56,876 nt of DNA, taken from Coriobacteriia bacterium. Lineage in GTDB: Bacteria; Actinomycetota; Coriobacteriia; Anaerosomatales; PHET01. Where the stretch lies: contig JBBREQ010000001.1 in the NCBI GenBank assembly GCA_038202795.1, positions 1 through 56,876 on the forward strand, given 5' to 3'. The notes beneath the pieces were generated by a model. That model worked only from the letters and a program-made list of their open reading frames with translations, ran no database searches and was not told the origin of the DNA. Position numbers and translations under genes: made by a program. Numbering within the stretch: position 1 is the stretch's first letter; every line of letters begins with the position of its first letter. Of the stretch, positions 1 to 56,876 are shown piece after piece.

Positions 1-384
1 GTTCCAGCCGCGCAGCCCCAGCCGGTCCGCGAGCATGCGCAGACCCAAGTCGTGCTGCTCCCCGGTGGGGCAAGCGAGCACGGCGGTCCTGCCGGTGTGC
101 GGCGCGGGCCCTGATGTCTGTGCAACGTCGAGGTAGAGAGACTCGATGACCGTACGTACCACCGAGGATGCGAAGTGCTCTTCCCAGATGCGGGTGGTGC
201 CCGCTTGCCATGCGTTTCCCGTGTCGACGAGCAGCACTGAGAGCACCTGAGTGTACACATCATCAAGCGCCACGCGGCCGGAGTGCACGGCATCGAGAAC
301 GACCGTAACGGCACCTGCGCGATCGCGGGCGGCGATCCGTGCATCGAGCTCGGCACGTAGTGCGCCGATTGCAGACTCGGCCAC
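1..384 (-). CDS. Cobalamin (B12)-binding domain protein, N-terminal part (runs off the window edge)
   Basis: Minus-strand frame is open from GTG at 384..382 (GGGG-rich RBS just upstream) to position 1. Translation: MAESAIGALRAEL...NAWQAGTTRIWEEHFASSVV...ACPTGEQHDLGLRMLADRL. It shows a W-x9-EH helical-bundle motif and an E-x-H-x-x-G (DxHxxG-type) B12 loop, as in CarH/LitR-type B12 modules. No HTH is visible. Confidence 0.6.
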   Translation of the reverse strand, partial: MAESAIGALRAELDARIAARDRAGAVTVVLDAVHSGRVALDDVYTQVLSVLLVDTGNAWQAGTTRIWEEHFASSVVRTVIESLYLDVAQTSGPAPHTGRTAVLACPTGEQHDLGLRMLADRLGLRGWN

Positions 385-477
385 AGTGGCCCCCCTTCAG
401 ACGTCCACCTGAATCGTACCCGAACAGCCGTAGCGCCATTGTGGCGGCATCTGGGTGACGGAGAATCTCGGTGCCCT

Positions 478-507
478 ATGGACAACGCCCGCGCTGCTCG
501 GTAGAAT
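478..507 (+). promoter_or_regulatory. Possible sigma-70-type promoter for tRNA-Asp
   Basis: -10 TAGAAT at 502..507. The -35 ATGGAC at 478..483 is weak, with an 18-nt spacer. Confidence 0.25.
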
Positions 508-544
508 CCCGTTCGCTGTCCGCTTCGGGCGGCGTCACCCATTC

Positions 545-621
545 GGGGGTGTAGCTCAGCTGGTTAGAGCGCTGGCCTGTCAAGCCAGAGGTCGCGGGTT
601 CGAGCCCCGTCACTCCCGCCA
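545..621 (+). tRNA. tRNA-Asp (anticodon GTC), CCA encoded
   Basis: Cloverleaf folded by hand. Acceptor GGGGGTG/CACTCCC; anticodon stem CTGGC/GCCAG with loop CTGTCAA; T-loop TTCGAGC; 3' GCCA. Confidence 0.95.
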
Positions 622-632
622 CAAGGACACAC

Positions 633-662
633 AGAAGCCGGCCTACGGGTCGGCTTCTTTTC
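633..662 (+). terminator. Intrinsic terminator after tRNA-Asp
   Basis: Stem AGAAGCCG / CGGCTTCT, followed by a T-tract (cttttc). Confidence 0.7.
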
Positions 663-789
663 ATGTGCGGGCTCCGCAGGTTTGGATGTCTCACCCTCGT
701 TTGGCTAGTGGGGCTACAATGGCGACCTCAGGGGGTTTAAACACCCCGTTCGGGAGTCTCGATTCTAGCGCGAAACGGGAGTGGGTCGT

Positions 790-2481
790 ATGCGTCGTAT
801 CTTCATAGCAATGGTCATGGCCGGTCTAATGGCAGCAGCGAGCCCCTCTAGCGCGTTCGCGTGGCAGAACGGCCAGACCCGTGACGGTTTTGGCACGCAT
901 GATTGGATCCTCTACCACGCGATGGAGCTTGCGGGCGCGGACGCGTCGTGGATCGATCGGAACGAAGCCCTGCTCTCAACCGACGATCCTGACAACTGGC
1001 GCGACGACTACTCGTCCACTTCGCCCCAGTACAGGCTCGAGCAGCCCCTTCATCTGTACTACCCTGACTCGACGAAGCAAGGAGCCCCGCAGGCCGTCAC
1101 GGACCACTACACGCTCATGGTCCAGGCGCTCTCAGTCGACGACACCGTTACCGCGAGCAGGGAACTTGGGTACGCGTCCCACTACTACACTGACCTGCTC
1201 GTCCCGTTTCACGCATTCAGCTACGGGATCGGCTCGCTTGAGGAGGGTATCGACCACCGCAACTACGAGTCGGCTGTAGGCGCCGTCACGCAGTCACCCG
1301 AGGCCTACGGCGAGTGGATCACCGGGCTCGCACCGCGACCGATGACTGACGTTCGGGCGCGCTCGATCGAGGCCGCGTCCTACTCGGGCGGCAAGATGCT
1401 GGGGCTCATTGCGAAGTACGGCACGTTCGCCTATTTCGACCCCGCCACAGACGCCCAGACTCAGGTGCTCCTCAACCGTGCCGTAAACGATCTCGCGGAT
1501 CTGATTCGCTCCGCGAAGTCGGGCCAAGGTGCACCACGTCCCCTAGCGTCGATTCGGGTTTGGTCCGACTACGACTATCCCGCGCTTGAAAGGCCGGTGC
1601 GCGTCTGGGCCGAGGTCCGCGATGATCGGGGACGGGTGGTCCGCGGCGCAAAGGTCAACTACGACTTCCGGGTTACTCAGCCCTGCTCTTACACGGCCTA
1701 CACAAACGCGGACGGCGTCGCGCGCCAGGCCCACGATAGTGTGGTTGGCACGGTGAACGTGCCTTTCAACGTCGTGGTGACAGCTGCGAGCGCCGGCACC
1801 ACGCTCACGAGCACCGTGGCGCTCAAACCAACAGAGATCATCGGCGCGGGCTCCTCGGGCATGCGCACCTACATGAAGTACGATGCAACGCCCGCACAGG
1901 GCACGACCGTCACGGTCAAGACGCAGGTCCGGAATAGCGATGGCGGGCCCATCCCCGGCATCAAGGTGGTCTACACGGTCAAGCACAAGGGCGGTTGGGT
2001 GAAGCGGACCACCTACACCAACGCCAGTGGGAACGCATGGCTCAGCCGCAGCATAGGCAACTCGCGCGCCGGGTACCGGGTCTCTGTGCGAGCAGACGCC
2101 TACGGGGGCACGGAACCGGCCAACACCTATGACGGCATGCGCACCGATACAACCTCGTTCGTACCGCACAGCGGGGTCGCGCACATGAAGGCGTACCGGA
2201 TGACGCCAGCGAAACCCCCGCAGTCGACCACGGTCACCATCAAGGCGAAGTGTCTGGACGATCACGGCAATCCGATAGTGGGTCGCACGGTGAAGTTCGC
2301 GTGGAAGTTCAAGTCCGGGACCGTCACCAGTTACGCGAAGACCAACGCATCGGGAAACGCCTGGGTATCGCGCGGAGTAGGGAAGTCCAAACCTGGCTAC
2401 AAGGTCAAAGTGACCGCATCCGTGCGCTCTGGCTCGAAGGTGAAGAAGTCGGTGGTCTCGTTCACGCCGGTGTCGCCTTAG
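790..2481 (+). CDS. Secreted zinc-dependent phospholipase C-domain protein with C-terminal Ig-like repeats
   Basis: ORF 781..2481; ATG at 790 lies 8 nt after GGGAG. Signal peptide ends ...SSAFA-W. N-terminal W..GTHDWILYHAMELAG and HYYTDLLVPFHA match the zinc-PLC W/H and H..D..P.H motifs. Three or more C-terminal beta-rich repeats follow (VKFAWKFKSGTVTSYAKTNASGNAWVSR...). A paralog lies at 23003..24388. Confidence 0.75.
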   Translation: MRRIFIAMVMAGLMAAASPSSAFAWQNGQTRDGFGTHDWILYHAMELAGADASWIDRNEALLSTDDPDNWRDDYSSTSPQYRLEQPLHLYYPDSTKQGAPQAVTDHYTLMVQALSVDDTVTASRELGYASHYYTDLLVPFHAFSYGIGSLEEGIDHRNYESAVGAVTQSPEAYGEWITGLAPRPMTDVRARSIEAASYSGGKMLGLIAKYGTFAYFDPATDAQTQVLLNRAVNDLADLIRSAKSGQGAPRPLASIRVWSDYDYPALERPVRVWAEVRDDRGRVVRGAKVNYDFRVTQPCSYTAYTNADGVARQAHDSVVGTVNVPFNVVVTAASAGTTLTSTVALKPTEIIGAGSSGMRTYMKYDATPAQGTTVTVKTQVRNSDGGPIPGIKVVYTVKHKGGWVKRTTYTNASGNAWLSRSIGNSRAGYRVSVRADAYGGTEPANTYDGMRTDTTSFVPHSGVAHMKAYRMTPAKPPQSTTVTIKAKCLDDHGNPIVGRTVKFAWKFKSGTVTSYAKTNASGNAWVSRGVGKSKPGYKVKVTASVRSGSKVKKSVVSFTPVSP

Positions 2482-2485
2482 GAAT

Positions 2486-3064
2486 CTAGCACACCGACAA
2501 AGACGAGATCATGAACTCGCCCAGCTGGGTCATCGCTTCCTCGGTGGTCAGGTTGGTCGACTCGAGGAATCCGCGGTCGCGCACTGCTATTGAGCCGACC
2601 CAACCTAGGTAGGCGAGGAACTCAGCGTTCATATCGCGGAACACGCCCTGGGCGATGCCCTCCTCGATGTAGCCCTTCACACTGTCCATGCCTTGGCGAT
2701 AGGTGGCGGCCCGGATTTCGGCGATCGGCTCTGAGCCTGCGATGTCCGCCCAGTAGGCGTCGCTCGTTGTGCCGTCCACGACTTTGCCGGCCTCGGCGAA
2801 ATAGGCGCGGATCTTCTCGGCAGGGGAGTCACACTTTTCTGCGGCGAGGCGACAGCGATCCAAGGACTTCTCGGCGACGCGCGCATGGGCCTTCAAGACC
2901 AGTTCTTCCTTGCTGGGGGCGAGCTGGTACAGGGTGGTGCGAGAGCAACTGAGCCGCTCGGTCAAATCGCTCATGCGCAGCGAAGAGAACCCTTCGGAGA
3001 AGATGATCTTCTCGATCTGATCCAGCAGCTCTTCTCGCCGCGTAGTGTCGGGCTTGCGACCCAT
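2486..3064 (-). CDS. TetR/AcrR family transcriptional regulator
   Basis: 192 aa. N-terminal HTH: REELLDQIEKIIFSEGFSSLRMSDLTERLSCSRTTLYQLAPSKEEL. Confidence 0.9.
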   Translation of the reverse strand: MGRKPDTTRREELLDQIEKIIFSEGFSSLRMSDLTERLSCSRTTLYQLAPSKEELVLKAHARVAEKSLDRCRLAAEKCDSPAEKIRAYFAEAGKVVDGTTSDAYWADIAGSEPIAEIRAATYRQGMDSVKGYIEEGIAQGVFRDMNAEFLAYLGWVGSIAVRDRGFLESTNLTTEEAMTQLGEFMISSLSVC

Positions 3065-3140
3065 GTGTCACCACAATCCTGGCGGCCGATGTTGACTGTT
3101 GTATGGATTCTAACTCCGTTGCGCATTGCTGCCCATAGGG

Positions 3141-3188
3141 CTTCTGCGGACTCCCATGCCGCGAATGGCGCGCGGGATTCCGCAGAAG
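3141..3188. repeat. 15-bp imperfect inverted repeat in the TetR divergent intergenic region
   Basis: CTTCTGCGGACTCCC (3141..3155) and GGGATTCCGCAGAAG (3174..3188) are complementary at 14/15 positions, with an 18-nt GC-rich spacer. Confidence 0.4.
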
Positions 3189-3276
3189 GATGTGGGCGAA
3201 TCTCGCATCTCGGCCGCACGAGGCCCCGTTCTCAGCGTAGAATCAGTCCAAACGATTCACGATCCGAGAGGCTGAC

Positions 3277-3522
3277 ATGATCGACGAGCAGGCCGAAAAC
3301 ACCGATAAGGAGCCGACTGCGCCCGATACGGCGGCAGAGCCGGAACCCGAGAAGCACACGCTCAAGGAGGGCATCCGCGACGGTGCCGCCAAGGCGTGGG
3401 GTGTCGCTGTCGAGGTCGGGTCGATCCTGGGTGGCGAGAGTGGTCACATCGTCGAAGCCGAGCGCGAGGTCGCCGAGGCGCATGCCGAGGATCTCCTCGA
3501 TCGCCTGGACGGCGAAGGCTAG
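3277..3522 (+). CDS. Hypothetical small acidic protein
   Basis: 81-aa ORF with RBS GAGAGG upstream and a clean terminator downstream. No recognisable domain. Confidence 0.5.
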   Translation: MIDEQAENTDKEPTAPDTAAEPEPEKHTLKEGIRDGAAKAWGVAVEVGSILGGESGHIVEAEREVAEAHAEDLLDRLDGEG

Positions 3523-3557
3523 GCACGCACGTTGTTCCGTGGTACCCAGTAGGAATC

Positions 3558-3595
3558 GAGAGGCCGGGAGCGAACTCCCGGCCTCTGTCGTTTTT
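3558..3595 (+). terminator. Intrinsic terminator
   Basis: GAGAGGCCGGGAG-cgaa-CTCCCGGCCTCT, followed by gtcgttttt. Confidence 0.7.
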
Positions 3596-3721
3596 CGGGG
3601 TCATCGCAGCAGCCCCCCACGCACTGCGGCCAGGTCCGCGCCACGCGGCTGTTCGCGTATCATGCGCTAAGTCTGTGTCGTGCGCGGTCATTTCCCGACC
3701 GCCGTGGGGAGGAGTGTATCG

Positions 3722-4294
3722 ATGGTTGAGCACGTGGCCGTGGGAGACAAGATCACCACGTTGCGGGAGTCGATGTCGATGTCGGTCGAGCAGCTCGCGG
3801 AGCGCTGCGGCTGCGACGCGGCCACGATCTCGGCACTTGAGGCGGGTTCACTCGCGCCGTCGCTGGCGCCCCTCATCAAGATCACGCGCGCTCTGGGCGT
3901 CCGCCTAGGCACGCTTCTCGACGACGACACCAACGTGGGCCCGGTGGTCACACGCAAGGACGCTGCGGCTTCGGTCGACCGGACGCACGACCTCGAGACC
4001 GGCGTTGGATCAGGCACGCTCGACTTCTTCTCGCTCGCCGAGGGCAAGACCGCACGGCACATGGAGCCGTTCATGATCACGGTGAACCCGTCTACTGACC
4101 GCCAGCTCTCTGCTCACGAGGGTGAGGAGTTCATCTACATCCTCGACGGTACGATCGAGGTCGAGTACGGCAAGGAGACCTACGTCCTTGGCGTGGGCGA
4201 CAGCATCTACCTCGACTCCATCGTGCCGCACCAGGTGCGCGGCGCGAGCCCGTCACCCGCCCGCATCCTCGCCGTGGTCTACGCGCCGTTTTAG
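3722..4294 (+). CDS. XRE-family HTH regulator with C-terminal cupin domain
   Basis: ATG at 3722 follows GGGGAGGAG. HTH: [32 protein letters not shown]. Cupin: [19 protein letters not shown]...SIVPHQV. Confidence 0.85.
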
Positions 4295-4305
4295 GAGGTT
4301 CGATC

Positions 4306-6033
4306 ATGGCCACGCCGCTCAACGAGCTTCACACCAATCTGACAATTGGTCAGTACTTCGACAAGATCGCTGCCGAGCAACCCGATCGGGACTTCGTGGT
4401 CTACCCCGACCGCGATCTGCGCTGGACCTACCGGCAGTTCGACGAGCGTGCGACGACCCTGGCAAAAGGCCTGCTCGCTATAGGTATGGAGCCCGGCGAC
4501 CACCTGGGCATCTGGGCTCGCAACGTGCCCGACTGGATCACCTTCGCATTCGCGACCGCCAAAATCGGGGTTGTGCTCGTGACGGTGAACCCGGTCTACA
4601 AGAGCCACGAGCTCTCCTACGTCATCAAGCAGTCCGATATGAAGGCGCTCGTCATCATCGATGCCTTCCGTGACGTCGACTACATCGAGATCGTGCGGGG
4701 GCTGGTGCCGGAGGCGGCGACTCAGGAGCGCGGTCGTCTGGAGTCGCCCGAGTTCCCCCTGCTCAAGAACCTCATCTACATGGGTCCCGAGAAGCACCGC
4801 GGCTTCTACACTACGCCGGAACTCATCCTTCTCGGCCAGCACTGTGATGACGAGGCCTACGATGGTGCGCGCGAGGGTCAGCACTGCGACGACACGATCA
4901 ACATGCAGTACACCTCGGGAACGACGGGTTTTCCCAAAGGCGTCATGCTCACCAACCGCAATATTCTGAACAACGGCTTCTACATCGGTGAGCGGCAGGA
5001 GTTCACAGCGCAAGACCGGGTCTGTCTGCCGGTTCCCTTCTTCCACTGCTTTGGCATCGTGCTGGGCATACTCGCAGTGCTCACCCACGGAGCGACGATC
5101 GTGGGTGTGGAGAGTTTCGACCCGGTGCTCGTGCTGGCGGCCGTGCAGAAGGAGAAGGCCACCGCGCTCTACGGCGTACCTACGATGTTCATTGCCGAGC
5201 TCGATCACCCCATGTTCGACCTGTTCGACCTGACCTCTCTTCGCACCGGGATCATGGCTGGCTCGCCGTGCCCCATCGAGACGATGCGCCAGGTCATCGA
5301 TAAGATGCACGCCTCCGAGCTGACCATATGCTACGGGCTTACCGAGGCGTCCCCGGTGTTCACTCAGACCACCACGGACGACACGCTCGAGCGCAAGTGC
5401 GAGACGGTCGGTCGTGCGCACGACCAGGTCGATGTGCGCGTCATCGACCCGGAAACCGGTGAGGACTGCCCATCGGGTGTGCCGGGCGAGCTGTGCACGC
5501 GCGGCTATCACATCATGAAGGGCTACTACAAAATGCCTGAGGCCACTGCGACAGCGATCGACGCCGACGGGTGGCTCCACTCCGGAGACTTGGGGACTGT
5601 CGACGAGGATGGCTACTACCGCATCACCGGACGCATCAAGGACATGATTATCCGCGGCGGTGAGAACATCTACCCGCGCGAGATCGAAGAGTTCCTCTAC
5701 ACGATGCCGGGAGTGAAAGACGTGCAGGTCGTGGGTGTGCCCGATGCCAAGTACGGCGAGGTCGTGGGCGCGTTCGTCATGCGGTTCGCCGGCTCAGATA
5801 TCACGGAGTCCGACGTGCAGGAGTTCACCCGGGCACGCCTTGCCCGCTACAAGTGCCCCAAGTACGTCTTCTTCGTCGACGAGTACCCACAGACCGCTTC
5901 CGGCAAGATCCAGAAGTACAAGCTGCGAGAGATGGCCGCCGAGAAGATCGGTGTCGCCGACGTGAAGGTGTTCGCGAGTGGTGCGGACGCATCAGATGAC
6001 GAGTGCGTGGTCCAAGGGACCGGCGGCGCCTAG
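4306..6033 (+). CDS. AMP-dependent acyl-CoA synthetase/ligase (FadD-like)
   Basis: 575 aa. AMP-binding signature [18 protein letters not shown]; later GDLG...GRIKD and a C-terminal SGKIQK. Confidence 0.9.
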
Positions 6034-6045
6034 GACAGCGGACGG

Positions 6046-6720
6046 CTAGCGGCCCGTGACGGCTTCGACAGCGACGACCGCCCCTCCGAGGGATGAGGAG
6101 GCGTCGCTCATGGGCGTCACGCTGAACATGAACTGCTGTCGGCGCCCGTCCGGCCAGGTCATGATTCGCCGCGCTCCGGAGATCCGCTGATCGCCAGCTA
6201 GGTTCTCGAGGGGTGCGGCGCCCCCCTCGGCGTCCACCAACGTCCACGCCGGGTGCGTCAGCATGCCAGTGTCTGGGCTTTCTGCGATACCCAGCATGTG
6301 GCGAGCCGGGTCATTGGCGAAGGTGATATGCCCGCCAGGAGCGACGATCATGATGCCAACCGGTGATGTGTCCACGATGTCCATGAGCAGGTCGTTCTGC
6401 TGCTGCAGCATGTTCGCGGAATGTGAGCGCTCGTCGAGGCGTATCTGGGCCTCAGTCGCAGCAGCAGCCAGTATCAGCAGGGGCGCGAACAGCAGCTCGG
6501 CGTAGTCCTCGAACAGGTCGAGGGCGTCGGTGATTCCGGCATACTGCACCACATTTGAGAAGCCGACAAAGGTATAGAGCGCCATGGCGGCCGCAAGCGC
6601 GATCAAAGGGGTCCGCGAGCGTCCCGACTCCCGCGATGGCAGCTTGGAGAGGGCGATCACGGTCGTCGCGCCGAAGGCCAACACGCTTATGGCGGCGGCT
6701 ACATCGACGAGGCGGTTCAT
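6046..6720 (-). CDS. Membrane-anchored PAS-domain protein without an output domain
   Basis: Start taken at MNRLVD (ATG 6720..6718), which overlaps the upstream stop as ATGA. The N-terminus has TM helices; the C-terminus is PAS-like (LLMDIVDTSPVGIMIVAPGGHITFANDPARHMLG...). The ORF-track version (6046..6873) extends further upstream. Confidence 0.7.
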   Translation of the reverse strand: MNRLVDVAAAISVLAFGATTVIALSKLPSRESGRSRTPLIALAAAMALYTFVGFSNVVQYAGITDALDLFEDYAELLFAPLLILAAAATEAQIRLDERSHSANMLQQQNDLLMDIVDTSPVGIMIVAPGGHITFANDPARHMLGIAESPDTGMLTHPAWTLVDAEGGAAPLENLAGDQRISGARRIMTWPDGRRQQFMFSVTPMSDASSSLGGAVVAVEAVTGR

Positions 6721-7010
6721 GGCGTGTCGTGCTCGCTGTAGGCGGGTGGCCCCGGCATGCGGATTACAGCCACAAGGAACGCGACCCCCGAAGCCGCATA
6801 GAACGCATGCTCCGCGTCGTTGAGCAGATCGGGCCAGATGAGGCCTTCGAGAATCGTTACGACCAGGGCACACAACATGAACCCGTAGCCCAGAGAGAAG
6901 AAGGGGGCTTCTCGGTGCGGGCGCAGCCTGACCACACGAAGCAGAATCGGAATCGCCAAGACGGCGATCACGAGGTCGACGACTTCATTGGGATTGATGA
7001 GCGGCTCCAT
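6717..7010 (-). CDS. Small polytopic membrane protein, translationally coupled to the PAS protein
   Basis: ATG at 7010 lies 7 nt after GGGGGGAG. About 97 aa with three hydrophobic segments. No domain recognised. Confidence 0.55.
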   Translation of the reverse strand: MEPLINPNEVVDLVIAVLAIPILLRVVRLRPHREAPFFSLGYGFMLCALVVTILEGLIWPDLLNDAEHAFYAASGVAFLVAVIRMPGPPAYSEHDTP

Positions 7011-7193
7011 TCTGGCGCTCCCCCCCGTTCGCAGCACCTACCAGTACATGTACCCTTTGGGGACGCTGCTCCTCCCTTGAATCGAACAATGCTCCGGCGA
7101 CTGACTCCCGCTGCTCAGCCGAGCTTCTCGGTATACTGACGATGCACCTCTACACATGGGGGTGGCTCCCGCGCCGAGAGGACCGTTGCGGAC

Positions 7194-7772
7194 ATGTCAG
7201 AACCTGCATCGATGGTCGAGATCCGGTGGCACGGCAGGGGCGGCCAAGGTGCTGTGACAAGCGCTAAGCTGCTCGCCGATGCCGCATACCGGAGTGGATG
7301 GAAGGGCGTGACCAGCGCACCGTCGTTCGGCGCGGAACGGCGCGGCGCGCCCATCACGGCGTCTACGCGGCTCGACTCGGAGCCGATTCGCGTCTACTCG
7401 CAAGTGACTCGGCCCGATATCGCCGTAGTGCTCGATGATTCGCTGCTCGAGGTCGGCGGTGCCCTGCTCGGACTCAAACCGGGAGCCACCGTCGTGGTGA
7501 ACACGGTACGTCCCGCCGCCGAGCTGGGGGTGCCGGGGGACGCCCGGGTGGTCACCGCCGATGTGACGGGCGCGGCACAGGCGGCCGGTGTTCTCGTAGG
7601 CGGCAACCCCATCGTGAGTGCCGCGATTCTGGGCAGCATCGCCAAGGCTACGGGCGTGGTGACGATGGAGTCGGTGGAAGAGGCTATCGCCGGCATGTTC
7701 TCAGGCTCGGCGGTAGGAAAGAACACCGAGGCGGCGCGGATCGCCTACGAGTGCACCGAAGGGAAGCGCTGA
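7194..7772 (+). CDS. 2-oxoacid:ferredoxin oxidoreductase, gamma subunit (POR/VOR type)
   Basis: IRWHGRGGQGAVTSAKLLADAA...FGAERRGAP is the typical gamma-subunit signature. Confidence 0.9.
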   Translation: MSEPASMVEIRWHGRGGQGAVTSAKLLADAAYRSGWKGVTSAPSFGAERRGAPITASTRLDSEPIRVYSQVTRPDIAVVLDDSLLEVGGALLGLKPGATVVVNTVRPAAELGVPGDARVVTADVTGAAQAAGVLVGGNPIVSAAILGSIAKATGVVTMESVEEAIAGMFSGSAVGKNTEAARIAYECTEGKR

Positions 7773-8095
7773 TGGGTACGAGGGAGTGCGGTTCCCCGAT
7801 CGCGATGTCGAAGCCCGCGGCTGGTGAGGCGGGGCGTACCGGGGACTGGCGCTCGAAGCGGCCGGTCATGTTGGCCGAAAGCTGCCTTGCCGTGAAGCGG
7901 GGCGAGGCCGTCTGTCAGCTTTGCTGGGCATACTGCCCCGACTCGTGCATCGGACGCGGCGTCGGACCGGTGATCGACCTTGAGTACTGCAAGGGATGTG
8001 GCATCTGCGCAGAGGTGTGTCCCGCGAGCGCCATCGAGATGGTGCCCGAGTCTGTGCATGGCGTGTGCGACATCAAGAAGGAGCGAGACCGATGA
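7772..8095 (+). CDS. 2-oxoacid:ferredoxin oxidoreductase, delta subunit (2x[4Fe-4S] ferredoxin)
   Basis: ATG at 7772 overlaps the gamma-subunit stop. Cys motifs: C..CWAYCP and CKGCGICAEVCP. Confidence 0.85.
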   Translation: MGTRECGSPIAMSKPAAGEAGRTGDWRSKRPVMLAESCLAVKRGEAVCQLCWAYCPDSCIGRGVGPVIDLEYCKGCGICAEVCPASAIEMVPESVHGVCDIKKERDR

Positions 8096-8147
8096 AGATG
8101 AGACAAAGTCGCAGTAGCGGGGCTCGCAAGGACAGTAGGGCCGGAAG

Positions 8148-8612
8148 CTACTCTTCGGTGGGATCTTCGGGAGAGGCTCTTCTGACCAGGAAGTAGGTCA
8201 CTCCCAGCGCCAGTACCAAGAATCCGAGTGCGAACAGCACCAGTGGGCCGTAGGTCGACAGGTCGAGAAGAATGACCTTTCTGGCCAGTGCGATGATGGC
8301 AACGAGCACGACGATCTCGACGTGGATGGAGTGTCTCCGAAAGTAGACTTCGACGGTCTCGATAAGCTCGAGCGCGATGAGAACGGACAGGAACAGTCCC
8401 AGCACCTTGAACATGTCGGCTTCGGAGATGAAGAACTGATCGGTCGCAGGCATGGTACCGCGCAGCAGAGTGCTGACGGCAGCGTAGATGATCTCGAGGG
8501 TGACCAGGCCCACGACCAGGAACATCAGGGCCATGAGCACGCCTGCGATGATGCGTTTGCCCACGAAGGACCATCGCAGGATCTTCGAGGTATTCAGCTC
8601 CTGTTGCTTCAC
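8148..8612 (-). CDS. PsiE-family (phosphate-starvation-inducible E-like) membrane protein
   Basis: GTG at 8612 lies 5 nt after GGAGGA. Four TM segments, with ...LIALELIETVEVYFR...VEIVVLVAIIALARKVILLD as in PsiE-like proteins. The gene is visibly less GC-rich than its flanks. Confidence 0.7.
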   Translation of the reverse strand: MKQQELNTSKILRWSFVGKRIIAGVLMALMFLVVGLVTLEIIYAAVSTLLRGTMPATDQFFISEADMFKVLGLFLSVLIALELIETVEVYFRRHSIHVEIVVLVAIIALARKVILLDLSTYGPLVLFALGFLVLALGVTYFLVRRASPEDPTEE

Positions 8613-8887
8613 ACGAATCCTCCGTTGTAGCGACGCCGATGAGTGCATGATAGCGGTGTAGCGCCTCGCGCGCAGCGCCCGGAGGCGCTTCGCTCGGTGC
8701 TGAAGGAGCGCTGGAATGTCGCGTGGACGCAGTTCCTCCTCCCGGAACAGGGGAGCGGTTCGGCCCCTGATGGAGGATACTGAACACAGGCCACTGGCAC
8801 GCTCAGGTGGCCGATGATGGGCCTACACGACCGGCGGGTGAGCCCTCTGGGTACGATCCGGCAGGTTATCCAGTCTGAGGAGAGCAA

Positions 8888-10096
8888 GTGAGCGTCACCA
8901 CCACTGTCATGGCAGGCAACGAAGCCGCTGCCACCGCCGCCAAGCTCGCGCGCGTACAAGTCATTGCGGCGTACCCCATCACGCCGCAGACCTCCGTTGT
9001 CGAGCAGCTGTCCGCGTGGGTCGAGTCCGGTGAGCTGCCCGCCGAGTTCGTGACCGTCGAGTCCGAGCACTCGGCCCTGACCGTCTGCATCACCGCTTCC
9101 ACGGTGGGCGCGCGGGTCTTCACCGCCACCAGTGCCAACGGCCTCGCCTACATGACCGAGCAGGTCTGGTGGGCCGCAGGCGCCCGCTTGCCCATCGTCA
9201 TGTGCATCGCCAACCGGGCGATGGCCGCGCCATGGAACGTGCTCAACGACCAGCAGGATTCGATGAGCGTGCGCGATGCCGGCTGGATTCAGCTCTACTG
9301 CCGAGACAACCAAGAGATTCTCGATACCACCATCCAGGCCTATCGCATCGCCGAGCAGCTCAACGTGCCCGTGATGGTCTGCTACGACGGCTTCTTGCTC
9401 TCGCACACCATGATGCCCGTCGAGATACCTGCTGCCGAGACGGTCGACGCGTTCCTGCCGGCGCGGGTGCCGCTCACGATCGTAGACCCCGCCGACCCGC
9501 GTAACATCGGTCCCGTCACGCTCGCGGATCCACGCGTTGATGCGCAGGGGGTGAGTTGTCACGGCTACATGGAGATCCGCGCGCTGCACCACCAAGCGGT
9601 GCTTGACGCCCTGAAAGTCATTCCGGCGGTCGACGCTGAGTGGTCGGAGGCGACCGGTCGCGCATGGGGTGGCCTGACGTGGGAGCACCTGCTCGATGAC
9701 GCGGAGGTCGTGCTGGTTGCCGCAGGCTCGCTCGGCGTGCAGCTTACGGTCGCAGCCGAGCAGCTGCGCGAGCGGGGATTGAACGTCGGGGTCCTCGGCA
9801 TACGAGCGTATCGGCCGTTCCCGGCGGACGCCCTGCGGGGGAAGCTTGCCGGACGCCGTCTCGTCCTCGTGTTCGACAAGGCGCTCAGCTACGGCAACGA
9901 AGGTCCGATCTGCGGGGACATCAAGGCGACCATGAGCGGGCGACCGGGCGCGCCGACGGTATTCGGTGCCGTATGCGGGCTCGGGGGTCGCGACGTGAGC
10001 GTTGAGCACCTAGTGGACGCCGCTTTGCGCGCGATCGCTGACCGCGAGGATGGCGTCACCGACCGTCCGGCCGACTGGCTGAACCTACATCTGTAA
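8888..10096 (+). CDS. 2-oxoacid:ferredoxin oxidoreductase, alpha subunit
   Basis: GTG follows GAGGAG. MAGNEAAATAAKLARVQVIAAYPITPQT... is a typical alpha-subunit N-terminus. 402 aa. Confidence 0.9.
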   Translation: MSVTTTVMAGNEAAATAAKLARVQVIAAYPITPQTSVVEQLSAWVESGELPAEFVTVESEHSALTVCITASTVGARVFTATSANGLAYMTEQVWWAAGARLPIVMCIANRAMAAPWNVLNDQQDSMSVRDAGWIQLYCRDNQEILDTTIQAYRIAEQLNVPVMVCYDGFLLSHTMMPVEIPAAETVDAFLPARVPLTIVDPADPRNIGPVTLADPRVDAQGVSCHGYMEIRALHHQAVLDALKVIPAVDAEWSEATGRAWGGLTWEHLLDDAEVVLVAAGSLGVQLTVAAEQLRERGLNVGVLGIRAYRPFPADALRGKLAGRRLVLVFDKALSYGNEGPICGDIKATMSGRPGAPTVFGAVCGLGGRDVSVEHLVDAALRAIADREDGVTDRPADWLNLHL

Positions 10097-10108
10097 AGGC
10101 GACAGCTC

Positions 10109-11005
10109 ATGACCAAGATCATCGACCTTCCCGATACGCACTACGTCCTGCCAGGCAACCGCGCGTGTGCCGGATGTGGCATCGGGATTGGACTGCGCCA
10201 GATAACCGCCGCCCTCGAGGGCCAGATGGTCATGGCTGTCCCGGCTAGTTGCCTCACGGTGTTTGGCGGCATGTACCCGGTCTCCTCGGTAAAGGTGCCT
10301 TGGGTCAACGTCGCATTCCCCTCGACGGCCGCTGCCGCCTCGGGGCTGGCTGCAGGTCTGCGCGCGATAGGCAAGGCAGATGCGATGACGGTGCTCGCGA
10401 TGGCGGGCGATGGTGGCACGGGCGACATCGGCATTCAGGCGCTCTCGGGCGCCGCCGAGCGCAACGACGATTTCATCTACCTGTGCTACGACAACGAGGC
10501 GTACATGAATACCGGCACGCAGCGCTCGGGCCTCACGCCCTCTGGCGCGCGCACCACCACCACGTGGTCCGGCAAGCGCGAGAACCCCAAGGACCTGCCC
10601 GCGATCATGGAGGCGCACAACATCCCCTACGTCGGCTCGACCAGCGCGGTCTTCCCCGAGGATGTCTACGACAAGGTCGCCAAAGCGCGCGCCATCCATG
10701 GCCTGCGCTACATCCATATGAACACGCCGTGCCCCTCAGGCTGGTCGTTCGACCCCAAGGACACCGTGAAGTTGGGCAAGATGGCCGTCGACGCGGGCGT
10801 CGTCGTGCTCTATGAGGTCGTGGACGGCGAGTTCCGTCTCACCGGCCGCAGCAAGGCGCTCGTGAAGGTAGGCCTCAGGGCGACGGTCGCCGAGTACGTC
10901 GCGACACAAGGCCGCTTCAAGGGCATGACCGCCGAGACGACCGCTGCGGTCCAGGACTGGGTCGACACCCGCTGGGCGCGCTACGTCGCGCGCGACGCGA
11001 GCTAG
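10109..11005 (+). CDS. 2-oxoacid:ferredoxin oxidoreductase, beta subunit (TPP-binding)
   Basis: N-terminal CAGCG motif and TPP motif GDGGTGDIG...YDNEAYMNTG. Confidence 0.9.
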   Translation: MTKIIDLPDTHYVLPGNRACAGCGIGIGLRQITAALEGQMVMAVPASCLTVFGGMYPVSSVKVPWVNVAFPSTAAAASGLAAGLRAIGKADAMTVLAMAGDGGTGDIGIQALSGAAERNDDFIYLCYDNEAYMNTGTQRSGLTPSGARTTTTWSGKRENPKDLPAIMEAHNIPYVGSTSAVFPEDVYDKVAKARAIHGLRYIHMNTPCPSGWSFDPKDTVKLGKMAVDAGVVVLYEVVDGEFRLTGRSKALVKVGLRATVAEYVATQGRFKGMTAETTAAVQDWVDTRWARYVARDAS

Positions 11006-11159
11006 CACCTCTCGGTCTGCGCTTCGCGACGTCCGCCACACTCGAGCTCGGCGGCCCTTTTTCATCGCCGCGCCTCGCTGTGGGCATATACCTGTCAGAT
11101 GTATCCGTCTTGGGCGGTGGCCTGACACTGCGCTCAGGGCATGCGAGAAAGGCGATTCA

Positions 11160-12554
11160 ATGCCGACACAAGTGTCTTCTCCACCGCTACTTGCTGCAGG
11201 GTCGCGTGTAGTGGTCGTAGTCTCGAGCGGTCCGCCTACCATCAGGCTGGGCGCCTATGTGGGCATGCCCGAACTCGTGGGCGTGCCCCAAGGCAGGGCG
11301 CTGACTCTGATCCAGGAGGCTGGTCTGTCGTCGCAGGTGTTCAACGATTACAGCGATGTGCACAAGCGCGGTGACGTGATCGGGCAGCTGCCTGCAGGCG
11401 GGGGCGGAGTCGCATCAGGGGCAGAATCGGTGTTGCTCGTCTCCAGCGGGAGCTCGGGCACCCCCCTGCGTGAACAGGTACTGCCGGAGGTGGTGGGCAA
11501 GCCGGAGGCCGAGGCTGTCTCGGCGCTCCAGAGTGCGGGCTTCTCGCCGCAGTTGGTTCGGCAACCCAGCGACACCGTGCCCGCCGGCGTAGTGAGCGCG
11601 CAACTGCCAAGCCGGGCATCTCTGGCGGTCGCTCCCACAAAGAAGAGCATGCCCTGGTGGCTGTGGGCGCTCGTGGCGTTCGCGCTGGTCGCCGTAGGCG
11701 CGGTCGCCTACTTCGCGATGAGCGGCGAGACGACCGTGGTGCCCGATGTCATCGGTCTCACCCAAGAGGGAGCGGTCACGTCCCTAGAGGCAGCGGGCCT
11801 CGTTGCCGAGGTGATTGCCGTCGAACTCGCGGAGGGCGGAGAGATCGGCGCCGTCCTGAAGCAGGACCCGGCAGCGGGCGCAGAAGTAAACCGAGGCAGC
11901 GTCGTGAAGCTTGAGGTTCCTTCCACGGAGAAGCTGGTCGAAGTGCCTGATGTGCGAGGCGAGAACCAGGCAGACGCGACCCGAGCGCTCGAGGACGCTG
12001 GGTTCAAAGTCGCTGTCACTCGTAGAGAGAGCAACTCGGTGGACACCGGTCTGGTCATCGAGCAGGCGCCTGCGGGCGGCCAGGGCGCGACAGCCCAGTC
12101 AACCGTTGAGATCGTGATCTCGAGCGGCCCCGCGCAAGAGCTCGTCAAGGTCCCCGACGTCGAGGGACTCGCCTCAGCTGATGCCCAGACAGCGCTGACC
12201 GACCTAGGGCTCAAAGTAGTGATCGCCCAGAATCCCAGCACGCAGGTTGCAGCGGGCATCGTGATCTCGCAACTGCCTGCGGTCGGGGACACGGTGGCCC
12301 CCGGCACGAGTGTGGGCATTGTGGTCTCCACGGGACCAGCAGCTACCACCGACGAGGTGGAGGCACCCAACGTAGTGGGCGTGACGCTGGCTGAGGCGCA
12401 GCAAGTCATGACCGATGCCGGGCTTGAGGCGATTCCCGTCCCATCGACCGGCAGCGGCAGGCCTGCCAACGAGGTAGTGGCGCAGACCCCCGAGGCTGGA
12501 GCTAGCGTGCAGAAGGGAAGCGGAGTGGTGCTGTTCTACTCATCCGGACAGTAG
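11160..12554 (+). CDS. PASTA-repeat membrane protein (no kinase or PBP domain)
   Basis: Six PASTA-like repeats (e.g. VPDVIGLTQEGAVTSLEAAGL, VPDVRGENQADATRALEDAGF, VPDVEGLASADAQTALTDLGL). A single TM helix (WWLWALVAFALVAVGAVAYFAM, about 11655..11722) lies between repeats 2 and 3. Confidence 0.8.
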   Translation: MPTQVSSPPLLAAGSRVVVVVSSGPPTIRLGAYVGMPELVGVPQGRALTLIQEAGLSSQVFNDYSDVHKRGDVIGQLPAGGGGVASGAESVLLVSSGSSGTPLREQVLPEVVGKPEAEAVSALQSAGFSPQLVRQPSDTVPAGVVSAQLPSRASLAVAPTKKSMPWWLWALVAFALVAVGAVAYFAMSGETTVVPDVIGLTQEGAVTSLEAAGLVAEVIAVELAEGGEIGAVLKQDPAAGAEVNRGSVVKLEVPSTEKLVEVPDVRGENQADATRALEDAGFKVAVTRRESNSVDTGLVIEQAPAGGQGATAQSTVEIVISSGPAQELVKVPDVEGLASADAQTALTDLGLKVVIAQNPSTQVAAGIVISQLPAVGDTVAPGTSVGIVVSTGPAATTDEVEAPNVVGVTLAEAQQVMTDAGLEAIPVPSTGSGRPANEVVAQTPEAGASVQKGSGVVLFYSSGQ

Positions 12555-12588
12555 CGCGTGATAGGGCCGCCAACCACGTCAGCGGAGT

Positions 12589-12617
12589 TTGACCCGGCGG
12601 TGGCGAGTCGTTACCAT
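12589..12617 (+). promoter_or_regulatory. Possible promoter for tRNA-Phe
   Basis: TTGACC (12589..12594), 17-nt spacer, TACCAT (12612..12617). It lies about 18 nt upstream of the tRNA. Confidence 0.35.
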
Positions 12618-12634
12618 ACAACGGCACCACCCAC

Positions 12635-12710
12635 GGCCAGGTAGCTCAGTTGGTAGAGCAGGGGACTGAAAATTCCCGTGTCGGCGGTTCAAGTCCGTCT
12701 CTGGCCACCA
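12635..12710 (+). tRNA. tRNA-Phe (anticodon GAA), CCA encoded
   Basis: Acceptor GGCCAGG/TCTGGCC; anticodon stem GGGGA/TTCCC with loop CTGAAAA; T-loop TTCAAGT; 3' ACCA. Confidence 0.95.
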
Positions 12711-12720
12711 TCGATTTCTC

Positions 12721-12755
12721 GGGAAGCCTCGCCCTAGCGGCGGGGCTTCCCTTCT
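12721..12755 (+). terminator. Terminator-like hairpin after tRNA-Phe
   Basis: GGGAAGCC ... GGCTTCCC stem, followed by ttct. Confidence 0.45.
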
Positions 12756-12838
12756 ACGTGGCGTATGAAAACCCCTTCTGCCCGAGTGCGGCGGGGTTTG
12801 CCTGTTCCGTTGGATGGGTATCTACCGTTTGTACCAAA

Positions 12839-12860
12839 GCTAGCTAAGGCTAGCTAAGGT
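12839..12860. repeat. Perfect tandem duplication of a 10-bp unit
   Basis: GCTAGCTAAG GCTAGCTAAG. It places stop codons in all six frames. A CCGAGG-N4-CCGAGG direct repeat follows immediately (12864..12879). Confidence 0.6.
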
Positions 12861-12895
12861 GTAGCCGAGGATAACCGAGGCAGAAAGGCGGTCGG

Positions 12896-13339
12896 ATGCC
12901 CGAATTCGTGAATATTCCCGTTCCCTCTGACCGAGTCCGAGAAGTTTACGAACTCCTGGCCCGACGGCCCGCCAGACTGTCAGCAGCTCCCCAACTCGGC
13001 GAGGAAGGCTACCCCGAAGGCTGGACTCGGGTGCTGGTCGATCGAATGTTCGTTGAATCATCGGGCGCCATGAGGCGAATTCTGAGTGCGATTGCGCACG
13101 AGTCGCCCGCTTGGGTCACTACAGCCCAAATCGCAGCGGCGTCGGCGCTGACCGCTCGGCAGGTGGTCGCTTCGCTCGGGCCGTTCGAGAAGCGTTGCCG
13201 CGGACGGTACGGGATGAGCCATTGGCCTTTCGCGGCTCGTGAGTTCGTCGACGCGGGCGTTCTCAAGTACTCGATGTCGCTGGAGACGGCGAAAAGGGTT
13301 CTCGAACTCAATACGGAGTTCGAGCCAGCGGAAACGTAG
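12896..13339 (+). CDS. Hypothetical protein
   Basis: 147-aa ORF with RBS GAAAGG. No motif I can name; possibly winged-helix-like. Confidence 0.5.
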   Translation: MPEFVNIPVPSDRVREVYELLARRPARLSAAPQLGEEGYPEGWTRVLVDRMFVESSGAMRRILSAIAHESPAWVTTAQIAAASALTARQVVASLGPFEKRCRGRYGMSHWPFAAREFVDAGVLKYSMSLETAKRVLELNTEFEPAET

Positions 13340-13348
13340 GTGATAGCG

Positions 13349-13492
13349 ATGTTGTGGACCATCATTGTGATTCTGGTCGTACTGTGGCTACTCGGCTTCA
13401 GCTTTCAGATCGGCGGAGGCCTGATCCATCTGCTGCTGGTAGTAGCGCTGGTGGTGCTGGTGTTCAACCTGATATCGGGCCGTCGCTCTTAA
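13349..13492 (+). CDS. lmo0937-family small membrane protein (47 aa, absent from the ORF track)
   Basis: Hand translation: MLWTIIVILVVLWLLGFSFQIGGGLIHLLLVVALVVLVFNLISGRRS. It matches the conserved MLWTIIVIL...GGGLIHLLLV pattern of this family. Confidence 0.75.
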   Translation: MLWTIIVILVVLWLLGFSFQIGGGLIHLLLVVALVVLVFNLISGRRS

Positions 13493-13621
13493 GCGAAGCA
13501 ACGATGCAAACCGAGTGACCGCCGAAGGAGGCGAGGCAAGGCAAGTGACAAGGTCAAGGACGTCATCAAGCCGAAGTCATAACAATCGTCCGTAGTCGGA
13601 CGTACAGGAGGGTGAAGTGCC

Positions 13622-14029
13622 ATGGCTAACACAAGTGCGACTTCGTCAGGCAGTAAGAGTCAAGTCCATACCGAGGTTCGTGCACCGATCGAAGCGGTGC
13701 TGACGCGCGTGACGTGGTTCGTGTTCGGTTTCATCGAGGTGTTGCTCGGGATACGTTTCGTCTTGCAGCTCTTCGGCGCGAACGCCGAGGCCGGCTTCGT
13801 GCGGATGATCTACGGCGTGACCGACATCTTCATGGCTCCGTTTGCTGCGATCTTCAGCACCCAGCGCGTATCGGAAGTCACTTTCGAGTGGAGCGCGCTC
13901 GTCGCGATCGCAGTCTACGCACTGATCGCGTGGGGCATCACCGCCCTGATCAGTGCTGTGAATCCACGCGATCGCTCAGAAACCGTAGAGCGGGTCGTGC
14001 AGGACGAAGATGTAACAGCCGCTCGCTAG
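13622..14029 (+). CDS. YggT-like integral membrane protein
   Basis: RBS CAGGAGGG. The 135-aa sequence VTWFVFGFIEVLLGIRFVLQLFGAN...DIFMAPF resembles the YGGT repeat. Confidence 0.6.
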   Translation: MANTSATSSGSKSQVHTEVRAPIEAVLTRVTWFVFGFIEVLLGIRFVLQLFGANAEAGFVRMIYGVTDIFMAPFAAIFSTQRVSEVTFEWSALVAIAVYALIAWGITALISAVNPRDRSETVERVVQDEDVTAAR

Positions 14030-14067
14030 CCAAGGGCATGCCTGGGCATGCAGCGATTGGGGCATTC

Positions 14068-14469
14068 ATGGACAACAGCAACCCGCTTCGTGACGAGGCG
14101 GACATCCTGCTGGCAGCGCAAGAGAAGGCCGAGGCCGTCTTGCAGGGAGTGCAGCAGAAGCCCGAGGAAGTCCTGCTAGCGGCCCGGCAGAAGGCCGAGA
14201 GGGTTCTGCTGGCAGCGCAGCGCAAGGCGGAGGACGTTTTGCTGGCGGCAGAGGACAACGTGCGCAAGGGCCTTCCGGAGCTGCCTGAGGCTGAACGCCT
14301 GATTCGCGCCGAGGTCGCAGCGGATGCGTTGCGAGATGTCCGCAGGGCTGCAGCAGATGCCCTGCGAGAGGTCGAGGGCACTGCCGCAGATGTTCTGTTG
14401 GCGGCACAGCGGGAGGCAGCGGCAATACTACTTGACGCCCGGATGCGCGTACTGGACGCACGGGAGTAG
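14068..14469 (+). CDS. Hypothetical alpha-helical repeat protein
   Basis: In-frame ATG within track ORF 13714..14469. Iterated motif (D/E)VLLAAQxKAE: ADILLAAQEKAEAVL, EEVLLAARQKAERVLLAAQRKAEDVLLAAED, ADVLLAAQREAAAILLDAR. Confidence 0.6.
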   Translation: MDNSNPLRDEADILLAAQEKAEAVLQGVQQKPEEVLLAARQKAERVLLAAQRKAEDVLLAAEDNVRKGLPELPEAERLIRAEVAADALRDVRRAAADALREVEGTAADVLLAAQREAAAILLDARMRVLDARE

Positions 14470-14474
14470 ACAGC

Positions 14475-14544
14475 AGCCCGGCGTCGATTCGCCGGCTTTG
14501 GACCACCCTCGAAGAGGCCAGACCGACCTCTTCGAGGGTGGTCC
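14475..14544 (+). terminator. Two tandem hairpins after the repeat-protein gene
   Basis: First: AGCC(C)GGCG/CGCCGGCT + ttt. Second: a perfect 18-bp stem GGACCACCCTCGAAGAGG / CCTCTTCGAGGGTGGTCC (14500..14544) with a 9-nt loop. Confidence 0.6.
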
Positions 14545-14545
14545 T

Positions 14546-14779
14546 GTGCGGGGGCTGGCGTTGCTGCGCACGGGAGGCTTCGGGGGCGTGATCACTCAGA
14601 AACAGGGATCCTGGTCGGCCACCTACACCGCCAAGGCATCCAACATCAGTGGGGGCTCGCGATACACCGCGAGGGTCAAGCTTCCCTCAACGGGCAGGTG
14701 GCGGGTTCGGGCAGTTCATGCCGAGGATTCGCTGAACGCCAAGACCCACTCGAGCTACGGCTATGTGACAGTGAAGTAG
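14546..14779 (+). pseudogene. 3' remnant of a surface-protein gene (C-terminal ...YVTVK module only)
   Basis: The frame of track ORF 14324..14779 gives ...QKQGSWSATYTAKASNISGGSRYTARVKLPSTGRWRVRAVHAEDSLNAKTHSSYGYVTVK. This aligns with the last ~65 aa of the 18075..20855 protein (...AKASNYLSYTKYAGSLRLSSKGVWQLRAY...SDYVTVK). There is no plausible start, and it begins right after a terminator hairpin. Confidence 0.5.
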
Positions 14780-14835
14780 ACGCACTGCTCCTCAGTCGTT
14801 TGACTCCAGGCGCCTCAAGTTCTAGTGTGGTTCAC

Positions 14836-14857
14836 AGTAGTTCGAAAGAATTCGAAC
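14836..14857. promoter_or_regulatory. Candidate ArsR operator, copy 1
   Basis: AGTAGTTCGAAAGAATTCGAAC contains the perfect inverted repeat GTTCGAA-N4-TTCGAAC. It lies 12 nt upstream of the arsR-like start. Confidence 0.5.
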
Positions 14858-14868
14858 AAGGAGCGACC

Positions 14869-15186
14869 GTGACTACCGTGACACGGGCAAGCGCAACGGA
14901 TCTGGATGCTGTGTTCAAGGCGCTTGCGTCTTCGCATCGCCGCGAGATACTCCGGATGCTGAGCGTTGCTGAGTGCGATGGCGGCAAGACCTGTTGCGCG
15001 GCCCAGGAAGTGTGTGCCTGCAAGATCTCGGATCACTTGGGTCTGTCACCTTCGACGACGTCCCACCACATGTCGGTGCTTCGGGATGCTGGACTGGTGT
15101 CGGGTCGCAAGGAGGGGCTGTGGACGTACTACGCACTTCGGCGTGAGGTGTTGTCCGCGGCTGCTGAGGCGCTGACCAGCCTCTAG
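14869..15186 (+). CDS. ArsR/SmtB family metalloregulator
   Basis: GTG at 14869 follows AAGGAG. HRREILRML...EVCACKISDHLGLSPSTTSHHMSVLRDAGLV is an ELCVC-type motif plus HTH. Confidence 0.85.
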   Translation: MTTVTRASATDLDAVFKALASSHRREILRMLSVAECDGGKTCCAAQEVCACKISDHLGLSPSTTSHHMSVLRDAGLVSGRKEGLWTYYALRREVLSAAAEALTSL

Positions 15187-15226
15187 GACTGCCGGGCGGG
15201 CCTGGGGCTCGCCTCTCTTGTGATCA

Positions 15227-15248
15227 AGTAGTTCGAAGGACTTCGACG
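15227..15248. promoter_or_regulatory. Candidate ArsR operator, copy 2
   Basis: AGTAGTTCGAAGGACTTCGACG is 18/22 identical to copy 1. It sits upstream of the thioredoxin-like gene. Confidence 0.5.
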
Positions 15249-15264
15249 TAGAAGGAGCGGCAGC

Positions 15265-15504
15265 ATGATGGAGATCAAGGTACTCGGACCAGGATGCGCC
15301 AACTGCAACAGGCTCGAACAAGCCACTCGCGAGGCGGTCCAGAAAGCGGGCCTCGAAGCCTCGATCGAGAAGGTGAGCGAACTGCAGGAGATCATGGGCT
15401 ACGGAGTCATGTCGACTCCCGCCTTGGTCGTCAACGGTGAACTTCGGCTTGCCGGCCGTGTGCCGTCTGTCGACGACCTTGTCGCACTGCTCAAGAGGGG
15501 CTAG
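15265..15504 (+). CDS. Small thioredoxin-fold protein (redox-active disulfide protein 2 / TM0996-MTH895-like)
   Basis: 79 aa: MMEIKVLGPGCANCNRLE...MSTPALVVNGE. It has a CxxC near the N-terminus and the typical family length. Confidence 0.85.
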   Translation: MMEIKVLGPGCANCNRLEQATREAVQKAGLEASIEKVSELQEIMGYGVMSTPALVVNGELRLAGRVPSVDDLVALLKRG

Positions 15505-15510
15505 GCGGTC

Positions 15511-16530
15511 GTGCTCGAAGCCCTCGGCACCGTCTTGAGCTGGTTGAACGAGAACCTCCTCAAGATGACCTGGCTCAACGACCTTGTCGGCCGACTTGTT
15601 CAAGATGTGCTCGGGCTATCGCTGACGAGCAGGTTGGGTACGAGCATCCAGTTCTTCATCTACGACTCGGTCAAGATCTTCGTGCTGCTCTCCGCGCTCA
15701 TCTTCGCCATCTCGTATGTGCAAAGCTACTTCCCGCCTGAGCGCACCAAGGCGATCCTCGGCCGCTTCAATGGTGTCGGGGGCATGGTCCTTGGGGCGTT
15801 GCTGGGCACGATCACACCGTTTTGCTCGTGCTCCTCCATCCCGTTGTTCATTGGGTTCACCTCCGCGGGTCTGCCCCTTGGCGTGACGTTCGCGTTCCTG
15901 ATCTCTTCGCCGCTTGTCGACCTCGCGTCGGTGATGCTGCTTGCGAGCATCTTCAACTGGACCACGGCGATCGCCTACGTCGTCATGGGTCTCCTTCTGG
16001 CGGTCCTCGGCGGCGCGACCATCAGTGCATTGAAGCTCGAGCGCTATGTCGAGCCCTTCGTGTTCGGGACTCATCTGGCCGATGCGGAGCTGCCCGAGCT
16101 GACGAGGCGAGATCGCATCTCGTTCGCGCGCGAGCAGGTCGCCGACATTGTGAGGCGGGTGTGGAAGTACGTTCTCATCGGCGTAGGAATCGGGGCTGTG
16201 ATCCATGGGTGGATACCGGGTGAGTTCATCTCGGCGGTCCTTGGTGATCAGAACCCGTTTGCGGTGATCATCGCAACGGCGATCGGGGTGCCGATGTACG
16301 CCGACATCTTCGGTACCCTGCCCATCGCCGAGGCGCTCGTGGGCAAGGGCGTCGGCTTGGGTACGGTCCTGGCGTTCATGATGGCCGTAACGGCGTTGTC
16401 GCTCCCGTCGCTCATCATGCTCAAGAAGGTGGTGAAGACCCCGCTGCTCGCGGCGTTCTTCACGATCGTGGTCACCGGCATCATCATCATCGGCTACACA
16501 TTCAACGCCTTTGGTAGGTTGCTGGTCTAA
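15511..16530 (+). CDS. DUF318/ArsP-like permease
   Basis: 339 aa, polytopic, with the TPFCSCSSIPLFIGF Cys motif characteristic of this permease family. Confidence 0.85.
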   Translation: MLEALGTVLSWLNENLLKMTWLNDLVGRLVQDVLGLSLTSRLGTSIQFFIYDSVKIFVLLSALIFAISYVQSYFPPERTKAILGRFNGVGGMVLGALLGTITPFCSCSSIPLFIGFTSAGLPLGVTFAFLISSPLVDLASVMLLASIFNWTTAIAYVVMGLLLAVLGGATISALKLERYVEPFVFGTHLADAELPELTRRDRISFAREQVADIVRRVWKYVLIGVGIGAVIHGWIPGEFISAVLGDQNPFAVIIATAIGVPMYADIFGTLPIAEALVGKGVGLGTVLAFMMAVTALSLPSLIMLKKVVKTPLLAAFFTIVVTGIIIIGYTFNAFGRLLV

Positions 16531-16574
16531 CGGGACGCAGGCACGCGGCCCTCTCCGAAGTAGTGAGGATCGAC

Positions 16575-17087
16575 ATGGCCGACAAGGACGAACTTCAAGA
16601 GACGACGGAGCCGGGGGCGCCTGGGCCCCGGGTGTTCTCGACAAAGCTCGTCGTGGCGCTGGTCGTCGTGGCGGTGTTCGCAGGCGTTCTGGTCGCCAAG
16701 GCCCTCGCGCCCGATCCGCAAGCGGATTCCGGTGCTGGGGAATCTGCATCAATCACGTCCACCCGCACGGATGCTACGGCCGACTACGAGGCGGCCCTCA
16801 AATCGGGCAAGCCGATCTACGTACTGTTCCACTCGCTCACTTGACAGTCATGCCTCGATATCTCGGCGGTCGCCGACAAGGTCATGCCTTCCTATGCTGA
16901 CAAGATCGTCTTTGTGAACGCCATCACCGACGATTCGTCGGCGCAGCGACTCGCAGCCAAGTTCTCGTTCCAAGGGATTCCAACATCGTTCTTCCTGTCC
17001 GCCGACGGGCAGGTCGTCGAGGGTTACACCGGCGCGTTGACCGAGCAAGATCTGCGGGCGCGGTTGGACAGGCTGGCCAGCCAGTGA
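16575..17087 (+). CDS. Membrane-anchored thioredoxin-fold protein with in-frame TGA at 16842..16844 (candidate selenocysteine, UxxC)
   Basis: Track ORFs 16563..16844 and 16884..17087 share one frame and are separated only by this TGA. Read-through gives an N-terminal TM anchor, then ...GKPIYVLFHSLT-[TGA]-QSC-LDISAVADKVMPSYADKIVFVNAITDD...GIPTSFFLSADGQVV. The TGA aligns with the first Cys of the thioredoxin WCxxC motif. The alternative is a nonsense pseudogene. Confidence 0.55.
16849..16886 (+). promoter_or_regulatory. SECIS-like stem-loop downstream of the in-frame TGA
   Basis: Upper stem UCGGC (16863..16867) / GCCGA (16872..16876) with apical loop GGUC (16868..16871). Lower stem CAUGCC (16849..16854) / GG(U)CAUG (16880..16886). 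The loop starts at +27 from the U of UGA. Confidence 0.4.
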
Positions 17088-17788
17088 ACATCGATGCCCT
17101 TGCCGATGGGCTCGGCACGAGCGCTGCCTGGGGGCCGCTCGGCTTCGGCATCGCATTCCTCGGGGGTTTGGTCGCGGGGCTCGGGCCCTGCGTCCTTCCC
17201 ATGATTCCGGCCGTGTTCGGGTACGTGACGGGGCGGGTTGCTGAGTCGGAGGACACGCCGCCGCTCATGCTGGGGCTGGCGCTCTCGGCGGTGTTCGTAC
17301 TCGGAATGAGCCTGGTGTTCGCAACCATCGGTGCGATCGCCGGCCTCATCGGACATGCACTGATCGTGGGCGAGTGGGCCTACTACATCGTGGCGGCGAT
17401 ATGCGTGGTGATCGGTCTGCAGATGTTGGAGGTCATCAACCTGCCGGTTGATCGGCTGAACAGATGGCTACCCGTCAGGAGGCCGGAACGTCGAGGTGCC
17501 CTTGGGGCCCTGCTATTCGGGATGCTGTTTGGCCTGGTGGCGACGCCGTGCTCGACTCCTATCCTTGCGGCGATCGCTGCAATGGCGGCAACCACAGGAA
17601 ACGCCCTGAAGGGCGCGGCTCTTCTGTTCGCTTACGGCTTGGGCAAAGGCACGCCTTTGTTGCTCCTGGGCGTCGCATCCAGCTCGCTCGTGTTCATGCG
17701 GTCGGTTTCCAAGTACACGCCGGCCCTGACGAAGCTCGGCGGCGTCGGGGTACTGGGTGCCGGTGCGTATCTTCTGTGGATTGCCTGA
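17084..17788 (+). CDS. ccdA: CcdA/DsbD-family thiol:disulfide electron-transfer membrane protein
   Basis: GTG overlaps the upstream stop (GTGA). Motif GLVAGLGPCVLPMIPAVFGYV and a second conserved Cys in ATPCSTPIL. Confidence 0.85.
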   Translation: MNIDALADGLGTSAAWGPLGFGIAFLGGLVAGLGPCVLPMIPAVFGYVTGRVAESEDTPPLMLGLALSAVFVLGMSLVFATIGAIAGLIGHALIVGEWAYYIVAAICVVIGLQMLEVINLPVDRLNRWLPVRRPERRGALGALLFGMLFGLVATPCSTPILAAIAAMAATTGNALKGAALLFAYGLGKGTPLLLLGVASSSLVFMRSVSKYTPALTKLGGVGVLGAGAYLLWIA

Positions 17789-18074
17789 CCAGAGCTTGCA
17801 GCGTCGCCCTTCGATACGGTCTCGCTCCTTGACGGTGATCTCACCGGTCATCGAGGGATGGATCATGCAGGAGTACGGGAAACTCCCCGTTTCAGTCGAT
17901 AGACAGGGAAGTGCCTCGACGGGTTCCGGCGCGCTCGTAGTTTCACCGGCTCGTCGGAGCGCTCGCGTATGACGGCCGCCCCTCGGGCTTTACAGATGGT
18001 GCTTATGAGTATACGCTCCGCGGATTGCCGCACGTTTGCTGCGGCTATTCATCCATCAGAGTGGGGGGAACTCT

Positions 18075-20855
18075 ATGCAACATCGTCATGTCTCGCGTTC
18101 GCGCAGGTGGACGTCGCTGCTGCTAGCCGTAGCAATGTGCTTGAGCTTGGTGCCGGGCGCAGCATCGGCGGCGCCTGTCCTGGTGGAGGCACCGGGTTCG
18201 TACTCGGTCAGCAACTTCGCCGACCTGCAGGCCGGACTAGCCGACGCGTCCATGACGACGATCACGTTGAGCGAGGACATCACGTCCACCGCGCAGCTGC
18301 ATGTGACCCGCGCTGTGACGATTGACGGCGCCGGACACCGCCTCGCGGTCGGCACGACTCTGCCGACAGCCAACGGCAGCAAGCATGCAATCTCCTTCGA
18401 GGCCTCTCAGAGCCCTGCGCTCGTCAAGAACCTGACGATCGACAGCGCTGGACGCGCTCATGGCGTCAACACCTATAACAACGCAGTCGTGACGTTTGAG
18501 AATGTCACATTGAAGAACAGCCGCGGCGCGGGTCTGACCGTCAACGGTTCAACGGCTGCCGCGACCAACCTCAACACCAGCGGAAACGCGTGGGGCGCAG
18601 TCAATGTCGATCCCGGCAGCGGCGTCAACACGCCTTCTGTCTTCACGCTCGTAAGCGGCGCTTTGGCCGAGACGAAAAAGATCTGGTCCGACGGCTCCCA
18701 CGTGACCCCTGTCGCCACGGTGACTGTCAACGCGCCGTCCACCTACGTTGAGTGCATCATCTTGGGCGTCAGGTGCTGGGCTCCGGCAGTCAACGTCAGC
18801 GCGACTGCTGGTGCTCATGGCGCGGTTTCGCCCGCAGTCCAGAACGTGGACCCCGGCGCGGCGGCGACCACGGTGACAATCACGCCCGACACGGGCTATT
18901 ACTGCTCCGAGCTTCTGATCGACGATGTTGCGACCGCACCCACGGGCGCCTACAAGATCGCCAACGTCGGACTGACCAGCCACACGGTGAAGGCGTCTTT
19001 CGCCCCTCTGACTCCCTTCGAGACGTTCGATTTCTCTCCGGTTCTCGCCAGCACCAAGACGAACGGCGCATGGTACACCGACCGCTACGCTCCGGCTGGG
19101 TTTGCAAAGTCCGCGTCCGACGGCGACAAGCGACTGAAGCTCTCGCTCAGCTCGGCTGACGCGCTCGCAAACCGCCCGTCGAACTACCAGAGCACTTTCT
19201 ACAACACGCAGGGCCGCAACTTCGACCTGCCGTACCTCTCCAACTTCGCTGCTGCGGATCTCTTCATCGGGTCCGACTGGGACACGCAGGACCGCCGCGC
19301 CGACTTCTGGGCCAACGGCGTCGATGCCGGTGGCGCCATCGTGGGCTACCCGATCATCGGCTTCCTCAAGGGGACGGGTTTCCGCGTGTGGGACAACTTG
19401 GGCTGGCACGTCGTGGGCTTCCCCGCTGGTTTCGAGTATGGCAAGTGGTACAGCCTGCGTATGCAGTTCAACCCAGGCTCCGTCACCTACTACGTCGACG
19501 ATCAGCTGGTGTATGTCTCGAACTCCGTTGACGATGTGGATATGGCCGACTGCGTGGGCTTCGACAACGTCAAGCTGCAGGCCTACAACTTCGGCGAGTC
19601 CTACGACGTCTACTTCGACAACGTCGCCCCGATGCCCTCGACCCCCGCGCCCTTCACGGTCGCGACCAGCGCCGGAGCCAACGGCTCAGTCTCGCCGATG
19701 AACCCGGGCGTCGATGCCGGTGACGACATCACCGTCGCAGTCACGCCTGACACCGGTTACCACATCGCCGACGTAGTCGTCGATGGAGGGTCCGTCGGTG
19801 CGAGCAGCAGCGTCGTCTTCTCGGACGTGGATGCGAACCACGAGGTTTCTGTCACCTTCGCAATCAACTCCTACACGCTCACCGGCAGCGCGGGATCCGC
19901 AGGCTGGATCACGCCCGAAGGTGTCGCGTCCAAGACCTACGGCTCGGACGCCACGTACGTGTTCACGCCGTTCCCCGGCTACCACGTGGCCGATGTCCTC
20001 GTGGATGGATTCTCTGTGGGTGCAGTGGCCAGCTACACGTTCAACGACGTCGCTGCAGACCACGCAATCGCCGTCACGTTCGCACAGAACACCTACATGG
20101 TCGCAAGCGCAGTCGGTGCGAACGGCTCTGCGACCTGGAGTGGATCGCGGTGGGTCGCCGAGGCGTCGAACCTGACCGTGTTCTTCACTCCCGATGAGGG
20201 ATGCCGTGTCGAAGACGTCAAGGTCGACGGCGTATCGCAAGGTGCCATTTCGTCTTACGTCTTCGCGAATATCTACGCGCACCACACGATCGCAGTAACG
20301 TTTGCGAAGAGGACCTATGTCGTCGCGGTGGCCGCCGGCGCCAATGGAGCTATCTCACCCAGCACGCAGACGGTCGACTACGGGTCGGATTCCGTCTTCG
20401 CGATCACCCCTGCTAAGGGCTACCACGTGTCCGCAGTGCTCGTGAACGGTAACCCTGTCGGCGCCGTGACGTCCTACGCATTCCAGAATGTCACCGCGAA
20501 CCAGACTATCTCTGCGGTGTTCACGGCCAACCCGGGAGTGTCGCTCACCAAGCCGAAGGCACCGACCTACGCCTCGAAGAACTCGTACTTCACGGCGTAC
20601 GGATACCTGCAGCCCAAACACACAAGCGGTACGTATCCTGTCCGCATCTACAAGTGGAAGAAGACATCGTCCGGCACGTGGAAGTCCTACGGCTACGTGA
20701 AGGCCAAGGCATCCAACTACTTGAGCTACACGAAGTACGCTGGTTCGCTGCGGCTCAGCTCCAAGGGTGTGTGGCAACTCAGGGCCTATTCGCCGGCGGA
20801 TTCCAAGCACTCAGCCACATGGTCGACGCGTAGCGACTACGTGACCGTGAAGTAG
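18075..20855 (+). CDS. Large secreted multi-domain surface protein (beta-helix, LamG-like region, InlB-B-type repeats, C-terminal YVTVK module)
   Basis: ATG at 18075 follows GGGGGGA. Signal peptide ends ...PGAASAAP. The N-terminus has parallel-beta-helix-like NxTLxN repeats. About five ~78-aa repeats follow (ANG(A/S)xSP...TPD(T/K)GYHxxxVxVDGxxVG...YxFxxVxAxHxIxVTFA). Confidence 0.8.
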   Translation: MQHRHVSRSRRWTSLLLAVAMCLSLVPGAASAAPVLVEAPGSYSVSNFADLQAGLADASMTTITLSEDITSTAQLHVTRAVTIDGAGHRLAVGTTLPTANGSKHAISFEASQSPALVKNLTIDSAGRAHGVNTYNNAVVTFENVTLKNSRGAGLTVNGSTAAATNLNTSGNAWGAVNVDPGSGVNTPSVFTLVSGALAETKKIWSDGSHVTPVATVTVNAPSTYVECIILGVRCWAPAVNVSATAGAHGAVSPAVQNVDPGAAATTVTITPDTGYYCSELLIDDVATAPTGAYKIANVGLTSHTVKASFAPLTPFETFDFSPVLASTKTNGAWYTDRYAPAGFAKSASDGDKRLKLSLSSADALANRPSNYQSTFYNTQGRNFDLPYLSNFAAADLFIGSDWDTQDRRADFWANGVDAGGAIVGYPIIGFLKGTGFRVWDNLGWHVVGFPAGFEYGKWYSLRMQFNPGSVTYYVDDQLVYVSNSVDDVDMADCVGFDNVKLQAYNFGESYDVYFDNVAPMPSTPAPFTVATSAGANGSVSPMNPGVDAGDDITVAVTPDTGYHIADVVVDGGSVGASSSVVFSDVDANHEVSVTFAINSYTLTGSAGSAGWITPEGVASKTYGSDATYVFTPFPGYHVADVLVDGFSVGAVASYTFNDVAADHAIAVTFAQNTYMVASAVGANGSATWSGSRWVAEASNLTVFFTPDEGCRVEDVKVDGVSQGAISSYVFANIYAHHTIAVTFAKRTYVVAVAAGANGAISPSTQTVDYGSDSVFAITPAKGYHVSAVLVNGNPVGAVTSYAFQNVTANQTISAVFTANPGVSLTKPKAPTYASKNSYFTAYGYLQPKHTSGTYPVRIYKWKKTSSGTWKSYGYVKAKASNYLSYTKYAGSLRLSSKGVWQLRAYSPADSKHSATWSTRSDYVTVK

Positions 20856-20991
20856 TCATCGAACCACGGTTTTGACATGCGCGATGAGCCAGGAGTCATC
20901 CCTAGGTGGCTCCTGTTTCATCGCCCGTGAGCGAGTCTGACCATGATGCGGTACTGTCTATGGCATCCCCTAGAACGTCGGAGGCTCTGGA

Positions 20992-21600
20992 ATGACCAAA
21001 CACACTCGATACCGATTCGGCGCGGTTGTGCTGATTGCCGGGTTGGTGCTGTCGGCATCAGTCCTCGCCGGCTGCACGAAAGACGAGGCGGCGAAACCGG
21101 CGGCGAGTCTGAGGCCCACCGTGCTAGGTAGTCTCGCGGTTGCTCAATCCGCGTTATCCACTCTCGCCCCTGACGCGAAGCTGCTTGTCGTGCAGACCGC
21201 CCAGGCAGCCGTGCCCACCGCCACACCGTCCTGGGTCTACCTGTTCGGCTCGCCCAAGACCGGGAAGACGTACGCCGTCTACGTCGCGGAAGGCAAGTCC
21301 ATGGGCGCCCAGGAGTATGGGGATGCGGGTCTTGAGGACGACGAGTGGTCCAAGGTTCCGAAGACGGTTCCCTGGAAGGTGGACAGCGATGTCGCCTACA
21401 ACAAGGCGCTCGCGGCGAGCGGAGCAAAAGGCGACCCTCTCGCCTATGTCATGGGCATGATGACCTTCAAACCCGTCACCGACACGTCCACCATCGAGCC
21501 ATACGTGTGGAACGTGCAGTTCGATCCAGGCACGAGCGGTGCGACGACGAGCACCATCGAAGTTGACGCCAACACGGGGACGACGGCAGTCACGAAGTAG
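20992..21600 (+). CDS. Lipoprotein, hypothetical (two PepSY-like halves)
   Basis: RBS GGAGG. Lipobox VLAGC after a hydrophobic signal sequence. 202 aa. Confidence 0.7.
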   Translation: MTKHTRYRFGAVVLIAGLVLSASVLAGCTKDEAAKPAASLRPTVLGSLAVAQSALSTLAPDAKLLVVQTAQAAVPTATPSWVYLFGSPKTGKTYAVYVAEGKSMGAQEYGDAGLEDDEWSKVPKTVPWKVDSDVAYNKALAASGAKGDPLAYVMGMMTFKPVTDTSTIEPYVWNVQFDPGTSGATTSTIEVDANTGTTAVTK

Positions 21601-21715
21601 GGTGAGCTCCCCCTGAGCGATATTCCCGTGTAGCCCCTGGGTGCGGCATACTATGCTTGGTAGCGTTTTCGCTCATAAGGCCTGAGCGAATTCCCAGCGG
21701 CGCTCGGGAGTAACT

Positions 21716-22921
21716 GTGCGGATTACAACGAACCAGCATCTGTCGCGTCTCACAGCGGTAATCGTGCTGTGTGCGCTGCTGTTGCCTTCGGTCGCTTGGG
21801 GAGCGCCCACGGCGGGTTCACAGGCCGAGATCGATGCCAAGAAGGCGGCTCAGGACTCAACCACCGCGGCGCTTCAGCAGTCGCAGCTCGAGTTGAACAT
21901 CAAGACAGCCGAGTACATCGAAGGTGCGCGCGAACTCGAGCGGACGCAGGCCGAGATCTCTGAGGTCACGACACAGATCGCCGAGCTGGACACATCTGTC
22001 TTGCGCGCCGAGACAGCGCTCGTTCAGCGTGCGGTCGAGCTGTACCGCGGCGACCGGCTGGGTTTGATAGCGCTGTTGCTCGACGCCCGCTCGATAGCCG
22101 ATTTCATGACGCGGGCCAATTACCTGGTCGCCATAAACGGTCGCGACGCGCAGATGGTCACCGGGCTTCGCCAAGCACGAGCGGAGAGCGCATGGCTTCA
22201 CGAGCACCTGGCAGAGCGCATCGCGCGGCTCGAGACATTGCAGGCCGCTACCGAGGCCCAGGTCAAAGATCTTGAGAAGCGCGCCGAGGAACAGGAAAAG
22301 AAGGCCGCGGAACTCGGCGAGGATCTGGCGGAGCTGCAACGGCGCGTCAGGGAGTTCGCGGGAGGAGAGGCGTCTGGCTACTTCAACCCCGACACTATCA
22401 TCTCTGATGCCAACTACCGCGATGTCAACTCCATGACCACAGACGAAATTCAAGCGTTTCTGGAGGGCAAGCCTGGCGTCTTGGGCACGTACCGCGCAAA
22501 GGATCACAACGGCACCATGAAGAGCGCCGCCGAGATGATCGCCGAGGCGGCCCTGAACTTCGACATCAGCCCCAAGGTCATTCTCGCGACACTGCAGAAG
22601 GAGTCGTCGTTAGTCGAGAAGCACATTCCGTCGCACTACCGGAAGGCTATGGGCGCAGGGTGGGGCGACAGCTACACCAATCTGCAATACGACTCGTTCG
22701 GGAAGCAGATCTGGTGGGGCACGCAGAAGCTCGACAACAACGCGGGCTCGTGGCGTCCCGGCATCGAGCGCACGATCGACGGCAACGTTGTTCGCCCGAC
22801 CAACGTTGCCACATGGTCGTTGTACAAGTACACGCCGCACCGTAGGGGCAACGAGTCGTTCTGGAAGATCTACTGGCGCTACTTCGGGGATCCGGTTGCG
22901 GCCTCGACTGCCAGGCCTTAG
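21716..22921 (+). CDS. Secreted coiled-coil protein with C-terminal putative glycosidase/transglycosylase-like domain
   Basis: GTG follows GGGAG. A signal peptide is followed by a ~190-aa heptad-rich region resembling PcsB/CwlO N-termini. The C-terminal domain carries ILATLQKESSLV (an E-S motif as in SLT-type lysozyme folds). Confidence 0.65.
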   Translation: MRITTNQHLSRLTAVIVLCALLLPSVAWGAPTAGSQAEIDAKKAAQDSTTAALQQSQLELNIKTAEYIEGARELERTQAEISEVTTQIAELDTSVLRAETALVQRAVELYRGDRLGLIALLLDARSIADFMTRANYLVAINGRDAQMVTGLRQARAESAWLHEHLAERIARLETLQAATEAQVKDLEKRAEEQEKKAAELGEDLAELQRRVREFAGGEASGYFNPDTIISDANYRDVNSMTTDEIQAFLEGKPGVLGTYRAKDHNGTMKSAAEMIAEAALNFDISPKVILATLQKESSLVEKHIPSHYRKAMGAGWGDSYTNLQYDSFGKQIWWGTQKLDNNAGSWRPGIERTIDGNVVRPTNVATWSLYKYTPHRRGNESFWKIYWRYFGDPVAASTARP

Positions 22922-22946
22922 TCTCCCCAGCAGCAGCACCAAGTCA

Positions 22947-22977
22947 AGAACCCCGCCGGTCTTCTCGGCGGGGTTCT
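22947..22977. terminator. Bidirectional terminator between convergent genes
   Basis: Perfect 12-bp stem AGAACCCCGCCG / CGGCGGGGTTCT with a 7-nt loop. Confidence 0.7.
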
Positions 22978-23002
22978 GTGTTAGTCGAGGTTCCGAGTTG
23001 GT

Positions 23003-24388
23003 CTAGTGCGGTATGAACGATGCTCGGCTTGAGCGGCTGTAGCGGCCCGAGTACGTCATGCCCTTTACGTAGACGCGATGGCCCTTGGCTGCGCTGCCTA
23101 TGTTCATCGACGTGTATGCGTAGCCCTTCGAGTTGGTCACGGTCTTGGTGGTCACGGTATTGGACTTGAAGTACCACTTGAAGGTGACGGGCAGGCCAGC
23201 GACAGCATTGCCCTTGGTGTCGCGGAACCGTGTATACGCCTTGACCCGCGTGTTGCGCTTGGGCCGGTTGTTCGGGATGGTGGTCTTGACGCCAGCTTTG
23301 GCCGTTGCGAGCACGGGCGTGGGCATGTACCAGGTTGCAGATGTCGCGACCCCCCCACTTGCGTGAGACCGGGCAGTCATGGTGCGCCTTCTCATGAGCG
23401 GCACGCCAGTGCCGGGCGCCTGCCAGTTGTAGGCGAGGCCGTTGGCGTCTGTGTAGGCGACGTAGGACTTTGTGCCGGTCGCGAACGGCCAGCTGAAGGT
23501 GACCGCGACGCCGCGCATGGGGTTGCCGTTGGCGTCGTAGCAATAGGTCTGACTACAGATCTTGTCCGTACTGAAGCTGCTGCCCCTGCGCGGATAGTAG
23601 TACGTCATCTTCATCATCTTCTGCCTCATCGTCGCCGGCGGCTGGGCGAGGCCCTTGCCGGCGGGAATGGCAGCGACGATATCGGCGAGGTCGTTGGTCG
23701 CTCGGTTGAGTACGTATCCGGTGATGTCGCGGGCGGCACCCTCGACCCTGGAGTTATGCGCCCTGTATGACGCATCGAGCGCAGGGTACTTACTGCGCGC
23801 GTAGAGTGCCGCGCTCACGGCTGACGCCCGCACGTCGGTCACGTCCTTGCGGTTCCACGTGTCCAGCCACCCTGTGCTCTGGCCGTAGCTTCGCGTGAGG
23901 TCGCTGACGTCGATCTCGTAGGGGTTGTGTCGGCCGTTGAGGCCGGAGGCACCTCGGGTGTCGGTGTGGTACGGCTGAGTGATATCGCTGTAGTAGTGCG
24001 ACATCACCCCCAAGTGACGGCTCGCCGTGACGTAGTCGCCGTTCCTATAGGCGGCCATGAGCTTGTAGTACTCGTCGGCGACCGTCTGCGGGCCGCCCTG
24101 AGCGGCACCGTATTCCATGTAGGTGTGCAGGTACGTCGAGGTTTGGGTCGATCGGTAGTCCGGATCGTCGCTCGCTTGAAGCGCGACATCAACATTGATC
24201 CAACTCGTGTCGGCGCCGCTCTTGGCCGCCATGTTGATCGCGTGGTCGAGCACCCAGTCGTGAGTCGCGTATCCGTCGCCCACCTGACCGTCACCCTCGC
24301 CGCCGTTACCCCACCCGAACGCGGGGGTCGCGGCGAGAGCGGCGAGGGTGAGTGTTGTGAGCGCGATGGCTGCTACTTTGCGAAACAT
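23003..24388 (-). CDS. Secreted zinc-dependent phospholipase C-domain protein with C-terminal Ig-like repeats (paralog of 790..2481)
   Basis: ATG at 24388 lies 8 nt after AGGAG. Signal peptide ends ...ATPAFG-W. Motifs GYATHDWVLDHAINMAA and HYYSDITQPYH. C-terminal repeats: VTFKWYFKSNTVTTKTVTNSKGYAYTS... Confidence 0.75.
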   Translation of the reverse strand: MFRKVAAIALTTLTLAALAATPAFGWGNGGEGDGQVGDGYATHDWVLDHAINMAAKSGADTSWINVDVALQASDDPDYRSTQTSTYLHTYMEYGAAQGGPQTVADEYYKLMAAYRNGDYVTASRHLGVMSHYYSDITQPYHTDTRGASGLNGRHNPYEIDVSDLTRSYGQSTGWLDTWNRKDVTDVRASAVSAALYARSKYPALDASYRAHNSRVEGAARDITGYVLNRATNDLADIVAAIPAGKGLAQPPATMRQKMMKMTYYYPRRGSSFSTDKICSQTYCYDANGNPMRGVAVTFSWPFATGTKSYVAYTDANGLAYNWQAPGTGVPLMRRRTMTARSHASGGVATSATWYMPTPVLATAKAGVKTTIPNNRPKRNTRVKAYTRFRDTKGNAVAGLPVTFKWYFKSNTVTTKTVTNSKGYAYTSMNIGSAAKGHRVYVKGMTYSGRYSRSSRASFIPH

Positions 24389-24580
24389 GGCTTCCACTCC
24401 TAGGCGAATAATCGGCATGATGATGCACTTCTCATATCGGCATCGCCTAGGGGGCACCTTAGCAGTTGCCGCGTACATTCAGGGCGGACTGTTGCCTGCC
24501 TGTGACCCACGTCACAGGAGCGACTCCCACGGGTAGATACTCAGCAGGTCCGTGATGCACAGCAGAGGGTGGAGTCAGTA

Positions 24581-25258
24581 ATGGCAAAGGAACGCTCCAA
24601 CACCGCACTACAGATCATCTTCTCGTTCTTTCTGGGCCTGATGGTCGTCGCTTTCATCGGCGTGGGCGTGTACACGTTCTACCCGCCGCCCGAGCAACGG
24701 CTCGATGATCAGGTGCAAGAGTTGTACCGACAGCAAGAGGACATTCAGAACTTCAAGGACCAGAGTCAGCTCACGGCGGCTGACCGTGAGAAGCTGCGGA
24801 CGGTTCAACTGGCGATCCGCAAGCTCGAAGACAAGCAGCAGGCCAGCCGCGAGACGTGGGGACGTAACACGAGCATCATCCTCATCACGTTCGCGACGAT
24901 CGTCATGAGCATCTCGCTGATTCGGGCCGAGCAACTGCGAGTGATCAGCAACGGACTGTTGCTGGGCGGGGTGTTCACCATGCTCTATGGAACCGGGTGG
25001 GTGATCGCGACGAGCACCTCGAAGGCTCGGTTCTGGGTGATGACGGTCGCCCTTATGATTACCCTCGCGCTGGGCTACCTCAAGTTCGTGCGCGATCGCG
25101 AGCAAGGCCCGGCCACCGCAGTCCCCTCGCTCGCCACAGGCGAGGCCGCTGACGCAGGGATCCTTGCCGAACTGGCTGCTCGGGTCGAGCAACTCGAGGA
25201 GCGCAACGCCGCCGCCGCTGCTGCCTTTGGGATGGGCGACGAGGGGCGCCCGAAGTGA
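24581..25258 (+). CDS. Hypothetical membrane protein with coiled-coil segment
   Basis: ATG follows GAGGGTGGAG. There is one N-terminal TM helix, a charged helical stretch, then three more TM helices. Confidence 0.6.
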   Translation: MAKERSNTALQIIFSFFLGLMVVAFIGVGVYTFYPPPEQRLDDQVQELYRQQEDIQNFKDQSQLTAADREKLRTVQLAIRKLEDKQQASRETWGRNTSIILITFATIVMSISLIRAEQLRVISNGLLLGGVFTMLYGTGWVIATSTSKARFWVMTVALMITLALGYLKFVRDREQGPATAVPSLATGEAADAGILAELAARVEQLEERNAAAAAAFGMGDEGRPK

Positions 25259-25354
25259 GGGTGCCGCCCGTTCGGGCTCAGACGCAGCAGGCCCTGGAGC
25301 GCGGTGTCGAACTCTACCGCGAGCGCGGATGGGTCTGAGCGTTTCGGGGTAGCT

Positions 25355-26860
25355 CTAGAGGTACTGCCAGATGTCGTCCACCCCGGCCTCGACCGCGGGG
25401 ATACAGTCGACGATGGCCCGCACGGATCCTCCCGTGGTCACGTCGATGACCCGCAGGTCGAGTACCTCCGGGGTCTCGAGCCAGCGCCCGTACGCATCCG
25501 CCAGCAGCTTGACGCGAGGATGTAGTAGGTCGTCGTTGTTCACGCGATAGACAACAGCCACGCTCTCGTCATCGAGCTTCACGACGGCGCCCATCGGATA
25601 GATGCCCAGCATGGCCACGAGCGCCTTGGTGACGCCCGGGTCGTAGGCCTTGCCTCGTCCCTGCATGAGGACCGCGAGCGCCTTGTCGGGGCGGATCTCC
25701 CTGCGGAACGGCCGCATGGTAGTCATCGCGTCGTACGCGTCGCAGACGCCCACGATCTTGCTGAACAGGTGCTGTTCGGCTCCTGCGGCTGCCTCGGGGT
25801 ACCCCATCAGGTCGTGGCGTTGGTGGTGCTCATAGGCCACGATCATCGCCATCTTGTCAGCGAGCTGGATTCGCTTGAGTAGGTCGGCGCCCTCCTCGGC
25901 ATGGCGTTTGACGGTCTGCCACTCCTCGGCGGTGAGCGGGCCGGCTTTGAGCAAGACATCCTCGGGAATGCGCACTTTGCCGATGTCGTAGAGCAGTGCG
26001 GCGAGCCCGAGCGAGTGAAGCTCCTCTGCCGAGAGTCCCAAGGCCGATCCCAGCGAGAGCGACAGGATACACACGTTCAGCGAGTGGTTGAGCGTGTAAT
26101 CGTCGTGGCCTTTGATTGCGGTCAGACCCAGTACGGCGGCGGGGTCTTGCAGCAGGTTGTCGAGCATCGACTCGACCACGCGCTGCAACGAACTCACGTT
26201 CATCGTCCGACCCAGCTTGGCCTGCGACTCGATGTCGCGCATCGCCGTGACGCCGGTGTCGTAGCTCTCGCGAGCACGGGCCCGGACTTCCTTGTTGCGC
26301 GCCTCGTTGGTCGCTTCGTCGAGCGTGGTCGTCTCGGCGACGGTGACGCCCGACACGTCTCGGGACTCGAGGAACGCGCACGCATCATCGATGTTGCTGA
26401 TGCGCGCGTCGCTCAGAAGCTCGACGAGCACTGCGCCCTCAGCGGCGGTCATGCCGCGTGAGAACGTGACCGCCGAGATGCCCCGAGCGAGCAGCTCGTC
26501 GATGAATTTGCGATAGGTGAGGCTTTCCTCGGGAAAGACCTGGTTCTCTACGAACAGCGTGTTCTTGTAGATATTGAGCGTCACCGACTCGAACCCGAAA
26601 TCCCCGATGTCGCTTACGGCGATTGCCAGATCGTCGAGCGAACTGGCGACGAGGGGGTGGGTCGTGGGGTAGAGCGCGGCATTGGTGTGTGCCACCGCGA
26701 GCGTGCGCACCATCTCGCGGGCGCGACCCAGCTTCTCCGGTGTGGCGAACGGGGCCTGAACGGCGACCATCCCGGGTGTAGCGGTCGAGGCCTCGGCGGC
26801 GATCTCGGCGGGCCCAGCCAGCGGTCCCTCGTTCTCGGGGCGATACGGTGCGTCTGTCAC
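25355..26860 (-). CDS. HD-GYP domain protein (putative c-di-GMP phosphodiesterase) with N-terminal sensor-like domain
   Basis: HSLNVCILS...LLYDIGKVRIPEDVL...HHQRHDLMGYPE are the HD and GYP signatures. The GTG start overlaps the upstream stop (GTGA). Confidence 0.9.
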   Translation of the reverse strand: MTDAPYRPENEGPLAGPAEIAAEASTATPGMVAVQAPFATPEKLGRAREMVRTLAVAHTNAALYPTTHPLVASSLDDLAIAVSDIGDFGFESVTLNIYKNTLFVENQVFPEESLTYRKFIDELLARGISAVTFSRGMTAAEGAVLVELLSDARISNIDDACAFLESRDVSGVTVAETTTLDEATNEARNKEVRARARESYDTGVTAMRDIESQAKLGRTMNVSSLQRVVESMLDNLLQDPAAVLGLTAIKGHDDYTLNHSLNVCILSLSLGSALGLSAEELHSLGLAALLYDIGKVRIPEDVLLKAGPLTAEEWQTVKRHAEEGADLLKRIQLADKMAMIVAYEHHQRHDLMGYPEAAAGAEQHLFSKIVGVCDAYDAMTTMRPFRREIRPDKALAVLMQGRGKAYDPGVTKALVAMLGIYPMGAVVKLDDESVAVVYRVNNDDLLHPRVKLLADAYGRWLETPEVLDLRVIDVTTGGSVRAIVDCIPAVEAGVDDIWQYL

Positions 26861-28752
26861 GGTGCGCTCACTCCTCGGTTCTTCGCCAAGCCATCGGCGG
26901 CGCTGACGGCCCTGTTGCGCAGCTCTCTAGTCTTCCTGCCCACTCCGAACGAACGTTGTGCGAACGCGCGCAGGGCTTTCTCGGCTTCGGGCGTGCCGAT
27001 GAGCTCGAGCGCGGTGACGATGTCCTTGCGGGTCTCATACGTGCGCTGGAAGATATTGATGTCCTGCAGTGCACGCGAGAGTGCGGGAACCGCCGACCCG
27101 ACGTGTGCGCGGCCTATCTCGCGCACCACGTGGCGCTGCGTTTCCGGTTCGCGGTGGTTGATCGCTTTGACCAGCGCGGTCTCCGCCTGCGGGGTGTGCA
27201 CGGCCGCCAGCGCGTCCACAGCGGCGAACCGCACCTGCTCATCGAGATGTGACAGCATCTCGGCGATCTGAGGAGCGGCGCGCGCGTCGCCCAGCGTCGG
27301 CAACACGAGCAGGATCGCGACCACGGTCTTGCTGTCCCCGCTGCGCATCTTCTGCCGCGCGACGGCCAAGACCAGTTCGCTCATACCGCGCATCACCGGC
27401 TTGAGCAGAGATCGTCGGGGTTCGACGGCTCGCACGTAGGTGTCCAACAAGGCATCGGCGCCCGCGGGGCCGGCGGCGTGGAGAATCTCTCCGGCTATCG
27501 CCGCATCCGCATCGGTCTCCGGTGCCCTGCACACATCGGCCAACACGTCGGGGTCAGAGAGCTGAGCGCGTGCGGCTTCAACCGCGTCGCTCAGCGCCAC
27601 CTCCGCTTCAATCTCGTCCAGGCGCCGCAGCGCCTCTCTGATGGTTGTGAACGCACCATCCCTGGCCGCCGGAGGGAGCACCTCGCCGATCGCACGCACG
27701 CTCTCGACATCGAGGCGAACGCGCGAGATCGCTGTGGCGGTAGCCAGCGCGCGACCGGAGCTCAGCGAGGGCGCTGCGACGGCCACCTGGCGCTCGATGT
27801 CGGTCGTGTCGGTATCGGTTGCGATAACCTCGGCAATCTTCTCGGCTCGAACCGTCGTGGGGACGTCCGGCTCGGTCTCGGCGGCGGGAGTGGGGGCGAG
27901 CATCAAACCCAGGAGCTTCGCGGTCTCGGGAGGCAGAGTCAGCGCCTGCGCGATACGGCGCGGATCGGTGTTCGCAGCCGCAGCCGAGAGCTTGAGCAGA
28001 CGAGCCAGCGCAGCGGGCTTCATGCGGGCGATGACGTCGAGCATGCCCTCCATGCGACGGCCCTCGGTATCCGAACTCAGCGCCATGTCCAGCACGCGCG
28101 TGCGGGTCGCCTCGTCCAGACGCATCATCGCTGCAGCCATGCGCTCCATCGCCAGCTCTCGGGTGGCGTCCTCGAGCCGGGCGATCGCGTCTGCGACCTC
28201 GTCGGGGGCGGGCCCCTGAGCCGCATCTCGCGCGCGCTGCTCGGCAGCTTCGCGGATGCTGGCCGCAATCTCGTCCAGGGGGGCCGACGCGAGGTCGACG
28301 CCCGCGAACCCGCCTTCCTCGGAAGCGCGCAAGGAGACTTCGATCACGGCGATGTGTGAGACCCCGGTGCCGATGAGCGCAGACCGGGCACCACCGGTTG
28401 CGCGAACCTCAGCGGGATCGCGTAGGCACAGCTGCACGAATCCGGCGGACTCGGCTTGGGCGATTCCCGGCACGAACACGAGCTGCCCCACCTGTAGCGC
28501 GTGGAGTGACTCAGCGAGCGAAACCACCTGGCTCTGGCCACCGGCCAGTTCGGTCTCGCCCATACGGACTCCGTGCGGATCGATCAGATAGCGAAGCGGT
28601 CCGGTAGCCGCGAGCTCGTTGACACGCTCGGTGAAGCGCGCGACGGCCTCTTGGGGAAGCGCCGAGGCGGGAGGATACAGACGCGCGGCACCAACTGCCG
28701 CCGCCGCCAGTCGCAGAGCCTCTTCGGCTCGCGGGAACCCCTCGGTGTCCAC
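26857..28752 (-). CDS. HEAT-repeat protein, N-terminal domain related to that of the downstream HD-GYP protein
   Basis: 631 aa; GTG follows AAGGGGG. C-terminal HEAT-like repeats: PTLGDARAAPQIAEMLSHLDEQVRFAAVDALAAV, ...VREIGRAHVGSAVPALSRAL. Confidence 0.7.
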   Translation of the reverse strand: MDTEGFPRAEEALRLAAAAVGAARLYPPASALPQEAVARFTERVNELAATGPLRYLIDPHGVRMGETELAGGQSQVVSLAESLHALQVGQLVFVPGIAQAESAGFVQLCLRDPAEVRATGGARSALIGTGVSHIAVIEVSLRASEEGGFAGVDLASAPLDEIAASIREAAEQRARDAAQGPAPDEVADAIARLEDATRELAMERMAAAMMRLDEATRTRVLDMALSSDTEGRRMEGMLDVIARMKPAALARLLKLSAAAANTDPRRIAQALTLPPETAKLLGLMLAPTPAAETEPDVPTTVRAEKIAEVIATDTDTTDIERQVAVAAPSLSSGRALATATAISRVRLDVESVRAIGEVLPPAARDGAFTTIREALRRLDEIEAEVALSDAVEAARAQLSDPDVLADVCRAPETDADAAIAGEILHAAGPAGADALLDTYVRAVEPRRSLLKPVMRGMSELVLAVARQKMRSGDSKTVVAILLVLPTLGDARAAPQIAEMLSHLDEQVRFAAVDALAAVHTPQAETALVKAINHREPETQRHVVREIGRAHVGSAVPALSRALQDINIFQRTYETRKDIVTALELIGTPEAEKALRAFAQRSFGVGRKTRELRNRAVSAADGLAKNRGVSAP

Positions 28753-28916
28753 AGCACCCCCTTTCGAGTTCGCCCGTCCTTGCTAGGGTATATCGGCTTG
28801 GACGCTGATGCGAGATGCGACACTTGTGAGATGGCGCACAGTCACTCAGCCATGATGCACTCGCTTTCTCGGGCATCTACCCGATACAGTAGCCACCAAT
28901 CGTATCCGGGAGTCAC

Positions 28917-29408
28917 GTGGCGCTCAGAACAGAAGCATACTTCAGGGTCTTGGCCGCCGAAGCGCTCGAGCGCTCCGGTTGTACCGAGCCGCCCGTGCCC
29001 GTCGAGTCCATCACGGCGGACTTGGGAATCCCCATTCGCTACGTGAACCTGCCCGCCTTCTTCACGTCCGCGCTCGTCACAGAGGACGGGTTGCCTGTGA
29101 TGGTAGTCAACTGGGCCAAGACCGAACTCGAGCGTCGAATCGCGGTGGCCCACATGTTGGGTCATGTGCTGCTGGTTCTCAATGGGGACGAGGGCTACGC
29201 CCGTGAGAATCCCGATCATCGCGATGCCGACCGCATCGCGAGAGAACTCGTGTTGCCCACGGCCATGGTGGTCGAACAAGCGCGGTTGTGGTTCAACGAC
29301 TACCGATACCTCGCACGGTTGTTCGGCGTCGCCGAGCCTACGATGCTCGAACGGATGAAGGACATGGGCATCATCAAGGGCCCGGATGGCCTCATCTGGG
29401 ACTACTGA
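28917..29408 (+). CDS. ImmA/IrrE-family metallopeptidase-like protein with HMxxH instead of HExxH
   Basis: 163 aa. RRIAVAHMLGHVLL and ADRIARELVLP correspond to the ImmA HExxH and E..AN.FA..LL.P blocks. Codons cac-atg-ttg-ggt-cat were read directly. Confidence 0.65.
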   Translation: MALRTEAYFRVLAAEALERSGCTEPPVPVESITADLGIPIRYVNLPAFFTSALVTEDGLPVMVVNWAKTELERRIAVAHMLGHVLLVLNGDEGYARENPDHRDADRIARELVLPTAMVVEQARLWFNDYRYLARLFGVAEPTMLERMKDMGIIKGPDGLIWDY

Positions 29409-29495
29409 CGTCTGAACCTCCCCGGGAGCGGTATCATCGACACAGGGCCTTCGTGACCGGGGGCCCGTACTCATGGGCTACCAGAGGGGGACCGA

Positions 29496-30470
29496 ATGCG
29501 TTCCAACTACGCGATCGGTGTTGACGTGGGCGGTACCCGTATCGCCGTTGGGCTTGTGGAGCGCAAGGGACGCATCGTCAAAGACGCCAAGCGGTTGACG
29601 CCCAAGACCGGTCCGTTCGCTGTTGTGGACACCATCATCGAGCTGGTCGAAGAGGTCCGCTCGGGCCTGCAGCCGGCCGAGGTCGCCGGCGTGGGCATCG
29701 GCCTTCCGGCCCAGGTGGACTTCGTGCGACAAGAGGTCGAGTACTGCACGAACCTGCCACTCGCCGGTATCGATGTGCGCTCGCTGGTCATGTCACGCAC
29801 CAAGTCCGAGGTGACCATCGACAACGACGGACATCTCGCCGCTGTGGGTGAGTCTCGCTACGGCGCTGCCAAAGGCGCGCGCGACTTCATCATGCTCACG
29901 CTGGGGACCGGTGTCGGCGGCGGGCTGTTCGTCGCCGGTGAGCCCTACCGCGGTAACCGCGGTCTGGCGGGGGAGGTGGGCCACACCGTCATCGACCTCG
30001 ACGGCCCTCCCTGCCCGTGTGGCGGCTACGGGCATCTGGAGGCGTATCTGGGCAGGCCCGCGATTGCTGCCAAAGGCAAGGTGGCGGCACGCCTGTTCTC
30101 GGGCAAAGCGATACTTGACGCTGCGGGCGGCACGCTCGAGGACGTGAGCGCGGAGTCGGTCATCATCGCCTCTGGCGGTGGCGATCCGGTCGCACGGGAG
30201 ATCCTATTGGAGTGTGGCGAGATTCTCGGTCGTGCTCTCGTGGGGTTCGTCAACCTGCTGAACCCCAAGCTGGTGTGCATTGGGGGCGGCGTCGGCGAGT
30301 CGGCGGACTTCTTGGTCGAACGCGCTTCCGAGGTCGTTCAGTCCGAGGCGCTCGCCGGGCGCCGCGACGTCACGGTCGTCCAAGCCATTCTCGGAAATGA
30401 TGCTGGCATTCTAGGCGCGGCGGCACTCGCTTTCGATGAGCACGATTCGCACGAGGGACTCCACCGGTAG
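29496..30470 (+). CDS. ROK-family sugar kinase (glucokinase-like)
   Basis: IGVDVGGTRIAVG, GEVGH and the zinc motif CPCGGYGHLEAY. Confidence 0.9.
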   Translation: MRSNYAIGVDVGGTRIAVGLVERKGRIVKDAKRLTPKTGPFAVVDTIIELVEEVRSGLQPAEVAGVGIGLPAQVDFVRQEVEYCTNLPLAGIDVRSLVMSRTKSEVTIDNDGHLAAVGESRYGAAKGARDFIMLTLGTGVGGGLFVAGEPYRGNRGLAGEVGHTVIDLDGPPCPCGGYGHLEAYLGRPAIAAKGKVAARLFSGKAILDAAGGTLEDVSAESVIIASGGGDPVAREILLECGEILGRALVGFVNLLNPKLVCIGGGVGESADFLVERASEVVQSEALAGRRDVTVVQAILGNDAGILGAAALAFDEHDSHEGLHR

Positions 30471-30489
30471 GCGACCTTGGGAGGTCACG

Positions 30490-32247
30490 ATGTCTGACGA
30501 ACGTATCGAGTCACACGAAGAACGCCTGTACGTGCTGCGAGACAAGGCGGCGCGCGAAGGCTTCACCGTGCCCGATGACGCGCTTGACTACATCGCCGAC
30601 AAGTACGCGATGGAGACCACGCTCAAAGGCGCGCTGATCAACGTTGCCGCGTATGCGGCCCGGAGGGGACTACCGGTCGACCGCGCCATGGCGGCACTGG
30701 TCCTGGACGGTGTGAGGCCACAGGCCGCCTCCGTCGATGCGGCCGCCTCCGCGGAGCCGGAGATCGCCGAGGAGTCCGAAGACCCTGTCGAGCCCGACGA
30801 GCCGATTGAACCCGAAATCGACGAGTCTTCGCAAGAGACCTACGAGCCACATGCGGATCAGAGCGATGAGCCCGATGAGCCGGCCGCAGACGATGATACC
30901 GCCGGTACGGCCGAAGAGCGCCCGTTCGAGCCTGTGACCACCACGTTGTTCGCGCCACCCCCGGCCGTCACGCCCCCTGCTCCTAGCGCGCCTGAGCCCG
31001 CAGCCCAGGCGGAGCCGGATCTCCCGCCGTTCGTCTCGGCAGCTCCGCCTGAGCCGATCTGGGGTTCCGAGACGGCCGCCGACAGCACTCCGGCGGTTCA
31101 GTCACAGCCCGCACAGCCCACCGCACAACCCGCCGACTCCACGCCGGCCGAGGTCTGGTTCGCGCCGATGCGCAGCGTCAAGAAGGAGTCGCTGGTCAAG
31201 CGCGTGGGCAAGCTTCTCAAGCTCGCGGGCCTCGCTCAGGCGATCGACGACGGCGACTTGGTCGCGATCAAGCTGCACTTCGGCGAAGAGGGCAACACCG
31301 GCTTCGTCCACCCCGTCTTCCTGCGCGAGGTCGTGCGCCGGGTGCGCAAGCACGGCGGCAAGCCGTTCCTGACCGACTGCAACACGCTGTACCGGGGCAA
31401 GCGTGCCAATGCCGTCGACCACGCCACGTGCGCGGTTCGCAACGGCTTCAGCTTCTCGACCATCAACGCGCCGGTGATCATCGCCGATGGTCTCACCGGC
31501 ACAGACGGAGTAGACGTTCCTATCTCCGGCTCCAAGCACTTCGACTCGGTGCGTATAGGCGCAGCCGCGGTCCACGCTGACGCGATGGTCGTCGTTAGCC
31601 ACGTCAAGGGTCACGAAGCCACCGGCTTCGGCGGCGCGATGAAGAACATCGGGATGGGGCTCGGTACGAGAGCCGCCAAGCAGCGCATGCACAGCGATCT
31701 CAAGCCCCAAGTGATCGCCGAGAAGTGCACCGCATGCTAGCGGTGTGTGAAGTCCTGCCCGGTTCACGCCATCCAGATCACCGACAAGGTCGCGGTGATC
31801 GACTACGAGCTGTGCTACGGCTGCGGCGAGTGCGTGGCCGCCTGCCCGTACGGCGCCATCGAGATTCAGTGGAAGACCGAGCCCGATGCCATTCAGGAGA
31901 AGATCGTCGAGCACTGCGCCGGCGCGCTCGCGGGCAAAGAAGGCAAAGTCATCTACCTCTCATTCGTGACCAACGTGAGCCCTGACTGCGACTGTTGGAG
32001 CTTCTCGGACGCAAGCGTTGTGGCCGATATCGGGGTGCTGGCCTCAAGCGACCTGGTCGCCATCGATCAGGCCGCCTACGACCTGGTCGTCGGTGCGAAG
32101 GGTCTACCCGGCAGCCGAGGCGAAGGGCTTGCCCCGGGCAGCGACAAGTTTCGCGAGATCACCGGTATCGACGGTACGATCGCGATCCGCTACGCCCAAC
32201 AGATGGGTCTGGGCACGAGCAGCTACGAACTCAAGACGCTCGAGTAG
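30490..32247 (+). pseudogene. COG2768/DUF362 Fe-S protein gene interrupted by an in-frame TAG (31738..31740), with a long N-terminal extension
   Basis: Track ORFs 30436..31740 and 31747..32247 share one frame. Read-through gives ...HVKGHEATGFGGAMKNIGMG...EKCTAC-[TAG]-RCVKSCPVHAI...CYGCGECVAACPYGAI...DCDCW. The stop therefore splits the first CxxCxxCxxxCP motif. Confidence 0.6.
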
Positions 32248-32295
32248 CGCAGCGCGAGGACACACCCGTACACAGCCCGACCGAGGAGAGCGACC

Positions 32296-33438
32296 ATGGA
32301 GTTCGGATCGATCATCAAGCGTTCGTGGCAGATCACCTGGAAGTACAAGGCTCTGTGGGTGCTCGGTGTCTTCGCGGGAGTCTCGGGCTGCCAGGGTGGG
32401 GGCGGCGGAAGCGGGGGGAGCGGGACCAATTTCGGGCAGGGGGTCAACGGCAATCAACCCGATTTCAGGGGTTTCGTGGACGCCTTGCAGCAGTGGCTGC
32501 CCGCGCTCATCGCCGGCCTGATGCTGCTCGTGCTCGTTGGCTTGGTGATGTCGGTCTTCTCCGTTGCCGCACGCGGCGCATTGATCGTGGGGGTCAATCG
32601 CATCGAGGAGGGGCTGACCCCGGCCCTGGGCACGCTCTGGGCGGCCGGCTTCTCGCGTTTCTGGACGCTCGTCGGCCTCGATATCCTGCTCAGGCTGCCG
32701 GTCGTTGCCGTGATGCTGTTCGTTCTGGTGGGCGTGTTCGCGCCCTTGGCCGGGACGCTGTTCAGCGGTGGTGCGCCCGGAGCCGAAGTCTTCGTGCCCG
32801 TGTGCGGCAGCCTTGCGATCGGCGTTCCCCTGCTCATGGCCCTCTCGTTCGTGCTGGGCATCATGGATCTCGTTGCGCGCCGCTACGTGATGCTGAGCGG
32901 TCAAGGAGCGATCCAGGCCGCAGGTAACTCGTGGCGGTTCTTCCGGGCGCGTTTCAAGGACACGTTCCTCATGTGGCTCATCAACGCGGGACTGAACATG
33001 GCCGCCGCATTCGTTGTCGCGATCCCATTCGTGATCATCGCGATCGCGGTCGCCATCCCGGCAGGCGTGGCGGCTGCGAGCAAGAATTGGGGAATGCTGT
33101 TCCCGGTCGCCGGTGTGGCATTTGTGCTCATCATGCTGGTGTCGTTCGCCTACGCGGCAATCTGGGGCACGTTCACGTCTGCGTTGTGGACCGTCTTCTT
33201 CCGCAGGGTGACGGGTATGGAGCAGCCGCAGGTCCTTGCCCAGACCATCGCACCCGCGTTCGCCGAGCCGTACGGCTCCGCAGCGCCGTCCGCGCAACCG
33301 CAGCCGCCCGTGGCACCCCCGGCCGAACCGTACTCGCCAGCACCCCCGATGGCGATTCCCGCGCCACCCGCGCCACCCGCGCCACCCGCAGGCGACTACC
33401 CCGCCAATCCGCCGACGCCGCCGGCGCCCGGTGTCTGA
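32296..33438 (+). CDS. Polytopic membrane protein with Gly-rich loop and Pro-rich C-terminal tail
   Basis: 380 aa; RBS GAGGAGAG. MEFGSIIKRSWQITWKYKALWVLGVF resembles DUF4013-type membrane proteins. The tail is PAPPAPPAPPA. Confidence 0.65.
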   Translation: MEFGSIIKRSWQITWKYKALWVLGVFAGVSGCQGGGGGSGGSGTNFGQGVNGNQPDFRGFVDALQQWLPALIAGLMLLVLVGLVMSVFSVAARGALIVGVNRIEEGLTPALGTLWAAGFSRFWTLVGLDILLRLPVVAVMLFVLVGVFAPLAGTLFSGGAPGAEVFVPVCGSLAIGVPLLMALSFVLGIMDLVARRYVMLSGQGAIQAAGNSWRFFRARFKDTFLMWLINAGLNMAAAFVVAIPFVIIAIAVAIPAGVAAASKNWGMLFPVAGVAFVLIMLVSFAYAAIWGTFTSALWTVFFRRVTGMEQPQVLAQTIAPAFAEPYGSAAPSAQPQPPVAPPAEPYSPAPPMAIPAPPAPPAPPAGDYPANPPTPPAPGV

Positions 33439-34285
33439 CGTTGGTCGGCTCATCGTCTGCGCGACGCCCATCGGCAATCTGGGCGATGTCACTCTGCGCG
33501 TACTCGAGGCCCTGAGAAGCGCGGATGCCGTTCTTGCCGAGGACACGCGTGTCACGCGCAAGCTGTTCGCACGCTACGACATCACGACGCCGCTGGAGCG
33601 CTACGACACGAACACCGCGATTCGTCGCACGCCGGAGATCATCGATCGGATTCTCGCCGGCAAGACGATCGCAGTAGTCTCCGACGCGGGCACGCCGGGC
33701 ATCAGCGACCCGGGTGCTCTCCTCGTGGACGCTGCTCTGAGCGCGCCGATACCTGTCGAGGTGCTGCCCGGCGCGTCCGCGGTCATCACCGCGCTGGTTG
33801 CCAGCGGTCTGCCCACCGTGAACTTCTACTTCGGAGGTTTCCTGCCCCGCAAGACCGGGGAGAGAGGCCGACTGCTCGAGTCGCTCGCAGACCTCGACGC
33901 GACGCTGATCTTCTACGAGTCGCCCCGCCGCACCGCGGCTACGCTCGCCGCGCTGGCGCAGGCATTTCCCGGGCGCAGAGGGGCGATGGCGCGGGAGCTC
34001 ACCAAGATGCACGAGGAGGTCGCAGTGGGCCCGCTCGATCGGTTGGCCGAGGAGATCGCGCGCCGAGAGTCGCTCAAAGGAGAAGTGGTGCTGCTCGTAG
34101 GCGGGCCAAGGACCGCACGAGCGGAGCGACCGGAGCCCAGCGCCCCGGCCGACGGCGAGGCTGTGACGGCACGCGTGGCCGAGATCATGGCGACCGGTGT
34201 GACGCGCACGGCTGCGGTCAAGCAGGTCGCTCGGGAGACGGGGCTTGCCCGCCAAGTCGTCTACGACCTTGCGTCTCGCAGCTGA
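33431..34285 (+). CDS. rsmI: 16S rRNA (cytidine1402-2'-O)-methyltransferase
   Basis: GTG at 33431. LIVCATPIGNLGDVTLR, VSDAGTPGISDPG and FYESPRR motifs. Confidence 0.9.
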   Translation: MSDVGRLIVCATPIGNLGDVTLRVLEALRSADAVLAEDTRVTRKLFARYDITTPLERYDTNTAIRRTPEIIDRILAGKTIAVVSDAGTPGISDPGALLVDAALSAPIPVEVLPGASAVITALVASGLPTVNFYFGGFLPRKTGERGRLLESLADLDATLIFYESPRRTAATLAALAQAFPGRRGAMARELTKMHEEVAVGPLDRLAEEIARRESLKGEVVLLVGGPRTARAERPEPSAPADGEAVTARVAEIMATGVTRTAAVKQVARETGLARQVVYDLASRS

Positions 34286-34312
34286 CACGCGGCTTAGGGA
34301 TTGACGCCGTGG

Positions 34313-34558
34313 CTAGCCCTTCTTGACCGCACTCACACACGCCGAGCAGACAGCTCGACCCTTCACGTCGCTCATCTCGACATCGGTGTCCCCGCAGATG
34401 GCACACGAGTCCTTGTGCTTTTGAAGGATGATGCGATCGCCTTCCGTGAAGATGGCGATGGGGTCTTTGACCTTGATGCCTAGGGTCCGGCGGAGCTCCA
34501 TCGGTATGACGATGCGCCCCAGGTCGTCGACGCGCCTCACGATGCCCGTGTCGTGCAT
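34313..34558 (-). CDS. AbrB/SpoVT-family DNA-binding protein with C-terminal CxxC...CxxC
   Basis: TGIVRRVDDLGRIVIPMELRRTLGI is the swapped-hairpin AbrB N-domain. The C-terminus is CAICGDTDVEMSDVKGRAVCSAC. Confidence 0.85.
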   Translation of the reverse strand: MHDTGIVRRVDDLGRIVIPMELRRTLGIKVKDPIAIFTEGDRIILQKHKDSCAICGDTDVEMSDVKGRAVCSACVSAVKKG

Positions 34559-34686
34559 AGCAGCCGCCCTTCTGTCATCTGCTGAGTGATAGCCGCGGCA
34601 AACGGTTAGAATCTTGTCGGCAGGCTGTTGTGTGAGTTGCCGTGCTTACTTTCCAATATTACCCACGGTCACGGAGTCCTGAACAT

Positions 34687-36249
34687 ATGAGCGCAACCTC
34701 GTTTTATCTCACCACGCCGATCTACTACGTCAACTCGGTTCCCCACTTGGGGACCGCGTACACGACAGTTGCGGCCGACGCGCTCGCGCGGTACCGCCGC
34801 ATGATGGGCGACGATGTCTACTTCCTGACCGGTCTCGACGAGCACGGCCAGAAGGTCGAGCAGGCGGCTGCCGAGCACAGTATGACCCCGCAGGAGTGGT
34901 GCGACTCCATCGCACCCAAGTTCCAGGCCGCGTGGAAGATGCTCGAGATATCCAACGACGACTTCATTCGCACCACCGAGCCGCGCCACGAGCGCGGGGT
35001 GCAGAAGCTCGCTCAGGTGCTCTACGACCGCGGTGACATCTACCCAGGGCACTACGAGGGTTGGTACTGCGTCCCGGACGAGACCTACTGGACCGAGGGT
35101 GACCTGGCCGAGGGTCAGACGTGCCCGCAGTGCGGTCGTGCAGTCGAATCCGTGCGCGAGGACACCTACTTCTTCAAGCTCTCCGCCTACGCCGACGAGC
35201 TTCTGGCGTTCTACCAGGCCAACCCCGGCTTCATCGGCCCCGAGACCCGCCGCAACGAGGTGCTCTCGTTTGTGAACGGCGGGCTGAGAGACCTGTCGAT
35301 CTCGCGGGCGAACGTGAAGTGGGGTGTTCCGCTGCCGTGGGACGAGACCCACACGATGTACGTGTGGTTCGACGCGCTCATCAACTACATCACGGCAATC
35401 GGCTACGGAGACCCCAAACGGATCGACGAGTTCGAGCGGCGCTGGCCCGCCCAGTTCCACTTCGTGGGCAAGGACATCATCCGCTTCCACTGCGTGATCT
35501 GGCCGGCACTGCTCATGGCGGCCGGTCTGCCCGTGCCCAAGTCGGTCTACGCGCATGGCTTCCTGCTCACCAAGGGCGAGAAGATGTCGAAGTCCAAAGG
35601 CAATGCCCAGTCGCCCGCAGACCTGGTCGCGAAGTTCGGCGTGGACGCCTACCGCTACTATTTTCTGCGCGACGTGCAGTTCGGCCACGACGGGTCGATC
35701 TCGATGGAGGCCATGGTCCAGCGCATCAACGGTGATCTGGCCAACGACTGGGGCAACCTGTGCTCGCGGCTGTTCAACATGGTGGGCAAGTACTTCGACG
35801 GCCACGTGCCCGAACCCGCCGGATCGCCGCTGCTCACGCCCGAGGACACGGCTCTGCGCGAGATCGCCTTTGCGCTGCCCGATCGCTACGCGGTCGCGAT
35901 GGGACGACTCGACTACGCCGGTGCTCTCGAGGCCACCTGGGACTTGGTGAAGGGCGCCAACCGCTACATCGAGGAGTCCGCACCCTGGAACCTGGCTAAA
36001 TCCGACGAGACCCTCCCTCGCCTGGGTGCCGTGCTGTACAACGCGCTCGAGGCTGTGCGCATTGCCGCGCTGTACTGCGCCCCGGTCATGCCGTCCACTT
36101 CGGCCGAGGTGTGGCGGCGCATGGGCCTGTCGGACATCCGCACCGTCACTGATCTGCCAGCGCAGTCTGAGTGGGGACACCTGCCGGTGGGCAATGCCGT
36201 GGTCAAGGGCGACCCGCTCTTCCCGCGCATCGACAAGGATGCCGAGTAA
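34687..36249 (+). CDS. metG: Methionine--tRNA ligase
   Basis: TTPIYYVNSVPHLGTAYT (HIGH-type), zinc knuckle CPQCG, KMSKSKGN. Confidence 0.95.
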   Translation: MSATSFYLTTPIYYVNSVPHLGTAYTTVAADALARYRRMMGDDVYFLTGLDEHGQKVEQAAAEHSMTPQEWCDSIAPKFQAAWKMLEISNDDFIRTTEPRHERGVQKLAQVLYDRGDIYPGHYEGWYCVPDETYWTEGDLAEGQTCPQCGRAVESVREDTYFFKLSAYADELLAFYQANPGFIGPETRRNEVLSFVNGGLRDLSISRANVKWGVPLPWDETHTMYVWFDALINYITAIGYGDPKRIDEFERRWPAQFHFVGKDIIRFHCVIWPALLMAAGLPVPKSVYAHGFLLTKGEKMSKSKGNAQSPADLVAKFGVDAYRYYFLRDVQFGHDGSISMEAMVQRINGDLANDWGNLCSRLFNMVGKYFDGHVPEPAGSPLLTPEDTALREIAFALPDRYAVAMGRLDYAGALEATWDLVKGANRYIEESAPWNLAKSDETLPRLGAVLYNALEAVRIAALYCAPVMPSTSAEVWRRMGLSDIRTVTDLPAQSEWGHLPVGNAVVKGDPLFPRIDKDAE

Positions 36250-36253
36250 GACC

Positions 36254-37162
36254 ATGCCAACACCTGCCCAGAACCCCGTAGTGCTCGACCCGGTCTTCGT
36301 GGACGGCAAGGGACGCGAGATCGCAGCGCCGGATTTCGGCGGTCTGCCCATCGCCGACACACACGCACACCTCGACATGCTCGAGAACCCCGCCTTGGCG
36401 CTTGCCCGCGCTGCGCTGGCCGGCGTGGGCTTCATCGGCACGGTGACCGACGTCACCGAGGAGGCGTGGCGCACCTACGACGAGCTACTCAGCTGGCAGG
36501 TCAATGCGCGCGAGCTGCTGATGTCGTCGGGCTTCGAAGGCGTGGAGGTGCCCCGGGTGAGGGTGATCGTGGGCGCGCACCCACACAACGCCAAGGACTG
36601 GACAAGCGCTGCGGAAGTCGAGCTCCGCCGCCTGGCATCCGACCCGCTGACCTGCGGGATCGGCGAACTGGGGCTTGACTATCACTACGACCACTCGCCG
36701 CGCGACGTACAGCGCGCCGCCATGCGCTCGCATCTCGAGCTGGCGCACGAGTTCGGCGTGCCGGCAATCGTGCATCTGCGTGAGGCGCACGCCGACGGTC
36801 TCGAGATCCTTCGCGAGGTGGGGATGCCTCCTGCCGGCTGTATCCTGCACTGCTTCAACCTGGAGCCGCAGGTCATGGCGCCATTTCTGGAGCTGGGGTG
36901 CCACGTCAGTTTTGCTGGCCCCGCCACCTTCAAGAAGGCCGAGGAGGTCCGCGAAGCCTCACGCGTAGTTCCGGTCGGGCGGCTGCTCACCGAGACGGAC
37001 TGCCCCTTCATGGCCCCCGAGCCGTTTCGCGGTCGCACCAACGAACCTGCGTTCGTCGCCTTCACCGCTGCGCGAATCGCCGAGGCGCGCGGGGAGGAAC
37101 CTGCGGCGTTCGCGCGTCACACCTTCGCCGCGGCCCTCGAGCTGCTCGATACGGCACGCTGA
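36254..37162 (+). CDS. tatD: TatD-family metal-dependent hydrolase
   Basis: IADTHAHLD..., GELGLDYHY, ETDCPF motifs. Confidence 0.9.
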   Translation: MPTPAQNPVVLDPVFVDGKGREIAAPDFGGLPIADTHAHLDMLENPALALARAALAGVGFIGTVTDVTEEAWRTYDELLSWQVNARELLMSSGFEGVEVPRVRVIVGAHPHNAKDWTSAAEVELRRLASDPLTCGIGELGLDYHYDHSPRDVQRAAMRSHLELAHEFGVPAIVHLREAHADGLEILREVGMPPAGCILHCFNLEPQVMAPFLELGCHVSFAGPATFKKAEEVREASRVVPVGRLLTETDCPFMAPEPFRGRTNEPAFVAFTAARIAEARGEEPAAFARHTFAAALELLDTAR

Positions 37163-37761
37163 TGGATGCCGCCAAGAAGTCGGTCGTACTGTGCATCGCG
37201 GGAAGCCCGCGCCGCAACGGCAACAGCGACCGGTTCCTGGATGCCTTCTCGGCGGGGGTCGAAGAGGCGGGCGGTACCCCCGTGCGCTTGATCGCCGCCA
37301 GCGCCGGCGTGAGCCCGTGTCGCGGATGCAACCTGTGTTCTGAAGCCGGTCACTGTGTGGTGAGCGACGGGATGGACGAGGTCTACGCACTCATCGATTC
37401 CGCCGACGCCCTGGCAATCGCCACGCCCGTGTTTTTCGCGACCGTGCCGGCCGTGCTCAAGACCCTCTACGACCGCTTTCAGCCGTACTGGGCGCGGCGC
37501 TACGTGCTGGGTGAGCCGGCACCCGAGGTACGCCGACCCGCCGCGCTCATCGTGGTGGGCGGTGGAGGTGACCCCTTTGGCAGGGGTTGCGCCATCACGC
37601 CCACACGCAGCGTGCTCGGGCCTGCTGGTTTCGAGCTCACCGAGCTGCTCGAGGTCGACGGGCTCGACACCCCCACAGATGCCGAGAAGCACCCGGCTGA
37701 GCTGGCGAGCGCTCGTCAGATGGGTTTCACACTCGCGCGCGAAGCTGCAGCGCGCCGCTGA
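37162..37761 (+). CDS. Flavodoxin-like fold NAD(P)H-dependent FMN reductase / iron-sulfur flavoprotein-like
   Basis: ATG overlaps the tatD stop. VLCIAGSPRRNGNSD, CRGCNLC and ATPVFFATVPAVLK motifs. Confidence 0.75.
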   Translation: MDAAKKSVVLCIAGSPRRNGNSDRFLDAFSAGVEEAGGTPVRLIAASAGVSPCRGCNLCSEAGHCVVSDGMDEVYALIDSADALAIATPVFFATVPAVLKTLYDRFQPYWARRYVLGEPAPEVRRPAALIVVGGGGDPFGRGCAITPTRSVLGPAGFELTELLEVDGLDTPTDAEKHPAELASARQMGFTLAREAAARR

Positions 37762-37892
37762 GGAATTCCCTACCGTTTCTGGGTTGTTCCTTGGCGACCT
37801 GCGCGTTTGCGCGGTGGGTTGCGTAGCGCTACCATCGACAGTCCCCGCCGTTACCGAGCGGTTGACAACCTGTCGCCATCCTGAGGACTTAG

Positions 37893-38918
37893 ATGAGGGT
37901 TCTGCCACAGCGCACGAACCGGTATCTGAAGCTCCAATACGCCATCGCAGCCATCGTCCCACTACTGATCGTCACACTCAGTATCACCGGTTTCCAGTGG
38001 GCCCAGAAGCGTGTCACCGTCGTCGCTGACGGCCGGTCTCTGCACGTGGAGACTCAGGCCGCCGACGTCGAGACGGTGCTTCAGGAGGCCGGCGTGATGG
38101 TCGATTCCAGCGATGTGGTCTCACCCGGGCTGAACACACCGGCCGACGACGGAATGAACGTCGTGGTACGCCATTCCGTGCCCGTCACGGTGGACATCGG
38201 TGCGGGGCTCCGGGAGCTTGACGTGGTGGGGGAGACGGTCGCTGATGCGCTGGTCGCCGCAGGCGTCGAGCCCGATTCACACCCCGCAGTGACCCCGGAT
38301 GTATCCACGCCGCTCAAGGCGGGCATGTCGATATCGGTTCCGGATGTGTTTGTGCGGCTGACCCGGGAGGAGGAGACGATCACGGCTCCGGTGGAGACGC
38401 ACAACGATCCGTCACTTCCGTCGGGCAACCGCAGGGTCATCGCGACAGGATCGCCCGGGCGGCAGATGAGTGTGTACCGCGTGATGGTTGCGGGCGGCGT
38501 CGAGGGCGCCCCCGTACTCTCCAAGCGGCGCGTGCTCGACGCAGCGGAGCCGCAGATCGTCGCCGTGGGTACGGGCACGAGTCGCACGGTGGCACCGGCC
38601 GTGGACCGCACGTATGCGGTAGGCAAGCGGCCTAAGCACGGGCGCGAGATGCGCGTCGAGGCAACCGGCTATTCGCCCCAGGAGCCAGGTCTCGACTACA
38701 CCACCTCGACGGGAGCGCGTGCTCGGCACGGGGTCATCGCAGTCGACCCGCGCGTGATTCCGTACGGAACGCGCGTCTGGGTGCCGGGGTACGGCGACGC
38801 GGTCGCTAACGACTGCGGCGGTGCCATCAAGCGCAACCGCATCGATCTGTGCTTCGACACTGTCCCCGAGGCCATCCAGTGGGGCCGCCGTACCATCACC
38901 ATCATCATCCTCGACTAG
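37893..38918 (+). CDS. YabE-like cell-wall protein (DUF348 x2, G5, 3D domains)
   Basis: N-terminal TM helix, two DUF348-like segments, a G5-like region (...TGSPGRQMSVYRV...), and a C-terminal 3D domain (GVIAVDPRVIPYGTRVWVPGYG...DCGGAIKRNRIDL). Confidence 0.85.
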   Translation: MRVLPQRTNRYLKLQYAIAAIVPLLIVTLSITGFQWAQKRVTVVADGRSLHVETQAADVETVLQEAGVMVDSSDVVSPGLNTPADDGMNVVVRHSVPVTVDIGAGLRELDVVGETVADALVAAGVEPDSHPAVTPDVSTPLKAGMSISVPDVFVRLTREEETITAPVETHNDPSLPSGNRRVIATGSPGRQMSVYRVMVAGGVEGAPVLSKRRVLDAAEPQIVAVGTGTSRTVAPAVDRTYAVGKRPKHGREMRVEATGYSPQEPGLDYTTSTGARARHGVIAVDPRVIPYGTRVWVPGYGDAVANDCGGAIKRNRIDLCFDTVPEAIQWGRRTITIIILD

Positions 38919-38919
38919 C

Positions 38920-39777
38920 ATGACGACTTCTCATCTTGCCACGCCGCGAGCCACGCTCGACGTCTTGGGCCGCCACGGGCTCCACACGAAGAAGTCACTG
39001 GGGCAACACTTCCTTGTCGACGACAACGTGGTCGCCCGCATCATCGAACTCGCAGCGCTCAGCACAGATGACGTGGTGCTCGAGGTGGGTCCGGGTATCG
39101 GTACGCTCACCGTCGCGCTCTGCGACGCCGCCGGCGCCGTCGTAGCGGTGGAACGCGACGCCCGCCTCGAATCGGTGCTCGCGGACACAGTGAAGGGTTG
39201 CGCGCGGTTCGCCCTGGTGCGCGCCGACGCGACGGTGGTATCGGCCAAGGACATCGCGGCCCCGTTCGGTCCCCCCTCAGCGCTGGTGGCGAACCTGCCC
39301 TATCAGGTTGCCGCGACCGTGGTATTGCGGTTCTTCGAGCTGCTGCCCGACATACGGCAGATGACCGTGATGGTTCAGTCCGAGGTGGCTGATCGTATGA
39401 CCGCCGTGCCTCGCACCAAGGACTACGGTTCGTACACGGTGAAGCTGCAGCTTCTCGCGCGGGCGGCCGGGCGCTTCTCGGTTGCCCGGGGCTGCTTCTT
39501 GCCGCCACCGCGTGTCGACTCGTCGGTGGTTCGCCTCGAACGGTGTGCGGTGGATTCGGACCGTGTGCTTCTGAGTGAGGCAGCCCGACTGGCCGACGCG
39601 GGTTTCGCGCAGCGCCGCAAGACGCTGCGCAACTCGTTGAGGTCCTCGCTCACGGTCTCGGACGTCGCGTTGGACGCGGCGTTGTTGCAGGCCGGGATGG
39701 AGCCGGCCCGCCGTGCCGAGACGTTCGAACCGGAGGCATTCGTCGATCTTGCGCGCGCCTTCCGGGCACAGGCCTGA
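38920..39777 (+). CDS. rsmA: 16S rRNA (adenine1518/1519-N6)-dimethyltransferase
   Basis: KKSLGQHFL and VLEVGPGIGTLT SAM motifs; NLPYQV. Confidence 0.9.
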   Translation: MTTSHLATPRATLDVLGRHGLHTKKSLGQHFLVDDNVVARIIELAALSTDDVVLEVGPGIGTLTVALCDAAGAVVAVERDARLESVLADTVKGCARFALVRADATVVSAKDIAAPFGPPSALVANLPYQVAATVVLRFFELLPDIRQMTVMVQSEVADRMTAVPRTKDYGSYTVKLQLLARAAGRFSVARGCFLPPPRVDSSVVRLERCAVDSDRVLLSEAARLADAGFAQRRKTLRNSLRSSLTVSDVALDAALLQAGMEPARRAETFEPEAFVDLARAFRAQA

Positions 39778-39894
39778 GGACACACCGCGGCTCAGGTCAT
39801 GGCCGCTGTGATCGATTCAGCCAATTTGAGCCTCTACGCTGGTATTTTGCCTCCTTATCGGCTATAGTCACCTTTCGAATAAAGGAGGGGTCAC

Positions 39895-40179
39895 TTGATT
39901 GACTTTGCGCGTCAGGCTGAGGTCGTTGGTCGCATACGATCCGACCTCGAAGGATTGACCGGAGCCCGCATTCGAGTAAGGGCCAACATGGGTCGATCGA
40001 AGATCGTGGAGCGCGAGGGCGTCTTGATGCAGACGCATCCGGCGCTCTTTGTGGTTGAGGTGCAGGAGAAGCGCGAGCGTACGGCACGTGCCTCCTACCA
40101 GTATGTCGATGTGCTCACCGGGACTGTCGAACTGACCCACCCCGAGAGCGGCGACTCGCTGTTTCCGTGGATGAACTAG
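39895..40179 (+). CDS. veg: Veg-family protein
   Basis: TTG start follows AAAGGAGGGG. IRSDLEGLTGARIRVRANMGRSKIVEREGVL...SYQYVDVLTG matches the Veg family. Confidence 0.85.
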   Translation: MIDFARQAEVVGRIRSDLEGLTGARIRVRANMGRSKIVEREGVLMQTHPALFVVEVQEKRERTARASYQYVDVLTGTVELTHPESGDSLFPWMN

Positions 40180-40258
40180 CGCAACACCATGATGGTTCAG
40201 TGCGAGCGCGGTGCCGTGAGGTGACCGCGCTCGTTCACGTCACAGGCGGGGGGCACAT

Positions 40259-41134
40259 GTGCTGCGCGTGATCGCGCCTGCGAAGGTCAACCTGTTTCTG
40301 GGAATCGGACCCGTGCGCCCGGATGGGTACCACGGGCTGGTCTCGGTGTTTCACGCTCTCTCTCTGGCCGATGAGATCTTCATGGAGCCAGCGGAGCAGC
40401 TGATCCTGGAGTGCAACACGGATCTGGGCGTATCGGCGGAACAGAACTTGGCGCATCGCGCCGCCTGCGCATTGGGTGAGGTGTTGCGACGCGAGCCGTC
40501 GGTGCACATCCGCATCAAGAAGCGGATTCCTCATGGGGCCGGGCTGGGCGGCGGGTCTTCGGATGCGGCCGCCGTGATCGTGGGGCTGGCGCATCTATGG
40601 GGTATCGAGGCCGAGGACCCACGCTGCTGGGCCGTAGCAGCCTCGCTGGGGGCCGATGTCCCCTTCTTCCTCACTGGTGGGGCTGCGCTCATGTCCGGAC
40701 GCGGAGACGAGCTTGTACGAAACCTCCCGGCGCTTGCAGGTGCGCCCGCTGTGCTCGTGCGGCCACACCAGCCGGTTCCCACCGGTGCGGCGTACCGGGC
40801 GTTCGACGAGGCACCGGTGGCGCCGGGTGATCCCGCCTCGGTCATAGTCGCGCTCGAGTCGGGCGATGAGGCTGCGCTTGCGGCGGCGCTGCACAACAAC
40901 ATGGAGCAGGCGTCCTTCTCGGTAGAACCGCATGTGGCTGAAGCGGTAGCATGGACGCGGCGGGCACCGGGAGTGAGGGGGGCGATCGTCGCCGGCTCGG
41001 GCTCAGCGGTGTTCGCCCTGTGCGAGGATCATCCGGGCGCGCAGCTGGTTGCGGCGCAAGCCACTTCGCACGGATGGTGGTCCGAGCCGATTGAACTCGT
41101 CGCCCATGGCGCGACGGTAGTCAGTGAGGGGTAG
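40259..41134 (+). CDS. ispE: 4-(cytidine 5'-diphospho)-2-C-methyl-D-erythritol kinase
   Basis: APAKVNLFLGI, PHGAGLGGGSSDAAAV (GHMP kinase motif). Confidence 0.9.
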   Translation: MLRVIAPAKVNLFLGIGPVRPDGYHGLVSVFHALSLADEIFMEPAEQLILECNTDLGVSAEQNLAHRAACALGEVLRREPSVHIRIKKRIPHGAGLGGGSSDAAAVIVGLAHLWGIEAEDPRCWAVAASLGADVPFFLTGGAALMSGRGDELVRNLPALAGAPAVLVRPHQPVPTGAAYRAFDEAPVAPGDPASVIVALESGDEAALAAALHNNMEQASFSVEPHVAEAVAWTRRAPGVRGAIVAGSGSAVFALCEDHPGAQLVAAQATSHGWWSEPIELVAHGATVVSEG

Positions 41135-41137
41135 CCG

Positions 41138-41896
41138 GTGAAGGTCGACGCGGTGGTATTGGCAGGGGGCGACGGCGCGGTCATCGATCCCACGGTGCAC
41201 ATCAAGGGGCTTGTTCCCATCGCTGGCAAGCCCATGGTCGAGTGGGTCGTCGAGGCGCTTCGTGCCTCCTCGACCGTCGTGGAGATCGCCGTGGTCGTTC
41301 CCACGGCTGAGAACCTGGGATCGTGGGCCGACAAGGTCGACAAACTGGTGGTGAGCGACGCTCGTTTCATCGACAACGCGATCGCGGGCATCGACTCCTT
41401 TCGCAACGACCGGCACGTATTGCTGACCACCGGCGACCTTCCGGCGCTCACGCCCGAGGCAGTCGATGACTTCGTCGAGCGCTCCTTAGAGGCAGGCGCT
41501 GACTTCAGCTACCCGCTCATTCGCGCGTCCGACGTGCTCGAACAGTTCCCGGGCTCGAAGCGCACGTTCGTCAAGATCTCGGGTGGTCCGGTCACGGGAG
41601 GCAACATGATGGTGCTCACTCCCGCGCTTGCCGCCGGTGCGCGTGAGATTGGGCAGCGGTTCTTCGAGACTCGGAAGAGCCCTCTGAAGATGGCGCGCGT
41701 TGTGGGCATTCCCTTCGTGCTCAAGATGGCCACCGGTCGGCTGGATCCCACCGACGTCGAGAACAAGTTGGGGGAGTTACTGGGCGGAAGGTGCGCGGCG
41801 ATCTATACCACTCACGCTTCGATAGGCGCGGATGTCGACAAGCCGATTGATGTTGTTGTGTCCGAGAGGGTGCTCTTTGAGCGCAATAAGTTGTAG
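41138..41896 (+). CDS. MobA-like NTP-transferase domain protein
   Basis: N-terminal AVVLAGGDG...PIAGKPMV nucleotidyltransferase motif. 252 aa. Confidence 0.7.
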   Translation: MKVDAVVLAGGDGAVIDPTVHIKGLVPIAGKPMVEWVVEALRASSTVVEIAVVVPTAENLGSWADKVDKLVVSDARFIDNAIAGIDSFRNDRHVLLTTGDLPALTPEAVDDFVERSLEAGADFSYPLIRASDVLEQFPGSKRTFVKISGGPVTGGNMMVLTPALAAGAREIGQRFFETRKSPLKMARVVGIPFVLKMATGRLDPTDVENKLGELLGGRCAAIYTTHASIGADVDKPIDVVVSERVLFERNKL

Positions 41897-41985
41897 GATT
41901 AGTTCGTCGGTGAGCGAAGTAGGGTATTGAAGGGGCGATGGGGGTCGCCGGCCCACAAAGAGTAGGACGCACTTAGGGGGAGCAC

Positions 41986-42303
41986 GTGAAGATCACCAAG
42001 GTCACGCTGAGGCCTGTGGCGATGAACAAGGTCATAGCAATCGCGAGCATCGTGATCGACGACTGCTTCGTGGTGCACGATCTCCGGGTGGTGAACGGCG
42101 ACAAGGGCCTGTTTGTCGCGATGCCATCGCGCAAGTTGCCCAACGGCGACTTTCGCGATATTTGCCATCCCATTTGCACAGAGGCGCGCACGGACATCCA
42201 GGAGACGGTGCTGGCCCAGTTCGCCGTCGAGGGTGGCGCGGAGGCCTTCGAGGCTGCAGCCAAGGCACTCGCCCCCGAAGAGGCTCCTGTCGCGGTCATC
42301 TGA
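41986..42303 (+). CDS. spoVG: Septation protein SpoVG
   Basis: MKITKVTLRPV...IASIVIDDCFVVHDLRVVNGDKGLFVAMPSRK. Confidence 0.9.
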   Translation: MKITKVTLRPVAMNKVIAIASIVIDDCFVVHDLRVVNGDKGLFVAMPSRKLPNGDFRDICHPICTEARTDIQETVLAQFAVEGGAEAFEAAAKALAPEEAPVAVI

Positions 42304-42356
42304 CCCGGGAGTGTACAGTGGGGTAGGACCTCTGGTCTTGGATACGGAGGTCGGTG

Positions 42357-42386
42357 TTGACGCGCCTTCGGGCCAATCCCTACACT
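42357..42386 (+). promoter_or_regulatory. Possible promoter for tRNA-Gln
   Basis: TTGACG (42357..42362), 18-nt spacer, TACACT (42381..42386). It lies about 12 nt upstream of the tRNA. Confidence 0.35.
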
Positions 42387-42398
42387 TCACGGGCACGT

Positions 42399-42472
42399 TG
42401 GGGCATCGTTCAACGGCAGGACGCCAGCCTTTGGAGCTGGTCATCCAGGTTCGAATCCTGGTGCCCCAGCCA
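42399..42472 (+). tRNA. tRNA-Gln (anticodon TTG), CCA encoded
   Basis: Acceptor TGGGGCA/TGCCCCA; anticodon stem CCAGC/GCTGG with loop CTTTGGA; T-arm CCAGG-TTCGAAT-CCTGG. Confidence 0.93.
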
Positions 42473-42519
42473 GTGCACCTCTTTGCCGCGCAGGCGGCAC
42501 CAAGCAGAGGGGACGACCA

Positions 42520-43893
42520 ATGAGTGCCACAGCCCTCATTCTCGCCGCAGGCGAGGGCACACGGATGTACTCCGACACACCCAAGGTCGCCCATCGGGTT
42601 CTGGGCGTACCTATGGTTGAACTGGTGGTGCAGGCGGCGCGCGCGGCGGGCTGCGATCGAATCATCGCGATCACGGGTCACGAGGCCCAGACGGTTGAGG
42701 CCTTGATTCCGGGAATCGAGTGCGTACGCCAAGACCAGCAGTTGGGGACGGGCCACGCGGTTATGTGTGCCGGCGAGGTGCTCGCAGGCGTCACCGGCTC
42801 GCTCGTCGTGCTTTCGGGCGACACCCCTCTCATGACATCTGAGACCGTGGCGGGGCTCATCGCCCTGCGCGAGACCAGCGGCGCGGTGGCCACACTACTC
42901 ACCGCACACCTGTCCGATCCCACCGGCTATGGGCGCATCGTCCGCGACAGGGACGGTCGTGTTGAGGCGATCGTCGAGGAGAAGGACTGTACCCCCTCGC
43001 AGCGCGCGATCGACGAGATCAACACCGGCACGTACTGTTTCGACGCGGCCGTGCTCTTCGCACACCTGGACCGGCTGACCACACAAAACGTCCAGGGGGA
43101 GTTCTACCTCACGGACATGGTGGCGCTGTTCAATGCGGAGGGAATGGCCGTCTCGGCCATGGTCACGGGCGATCCGCTCGAGACACTGGGTGTCAACACA
43201 CGGGTGCAGCTGGCCGAGGCGACTCGGGTCCTGCAGATGCGGGTGAATCGCCGCCACATGCACGCGGGAGTCACCATGACCGATCCCGGCCTCGTCTGGA
43301 TAGCGCCCCAGGTGTGTATCGGCCGCGACGTCGAGATACTGCCCATGACATTTCTGATGGGCGATACCAGCGTGGGGGATGGAGTCGTGCTGGGCCCCAA
43401 CACGCGTGTCACTGATTCGCGCATCGCCCGAGACGCGGTGGTCGACTCGAGCGTGCTCATCTCGGCGGTGGTAGGTTCGGGGGCGATGGTCGGGCCTGTG
43501 GCCTATCTGCGGCCGGGGGCCGTGCTTGAGGCGGGTGCGAAAGCCGGAACCAGCGTCGAGATCAAGAACTCGATCATCGGCGAAGGGAGCAAGGTACCGC
43601 ATCTGTCCTACATCGGGGATGCGACCATCGGGCGCGGTGTGAACGTGGGCGCCGGGACGATCACCTGCAATTACGACGGTGTGCGCAAGCATCCCACCGT
43701 CATCGAGGACGGCGCGTTCATCGGCTCTGATACGATGCTCGTGGCTCCCGTGCGAATCGGAGAGGGCGCGATCACGGGTGCCGGGAGCGCGATAACCCAT
43801 GATGTGCCGCCCGATTCGCTCGCGCTTGAGCGAGCCGAGCAGCGAACGGTTGAGGGATGGCCGTCGCGTCAGCGGGCCAAGCGTGACGCGTGA
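42520..43893 (+). CDS. glmU: Bifunctional UDP-N-acetylglucosamine diphosphorylase / glucosamine-1-phosphate N-acetyltransferase
   Basis: ILAAGEGTRM N-terminal motif and a C-terminal left-handed beta-helix with hexapeptide repeats. Confidence 0.95.
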   Translation: MSATALILAAGEGTRMYSDTPKVAHRVLGVPMVELVVQAARAAGCDRIIAITGHEAQTVEALIPGIECVRQDQQLGTGHAVMCAGEVLAGVTGSLVVLSGDTPLMTSETVAGLIALRETSGAVATLLTAHLSDPTGYGRIVRDRDGRVEAIVEEKDCTPSQRAIDEINTGTYCFDAAVLFAHLDRLTTQNVQGEFYLTDMVALFNAEGMAVSAMVTGDPLETLGVNTRVQLAEATRVLQMRVNRRHMHAGVTMTDPGLVWIAPQVCIGRDVEILPMTFLMGDTSVGDGVVLGPNTRVTDSRIARDAVVDSSVLISAVVGSGAMVGPVAYLRPGAVLEAGAKAGTSVEIKNSIIGEGSKVPHLSYIGDATIGRGVNVGAGTITCNYDGVRKHPTVIEDGAFIGSDTMLVAPVRIGEGAITGAGSAITHDVPPDSLALERAEQRTVEGWPSRQRAKRDA

Positions 43894-43927
43894 GCAGGCG
43901 GAGTCGGACAGGGAGCGAGCAAAAGCG

Positions 43928-44890
43928 ATGTGTGAGAGTGGCAAGCGCATGATGGTCTTCACCGGCACCAGCAACCCCGAGTTGGCCGAGGACGTCGCGC
44001 GCCATCTGGGAGTTGAACTGGGCAACGTCAAGATCCGGAAGTTCGCCAACGGCGAGATCTACGTCCGTTACCTCGAGAGCGTGAGAGGCTGCGACGTCTT
44101 CTTGATCCAGAGCGTGACCGCACCGGTCAACGACTCGCTCATGGAGCTGCTGATCATGGTTGACGCGGCCAAACGCGCGTCGTCGCGCACCATCACAGCT
44201 GTCATCCCTCACTACGGCTATGCGCGCCAGGACAAGAAGAGCGCTGCACGCGAACCCATCACCGCGAAACTCGTGGCGGACCTACTCACGACTGCCGGCG
44301 TCGATCGGGTCATCGCGATGGACCTGCATCAGGGGCAGATTCAGGGCTTCTTCGATCAGCCGGTCAACCACCTGACCGCCCTGCCCATCCTCGCTGACTA
44401 CTTCGAGTCGCTCAATCTCGAGAACTGCTGCGTCGTGAGTCCCGATGTTGGCCGGGCCAAGGCCTGCAAGAAGCTCTCGGATATGCTGGGGGCCAGCCTC
44501 GCGATCATGCACAAGGGTCGACCCGAGCACAATGTCGCGGAGATCACGCACGTCATGGGTGAAGTGAAGGGCAAGATCTGCATCGTCGCAGACGACATGA
44601 TAGACACGGCCGGCTCCATCACTGAGGGCGCCAAGGCGCTCATCAACGCGGGCGCCACGTCGGTCTACGTGACTGCAACCCACGGTATCTTCTCCCCGCC
44701 GGCCTATGAGCGTATCGAGGCGGCACCGATCATCGAGCTCGTGGTGGTCAACACCGTTCCCGTACCCGATGAGCGCAGGCATGGTAAGATTCGCGTTCTG
44801 TCGGTGGCACCGCTTCTGGCGCATGCCGTTCAAAACGTCTTCAACGATGAAAGCGTCTCGGAGCTGTTCGATCCGGATTTCCAGCTCTAG
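43928..44890 (+). CDS. prs: Ribose-phosphate diphosphokinase
   Basis: FTGTSNPELAEDVARHLG, DLHQGQIQGFF, VVSPDVGRA and DDMIDTAGS motifs. The start could instead be ATG 43949. Confidence 0.93.
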   Translation: MCESGKRMMVFTGTSNPELAEDVARHLGVELGNVKIRKFANGEIYVRYLESVRGCDVFLIQSVTAPVNDSLMELLIMVDAAKRASSRTITAVIPHYGYARQDKKSAAREPITAKLVADLLTTAGVDRVIAMDLHQGQIQGFFDQPVNHLTALPILADYFESLNLENCCVVSPDVGRAKACKKLSDMLGASLAIMHKGRPEHNVAEITHVMGEVKGKICIVADDMIDTAGSITEGAKALINAGATSVYVTATHGIFSPPAYERIEAAPIIELVVVNTVPVPDERRHGKIRVLSVAPLLAHAVQNVFNDESVSELFDPDFQL

Positions 44891-44969
44891 ACCAACGAGG
44901 TAGGCGCGAGCCGCAAGCACTACGGGTAGAGACTGATCTGAGACGACACTGCTGTAAAGGAGCACTACC

Positions 44970-45602
44970 ATGACTGCATCCAACGCCATCAGCGCCACCA
45001 CTCGCGAGCTCATCGGCAAGTCAAGCCGCAGGCTCGCGTATCGCAACGAGATTCCGGCGGTCGTCTACGGTGGCGGGCGTGATCCCAAGTCGATCTCGAT
45101 CAACCGCCACGACTTCGAGCAGTGGCTCCTGCATCACGCAGCAGGCTCGACCGTCATCGAGCTGAAGCTCGAGGACGAGAAGCAGCCGCTGCACGCGATG
45201 ATCCGCGAGCTGCACCACTCTCCTGTGAAGGGCAACGTCCTGCACGTCGACTTCCTGGTGATCGCGATGGACAAGGTCACGACCGCGACGGTGCCGCTGC
45301 ACCTGGTCAACGACTCCGAGGGCGTCAAGGCCGGCGGCGTGATGTCAGTGAACCTCCACGAGGTCAGCGTCGAGGCTCTGCCTGCCGACATCCCGCAAGG
45401 CGGTATCGACGTCGACGTTTCCGCGCTCAACATCGGTGATGCTCTGCACGTCTCGGACATCACGTCTTTGAAGAACGTCACGATCCTGGATGACCCTGAG
45501 ACCATCATCTGCTCCGTCCAGGCGCCGCGCGCCGAGGAAGAGGAAGAGGTCGAAGAGGCCGCTGAGCCCGAGGTCATCGGGGCCAAGGACGAGGAAGAGT
45601 AA
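44970..45602 (+). CDS. rplY: 50S ribosomal protein L25 / general stress protein Ctc
   Basis: RBS AAAGGAG. GKSSRRLAYRNEIPAVVYG...HVDFL and an acidic C-terminal tail. Confidence 0.9.
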   Translation: MTASNAISATTRELIGKSSRRLAYRNEIPAVVYGGGRDPKSISINRHDFEQWLLHHAAGSTVIELKLEDEKQPLHAMIRELHHSPVKGNVLHVDFLVIAMDKVTTATVPLHLVNDSEGVKAGGVMSVNLHEVSVEALPADIPQGGIDVDVSALNIGDALHVSDITSLKNVTILDDPETIICSVQAPRAEEEEEVEEAAEPEVIGAKDEEE

Positions 45603-45644
45603 CGACCCGCTGTCGATGAGGACCTGCTGTCGCATGTGTGCGCG

Positions 45645-46211
45645 ATGACGTGGCTTGTGGTGGGGCTGGGCAATCCCGGCTCAGACTACGAACGCACCCG
45701 ACACAACGCGGGGTTCTTTGTGGTCGACCTGTTGGGGGAGAACCTCCGAGCGTCCTACTGGAAAGACGAGGCCGGCGCGAAGGTCGCCGTCGTGCATCCG
45801 GGCGACGACACGTTGGTGCTCGCCAAACCGCAGACGTTCATGAACGTCTCGGGCGCCTCGGTCAAGAAGCTTGCCCAGAACCACGAAACACCGCCCGAGT
45901 CGATCATCGTGGTCCACGACGACATCGATCTGGCTCCGGGGCGAGTGCTCTGCAAGCGTGGTGGCGGGCATGGCGGGCACAACGGGCTGCGCTCAGTGCA
46001 TGAGAAGCTGGGCAGCGATGCGTACCTGCGTGTGCGGGTGGGTGTGGGGCGCCCGCACGGGCGGATAGACGCCGCCGACTGGGTTCTACAGCAGCTCAGG
46101 GGCGAGACGCTCGAGGAGCTCGAGGACACGGTTCCCACCGCCGCACAGGCGGTACTTCACATCGTCGAGCACGGCATCGCGAGCGCCATGCAGGAGTACA
46201 ACGCTGACTGA
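45645..46211 (+). CDS. pth: Peptidyl-tRNA hydrolase
   Basis: WLVVGLGNPGSDYERTRHNAGF, GGHGGHNGLRS. Confidence 0.93.
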   Translation: MTWLVVGLGNPGSDYERTRHNAGFFVVDLLGENLRASYWKDEAGAKVAVVHPGDDTLVLAKPQTFMNVSGASVKKLAQNHETPPESIIVVHDDIDLAPGRVLCKRGGGHGGHNGLRSVHEKLGSDAYLRVRVGVGRPHGRIDAADWVLQQLRGETLEELEDTVPTAAQAVLHIVEHGIASAMQEYNAD

Positions 46212-46228
46212 GCGGGGCGCGACCGGAC

Positions 46229-47449
46229 TTATCGGTAGCTCATCGGGTTCTTGGGTGCTCCGTTGACGCGCACTTCGAAGTGCAAGTGCAGCCCCGTAGA
46301 GCTGCCCGTCGTTCCCACCGTCCCGATGCGCTGTCCTCTCGAGACGCTCTGACCGCTGCTCACCTTGATTCCACCGGGAGCCTGGTGCGCGTACAGCGTC
46401 GTGACCCCGTTGCCGTGGTCGAGGATGACGGTGTTGCCGTAGCCACCGCGGTAGCCGGCGTAGAGGACTTCGCCCTTGCCTGCGGCGACGATGCTCCGCT
46501 CACTCTCGGACCAACCACCACCCGAGCTGGGACGGCCGATGTCGATGCCGGGATGCAGCTCTCGTCCGTGGAACGGGCAGATGCGCATTCCGAACGACGA
46601 GGTGATGCGGTGTGAGGCGGGCACGGGCCAGGTCATGGTCCCCGAGAACTGCCCGGAGCCGCTGCCCGAGAGCATCGATGCCAGGCGATCTGACTCGGCC
46701 TCTTCTGCCTCAGCCAGCGCGCGAAGACGATTGGCGTTCTTGCGGTTGTTGGCAACCAGGCCGGCTTTCTGATCCTGGGCCGCTTCCTGAGCGTCGACTC
46801 TCGACTGGCGCGCCTTGCGCAGGCCGCGCAGCTCGCTTTCCACCGCGGCCGCCTCGCGGCTCTTGAGCGTCATCTGTTCGAGCGAGCGGTCCAACTGGGT
46901 CTTGGCAGTCGTGAGCGTATCTCTGGTCTGCTCGAGATTGGCGGCGACGCTGTTGTTCGATTCGATGGTCCGGTTCACCAGTTCCGTACGGGAGATGAGG
47001 TCGCTGATGTCTTGAGAACCGAGCAGTACGTCCAAGTAGAACCACGTTCCGCGCTTGTAGGAGGCCTCGACACGTTGGGCGAGTAGCCCACGCTGCAAGT
47101 CGTAGGAGGCCTGCGTCTCATCGATCTCGCGTTGCGTGCGCTCGCACTGTCCGCGCAGCTTCTCGACCTCGCTCTTGAGCTTGTGCGTGCGCTTGGTCGC
47201 CAGAGCGATCTTGGGGTTGAGGCTGTTCGCTTCGTGCTGGAGGTCCTCGATGCGCGCGTCGAGCCGCTCGACTTCCTTGGCGAGCTCGTTGGCGGTGGCA
47301 TCGGCCTGGGCCGCAAGCTTTCGGGCCTGTTCGGCGGCGTCCTGATGCTTCCGGACATCGGAGTTGGTCACTCCCGAGGCAGGCGCAGTCAAGCCCAGGC
47401 ACAACGAAAGGGAGAGGATGACGACGATGAACGCGCGGCTACGTTGCAT
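46229..47449 (-). CDS. Coiled-coil M23-family peptidoglycan DD-metalloendopeptidase (EnvC/PcsB-like architecture)
   Basis: Signal peptide, a ~250-aa coiled coil, and a C-terminal M23 domain with HPGIDIG (HxxxD) and GLHLHFEV (HxH). Confidence 0.85.
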
Positions 47450-47648
47450 GGCTCCATTTCCTCCGGTTGGCTGCTACGGTGTGTGCTACGAGTGCCGCCG
47501 GAAGGCGCAGTACAGCACGGAGTATACCAGTGTGCACCCCCTCACTCAACGCATACGCGCAGCCGCAGGCAGTTCATGTGGCGGGGTATACTCTGTCGCA
47601 CCAATCGCCGTTTTGGACCCACGCTCCGAACGCACAGGGGAGGGCTTC

Positions 47649-48488
47649 GTGTTTCGCATCGTTCACACCCGCCAGATCTCTGACGCCGTCTTCGAGATGG
47701 GCGTTGAGGCCCCGCGGATCGCGCGCAAGGCCCACGCGGGGCAGTTCCTCATGCTTCGAGTGGCCGAGGGCGGCGAGCGCATACCTCTGACCTTCTCGGA
47801 CTGGAACGCCGAGGAGGGCTGGATCCGCTTCATCTACATGCGCGTGGGCAAGACCACGCACCAGCTCTCGCACCTCTCGGTGGGCGATGAACTCGCGGAC
47901 GTCGTGGGGCCTTTGGGCGTTCCGACTCATGTCGAGGGCTTGGGACGTGTGGCGGTCGTGGGCGGTGGCGTGGGGGCGGCGGTCGCGTACCCCGTGGCCC
48001 GTGCGATGGCGGCGGCCGGCTCGCCGGTGACGGTGATACTGGGCGCACGCAACGCCGAGCTACTGGTACTCGAAGACGAACTCCGCGAGCTGGCTGGTGT
48101 GACGCTCGAGGTCATCACCGATGACGGCTCAGCGGGCGAAAAGGGGCTGGTGACCGCTCCACTCAAGCGGCTGTGCGAAGCAGGCGCGATCGACGCCGCC
48201 TTCGCTGTGGGCCCCGCGATCATGATGAAGTTCTGCGCTGCCACGACCGCCGAGTTCGGCGTGCCCATCACCGTCTCGCTCAACCCGATCATGGTTGACG
48301 GCACGGGTATGTGCGGTGCCTGCCGGGTGACGGTGGACGGCCACACGAAGTTCGGATGCGTCGACGGCCCCGACTTCGATGGTCACGGCGTCAACTGGGA
48401 AGAACTGATGAGCCGCCAGCGCATCTACGTCGACGACGAACGCCTTGCAGACGCCGACTATCAGCGGGAGTGCTCGTGTCACACCTAG
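47649..48488 (+). CDS. FAD/NAD(P)-binding, [2Fe-2S] oxidoreductase subunit (NfnA / sulfide dehydrogenase beta-like)
   Basis: GTG follows GGGGAGGG. RIPLTFSD (RxYS-type FAD motif), GGGVGAA, and a C-terminal C..C cluster (GTGMCGACRV...FGCVDGP). Confidence 0.8.
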   Translation: MFRIVHTRQISDAVFEMGVEAPRIARKAHAGQFLMLRVAEGGERIPLTFSDWNAEEGWIRFIYMRVGKTTHQLSHLSVGDELADVVGPLGVPTHVEGLGRVAVVGGGVGAAVAYPVARAMAAAGSPVTVILGARNAELLVLEDELRELAGVTLEVITDDGSAGEKGLVTAPLKRLCEAGAIDAAFAVGPAIMMKFCAATTAEFGVPITVSLNPIMVDGTGMCGACRVTVDGHTKFGCVDGPDFDGHGVNWEELMSRQRIYVDDERLADADYQRECSCHT

Positions 48489-49936
48489 ACGAGACCGGGT
48501 CGCCTCAGACCCCTGCCGAGAAGCCTCGTCACAAGCCAAGCCGCGCCCCGCGCACACCCATGCCGGAACGACCCGCAGATGTGCGCAGAGGCGACTTCGA
48601 AGAGGTCGCGTTCGGTTACTCGGCAGATCAGGCCCAGGCCGAGGCGAACCGCTGCCTGCAGTGCAAGAATCCCACGTGCGAGCAGGGCTGCCCCGTCAAC
48701 ATCCGCATCAAGGACTTCATCGGCGCGATCATCGACGGCGAGTACTCCGAAGGGGTCGAGGTGCTCAAGGAGCGCAACGCGCTTCCGGCCGTGTGCGGTC
48801 GCGTCTGCCCGCAGGAGGAGCAGTGCGAGGCCGCCTGCGTTCTGGCCAAGAAGGGCGAGGCCGTCGCAATCGGCCGTCTCGAGCGCTTCTTGGGAGACCA
48901 CGACCTGACCTGCGATCTCGATCACCGCTGCACGCCTGAGGTTGCGCCGCCCAGCGGCAAGCGCTGCGCGATTGTGGGTTCGGGCCCGTCAGGGCTAGCC
49001 TGCGCGGGGGAACTGGCGCGGCTGGGGCACGAGGTCACCGTGCTGGAGTCGCTTCATGCTCCCGGCGGCGTCCTTACGTACGGCATTCCGGAGTTCCGGC
49101 TGCCCAAGTCCGTCGTGGCCGCCGAGATCGAGATGCTCGAGACGATGGGTGTCACCATCGAGTGCGACCAGGTGGTCGGCAGAATCACCACGGTCGCCGA
49201 ACTCATGACCGAGGAGGGCTACGACGCGGTATTCATCGGCAGCGGTGCAGGCCTTCCGGTCTTTCTGGGCATTCCGGGCGAGAACCTCAACGGGGTCTAC
49301 TCGGCCAACGAGTTCCTTACGCGGGTCAACCTCATGAAGGCCTACGAGTTCCCCACGGCCGATACGCCGGTGTGGCGAGGGCGAAAAGTCGCGGTCATCG
49401 GTGGCGGCAATGTCGCGATGGATGCGGCGAGGACCGCGCTTCGTCTGGGCGCCGAGGAGGTCTTCCTCGCGTACCGCCGCACGGCTGACGAGATGCCCGC
49501 CCGCCGAGAAGAGGTCCACCACGCTCGCGAGGAGGGTGTGGAGTTCAAGATGCTGTGTTCGCCGGTGGAGATCAAAGGCCGAGATGGCTGGGTCACCGGA
49601 TTGGTGGCAAACCGGATGGAGCTGGGTGAGCCCGACGCGAGCGGACGACGCGCGCCGGTATGCGTCATGGATGCGGACTTCGAGATAGACTGCGACACCG
49701 TGATCACTGCGGTAGGCACGCGGGCGAACCCGCTGCTCAAGGAGACAGCGCCGGACCTTGAGCTCAATCGACGCGGTTACATCGTGACGAGCGATGAGGG
49801 TGCGACCAGCATTCCGGGCGTCTTTGCTGGTGGCGACATCGTGACGGGCGCCGCCACCGTCATCCTCGCGATGGGGGCTGGCAAGAAGTCTGCTGCCGCG
49901 ATGGACGGGTGGCTGCGAGGACCCCACCGAGATTAG
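48476..49936 (+). CDS. NADPH-dependent glutamate synthase small-chain-like oxidoreductase (NfnB/GltD family)
   Basis: The chosen GTG overlaps the upstream gene by 13 nt, and the start is uncertain. Motifs: RCLQCKNPTCEQGCPV, CGRVCPQEEQCE, IVGSGPSGLACA, VIGGGNVAMD. Confidence 0.85.
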   Translation: MSHLDETGSPQTPAEKPRHKPSRAPRTPMPERPADVRRGDFEEVAFGYSADQAQAEANRCLQCKNPTCEQGCPVNIRIKDFIGAIIDGEYSEGVEVLKERNALPAVCGRVCPQEEQCEAACVLAKKGEAVAIGRLERFLGDHDLTCDLDHRCTPEVAPPSGKRCAIVGSGPSGLACAGELARLGHEVTVLESLHAPGGVLTYGIPEFRLPKSVVAAEIEMLETMGVTIECDQVVGRITTVAELMTEEGYDAVFIGSGAGLPVFLGIPGENLNGVYSANEFLTRVNLMKAYEFPTADTPVWRGRKVAVIGGGNVAMDAARTALRLGAEEVFLAYRRTADEMPARREEVHHAREEGVEFKMLCSPVEIKGRDGWVTGLVANRMELGEPDASGRRAPVCVMDADFEIDCDTVITAVGTRANPLLKETAPDLELNRRGYIVTSDEGATSIPGVFAGGDIVTGAATVILAMGAGKKSAAAMDGWLRGPHRD

Positions 49937-50058
49937 TCCGCGCGAACCTGCCTTTTCGCTCGCGCTTGGGTACAATCGGTTGAGAGCGACGAACGGCTCA
50001 CGCTGCCGTCTGTAGGGCAGGAAGTAGCTTCCAATCGGTGCGCAGAGGGGTGCGAACG

Positions 50059-50808
50059 GTGGTCACTGAGTCGACATCGGTGCTCGTTATCGACGACGAC
50101 CAAGCGGTCGTTGACATGATACGGCTCGGGCTTGAAGCCGAGGGCATGCGCGTCTTGGGCGCAGCCGACGGGGCAGAAGGCATCGATCTTCTGGGCCGAG
50201 AACGCGTCGACGTCGTGGTGCTGGACATCGTGATGCCCCGTGTCGACGGGTGGATGGCTCTGATGGAGATGCGCAACACTCCGGCGACTGCGGATCTGCC
50301 CGTGATCATGCTGAGCGCCAAGACCCAGGACCTGGCGAAGATCCTTGCATTCAAACAGGGAGTTCAGCAGTACGTGACCAAGCCCTTCAGCGTCGCCGAG
50401 TTGGCTGCCCGCGTCGAAAGCCTCGCGCGCGCTCACGCAAGGCCCAGTGAGGACCACATGCCGGCGGGCGAGATCGAGTTCCGCAAGCTGGCCGTGCGAA
50501 AGGGCGGCAAAACGGTGCTGCTCACCATCGATGAGATCGTCTATCTGTCCGCGCGCAACAAGTCCACGTACGCCCACACCTATGAGAACCAGTTTCTGGT
50601 TGACGCCACCTTGGGTGACCTTGAAGGTCGTTTGGGGCGCGAGTCCTTCTCGCGTGTCCACCGCAGTTACTTGGTGAACCTCAATCGGGTGAAGGAGATT
50701 CAGAGAGTCGATGGCGGTTATGTCGTAGTGGCGACCGACCGCGACGAGACCCACATCCCTGTGGCACGACGTCAGGTTCGCGAGTTCCGAGAGGCGGTAG
50801 GGATTTGA
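50059..50808 (+). CDS. LytTR-family response regulator (REC + LytTR), no cognate kinase in the window
   Basis: GTG at 50059 lies 8 nt after AGAGGGG (the track starts at 50038). REC: VLVIDDD...DVVVLDIVMPRVDG...KPF. LytTR: VYLSARNKSTYAHT...SFSRVHRSYLVNLNRV. Confidence 0.85.
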   Translation: MVTESTSVLVIDDDQAVVDMIRLGLEAEGMRVLGAADGAEGIDLLGRERVDVVVLDIVMPRVDGWMALMEMRNTPATADLPVIMLSAKTQDLAKILAFKQGVQQYVTKPFSVAELAARVESLARAHARPSEDHMPAGEIEFRKLAVRKGGKTVLLTIDEIVYLSARNKSTYAHTYENQFLVDATLGDLEGRLGRESFSRVHRSYLVNLNRVKEIQRVDGGYVVVATDRDETHIPVARRQVREFREAVGI

Positions 50809-51833
50809 TCAAGCGCATCGCGGCTGCACTGGCCCTCGTTCTTCTGGCATCGGCGGTCTGGGCGACAGTGGCCGCAGCGGCTGATGAGCGAGTGCTCAGC
50901 CTCTCGGCAAGCAAGTTCGGTTTCGCCGCCGAGCCGGGCCAGAATGGCAGCGGCGAGGTGTTCGTCATCAACGAGGGTGCCCAGCCCATCTCAGTGCGTA
51001 TCTATGCCGCCGATCAGGTCATCGCCGAAGACGGTTCGGCCAGCTATGTGGCGCCCGGGGTCGATCCCAATCCGCTCACAAGTCCTGCGTCATGGGTCAC
51101 GTTCGCGCTGCCTGAGGATGCGAAGTCGACCGGGAACATCCCGTACGTCGACATAGAGCCGGGCGGACGAGTACCGGTCAAGTTCACGGTGGAGGTGCCG
51201 GAGAATGCGTCGCCGGGAGACCGTCAGGCGGTTCTGTTCTTCGAGATGTTCTCGCCGCAGGGTCAGGCGGAAGCGCCCACTGCGCGGGTCAGCGCTCGCC
51301 TCGGCGCGCGAATCCAGACACGAGTGAAGGGGGAGGTCGTCGAGAAGCTCGACGTACGACCGTTCGTCATGCCCCTCTACATCATCGGCTCGGAGCCGGA
51401 CTACACGTTCACCGTGCGCAACGAAGGCAACATCGATCAGCGCGTTGACGCGCGACTTGTGGTTCTTGACCGGTCGGAGAACGAGCGCCAATCGTCACAG
51501 GTGCTCACCGACACGCCCGTCTACGCGGGCTCGGCGCTCGAGAAGAAGGGCGTGCTTGAGCTACAGGGTATCGCGATCGGGCCCAGGCGGGTGCGGCTTG
51601 TGGTCAGCTATGTCGGGGATTCAGGAGTGGCCAAGACCATCGAGAAGGACCAGACCGTATGGGCCGTTCCGGTGTGGCTTGTTATCACACTTGCGGGGCT
51701 GTTCGCGGTGTTCGTGCTCGCCGGTGTGTGGGGTGCGTCCAGCCGTGCGGCGAGGAAGCGGATGCAGCGCGGGGAGCCCCCCTCGGAAGTGCGAACCTCG
51801 CCAGACGAACAGGACGAGCAAGACGAGGATTAG
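50805..51833 (+). CDS. DUF916/DUF3324-like cell-surface protein with C-terminal TM anchor
   Basis: TTG start overlaps the regulator stop (TTGA). There is a signal peptide and two Ig-like halves (PGQNGSGEVFVINEGAQPISVRIYA...DGSASY; WVTF...IEPGGRVPVKFTVEVPENASPGDRQAVLFFE). A TM helix (VWLVITLAGLFAVFVLAGVWG) is followed by an acidic tail. The family assignment is by recalled pattern only. Confidence 0.6.
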   Translation: MIKRIAAALALVLLASAVWATVAAAADERVLSLSASKFGFAAEPGQNGSGEVFVINEGAQPISVRIYAADQVIAEDGSASYVAPGVDPNPLTSPASWVTFALPEDAKSTGNIPYVDIEPGGRVPVKFTVEVPENASPGDRQAVLFFEMFSPQGQAEAPTARVSARLGARIQTRVKGEVVEKLDVRPFVMPLYIIGSEPDYTFTVRNEGNIDQRVDARLVVLDRSENERQSSQVLTDTPVYAGSALEKKGVLELQGIAIGPRRVRLVVSYVGDSGVAKTIEKDQTVWAVPVWLVITLAGLFAVFVLAGVWGASSRAARKRMQRGEPPSEVRTSPDEQDEQDED

Positions 51834-51861
51834 GCGGGTTCGCTGGAGCGCTTGGATCGGA

Positions 51862-51906
51862 CGAAGAAGAAGACCCCGGTGCGGTGCACCGGGGTCTTCT
51901 TCTTCG
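51862..51906. terminator. Bidirectional terminator, perfect 21-bp stem
   Basis: CGAAGAAGAAGACCCCGGTGC-ggt-GCACCGGGGTCTTCTTCTTCG, between convergent genes. Confidence 0.8.
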
Positions 51907-51930
51907 TAGTACCTGACTCGACGTGTTCTT

Positions 51931-52362
51931 CTAGAAGGTCAGTGCAGTGTACGTATAGGTGGCAGAGTAGGAGCCGGGATCGGCCCAGTCGCCGCCAGCT
52001 GCGGGATCGAAACTCCAGGTCTGCGCCCAGTCGAAGCCCGCAGCGCTCGGTGCCTTGGCGTTCGAGCTGCTGCCATTCATTGCGGGGCCCGCGGATGCGA
52101 AGAGACCGGACGCGTCGCCCGCCTCCGCCTGCGCCATGGTGTAGGCGACGTTCGAGCGAACGTTCACTACACTGGCGTGGGTCTGGACGCCGGCGGCCGG
52201 ATCCACCAGACCGAAGTCGTGGTCTCCCGGAGCGGTAACGGTGATCTTGCTGGCTACCTGCGCGCTAATGATGATGTCGCCCGTTGCCGCAAACGCCTGC
52301 GTGGCAAAACCGGCCAGCATTGCGATCGCAAGGACCGCCACTACGATGAACCTCTTGTTCAT
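51931..52362 (-). CDS. Small secreted beta-rich protein (WxL-/pilin-like), homologous to the C-terminus of 52649..55432
   Basis: ATG at 52362 follows GGGAG. Signal peptide ends ...TQAFA-A. About 115 mature aa ending ...DWADPGSYSATYTYTALTF. Confidence 0.65.
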   Translation of the reverse strand: MNKRFIVVAVLAIAMLAGFATQAFAATGDIIISAQVASKITVTAPGDHDFGLVDPAAGVQTHASVVNVRSNVAYTMAQAEAGDASGLFASAGPAMNGSSSNAKAPSAAGFDWAQTWSFDPAAGGDWADPGSYSATYTYTALTF

Positions 52363-52411
52363 TGCAAACTCCCTTCGTCGTGCATAGTGACTATGCCAGT
52401 AGGATGAAGCG

Positions 52412-52431
52412 CCTTCACTTACCTTCACGTA
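52412..52431. promoter_or_regulatory. Tandem 10-bp direct repeat in an AT-rich divergent intergenic region
   Basis: CCTTCACTTA CCTTCACGTA (9/10 identical). GTGAAT-N7-GTGAAT lies further downstream (about 52553..52571). Confidence 0.3.
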
Positions 52432-52648
52432 GTGGATATATCGGCAAGGGTTTGACGGCGCTTTACGGTCATATTATCGATATTTTTGTCGCGGGCTGAG
52501 TATCATTTACGCATCGGTCAACGCTCAGCGTAGGATGCTAAGTCGAATAGGCGTGAATGCCGATAGTGAATTCAGGAATCTACTGAAGGCTTCGGCTTTG
52601 CGGTCCTCGTGGACAGAGGCAGCCACGACACTTGGATCTTGGGGGACG

Positions 52649-55432
52649 ATGCGGCACAGAGCGACAGCCAAGCGCACAGCGGATGGTACGTGCAGGTCGG
52701 GGCTCCGCCTCGCTGCGGCGGCCCGCCTCTGTGCGCTCGGACTCATCCTCACGCTGGCCATCTTTACGAACCTCGCCGGACCTGAGAATGCATACGCGCT
52801 TGGCCCCAACGCGGTCAGAACAGGCACGGGCGTCTTGGCCTCGGCTGTCGCTCGGGGAGATGACACGAGCAACCTGATCGTCAACCTGCCGTTCGCGATG
52901 AACTGGAACGGGACCAGCTTCTCTCAGATCTACATCAACATGAACGGCAACTGCACGTTCGGCCAGACGTTCACCGGCTACGATCCCGACCCCACGCTGA
53001 TCTCTCAGAACCGCAACATCATGGCGCCGTTCTGGGCGGACTTCGACTCACGCAACGCCGCTTCCGGCCAAGTACTGTACAGCGACACGACGAACCCGCC
53101 GCTGGTGGATGGCCGTGAGGCGTTCATCGTCACGTGGAACGGGGTCGCACGGTACAACCAGCAGGCCACGCCCCTGAACTACTTCCAGCTCGTCATCATC
53201 GACCGGTCCGATACGGGCGCTGGAAACTTCGACTTCGAGTTCAACTACGACCAGCTGACCTGGGACCGAGCCACGGCAGCGTCGAACGGCTATGCGAGGG
53301 CGGGCTGGGCGATCGGCACTTCCAGCTCCTTCGAGCTACCGGGAAGCAACTCGAACGGCGCGCTTCTCGACACGGGTCCCTCGGCGACGTCGCTCGTTCA
53401 GAGCAACTTGAGTTCCGAAGGCCAACTGGGGCGCCAGACGTGGCAGGTACGCGGCGGCACACCGCCCAACATTCCGCCGCAAGTGACCGTGGTCGACCGC
53501 GTGCTCGAAGGCAATGCGCTCAACGGCTACACCGGGTACACGGGTGCGGGTGACGCGACCGCCACCGACTCCGACGGCACCATCGCGAGCTTCACGAACG
53601 ATCGCCCGGTCGTACTGCCGCTGGGTACCACCAGCGTCACGTGGACGGCCAGGGACAACCAATCGTCGGCGGTGTCCGCTGTGCAGTCGATAACCGTTCA
53701 AGACACCATCGCCCCGAGCGACGCCACGGTCACGAGTTCGACGCATGGCACGGGGGCGTGGTCCACCAACGGCACAGTCACGATGAATGCCGCCGGTGTT
53801 GCGGACGTGTGCACGGGGGTCTCAAGGCTGTCGTACCACTGGAGCCAGGGTTCGACCGCCACGCCCGACGCTCTGGCCGATCCTTCCACGGGAGTGACGA
53901 TCACGACCATGACCACGACGACGGTGGATAGCCAAACGTTTGACACCACGACATGGCCTACGGGCTGGACGCGCTCCGACAACACATACGTACAGGTCAA
54001 CAATGCGACGGTAGGGCGCTATCACACGGCTCGGTACGCCGCCGAGGTCTGGGCGAACAACAACACGCGCAGGACCGTGGACTTCTACCGGGACTACGAC
54101 CTGAGCGGCTTCACCAGCGCCAATCTGACATTCTGGGACAACGTATCCGCTCTCTCGAACAATCAAGACAACGCAGGTGTTGAGTTCAGCACCGATGCGC
54201 CAACCGGGGGAAACACCTGGTACCCACTACGAACGACCACTGGCCCTTCTACCGCACAGGGGTGGACGGAGCGTAGCTACTCGCTGCCGCCTGGTGGACC
54301 TGTGCGGGTGCGCTTCTCGGGTAGTGTCAACAAGAATAACGAGTTCACGGACTACGACGAGATCGTCGTTGAGGGCTACGCGACCACGCAGCGCAGGGAG
54401 GTCTCCGCGAACAACACCTCAGCGCTCGCTGACGGTACGTGGTACTTCAACCTGTGGGCTACCGATGTCGCGGGCAACTGGTCGACGCCGGTCGCATTCG
54501 GCCCGGTGTTGATCGACCGGGTCGCGCCGGTCACCGCAGACAACGCTCCTGCTGGGTGGAGCAAGACTCCCGTGTCGGTCAAGCTGACTCCGGCCGATGC
54601 CGGCGTCATCGCCTACACCCGCTACTCGCTCAACGGCGGTGCGTGGACTGACTACTCGGCGCCCATCAACGTATCTGCCGAGGGAACCAGCACGCTTGCC
54701 TATCACTCTGCGGACGCGGCGGGGCACGTCGAATCCACCAGGACCACCGAGGTGCACGTCGACACTCAGAAGCCAACCGTTCCCCAAGGCACCACCGCGA
54801 GCGCCGTAAGCACGACGGCTATCGAGATGAACTGGAGTCCCTCCACGGATACCGTCTCTGGCGTTTCGCACTATGCGGTCTATCGCGACGGCTCGCTGGT
54901 GGGCACTGCATCAGCTGCCACCTACATCGATTCCGGCCTAAACCCAGGCAGCAGCTACTCGTACGAGGTCCGTGCCGTCGATGAAGCAGGTAATCAGTCC
55001 GCCTTCAGCGCGAGCGCCACGGAGTCGGTTCCGTTCAGCTCGTTGTGGGTATCGCTCAGTTCCGCGACCGTAGACATGGGCACCTTGGATCCCGGCAGCG
55101 TTTCGGCCCTGACCTCGGCGGCGGTTGTCTCGGTGGGAGGGTTGGGAAGCTCCCGCTATGTCCTGTTGTGCAGCGCAGACGATTTCGCGAACACCGATAT
55201 CGGTTCAAGCATGCCGACGCTGCCGGCGGGCTCACTGTCGTTTGAGGGTCGTGGTTTTGCGAGCATCCCGAACCAACCGTTCTCGACGACTCCGGTCACG
55301 GTCAACACGGCCGATGGCTCCAAGTATCGTTGGAACCACAACTACGTCTTCGACTACGAGTTCTCCGCACCCTGGACCTTCGAACCGGGGACGTATACAA
55401 CCACGGTCATGTACTCGATACTCCCCGACTAG
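52649..55432 (+). CDS. Large secreted adhesin-like protein: NIDO-like, HYR-like, Ig-like, FN3 domains and a C-terminal WxL-/pilin-like module
   Basis: ATG at 52649 follows GGGGGA. NIDO pattern (about 52883..53266): IYINMNGNCTF...IMAPFWADFDSRN..GQVLY...IVTWNGVARY...NYFQLVII...FEFNYDQLTW. FN3 (about 54772..55005): AIEMNWSPSTDTVSGVSHYAVYRDG...YSYEVRAVDEAGNQS. The protein ends ...FEPGTYTTTVMYSILPD. Confidence 0.8.
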   Translation: MRHRATAKRTADGTCRSGLRLAAAARLCALGLILTLAIFTNLAGPENAYALGPNAVRTGTGVLASAVARGDDTSNLIVNLPFAMNWNGTSFSQIYINMNGNCTFGQTFTGYDPDPTLISQNRNIMAPFWADFDSRNAASGQVLYSDTTNPPLVDGREAFIVTWNGVARYNQQATPLNYFQLVIIDRSDTGAGNFDFEFNYDQLTWDRATAASNGYARAGWAIGTSSSFELPGSNSNGALLDTGPSATSLVQSNLSSEGQLGRQTWQVRGGTPPNIPPQVTVVDRVLEGNALNGYTGYTGAGDATATDSDGTIASFTNDRPVVLPLGTTSVTWTARDNQSSAVSAVQSITVQDTIAPSDATVTSSTHGTGAWSTNGTVTMNAAGVADVCTGVSRLSYHWSQGSTATPDALADPSTGVTITTMTTTTVDSQTFDTTTWPTGWTRSDNTYVQVNNATVGRYHTARYAAEVWANNNTRRTVDFYRDYDLSGFTSANLTFWDNVSALSNNQDNAGVEFSTDAPTGGNTWYPLRTTTGPSTAQGWTERSYSLPPGGPVRVRFSGSVNKNNEFTDYDEIVVEGYATTQRREVSANNTSALADGTWYFNLWATDVAGNWSTPVAFGPVLIDRVAPVTADNAPAGWSKTPVSVKLTPADAGVIAYTRYSLNGGAWTDYSAPINVSAEGTSTLAYHSADAAGHVESTRTTEVHVDTQKPTVPQGTTASAVSTTAIEMNWSPSTDTVSGVSHYAVYRDGSLVGTASAATYIDSGLNPGSSYSYEVRAVDEAGNQSAFSASATESVPFSSLWVSLSSATVDMGTLDPGSVSALTSAAVVSVGGLGSSRYVLLCSADDFANTDIGSSMPTLPAGSLSFEGRGFASIPNQPFSTTPVTVNTADGSKYRWNHNYVFDYEFSAPWTFEPGTYTTTVMYSILPD

Positions 55433-55480
55433 CCGGCGGCTCCGCCAACCGCCAGCGCACACCCCGCTTGTGTCGGGCCT

Positions 55481-56845
55481 CTAGTTCTTCAGCGATTGCA
55501 GCGGAGCCGGAAGCCGTCCGCCGCGATGCGCGAACACCGTGCCGGCGAACTGGTTGACCGGCATGACGGGCGCCTCGCCGAGAAGCCCCCCGAAGCTCAC
55601 CGAGTCCCCTACTGTCTTCCCGCACGCAGGTATGAGCCGCACGGCAGTCGTCTTCGAGTTCACGACGCCGATGGCGCACTCGTCGGCGATGATGCCGGCG
55701 ATCGTCTCGGCGGTGGTGTCGCCGGGGATCGCGATCATGTCGAGGCCCACCGAGCAGACCGCGGTCATTGCCTCGAGCTTCTCGATGGTGAGCGCGCCCG
55801 AGCGCGCCGCGGCGATCATGTTGGCGTCCTCGGAGACGGGGATGAAGGCGCCGGAGAGCCCGCCGGTAGACGACGTTCCCATGGCCCCGCCCTTCTTCAC
55901 GGCATCGTTGAGCAGAGCGAGCGCTGCGGTGGTTCCCGGCCCGCCGCACTGGCCGACCCCCATCGCCTCGATGATCGCGGCGACCGAGTCGCCCTCGGCG
56001 GGCGTTGGGGCCAGAGAGAGGTCGACGATTCCCATGGACACGCCTAGGCGCTTGGCGGCCTCGCGTGCGACCAGCTCTCCAGCGCGCGTGATTTTGAAGG
56101 CCGTGCCCTTGATCGCCTCGGCGACAGCCGTCAGATCAGCGTCCTTAGGGAGCGCGTCGACAACCGCCCGCACAACGCCAGGTCCGGAGATCCCCACGTT
56201 GATCACTTCATCGGGCTCGCCGGTGCCGTGCACCGCACCGGCCATGAACGGGTTGTCCTCGACCATGTTGGCGAAGATCACGAGCTTCGCGCAGCCGATG
56301 CAGTCCCGGTCCCTGGTGGCCTCCGCGGCCGCCTTGACCGTTTGCGCCATCAGAAGTACCGCGTCCATGTTGATACCCGCGCGCGTGGTGGCGACGTTCA
56401 CCGAGGCGCAGACACGCTCGGTTGCGGCAAGCGCTGCCGGAATGGAATCGATCAATCGCCTGTCGCCGTCGCCGATGCCCTTGTGCACAAGCGCCGAGAA
56501 CCCGCCGATGAAGTCCACGCCCACCTCGTGAGCCGCCCGGTCGAGCGCAATCGCGAGCGGCGTGATGTCGCGGGCAGTGCAGACAGCGGCCAGTTCGGCG
56601 ATGGGCGTGACCGAGATACGCTTGTTCACGATGGGGATGCCGTACTCGGCAGCGATCGCCTCGGCAACGGGCACGAGCTTCTCGGCGGCGTGGGTTATCC
56701 GGTCGTAGACGCGTGTGGCGGCGATGAGGATATCCTCGTGCGCGCAGCCGCGCAGCGACAGGCCCAGCGTGACAGTTCGGATGTCGAATCGCTGCTGCTG
56801 GACCATGAGGAGGGTTTCGACGATTTCTTCGGGATCGATACGCAC
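55481..56845 (-). CDS. UPF0210 (DUF711, PFL-like) family protein
   Basis: 454 aa. [27 protein letters not shown]... is the typical UPF0210 N-terminus. Confidence 0.85.
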
Positions 56846-56876
56846 GGATGAACCTCTCGGGAGTAAGTAGCAGGGC

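Follow-up and report, generated by a model that had tools for sequence, protein, structure and literature searches.

Thioredoxin-fold selenoproteins with a UxxC active site are a known and common class (PMC13188914), and Actinobacteria are among the three phyla described as rich in selenoproteins (PMC1794560). The alternation of selenocysteine (Sec) and cysteine at redox CxxC sites is considered a classic selenoprotein signature (PMC1088965, PMC1794560), and a 'remnant SECIS' pattern has been described for conversions from Sec to Cys (PMC1794560). Bacterial SECIS elements have 16-37 nt between the UGA and the apical loop (PMC10778597), which is small and contains a G (PMC1088965). In addition, extracytoplasmic thioredoxins that depend on CcdA have been reported in B. 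subtilis (ResA and StoA; PMC2665060) and in S. pneumoniae (Etrx1 and Etrx2; PMC3914529). In our literature search we found no paper that brings 'selenoprotein', CcdA and thioredoxin together in that sense, and nothing relevant on selenocysteine in Coriobacteriia or Anaerosomatales. Here we describe a gene, trxU (16575..17087), that very probably encodes a selenoprotein, namely a membrane-tethered thioredoxin-fold oxidoreductase in which the attacking residue is Sec (U-Q-S-C).

The gene was analyzed within the window, i.e. the whole stretch of 56,876 nucleotides of DNA from a Coriobacteriia bacterium. The features of the cluster to which it belongs are the following:

14698..15186, + strand: first gene of the cluster, a transcription regulator of the ArsR/SmtB family (coordinates are those of the ORF)
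15265..15504, + strand: small cytoplasmic protein of the Thioredoxin_3 / MTH895-ArsE family, with GPGCANC (Cys form)
15511..16530, + strand: ArsP_1-family permease (PF03773, E=7e-65)
16575..17087, + strand: trxU, 170-residue, probably membrane-anchored thioredoxin-fold protein with a proposed U-Q-S-C active site, TGA read through at codon 90
16647..16697, + strand: predicted N-terminal hydrophobic signal-anchor LVVALVVVAVFAGVLVA, residues 25-41, with R19 and K24 ahead of it, read off the translation
16842..16844, + strand: UGA in frame at the position of the first Cys of CxxC, proposed to encode selenocysteine, from the alignment and 21 other TGA sequences
17084..17788, + strand: ccdA, membrane electron transporter of the DsbD_TM family (PF02683, E=3e-29)

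A single frame runs from 16563 to 17087 and is broken once, by the TGA at 16842..16844, to be open again from 16845. The two ORFs called in this region, 16563..16844 and 16884..17087, share that frame and have this TGA as the sole stop between them. The likely start of trxU is the ATG at 16575, with a Shine-Dalgarno sequence (GAGGA, 16565..16569) located 5 nt ahead. The product begins with a charged N-terminal stretch, followed by a hydrophobic anchor of 17 residues (25-41), a linker of low complexity and, finally, the thioredoxin domain. The hydrophobic stretch is also kept in the aligned homologs and, considering the sequence together with the CcdA partnership, a signal-anchor topology with the domain outside the membrane would be expected. 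When Cys was put in place of the TGA, the read-through product gave a match to Pfam Thioredoxin (PF00085) running from residue 67 to residue 165 (E=5e-10, 39.7 bits vs a cutoff of 23.5) and thus straddling the TGA at residue 90; PF13098 also matched. The trxU product is a member of the Pfam Thioredoxin family, and its nearest structures in a phmmer search of the PDB were classical thioredoxins (best E=3e-9). The active-site junction of the read-through product is PIYVLFHSLT-U-QSCLDISAVADK, with the redox dyad U-Q-S-C at residues 90-93. There is also an I-P-T motif (G-I-P-T in the window and Y-I-P-T in relatives), which we take to be the cis-Pro loop, from what is known of E. coli Trx.

The GTG start of ccdA at 17084 overlaps the TGA stop of trxU (17085..17087) in the sequence GTGA. 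In nearly all the loci compared, both with Sec and with Cys, ccdA is directly downstream, an exception being L055, where Nitro_FeMo-Co and OsmC genes are next. The first-pass annotation had proposed that the two ORFs are in one frame and parted by the TGA alone, that read-through yields a coherent thioredoxin-fold protein with the TGA exactly at the first Cys of CxxC, and that ccdA follows directly with a GTGA overlap. All of this agrees with the frame check, with the PF00085 match across the TGA, with the aligned column being Cys in 23 homologs, and with the coordinates and DsbD_TM match of ccdA. With respect to the genes upstream, the regulator matches PF01022 and NF033788 (81 bits vs a cutoff of 55), its true start being probably further downstream, and the Thioredoxin_3 protein matches PF13192 (E=9e-30) and TIGR00412 (104.5 bits vs a cutoff of 62). 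The ArsP_1 permease is distant to the SO_0444 and SaoE efflux families, with scores under their cutoffs. The order ArsR / Trx_3 / ArsP-permease / trxU / ccdA is conserved among loci, and the nature of the three upstream genes might point to a metal- or metalloid-responsive cluster.

The alignment of 23 full-length homologs showed the motif FHSLT-C-x-P-C-V-E-I-S, with the TGA of the window falling on the first Cys. This same in-frame TGA was also present in 21 further independent assemblies (7 Coriobacteriia/Actinomycetota MAGs that represent their species, 12 contigs from JGI metagenomes and 2 additional contigs), which makes 22 TGA forms including the window. The scan of species representatives covered one genome per GTDB species and gave 41 loci with two family patterns, the one able to retrieve TGA forms being FVNAI[TS]DD, in which the Cys codon lies outside the pattern. 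TGA was found in exactly this codon in 7 of the 41 loci (L001-L006 and L029), and the others had TGC or TGT. The source of L002 is chromosome OW818687.1, and L001, L003-L006 and L029 come from the MAGs CAWDNM01, CAVSCC01, CAZFRE01, CAVYQS01, CAVPCY01 and CAZGNF01. The JGI metagenomes were searched with the DNA pattern for Y-V-L-F-H-S-L-[S/T]-TGA-x-S-C, which ends ten bases ahead of the hairpin described below, and all the contigs matching it (12/12) turned out to be full orthologs. With the 80 residues after the stop as query, around 60 database proteins of only 56-82 residues were obtained, named 'hypothetical protein' or 'thioredoxin-like negative regulator of GroEL', or unnamed. Such C-terminal fragments led to L054 (GCA_034370385.1) and L055, where an upstream ORF of 90 residues ends in the same TGA. 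Whether Cys or TGA occupies this column in orthologs was a question raised by the first-pass annotation, and the answer is that both do: a Cys codon (TGC/TGT) in 33 loci and TGA in 22 sequences, the window included.

In the 20 TGA forms analyzed for selection, the 50 codons that follow the TGA had a dN/dS of 0.18 (dS 0.94) and the 30 codons that precede it one of 0.22, with dS overall about 0.94-1.03. Purifying selection is as strong downstream of the TGA as it is upstream. None of these 20 sequences had a second stop or a frameshift, and all terminate at the stop overlapping ccdA. The view that this is not a decayed pseudogene, already expressed in the first annotation, is thus borne out by intact relatives, purifying selection on both halves and a common end stop. 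The ATG at 16884, where the second ORF starts, is ATC in L003, L005 and L006, and the C-terminal fragments in the databases begin at different places (57, 59, 67 and 77 residues). Because this ATG is replaced in relatives and the fragment starts vary, there is no conserved restart. The downstream half is translated by read-through of the UGA. A genome-wide reassignment of UGA was excluded, since TGA is the ordinary stop of both trxU and ccdA, and a scan of the window and of the Sec loci gave no other in-frame TGA-split genes besides trxU.

Elsewhere in the window, a DUF362/ferredoxin gene (30436..32247) is broken by a TAG at 31738..31740, within C-T-A-C-stop-R-C-V-K-S-C-P. Homologs 92-93% identical to this gene have Lys at the site (AAG, one base away) and were uninterrupted in all cases inspected. 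Pyrrolysine at this position was rejected, given the Lys codon and the lack of interruption in those close homologs, and the TAG is a window-specific nonsense mutation or base error. An in-frame stop alone therefore proves nothing here, and the case for Sec rests on comparative evidence.

In the RNA that follows the UGA, two elements were delimited:

16863..16876, + strand: SECIS-like core hairpin with a stem of 5 bp (UCGGC/GCCGA) and a GGUC loop, from pairing, covariation and synonymous constraint
16849..16886, + strand: outer (lower) stem CAUGCC / GG-U-CAUG, from the window MFE structure; it forms in the window and is not conserved

In the core hairpin, 16863..16867 (UCGGC) pairs with 16872..16876 (GCCGA), and the GGUC loop at 16868..16871 corresponds to positions +27..+30, the U of the UGA being +1. 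The spacer between UGA and loop is 23 nt, identical in 20/20 aligned TGA forms. This geometry (23 nt, 5-bp stem, loop GGUC) fits the published description of bacterial SECIS elements. The 5-bp stem was intact in 22/22 TGA forms vs 5/33 Cys forms (Fisher p = 6e-11), and in 4/14 of the Cys forms sharing the SAV[AV][DE] peptide (Fisher p = 4e-6), both tests being uncorrected for phylogeny, with most TGA forms in one clade. Co-variation of the hairpin with the TGA, also brought up as a check in the first-pass annotation, is therefore seen in these counts and in compensatory changes. Both-sided changes from G-C to A-U occur at columns 24-33 and 27-30. The third pair (third base of the Ser codon with third base of the second Ala codon) is a G-C pair in the majority of Sec forms, with A-U instead in L044, L045, L050 and L052, and is formed in only 13/33 Cys forms. 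The two outer bases of the loop are complementary throughout the Sec forms, as A..U in L044-L046, L050 and L052 and as G..C in the remainder, and the G-U of the loop is invariant, with GGUC or AGUU in 22/22 TGA forms. In the 20-sequence alignment, the covariation score and the count of both-sided changes were reached by 0/500 column shuffles, and sliding the partners by 1-3 columns made pairing drop from 91% to 26-74%. Third-position entropy in codons +7..+10 was 0.63-0.74 bits in TGA forms vs 1.53-1.59 in Cys forms, while in neighbouring four-fold codons it was alike in the two groups; that is, the constraint on synonymous sites is local to codons +7..+10 and present only in TGA forms.

The 5-bp stem was part of the MFE fold in 18/20 Sec forms, and RNAalifold with 20 sequences starting at +4 gave the 5-bp upper stem as consensus. 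A structure obtained with RNAalifold from 8 sequences starting at the UGA had a different fold with no covariation, and was dropped. The significance of the hairpin comes only from the comparison with relatives, since the single-sequence fold of the window hairpin is not significant by itself (MFE z = -1.1). It should also be considered that the codons for the peptide S-A-V-A-D (UCN-GCN-GUN-GCN-GAY) automatically give 4/5 of the stem pairs and the central G-U, so that the independent evidence is limited to the third pair, the complementarity closing the loop and the synonymous constraint. The lower stem, in which 16849..16854 would pair with 16880..16886, has only 74% of its cells paired in the TGA relatives, without compensatory changes; its outer pairs are broken in about half of these relatives, and the lower pairings vary with the sequence. 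From the two-tier stem-loop that had been proposed initially, the upper stem and loop are conserved, and the lower tier, with its 74% pairing and broken ends, is window-specific at best and not established. No Rfam SECIS family was detected in a gathering-threshold scan of the window or in a permissive scan of 16800..16950, a negative result that says little because the bacterial SECIS models in Rfam are gene-specific.

Other differences between Sec and Cys forms extend to the surroundings of the codon. All 22 Sec forms have a T directly ahead of the UGA, in a codon that is AGT or ACT, vs 2/33 Cys forms, and this in genomes whose third positions are around 80% G+C. The motif of all Sec forms is U-x-S-C, with L, I or V as the next residue; in 30/33 Cys loci it is C-x-P-C, and the next residue is V or I. 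In a neighbour-joining tree with the Sec/Cys column masked, which is based on some 110 columns and is not robust, most Sec forms make up one clade, with a small Cys clade (L008, L009 and L037) nested within it, and the Sec form L029 is placed elsewhere. The complete hairpin is retained in two Cys forms, L037 and L026, in agreement with the 'remnant SECIS' pattern known from conversions of Sec to Cys (PMC1794560).

The downstream half could also be translated if the UGA were read without selenium, by a suppressor or by a near-cognate tRNA for Trp or Cys in a leaky 'U-UGA-C' context, the hairpin acting to stimulate read-through and not through SelB, so that a W/CxxC product would be made. The constrained context of the UGA, with T at -1 in 22/22 sequences and C or G at +4, would be in line with this, as would the fact that Sec machinery was not seen in the window or in the related loci. 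However, the site is that of the catalytic nucleophile, where Trp would kill the enzyme, and Cys could be encoded by a plain TGC, as the Cys codon of 33 relatives shows. The hairpin is moreover of the SelB type, with a small loop, an invariant apical G-U and the published SECIS spacing (PMC10778597), and the alternation of Sec and Cys at a CxxC site is the signature that classically denotes selenoproteins (PMC1088965, PMC1794560). It is because of the catalytic position, the Cys/TGA alternation and the SelB-type hairpin that we favour Sec over any other form of read-through, and a selenium-free decoding of this codon seems to us improbable.

A considerably poorer case can be made for an accident by which TGC or TGT became TGA, be it a nonsense mutation, a pseudogene or a sequencing error, the gene being dead or miscalled. 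The same TGA stands in 21 other independent assemblies at dS ~1, with dN/dS of 0.18 downstream and no further stops or frameshifts in the TGA relatives, and an accident would not bring with it the Sec-specific co-changes (x-S-C-L for x-P-C-V, T at -1, frozen hairpin codons). Even though one base change would be enough, and the window does contain another premature stop (TAG 31738 in the DUF362 gene), we consider the probability of an accident to be minimal and this reading to be effectively refuted. Just as hard to credit is a split gene, which is how gene callers annotate the region: translation would stop at the UGA and restart at ATG 16884, so that a stub in the membrane and, separately, a C-terminal piece of 67 residues would be made. 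Some 60 fragments of 56-82 residues are indeed public, and pairs of genes for 90 aa plus 57/77 aa have been called in L054 and L055. Yet ATC replaces ATG 16884 in several relatives and fragment starts differ, the 11 codons from TGA to ATG include no evident Shine-Dalgarno sequence and are as conserved as the remainder, and neither piece holds a complete thioredoxin fold or active site. We are thus nearly certain that the TGA inside trxU is a conserved codon for selenocysteine, provided with an RNA hairpin of its own for insertion.

With Sec at this position, the UGA at 16842 would be decoded at codon 90 by a Sec-tRNA(Sec) delivered by SelB, and what would recruit SelB is the hairpin of the mRNA at 16863..16876, with its apical G-U 23 nt after the UGA. 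The signal-anchor would leave the thioredoxin domain facing the outside of the membrane, and the co-translated CcdA would maintain it in the reduced state with electrons carried across the membrane from cytoplasmic thioredoxin. We infer the reduction of the selenenylsulfide by CcdA because gene order is conserved and the two genes are translationally coupled. The trxU product may thus be a CcdA-fed extracytoplasmic reductase, involved for example in cytochrome c maturation or in the repair of oxidised envelope proteins. Multihaem cytochromes and genes for cytochrome c biogenesis are found in cultivated relatives within the Anaerosomatales (PMC9686372), and one Cys form (P0100) belongs to strain Es71-Z0120 of this order; apocytochrome reduction is one candidate substrate role. 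The other candidate, by analogy with the CcdA-Etrx system (PMC3914529), is the repair of oxidised envelope proteins. In the 56.9-kb window, no selA, selB, selD or tRNA-Sec was detected with ARAGORN, Rfam and Pfam applied to essentially every sizeable ORF. The 55 related loci (about 0.5 Mb) gave no Sec machinery either, with ARAGORN run on 53 loci and tblastn using E. coli SelA, SelB and SelD queries on both window and loci, which together are ~0.6 Mb and represent parts of genomes.

Public annotation cuts trxU in two, and around 60 C-terminal fragments are listed as hypothetical or are misleadingly named. Since annotation splits genes of this type, too few selenoproteins are counted in these Actinomycetota, which are widespread in soil and in the subsurface. 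Confirmation of trxU would mean that a selenol nucleophile, fed by CcdA, is placed on the membrane's outer face. With nested reversions and a shared operon context, the 22 Sec forms and the Cys forms, of which there are more than 30, offer a clean natural experiment, in which the origin of a SECIS element within coding sequence and the active-site residues that change along with Sec can be studied. The finding is useful for annotation and will not surprise a selenoprotein specialist. More tentatively, and with somewhat less than even confidence, we would propose that trxU represents an uncatalogued selenoprotein family, an extracytoplasmic CcdA-fed Sec thioredoxin of environmental Coriobacteriia, in which the switch between Cys and Sec is tied to a Pro-to-Ser change (U-x-S-C vs C-x-P-C) and the SECIS element was recruited from a hairpin latent in the S-A-V-A-D codons, easing repeated switching in both directions.

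The hairpin can be compared with the SECIS element of E. coli fdhF, in which G23, U24 and the bulged U17 are contacts for SelB. Both are located directly 3' of the UGA, in the coding region, and have an identical GGUC tetraloop. The fdhF SECIS sequence used here was matched with at least 99% identity in 5413 E. coli records, the three listed all being at 100%; it places the loop at +22..+25, in agreement with what the first-pass annotation had indicated. The likeness noted there holds for the loop (NGUN) and does not extend further: the trxU loop, at +27..+30, has a spacing 5 nt longer, and its upper stem lacks the bulged U present in fdhF. The conserved stem of trxU is only 5-7 bp, with a lower part that is not conserved, and there is no homology outside the loop.

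Regarding the protein, ResA/StoA and Etrx1/Etrx2 are, like the trxU product, membrane-tethered reductants with a thioredoxin fold encoded beside ccdA, and the expected path is the same, from cytoplasmic Trx to CcdA and from there to the outer thioredoxin-fold protein. In contrast, they are Cys-based and of the TlpA/ResA type, with extra structural elements, whereas trxU is nearest to classical compact thioredoxins. The ResA model NF002854 gave 27.9 bits vs a cutoff of 170, covering the C-terminal 44 residues only, so that the trxU product is not part of the ResA subfamily, even if it has the same kind of partnership with ccdA. None of the curated NCBIfam selenoprotein models, including SaoT (NF040730), HUIPC (NF047660), VPGUxxT (NF041383), PDO_seleno_TRX (TIGR02187) and others, matched the trxU product at E<=0.001. 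Judged by family and description, the nearest known proteins are the UxxC selenoproteins of the 2026 prokaryotic inventory (PMC13188914), listed under Thioredoxin (PF00085) and Thiol:disulfide interchange protein (PF13098), with WP_010956703.1 and WP_011366075.1 as reference sequences. The trxU product shares their fold and both Pfam matches, Sec in place of the N-terminal Cys of CxxC, widespread Cys homologs and a SECIS hairpin within the ORF straight after the UGA. It differs from them in its membrane anchor, its presence in Actinomycetota of the Coriobacteriia/Anaerosomatales type, and the ArsR / Trx_3 / ArsP-permease / ccdA cluster around it. In view of this comparison, trxU is a genuine UxxC selenoprotein candidate, as a so far unannotated member of a well-known bacterial class.

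The codon immediately 5' of the proposed selenocysteine (Sec) codon of trxU, the membrane-anchored thioredoxin-fold gene, is AGT (Ser) or ACT (Thr) in all TGA forms (positions 16839..16841 of the window and the same codon in the 21 others), and because of this a T occupies position -1 of the UGA in 22/22 of them, despite third positions being around 80% G+C. The same T is found in only 2 of the 33 orthologous loci with Cys in this column, 26 of which carry ACC or ACG at that codon. This pattern suggests selection on the sequence context just 5' of the Sec codon. The complete SECIS-like hairpin, TCGGCGGTCGTCGA, has been kept in two Cys-form orthologs, L037 (from 6097) and L026 (from 3926), with the outer loop bases being complementary as well, and L037 is placed inside the Sec forms in the tree. 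Both hairpins fit with remnants of a SECIS element that would have been left after a recent Sec-to-Cys reversion.

In the public protein database, around 60 protein clusters of 56-82 residues (P0241-P0306) correspond to the C-terminal parts of TGA-form genes. The internal starts assigned to these fragments vary, and the fragments either lack a name or carry one of two labels, 'hypothetical protein' and 'thioredoxin-like negative regulator of GroEL'. Two TGA-form loci with such a C-terminal fragment are:
9659..10174 of L054
9719..10234 of L055
In both, a 90-residue ORF without Pfam match lies upstream of the fragment. In the Sec-form locus L055, trxU is followed first by a Nitro_FeMo-Co (dinitrogenase cofactor-binding-like) gene and next by an OsmC gene (10322..11184), in place of ccdA, so that the coupling with CcdA is not universal.

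Among those seen, the nearest genome to that of the window, according to the DUF362 protein (93% identity), is HGW-Actinobacteria-7 (locus L024, contig PHET01000003.1). Its trxU-family thioredoxin (6001..6480) shows only 49% identity to that of the window and is a Cys form, C-Q-S-C, with Ser as in the Sec forms and preceded by F-H-S-T-T. Judging from these comparisons, trxU evidently evolves or moves much faster than neighbouring genes.

A second gene with an internal stop is present in the window:
30436..32247, + strand, DUF362/4Fe-4S ferredoxin gene, in-frame TAG at 31738..31740
The TAG falls within the cluster motif C-T-A-C-*-R-C-V-K-S-C-P. Recoding was rejected in this case, since homologs with 92-93% identity (P0121, P0122) have Lys (AAG) at that position and no split gene was found among the homologs inspected; the TAG seems to be either a nonsense mutation confined to the window or a base error. 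Elsewhere, a four-subunit enzyme is encoded:
7194..11005, 2-oxoacid:ferredoxin oxidoreductase (gamma 7194, delta 7751, alpha 8888, beta 10109)
Between delta and alpha sits psiE (8148..8648), on the opposite strand.

The window protein itself has Gly at residue 134 (16974..16976), where every other family member compared has Tyr, the motif being F-Q-G-I-P-T in the window only and F-Q-Y-I-P-T in the rest of the family. Although unique, this Gly is probably harmless, since G-I-P-T is the canonical motif of the cis-Pro loop in classical thioredoxins.
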